DNA from: an uncultured archaeon
GTDB taxonomy: Archaea; Asgardarchaeota; Lokiarchaeia; Sigyniarchaeales; Promethearchaeaceae
Assembly: GCA_964426185.1 (NCBI GenBank)
Contig: CAYRPF010000125.1
Location: 1 to 5,262 of the forward strand
DNA: 5,262 nt
Direction: 5' to 3'
Shown: one piece after another, positions 1-5,262 of the stretch
Numbering within the stretch: the stretch's first letter is position 1
How the letters are laid out: each line of letters starts with the position of its first letter
Made by a program: the position numbers and the translations under genes
Notes under the pieces: generated by a model
What the model was told of the DNA's origin: nothing
The model's database searches: none
The model's input: the letters and a program-made list of their open reading frames with translations, nothing else

Positions 1-1130
1 CTTAATTTTTCCTCGGTAAGAAATTCATGATTTTGAGTAAAGATCCCCCGAACCACGCCCTTTTGAATTAATTTAAATAAAGATTTACGCGCCAGTTCTG
101 GTGCAATTTTTAGATGGCTTGCAAGTGAACTGATTAAGAATATTCCGTTTTTAATACAATAATTCTCAATTTCATTTTCGAGTTCCACTTCCGAAATGGT
201 TTCCTTCCCACTGTCTGCAAAAAATGCAGTAATAATCTTATTGCGCATCATATTCATGATATAATTCTTAACGTTGCCTTCGGGGATTTCCACTCTTCGA
301 GCAAATTCGTAATGCACAATTTTTCCATTATTGTTTAATTCCTGCAATATTAATTCAATTAAACCTTGCTCGATATAATATCGATTTTTTGTGTGGGTAA
401 ATGTGCCTCGGAGTTTATGCTTTCTAATCAATTCTATAATAATTTTAATGACGGTATCAGAAGAAGTGGATAATTCTGATTGAATTTGCAGTAAGTCTAA
501 AAATCCGTTAGATTGGAGATCAGCTACTAGTTTTGTTTCCATTTGATCTGTAAGGTGAATAAAAACATGCTTCTTCTTATCTAAAAAGCCACGAATCACC
601 CCAAAATTTATTCTTTCGCTAATTATGGTTTCAATTTCCTTCTGATTGAGACCATACCTCATTTGGAGTAAATGAAAAGGAGTTTCCACACTTTGCTCGA
701 GATCTTTTACGAAACAATTTAAACAAAACTCGATCCCCTTTCTTCGGCGAAGACGTTCGTTACATTTATCGGCATGACGCGAAAGTCCATATTTTTCAGC
801 TTCTCTTTCGATGTACCGCTCTGAACTTCCCAAAATTATGGGTGAATTAGTACGTGAATTCCAGGCACATTTTGTACATTGGAGATAGAGCTGTCCACTT
901 GGAAGTGTTTTAAATTCTAACAAGCCTCCACATTGCGGGCATTTGCTTTTTTCCAAGATCTGACATCGACCATGCCTTTCATCGGCTTGTACTCTATTTA
1001 ATTCCAACATGGGGTGCTTTTTACAAAAATATACGTCGGTTGAACCGGTGTGTTTGAAACAAAATTCTTCCCCACAATTTGGACAAACATAATTAATTTC
1101 CGTACTGTTGCAATATTTACATGTGCCTAT
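1..1130 (-). CDS. Multi-zinc-finger protein with tandem winged-helix (PCI/DDRGK/UFL1-like) repeats; 3' end truncated by the window edge; start codon uncertain
   Basis: Manual translation of the minus strand shows no stop from the in-frame TGA at 1169-1167 down to base 1. From ATA at 1130 it reads IGTCKYCNSTEINYVCPNCGEEFCFKHTGSTDVYFCKKHPMLELNRVQADERHGRCQILEKSKCPQCGGLLEFKTLPSGQLYLQCTKCAWNSRTNSPIILGSSERYIEREAEKYGLSRHADKCNERLRRRKGIEFCLNCFVKDLEQSVETPFHLLQMRYGLNQKEIETIISERINFGVIRGFLDKKKHVFIHLTDQMETKLVADLQSNGFLDLLQIQSELSTSSDTVIKIIIELIRKHKLRGTFTHTKNRYYIEQGLIELILQELNNNGKIVHYEFARRVEIPEGNVKNYIMNMMRNKIITAFFADSGKETISEVELENEIENYCIKNGIFLISSLASHLKIAPELARKSLFKLIQKGVVRGIFTQNHEFLTEEKL. It is probably absent from the ORF track because it has no stop in the window. 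The first in-frame ATG is at 1010 (residue 41). Confidence is for coding status; the family call is less certain. Confidence 0.9.
   Translation of the reverse strand, partial: MGTCKYCNSTEINYVCPNCGEEFCFKHTGSTDVYFCKKHPMLELNRVQADERHGRCQILEKSKCPQCGGLLEFKTLPSGQLYLQCTKCAWNSRTNSPIILGSSERYIEREAEKYGLSRHADKCNERLRRRKGIEFCLNCFVKDLEQSVETPFHLLQMRYGLNQKEIETIISERINFGVIRGFLDKKKHVFIHLTDQMETKLVADLQSNGFLDLLQIQSELSTSSDTVIKIIIELIRKHKLRGTFTHTKNRYYIEQGLIELILQELNNNGKIVHYEFARRVEIPEGNVKNYIMNMMRNKIITAFFADSGKETISEVELENEIENYCIKNGIFLISSLASHLKIAPELARKSLFKLIQKGVVRGIFTQNHEFLTEEKL
6..713 (-). repeat. Four tandem ~60-aa protein-level winged-helix repeats within the first CDS
   Basis: The Gly codon of a recurring NG motif (SNG/NNG/KNG) lies at 504-506, 324-326 and 144-146, an exact 180-nt period. 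The wing motif (IRGF/LRGT/ITAF/VRGI) has its G/A codon at 588, 405, 225 and 45. Each unit follows helix, NG-strand, helix-turn-helix, beta hairpin. The repeat shows in the protein and is not a close DNA repeat. Confidence 0.85.
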
Positions 1131-1137
1131 TTTAATC

Positions 1138-1142
1138 CCTCC
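1138..1142 (-). promoter_or_regulatory. Shine-Dalgarno-like GGAGG upstream of the zinc-finger/WH gene
   Basis: The minus strand reads GGAGG-GATTAAA-ATA-GGC-ACA-TGT, so GGAGG ends 7 nt before the in-frame ATA at 1130. Confidence 0.55.
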
Positions 1143-1209
1143 ATACGGGATAGTCTTCGCATTAAATCATAAGTTTTTTTTTCTTATGTACTTACTGGTT
1201 GTAGAAGTC

Positions 1210-1222
1210 TATATATTTTAGG
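1210..1222 (-). promoter_or_regulatory. Candidate archaeal TATA box for the zinc-finger/WH gene
   Basis: The minus strand reads CCTAAAATATATAG in the gap below the dehydrogenase stop, about 80 nt upstream of the proposed start. The AT-rich background lowers specificity. Confidence 0.35.
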
Positions 1223-1261
1223 GGGGCCATAAGCTTCGTGATTTTAGGATAAAAGGTTATG

Positions 1262-1275
1262 ATTAAAAAAGCGAG
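1262..1275 (-). terminator. Candidate oligo-T terminator after the acyl-CoA dehydrogenase
   Basis: The minus strand has CTCGCTTTTTTAAT (T6) about 35 nt past the stop at 1304. Archaeal intrinsic terminators are typically oligo-T tracts. Confidence 0.3.
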
Positions 1276-1303
1276 ATCTATGCCAATAAATTTCAATTTT
1301 CTC

Positions 1304-2539
1304 TTAATCGTATATTTTTTCATCGGGAGCTTCTGCCTCTGGGGCATCACACTCAATATTGCGAATTCCAAAGGATTTCTTGTCATACTGAGCGAAATGT
1401 TCGTGTTGTATGATTAAATTCATAATTTCTGAAGTTCCAGTCCAAATTTGAGCTAACCTTGCATCTCGAAAATATCTTTCTACTGGAAATACATTCGTAT
1501 AACCGATTCCTCCAAGAATTTGCAAACAATTGTCGATGGCTTTATAGCAATATTCAGTTGATACTTTTTTCGCTTCTGAAACCAATCTTCGACATATGGA
1601 TGGATCTTGTTGAGTATCTAACGCACGTGCCGCTGTATACAATAGACTACGCGCAGCATCCACCCAACACAACGCATCTGCCAGTTTAAAACTAACTCCT
1701 TCAAAGGCCCGAATAGGTTTGCCAAATGCTTTCCGTTTTCGAGCATAACTGGTGGCGACATCAATGCATCCATTTGCCATTCCAATGATACCAGCAGCAG
1801 AGGTCATTCGCTCAGGATACATCATTTGATTGAAAATACGCCCACCTTCACCTTCCCCCAAAATAATGTTTTCAGCAGGAACCCGCACATCTCGAAAATA
1901 GAGGCGCCCTGCTCCTCCTCCTCGTGTGCCCATTAATCCATAAATATATTTAGCTTCTACACCTTCCGATCTTTCCACTACAAATAAAGAGATAGATCGA
2001 TGCCGAGGTGCATCCGGATTCGTTTTTGCATATACAAGGAAGATATCGGCCCCTTCTGCACCTACAACAAATCGTTTTTGACCGTTTAGAATATACTCAT
2101 CACCGTTTTTTATAGCAGTGGTTGTTGCTCCGAAAAAATCGCTTCCTCCACGTGGTTCTGTCAGAGCTTCAGCACAGAATTTTTCACCTAAAAGGATCGG
2201 TTTAAGGAATTTTTCTTTCTGTTGTTCTCTCCCAAATGAATGGAGCGCTTCTCCACAAATACTGGGCAAACTGTATAAACAGCCCAAAGCCATCGATAAT
2301 ATTCCAATCTCTTCGAGCACAGTCATTTCGGCCACCCAAGATTTTCCTTGGCCACCGTATTTCGGATCAAATCGTAATCCCAATAACTTTTCCTTTGCTA
2401 AATCTCTAACGAATTGAGTGGGATATTGGATTTCATCAGAATCCATCTGAAGTAATAAATCACGAGGAACAGCCTGAGCAAAAGCCCGAGCCTTCAACTG
2501 TAAAGCTCTTTCTTCCGGTGTTAAGAAAAAATCGTACAT
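1304..2539 (-). CDS. Acyl-CoA dehydrogenase family protein (FAD-dependent)
   Basis: It has the ACAD motifs ALTEPRGGSD, YILNGQKRFV, RKAFGKPIRAFEGVSFKLAD, LQILGGIGY and VERYFRDARLAQIWTGTSEI. The track start is TTG at 2563. ATG at 2539 (MYDFFLTPEE) fits typical ACAD N-termini better and has AAGGA upstream. The substrate cannot be assigned. Confidence 0.96.
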   Translation of the reverse strand: MYDFFLTPEERALQLKARAFAQAVPRDLLLQMDSDEIQYPTQFVRDLAKEKLLGLRFDPKYGGQGKSWVAEMTVLEEIGILSMALGCLYSLPSICGEALHSFGREQQKEKFLKPILLGEKFCAEALTEPRGGSDFFGATTTAIKNGDEYILNGQKRFVVGAEGADIFLVYAKTNPDAPRHRSISLFVVERSEGVEAKYIYGLMGTRGGGAGRLYFRDVRVPAENIILGEGEGGRIFNQMMYPERMTSAAGIIGMANGCIDVATSYARKRKAFGKPIRAFEGVSFKLADALCWVDAARSLLYTAARALDTQQDPSICRRLVSEAKKVSTEYCYKAIDNCLQILGGIGYTNVFPVERYFRDARLAQIWTGTSEIMNLIIQHEHFAQYDKKSFGIRNIECDAPEAEAPDEKIYD

Positions 2540-2580
2540 AATTGGATTAGATTCCTTTAGCAAAATAAATCTTTATTCTT

Positions 2581-3615
2581 TCACCAATTATAGGTATAAT
2601 CGCCATTAGCTATCTTTTGGGCAACTCGTTTCGTAGGAGGAAATACGGAAGGTAAAAGTTCATCAACAACCACTGTCGTGTGTGTATCGCGGATGGGATA
2701 CTTATGATAAAGTTCTTTGATGAAATTGTTGTATTCGGTTAAATTTCGAGTGCGAACCACTGCCATTAACCCCGCTTCATTACCTGTTCGATATAAATCG
2801 ATGATATTAGGATGATGAACCAAATTTTCTGCCAAAGTGGAGTAATCTGCAATTCGCTGCGGTTTAATTTGTAAATAAAATTTGGTGGCAAAATCATGTT
2901 CAAAGAGACTTTGATCCGTTTTTCGAAGAAAATATATCATTTTACGGGGATTATAAGTCAATGTGAATCGAGAAATAATATGTTCAGCAGTAAAATTTGA
3001 AAATTCACGCGATAAATTTATATGGGAAATAAATTCGATTTCTTCAGGTTTTAGCAATGGTTGATCTTCCCTCTCAGGCCAGCGATATATATTGAAATTC
3101 TTTTTTAATAATTGGAGTAATCGCCATTTACTATCGTTTTCTTCTAAAGTTTTGGTAGGATATTTTTTATTCAAGATAAAGCCCCCAATCTTATAAATAT
3201 CAATGCATTCAATTATTCTATATGAAGAAGAAAATGTTTGGGCGATTTTTTGGTCAATTTGATTCAATAATTCAGCAAACTGCCTTTTTGTTTGAACTTC
3301 GATTTTTAGAATTAGTGAATAATCCCCTAAAATGCCGTCTAAGTTTACAATTTCCTTAAATTGTGAAATATTATCTAAAAGATTTTGTTCAGATGGATTT
3401 GTCTTAATTTCCATGAAGGAATACTGCAGGTTAAGCACATGGGGATCGAGTAATATTGTAGGGGAATGAATTATGCCCGTTTGCCAAAGTTGTTTCAAAA
3501 ATTTGGATATTGTTTGGCGGGAAAGCCCTAATTTTTGGGCCAGTTCATTAATATGTGCGCGTGAATTCAAGAATAACATTTCTAAAAACTGCATTTTTTG
3601 TTCGAGAGTAACCAT
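2581..3615 (-). CDS. Lrp/AsnC-family transcriptional regulator, tandem double module (HTH-RAM, degenerate HTH-RAM)
   Basis: The N-terminal HTH is NSRAHINELAQKLGLSRQTISKFLKQLWQTGII, followed by the linker ILLDPHVL and a first RAM domain (EIVNLDGILGDYSLILKIEV). A second module follows: IISRFTLTYNP, then PNIIDLYRTGNEAGLMAVVRTRNLTEYNNFIKEL...IRDTHTTVV. The track start is GTG at 3627; ATG at 3615 is preferred. Confidence 0.85.
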   Translation of the reverse strand: MVTLEQKMQFLEMLFLNSRAHINELAQKLGLSRQTISKFLKQLWQTGIIHSPTILLDPHVLNLQYSFMEIKTNPSEQNLLDNISQFKEIVNLDGILGDYSLILKIEVQTKRQFAELLNQIDQKIAQTFSSSYRIIECIDIYKIGGFILNKKYPTKTLEENDSKWRLLQLLKKNFNIYRWPEREDQPLLKPEEIEFISHINLSREFSNFTAEHIISRFTLTYNPRKMIYFLRKTDQSLFEHDFATKFYLQIKPQRIADYSTLAENLVHHPNIIDLYRTGNEAGLMAVVRTRNLTEYNNFIKELYHKYPIRDTHTTVVVDELLPSVFPPTKRVAQKIANGDYTYNW

Positions 3616-3628
3616 AATAAATTTCACG

Positions 3629-3653
3629 ATTTAAGTGTTAATTTAAGTGTTAA
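3629..3653. repeat. Perfect 12-bp tandem direct repeat ATTTAAGTGTTA x2
   Basis: 3629-3640 and 3641-3652 are identical. With the following A, each copy contains the dyad TTAA-GTG-TTAA. Confidence 0.85.
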
Positions 3654-3673
3654 GTAGATAGTGGAAAATAAAA

Positions 3674-3689
3674 CATATAAAGATTTATC
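3674..3689 (-). promoter_or_regulatory. Candidate archaeal BRE/TATA promoter of the Lrp-ACAD unit
   Basis: The minus strand reads GATAAATC-TTTATATG, a purine-rich BRE-like stretch followed by TTTATA. It predicts a transcription start near 3650. Confidence 0.5.
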
Positions 3690-3774
3690 ATCTCATACTA
3701 TTTTTGGCAATTTTGCATATTTATGTTAACTTTTTAATTCATGAACTATTATTTTACCTACAATTCATTGGGAT

Positions 3775-3789
3775 ATGAAAATTATTCAT
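3775..3789. promoter_or_regulatory. Palindromic candidate Lrp-type operator ATGAA-AATTA-TTCAT
   Basis: Perfect 5-bp arms flank an all-A/T 5-bp core in the divergent intergenic region next to an Lrp-family gene. This is the general layout of Lrp/FFRP binding sites. Confidence 0.4.
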
Positions 3790-3840
3790 CCTTGTCATTT
3801 AATCAATTAGGGTTAATAATTTTCACCGATTCCCAAATTA

Positions 3841-3846
3841 GAAGGT
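3841..3846 (+). promoter_or_regulatory. Shine-Dalgarno-like GAAGGT for ahcY
   Basis: GAAGGT ends 8 nt before the ATG at 3855. Confidence 0.5.
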
Positions 3847-3854
3847 TATAAAAG

Positions 3855-5159
3855 ATGCCAATATATACAAATAAATGGGGAAATTCTTCTTATTTAATTG
3901 CAGATGAATCGGATGAGGTTTTGTTAAAAGGAAAAGAAGAAATTGATATTGCTTTAAAAAAAATGCCAGTGGTAAAACAGTTAATTGACCAATTTGGAAA
4001 AGAAAAACCATTGGATGGATTAAAAATTGCCGCTTGTCTTCATGTAACCAAGGAAACCGCTAATTTATGTCGAGTTTTACAAGCTGGAGGCGCAGAAGTA
4101 TATCTTTGTGGTTCTAATCCTTTATCCACACAAGATTACACCGCCACTGCATTAGCCGAAGAAGGTATACATGTTTTTGCTTGGACGGGTAATACTGATG
4201 AAGAATTTTATGAATGTATTGAAGAATGCTTAAAACCACAACCGAATATCATTATTGATGATGGAGCCGATTTGATCGTCACCGCTCATAAAAATTATCC
4301 ACAATACTTCGAAGAAGGAGGCTGCGTGATTGCCTGTCAAGAAGAAACAACCACTGGTGTCCATCGTTTTGAAGCCATGGATAAGGCAGGTGCCTTGAAA
4401 TCCGCCTTATTTCCTGTTAATGATGCTTCATGTAAAAACCAATTCGATAATGAACTAGGTACCGGCCAAGGAATTGTAGCGGCTATAATCGGTATGCATG
4501 TGCTTTTTGCTGGGAAAACAGTAGTGGTGGCAGGATATGGTCATTGTTCATCTGGAATGGCTTTACGCGCCCGTGGTTTAGGAGCTAGAGTAATAATCAC
4601 GGAAGTAGATCCCATTCAAGCTTTAAAAGCTGCGTTTGCGGGTTATGAAGTTGGACGAATGCATGATGTAATTGGAAAGGCAGATATGATCTTTACCGCA
4701 ACCGGCTGTAATAACGTAGTTGCTAAAGAACATGTTCCAAAATTAAAAGACGGCGTGATTCTCGCCAACCTTGGGCATTTCGATGTTGAAATAGTTGCCA
4801 AAGATTTATATGAAGCCGCGGGCAATCAAATTCGCACCATTCGACCTAATGTAGAGGAATTGGTGTTCCCTTGGGGAAAACGCGCTTATCTTCTTGCAGC
4901 AGGCCGCTTGGCAAATTTAGCTTTGGCAGAAGGCCATCCCAGTGAAGTTATGGATATGAGTTTCGGATTACAAGCCATGATGGCCGAATATATCGCCAAA
5001 AATCGTGATTCACTCAAAAATCGAGTGGGTATTTTCAAAGTGCCGGAAGAAATCAATGAAAAAGTCGCTTATGCTAAATTGGAGTCAATGGGAATTACAA
5101 TTGATAAATGGACGGATGAACAATACAAATATTGCACTGGCTATGAAGAAGGTACTTAA
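3855..5159 (+). CDS. ahcY: Adenosylhomocysteinase (S-adenosyl-L-homocysteine hydrolase), archaeal type
   Basis: It has the SAHH motifs CLHVTKET, GSNPLSTQD, DDGAD, EETTTGVHR, VNDASCKNQFDN, NLGHFDVEI, GRLANL and GHPSEVMDMSF. It has the short archaeal-type C-terminus ending EEGT and lacks the ~40-aa catalytic-domain insert found in many bacterial and plant enzymes. Confidence 0.97.
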   Translation: MPIYTNKWGNSSYLIADESDEVLLKGKEEIDIALKKMPVVKQLIDQFGKEKPLDGLKIAACLHVTKETANLCRVLQAGGAEVYLCGSNPLSTQDYTATALAEEGIHVFAWTGNTDEEFYECIEECLKPQPNIIIDDGADLIVTAHKNYPQYFEEGGCVIACQEETTTGVHRFEAMDKAGALKSALFPVNDASCKNQFDNELGTGQGIVAAIIGMHVLFAGKTVVVAGYGHCSSGMALRARGLGARVIITEVDPIQALKAAFAGYEVGRMHDVIGKADMIFTATGCNNVVAKEHVPKLKDGVILANLGHFDVEIVAKDLYEAAGNQIRTIRPNVEELVFPWGKRAYLLAAGRLANLALAEGHPSEVMDMSFGLQAMMAEYIAKNRDSLKNRVGIFKVPEEINEKVAYAKLESMGITIDKWTDEQYKYCTGYEEGT

Positions 5160-5169
5160 ATTACTGAAC

Positions 5170-5210
5170 TTTTTCGATAATTGTTCATTCTCATTTTTTT
5201 CTCTTTATCC
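5170..5210 (+). terminator. Pyrimidine/oligo-T tract, candidate terminator of ahcY
   Basis: T5 at 5170-5174 and T7 at 5194-5200 (CATTTTTTTCTCTTT) lie shortly after the TAA stop, with no strong GC hairpin. Confidence 0.45.
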
Positions 5211-5262
5211 GTTAGCAGATTCTCATTCAGATATTCATCTCATTCTGCCTAATCTCTAATGA

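Follow-up and report, generated by a model that had tools for sequence, protein, structure and literature searches.

The window analysed here, a stretch of 5,262 nucleotides, corresponds to positions 1-5262 of contig C125, and the sole long open reading frame (ORF) within its positions 1-713 lies on the minus strand, spanning 3..1010 from its first ATG (336 amino acids) and remaining open at the contig start. An earlier note had described positions 1-713, which correspond to residues 100-336 of this ORF, as an array of winged helices (WHs) running on past the window edge, and the motifs quoted there occur in the sequence as written. The array does run on: the contig end truncates the ORF, and a search for the full reading frame located the remaining 419 codons in the same assembly, at G000:C27:34926-36182(-), with ~10 residues of the protein missing in the assembly gap between C125 and C27. 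Window 3 to ~1136 (-) would be the 5' part of one gene, followed by the assembly gap and by a 3' part at the end of C27, and the product would be a scaffold protein of ~800 residues in a Lokiarchaeon from the genus of Ca. Harpocratesius repetitus. The features of the window are as follows.

3..8, minus strand: first two codons of winged helix 5 (PCI-like WH); the gene then leaves the contig, with WH5, linker, appendage and Vps28 C-terminal domain (CTD) on C27
9..188, minus strand: winged helix 4, residues 275-334, pairing with UFL1 WH2 in the array-level alignment (AlphaFold2 (AF2) model, alignments, Pfam)
189..368, minus strand: winged helix 3, residues 215-274, pairing with UFL1 WH1 in the array-level alignment (AF2 model, alignments)
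369..548, minus strand: winged helix 2, residues 155-214, contiguous, equivalent to the composite WH (C-terminal part of DDRGK1 plus UFL1 27-58; unit profile, colinear alignment)
549..728, minus strand: winged helix 1, residues 95-154, equivalent to the DDRGK1 WH (human 206-265; AF2 model, profile, unit profile)
729..1127, minus strand: Cys-rich N-terminal region with an AN1/HIT-like cross-brace finger, a CPxC...CxxC zinc ribbon and more Cys pairs (from the sequence)
1128..1136, minus strand: probable start region, ATT (1134-1136) or ATA (1128-1130) (sequence and ortholog comparison)
1137..1142, minus strand: GGAGGG, a Shine-Dalgarno-like motif before the probable non-canonical start (read from the sequence)

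The neighbouring genes encode an AdoHcy hydrolase, an Lrp/AsnC regulator, an acyl-CoA dehydrogenase, an unknown protein and a proteasome beta subunit; no Ubl, E1, E2 or ESCRT gene is found among them, and they offer no functional clue. Synteny is kept in both complete genomes examined, including the nearby proteasome beta-subunit gene. A 246-aa gene downstream on C27 gives a weak ABC_transp_aux hint (19.4 bits) that recalls the N-terminal end of a WH-appendage protein of 1257 aa from a different lineage, and a link between these two proteins was rejected (BLASTP E 0.28; the neighbour in MK-D1 is unrelated).

Translation probably begins at a non-canonical codon. From the upstream TGA (1167-1169) to the first zinc finger there is no ATG, GTG or TTG, and a GGAGG-type motif stands 4-9 nt ahead of an ATH codon both in the window and in seven Lokiarchaeaceae orthologs, while an ATG occupies the equivalent position in more distant orthologs. 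The finger downstream of the start is under purifying selection (pN/pS 0.08-0.3). The Cys-rich region is kept in all orthologs and extends to the array itself, with its last CxxC placed where helix 1 of WH1 begins; Pfam returns weak zinc-ribbon, IBR and AN1 hints for it, all under cut-off. This N-terminal part of the scaffold may comprise about four zinc-binding modules, and the N-terminal sequence shows no hydrophobic segment, holding the cysteine-rich modules instead.

Window 3-728 (-) covers four complete winged helices of ~60 residues (units 1-4) and the opening two residues of a fifth (unit 5). The AF2 model of an ortholog from the same genus (85% identical; alignment of 27 sequences) has a pLDDT of 90.7 and a pTM of 0.75 over the array, and contains five tandem H1-b1-H2-H3-b2-b3 winged helices that start at model residues 3, 61, 120, 180 and 239. 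The proposal of at least four WH units is therefore borne out, and the 60-residue period claimed with it holds in the model (59-60 residues) but is weak in the raw sequence: the top two self-similarity shifts are indeed 120 and 60 residues, but they lie ~1.3-2 SD over the mean of the shuffled maxima and under the highest shuffled value. A repeat claimed from self-identity was accordingly rejected, since these shifts do not surpass the shuffled controls, and the repeat is established here through profile and structure.

The identity of the array emerges from profile searches. The UFM1 E3 is unusual in being a winged-helix scaffold in which one WH is assembled from two proteins. When an array profile was searched against 177,635 PDB sequences, the top match was the human DDRGK1-UFL1 chimera 8b9x_A (E 1.4e-20, 76.6 bits), aligned in a single colinear stretch with profile positions 5-217 on chain positions 13-231. 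Matched separately, profile positions 4-85 align with DDRGK1 206-286 (E 3.4e-9) and positions 88-216 with UFL1 27-156 (E 2.5e-8), in agreement with the suggestion that unit 1 and the start of unit 2 follow DDRGK1 and the rest follows the UFL1 N-terminus; the protein has a DDRGK1-type C-terminal WH followed by a partial WH. All profile matches to UFL1 fall within 27-233. In a Foldseek search with the array model, UFL1/DDRGK1 entries were again best (7.7e-13 to 2.3e-9; 8qfc_B 5.8e-12), such that both profile and structure comparison identify a tandem WH array of UFL1-type packing and sequence.

Considered one by one, units 1-4 each match DDRGK1/UFL1 best; units 1, 3 and 4 are not register-specific. 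The unit 1 profile alone finds DDRGK1 first (32.2 bits), and the DDRGK1 WH is the best match of unit 3 (35.7 bits) and of unit 4 (34.0 bits); because these three units each favour the same human WH, part of the colinear score could come from generic array-to-array matching. Judged by its profile, unit 2 alone fixes the register and is specific for the composite WH, matching chimera positions 79-132 at 29.6 bits, UFL1 27-58 at 21.2 and the DDRGK1 WH at 17.6. The Pfam model E3_UFM1_ligase (PF09743; cut-off 23.2 bits) scores 24.2 bits in the window fragment, where its best stretch is residues 244-315, and 33.7 and 57.6 in orthologs; among 14 control prokaryotes, not one gives it a match at cut-off. 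The DDRGK model (PF09756; cut-off 27.8) is unspecific, with matches in 9 of the 14 controls, one of them above cut-off; it scores 22.0 bits in the window and 26.7 and 45.5 in two orthologs. Only profiles worked for these comparisons, phmmer with single sequences against the PDB (the window protein, the C57 paralog and the f18 protein) yielding nothing useful. A homolog search with the array profile, in which a word pre-filter restricts the candidates, returned three fragments and no eukaryotic sequence.

The array may instead be a generic WH repeat of PCI, ESCRT-II or transcription-factor wHTH type, with a likeness to UFL1/DDRGK1 common to any tandem WH array, an alternative that had been raised with the original proposal. 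The shared preference of units 1, 3 and 4 and the wide reach of the DDRGK model would both fit such a reading, as would the fact that PCI is the highest-scoring Pfam family (41.4 bits in the window; 41-69 across window and orthologs), above E3_UFM1_ligase. However, this above-cut-off PCI match covers only positions 29-81 of 84, the WH part, and the helical solenoid that a PCI domain requires precedes no WH in the AF2 model. The best PCI protein, CSN4, reaches 4e-6 through unit 5 only (among the best 60 of 108 matches), against 1.4e-20 for the chimera, and SelB and ESCRT-II are absent from the best 60 of the 108 profile matches with E up to 1. In Foldseek, SelB (8e-6) leads the matches beyond the UFL1 family at seven orders of magnitude from UFL1/DDRGK1, while ESCRT-II (1.7e-3) and PCI (about 1e-3) are 9-10 orders away, and the EAP30 Pfam model stays at 15.6 bits, its cut-off being 26.8. 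These profile and Foldseek comparisons largely refute the generic reading, which we consider very improbable. The outcomes that the earlier note had named as counting against its proposal, namely scores no better than those for generic wHTH or PCI profiles and packing unlike that of UFL1, were looked for and did not appear, and its description of a single-chain relative of the UFL1/DDRGK1 scaffold stands. The array is homologous to and colinear with DDRGK1 (C-terminal WH, partial WH) and then UFL1 (partial WH, WH1, WH2), and the WH built from two chains in eukaryotes is one contiguous domain here, unit 2.

Across the whole gene, the predicted domain order is zinc modules, five tandem WHs, a probably flexible linker, rich in Ser, Pro and Gly and some 25-30 residues long, an adaptin/COPI-type appendage (likely a beta-sandwich plus platform), and a four-helix bundle of the Vps28 CTD type. 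The C-terminal part has an AF2 pLDDT of 90.4 and finds COPI and AP2 appendages in Foldseek at 1e-10 to 1e-9, and the appendage is followed by the Vps28 CTD within the same protein. Full-length orthologs of 756-810 aa are present in 32 of 40 related genomes, among them Ca. Lokiarchaeum ossiferum and Promethearchaeum syntrophicum MK-D1, and Ca. Harpocratesius repetitus has one as well; the H. repetitus protein, 85% identical over residues 1-336, is a species-level ortholog. Asgard multidomain proteins that combine E3 UFM1-ligase-1-like WHs with an adaptin/COPI appendage and Vps28 have been described (Liu et al., bioRxiv 10.1101/2020.10.19.343400, Fig. 5a; Nature 2021), and Picchianti et al. 2023 (PMC10183829) trace UFL1 and DDRGK1 to Asgard archaea and suggest a UFM1-independent function. 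The scaffold family with its full architecture, zinc fingers included, and the Asgard origin of UFL1/DDRGK1 are therefore already published, and the novelty first attached to a prokaryotic occurrence was overrated, since the host belongs to the Asgard archaea, where this family of eukaryotic-signature proteins was on record. The new element, a modest one, is that the array stays colinear across the winged helix that is split in eukaryotes.

A search of this genome, which is 92% complete, for the rest of a UFM1 system came up empty: Ufm1, CDK5RAP3 and Peptidase_C78 (UfSP) have no Pfam match at E <= 1 and UFC1 has only 11-13-bit matches; the companion genes whose presence the earlier note had proposed to check are thus found neither in the genome (UFM1, UFC1, CDK5RAP3) nor in the neighbourhood (Ubl, E1, E2). 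At cut-off, the Ufm1 model matches in none of 201 Asgard genomes and UFC1 in 7 of the 201, with none in family f1 (zero of the two sampled, plus this genome) and 1 of 41 in f3. Families f1 and f3 both carry the scaffold protein. Koestlbacher et al. 2026 (PMC12962969) report structure-based Ufm1 homologues from nine clades of Asgard archaea, and a divergent Ufm1-like protein may lie beyond Pfam's reach.

These data bear on whether the scaffold is the working E3 of a true archaeal UFM1-like conjugation pathway, whose divergent E2 and Ubl sequence models would have missed. The homology of the array to the UFL1/DDRGK1 scaffold, the structurally modelled Ufm1 homologues and the UFC1-like E2s of a few Asgard genomes all point in that direction, but the pathway components are unmatched in this genome, UFC1-like genes are as rare as stated among f1 and f3 genomes, no Ubl, E1 or E2 gene lies near the scaffold gene, and the UFC1-binding N-terminal helix has no counterpart, the alignment beginning at UFL1 residue 27. 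We regard this possibility as very unlikely. Because the UFL1 N-terminal helix is lacking and UFM1, UFC1, UfSP and CDK5RAP3 were not found, the scaffold is, on present comparisons, unlikely to be a UFM1 ligase, and it most likely functions without UFM1.

The homologous eukaryotic rod clamps the 60S ribosomal subunit, and structures of the 60S-bound E3 (8ohd, 8qfc) show UFL1-DDRGK1 on the ribosome. The Asgard array may be a curved, stiff rod for docking to some large partner; the appendage would then be a hub that binds short peptide motifs, and the bundle of Vps28 type could connect to ESCRT-II/III-type partners; we infer all binding partners and the cellular role of the scaffold. The zinc fingers and WH array could alternatively bind RNA or DNA directly, in the manner in which the SelB winged-helix array binds SECIS RNA, and would then serve as an RNA or ribosome tether rather than purely as a protein scaffold. 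The position of the SelB C-terminal array as best match outside the UFL1 family, the ribosomal location of the eukaryotic complex and the basic character of the zinc region (pI 9.2) and of units 1, 2 and 5 (8.0, 8.1 and 9.8) would suit such a role, but acidic values are found for unit 3 (5.8) and unit 4 (6.1), and the whole array is just mildly basic (8.7). We consider direct nucleic-acid binding as the mode of action unlikely. This alternative concerns function only and is compatible with DDRGK1-UFL1 homology. Taken as a whole, one split gene encoding a scaffold of ~800 residues, with a WH array homologous to and colinear with DDRGK1-UFL1 that would act as a docking rod without UFM1, is the best explanation of the locus and one that we consider highly probable.

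The earlier note had likened the array to a natural DDRGK1-UFL1 fusion. One unbroken colinear chain is indeed present, but an unsplit, ancestral-like state is at least as likely as a fusion. We tentatively propose, as an idea that falls somewhat short of probable, that Asgard single-chain arrays keep the unsplit UFM1 E3 scaffold, that DDRGK1 and UFL1 arose by gene fission inside the WH of unit 2, and that the original rod was UFM1-independent and, in Lokiarchaeales, linked with a Vps28 domain of ESCRT-I type and an appendage hub. The unsplit-state reading covers both the family of the window gene and stand-alone four-WH proteins of ~255 residues in other Asgard lineages. Asgard WH-array families also include a HEAT-WH paralog of the C57 type and ~385-aa proteins bearing a hydrophobic segment at the N-terminus. 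As a system of ER-ribosome quality control, UFMylation is essential; the contiguous WH with colinearity across the DDRGK1/UFL1 junction provides a testable model in which its E3 came about through fission of a pre-existing, UFM1-independent scaffold; if this is true, the pre-eukaryotic role of the scaffold could be tested in cultured Asgard archaea (MK-D1, L. ossiferum). The value of the finding is limited in that the family and its Asgard origin are in print and its function is predicted only.

Among known systems, human UFL1-DDRGK1 (UFBP1; PDB 8b9x, 8c0d, 8ohd, 8qfc) consists of two chains, whereas the Asgard protein is one chain with five winged helices. UFL1 residues 1-26, the UFC1-binding helix, have no counterpart, as all alignments begin at UFL1 27; the first half of the contiguous WH stands there instead and aligns with DDRGK1. 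The UFL1 C-terminal helical domain is absent, the array being followed by linker, appendage and Vps28 CTD; the DDRGK1 transmembrane anchor and its long helix with the UFM1-interacting motif are absent too, and unlike the human complex the Asgard scaffold bears zinc fingers, the appendage and the Vps28 CTD. Relative to ESCRT-I Vps28 (CTD 2j9w) it lacks the Vps28 N-terminal core and steadiness box, and relative to the AP2, AP4 and COPI appendages (1e42, 2mj7, 1pzd) it lacks the adaptin trunk, its Vps28 CTD and appendage being fused to an unrelated N-terminal half. In the PCI subunits of the proteasome lid, CSN and eIF3 (PF01399), a helical-repeat subdomain carries one WH, which unit 5 matches and the other units match more weakly, and the WHs of CSN4 and Rpn proteins superpose on array units with an rmsd of 1-2 A; the Asgard array consists of tandem WHs with no solenoid. 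Tandem WHs are shared with the C-terminal four-winged-helix array of SelB (1lva) and with ESCRT-II Vps22/Vps25/Vps36 (2zme, 3cuq), at Foldseek values of 8e-6 and about 2e-3, respectively, against 7.7e-13 for UFL1/DDRGK1, EAP30 also falling under its Pfam cut-off. The proteins of Liu et al. have the same domain set and order as the window gene, with no architectural difference other than the truncation of the window copy by the contig end, and their description is silent on the colinearity with DDRGK1 and then UFL1 that the array displays.

The source assembly of the window (3.26 Mb, 92% complete) interrupts the scaffold gene at a contig end. The window spans contig C125 from its first base to base 5262, and the sole long frame across positions 1-713 lies on the minus strand, running for 336 codons from its first ATG (window 1010) off the contig start. 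Residues 100-336 of this frame contain the motifs on which the earlier note based a DDRGK1-UFL1-like winged-helix (WH) array extending beyond the window edge, and the remainder of the gene was located on another contig of the same assembly.

Remaining piece of the scaffold gene
G000:C27:34926-36182, minus strand: 3' piece, 419 codons in frame, at the C27 contig end

Both pieces are open in frame at the gap (C125 start, window 1-3, and C27 end), where ~10 residues are missing when reckoned against a same-genus ortholog. Full-length orthologs (756-810 aa) are encoded in 32 of 40 related genomes, and orthologs are present in Ca. Lokiarchaeum ossiferum B35 and Promethearchaeum syntrophicum MK-D1; full-length forms turned up only in the organism's own order, with other WH-array architectures elsewhere in Asgard archaea. 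Metabolic genes, a regulator gene and a gene for proteasome beta surround the scaffold gene, and nothing in this neighborhood backs any partner. A 348-aa Lrp/AsnC-type protein (window 2581-3627, minus strand), longer than the usual Lrp, combines one N-terminal HTH with two AsnC_trans_reg (RAM) stretches. Synteny of its gene with the scaffold gene is seen in the two complete genomes compared, those of MK-D1 and of Ca. Harpocratesius repetitus (Lokiarchaeia), which belongs to the same genus as the window's organism.

An AlphaFold2 model of the array, built from an alignment of 27 sequences (A1), has a pLDDT of 90.7 and a pTM of 0.75. In it, winged helices of the form H1-b1-H2-H3-b2-b3 follow one another in tandem every 59-60 residues, five in all; the window covers units 1-4 and reaches the opening codons of unit 5. 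The raw sequence resembles itself only weakly: the two top-ranking shifts, 60 and 120 residues, do not rise above what shuffled controls give. It is therefore the profile and the structure, and not self-identity, that confirm the array of at least four units described in the earlier note.

When the protein is searched against Pfam, three families are of relevance.

Pfam scores (bits) of the scaffold protein
PCI: window 41.4; orthologs 60.5 and 68.7; cut-off 22
E3_UFM1_ligase: window 24.2; orthologs 33.7 and 57.6; cut-off 23.2
DDRGK: window 22.0; orthologs 26.7 and 45.5; cut-off 27.8

The DDRGK model is unspecific, matching in 9 of 14 control prokaryotes; E3_UFM1_ligase reached its cut-off in none of the 14. 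The decisive tests were a search of PDB sequences with profile A1 and a Foldseek fold comparison. The top profile match is the human DDRGK1-UFL1 chimera (8b9x; E 1.4e-20, 76.6 bits), aligned in a single stretch (profile 5-217 to chain 13-231). Taken alone, human DDRGK1 206-286 aligns with profile 4-85 (E 3.4e-9) and UFL1 27-156 with profile 88-216 (E 2.5e-8), so the two human proteins abut in the middle of unit 2. The top PCI protein, CSN4, matches unit 5 only (E 4e-6). With Foldseek, five UFL1/DDRGK1 entries lead (7.7e-13 to 2.3e-9), followed by SelB (8e-6), ESCRT-II (1.7e-3) and CSN or proteasome lid (~5e-3). Neither outcome that the earlier note had named as refuting its reading (scores no better than against generic WH or PCI profiles, or packing unlike the UFL1 array) was observed, and the UFL1/DDRGK1-like interpretation of the array is supported, with caveats. 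Assignment as a PCI protein was rejected as the helical solenoid is lacking, and as an ESCRT-II protein because EAP30 scores below cut-off.

The DDRGK1 winged helix is the top match of units 1, 3 and 4 individually (32.2, 35.7 and 34.0 bits), whereas unit 2 scores higher against the composite WH (chimera positions 79-132, 29.6 bits) and against UFL1 27-58 (21.2) than against the DDRGK1 WH (17.6). On these unit profiles the homology is robust at the family level, and the register is pinned mainly by unit 2 and the array-level alignment. A family of stand-alone four-WH Asgard proteins of ~255 residues (L037, L039 and L048-L059; families f7 and f29) also aligns colinearly with the chimera, more weakly (E 1.4e-7). 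A single chain therefore seems to be the Asgard norm, so that an unsplit state is more likely than the secondary fusion suggested by the earlier note's reading. The literature searched holds no statement of this colinearity across the split winged helix.

Beyond the homology, membership of the UFM1 E3 finds no support. As the alignment opens at UFL1 residue 27, nothing in the protein corresponds to the N-terminal helix with which UFL1 binds UFC1, and neither the C-terminal domain of UFL1 nor the membrane anchor of DDRGK1 is present. In this genome (92% complete) the Ufm1, CDK5RAP3 and UfSP families gave no matches and UFC1 only hits of 11-13 bits; among 201 Asgard genomes, none reached the Ufm1 cut-off and seven that of UFC1, none of them within this organism's family. 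Of the proposed UFM1 E3 scaffold relative, it is the array homology that stands.

Related proteins occur in other contexts. This genome also encodes a paralog of 924 aa (G000:C57; L015:361-3135, plus strand) that represents a second UFL1-like architecture: its N-terminal region is HEAT/ARM-like, its WH array scores 35.2 bits against E3_UFM1_ligase (profile 28-214), and its tail is a coiled coil. In a few other Asgard genomes, UFC1 is the leading Pfam family for E2-like proteins (L044:1465-2283, minus strand, and L046:1501-2085, plus strand; 39.4 and 27.3 bits, cut-off 25, profile 7-150 of 155), and this model matched in 0 of 14 controls; UFC1 is given as exclusively eukaryotic in PMC10183829. 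Another Asgard protein of 1257 aa (L038:2767-6537, minus strand) joins an ABC_transp_aux/GIFT-like N-terminus to a DDRGK/UFL1-like WH array and an appendage module. The 246-aa gene adjoining the scaffold gene on C27 gives a weak hint to ABC_transp_aux; its pairwise match to the 1257-aa protein is not significant.

The frame is still open ahead of the first ATG, and this stretch codes for a conserved finger of AN1/HIT-like type, with further cysteine pairs after it; Pfam gives only sub-threshold zinc-ribbon hints for this cysteine-rich N-terminus. In window 1011-1169 (minus strand), no ATG, GTG or TTG lies between the upstream TGA and the first zinc finger, which is under purifying selection (pN/pS 0.08-0.3). 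In the window and seven Lokiarchaeaceae orthologs (L003-L009), a GGAGG motif lies 4-9 nt ahead of an ATA, ATT or ATC codon, itself 2-3 codons ahead of the first Cys, and more distant orthologs have ATG at this position. This sequence pattern suggests a conserved isoleucine-codon (AUH) start.

Downstream of unit 5, a Ser/Pro/Gly-rich linker leads to a C-terminal region whose AlphaFold2 model (pLDDT 90.4) is matched by Foldseek to the appendages of COPI and AP2 at 1e-10 to 1e-9. This module recurs alone in hundreds of proteins of other architectures: the appendage and helical module (~420-700 of the full-length ortholog P0006, outside the window) gave 645 hits at E <= 1e-3, most to the module only, in proteins that range from 200 to ~4900 aa and vary widely in what stands N-terminal to it. 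Liu et al. (bioRxiv 10.1101/2020.10.19.343400) described Asgard proteins in which Vps28/Vps23, C-terminal domains of adaptin/COPI and E3 UFM1-protein ligase 1 are fused, and Asgard 'UFM1' winged-helix proteins served as an outgroup for Hatano et al. (PMC9192718); the scaffold protein is of this already known kind.

A ~385-aa WH-array protein of family f18 (L036:1238-2392, plus strand) has a hydrophobic segment at its N-terminus and in this recalls the topology of DDRGK1. For the scaffold protein, the analysis directly shows the structure of the gene, the folds, the homology and the distribution. The homologous eukaryotic rod acts as a clamp on the 60S subunit. By analogy, we infer that the rigid winged-helix rod of the scaffold protein may dock on a large particle, and that the flexible linker would join it to a peptide-motif hub and to a Vps28-type bundle that could contact ESCRT-II/III.
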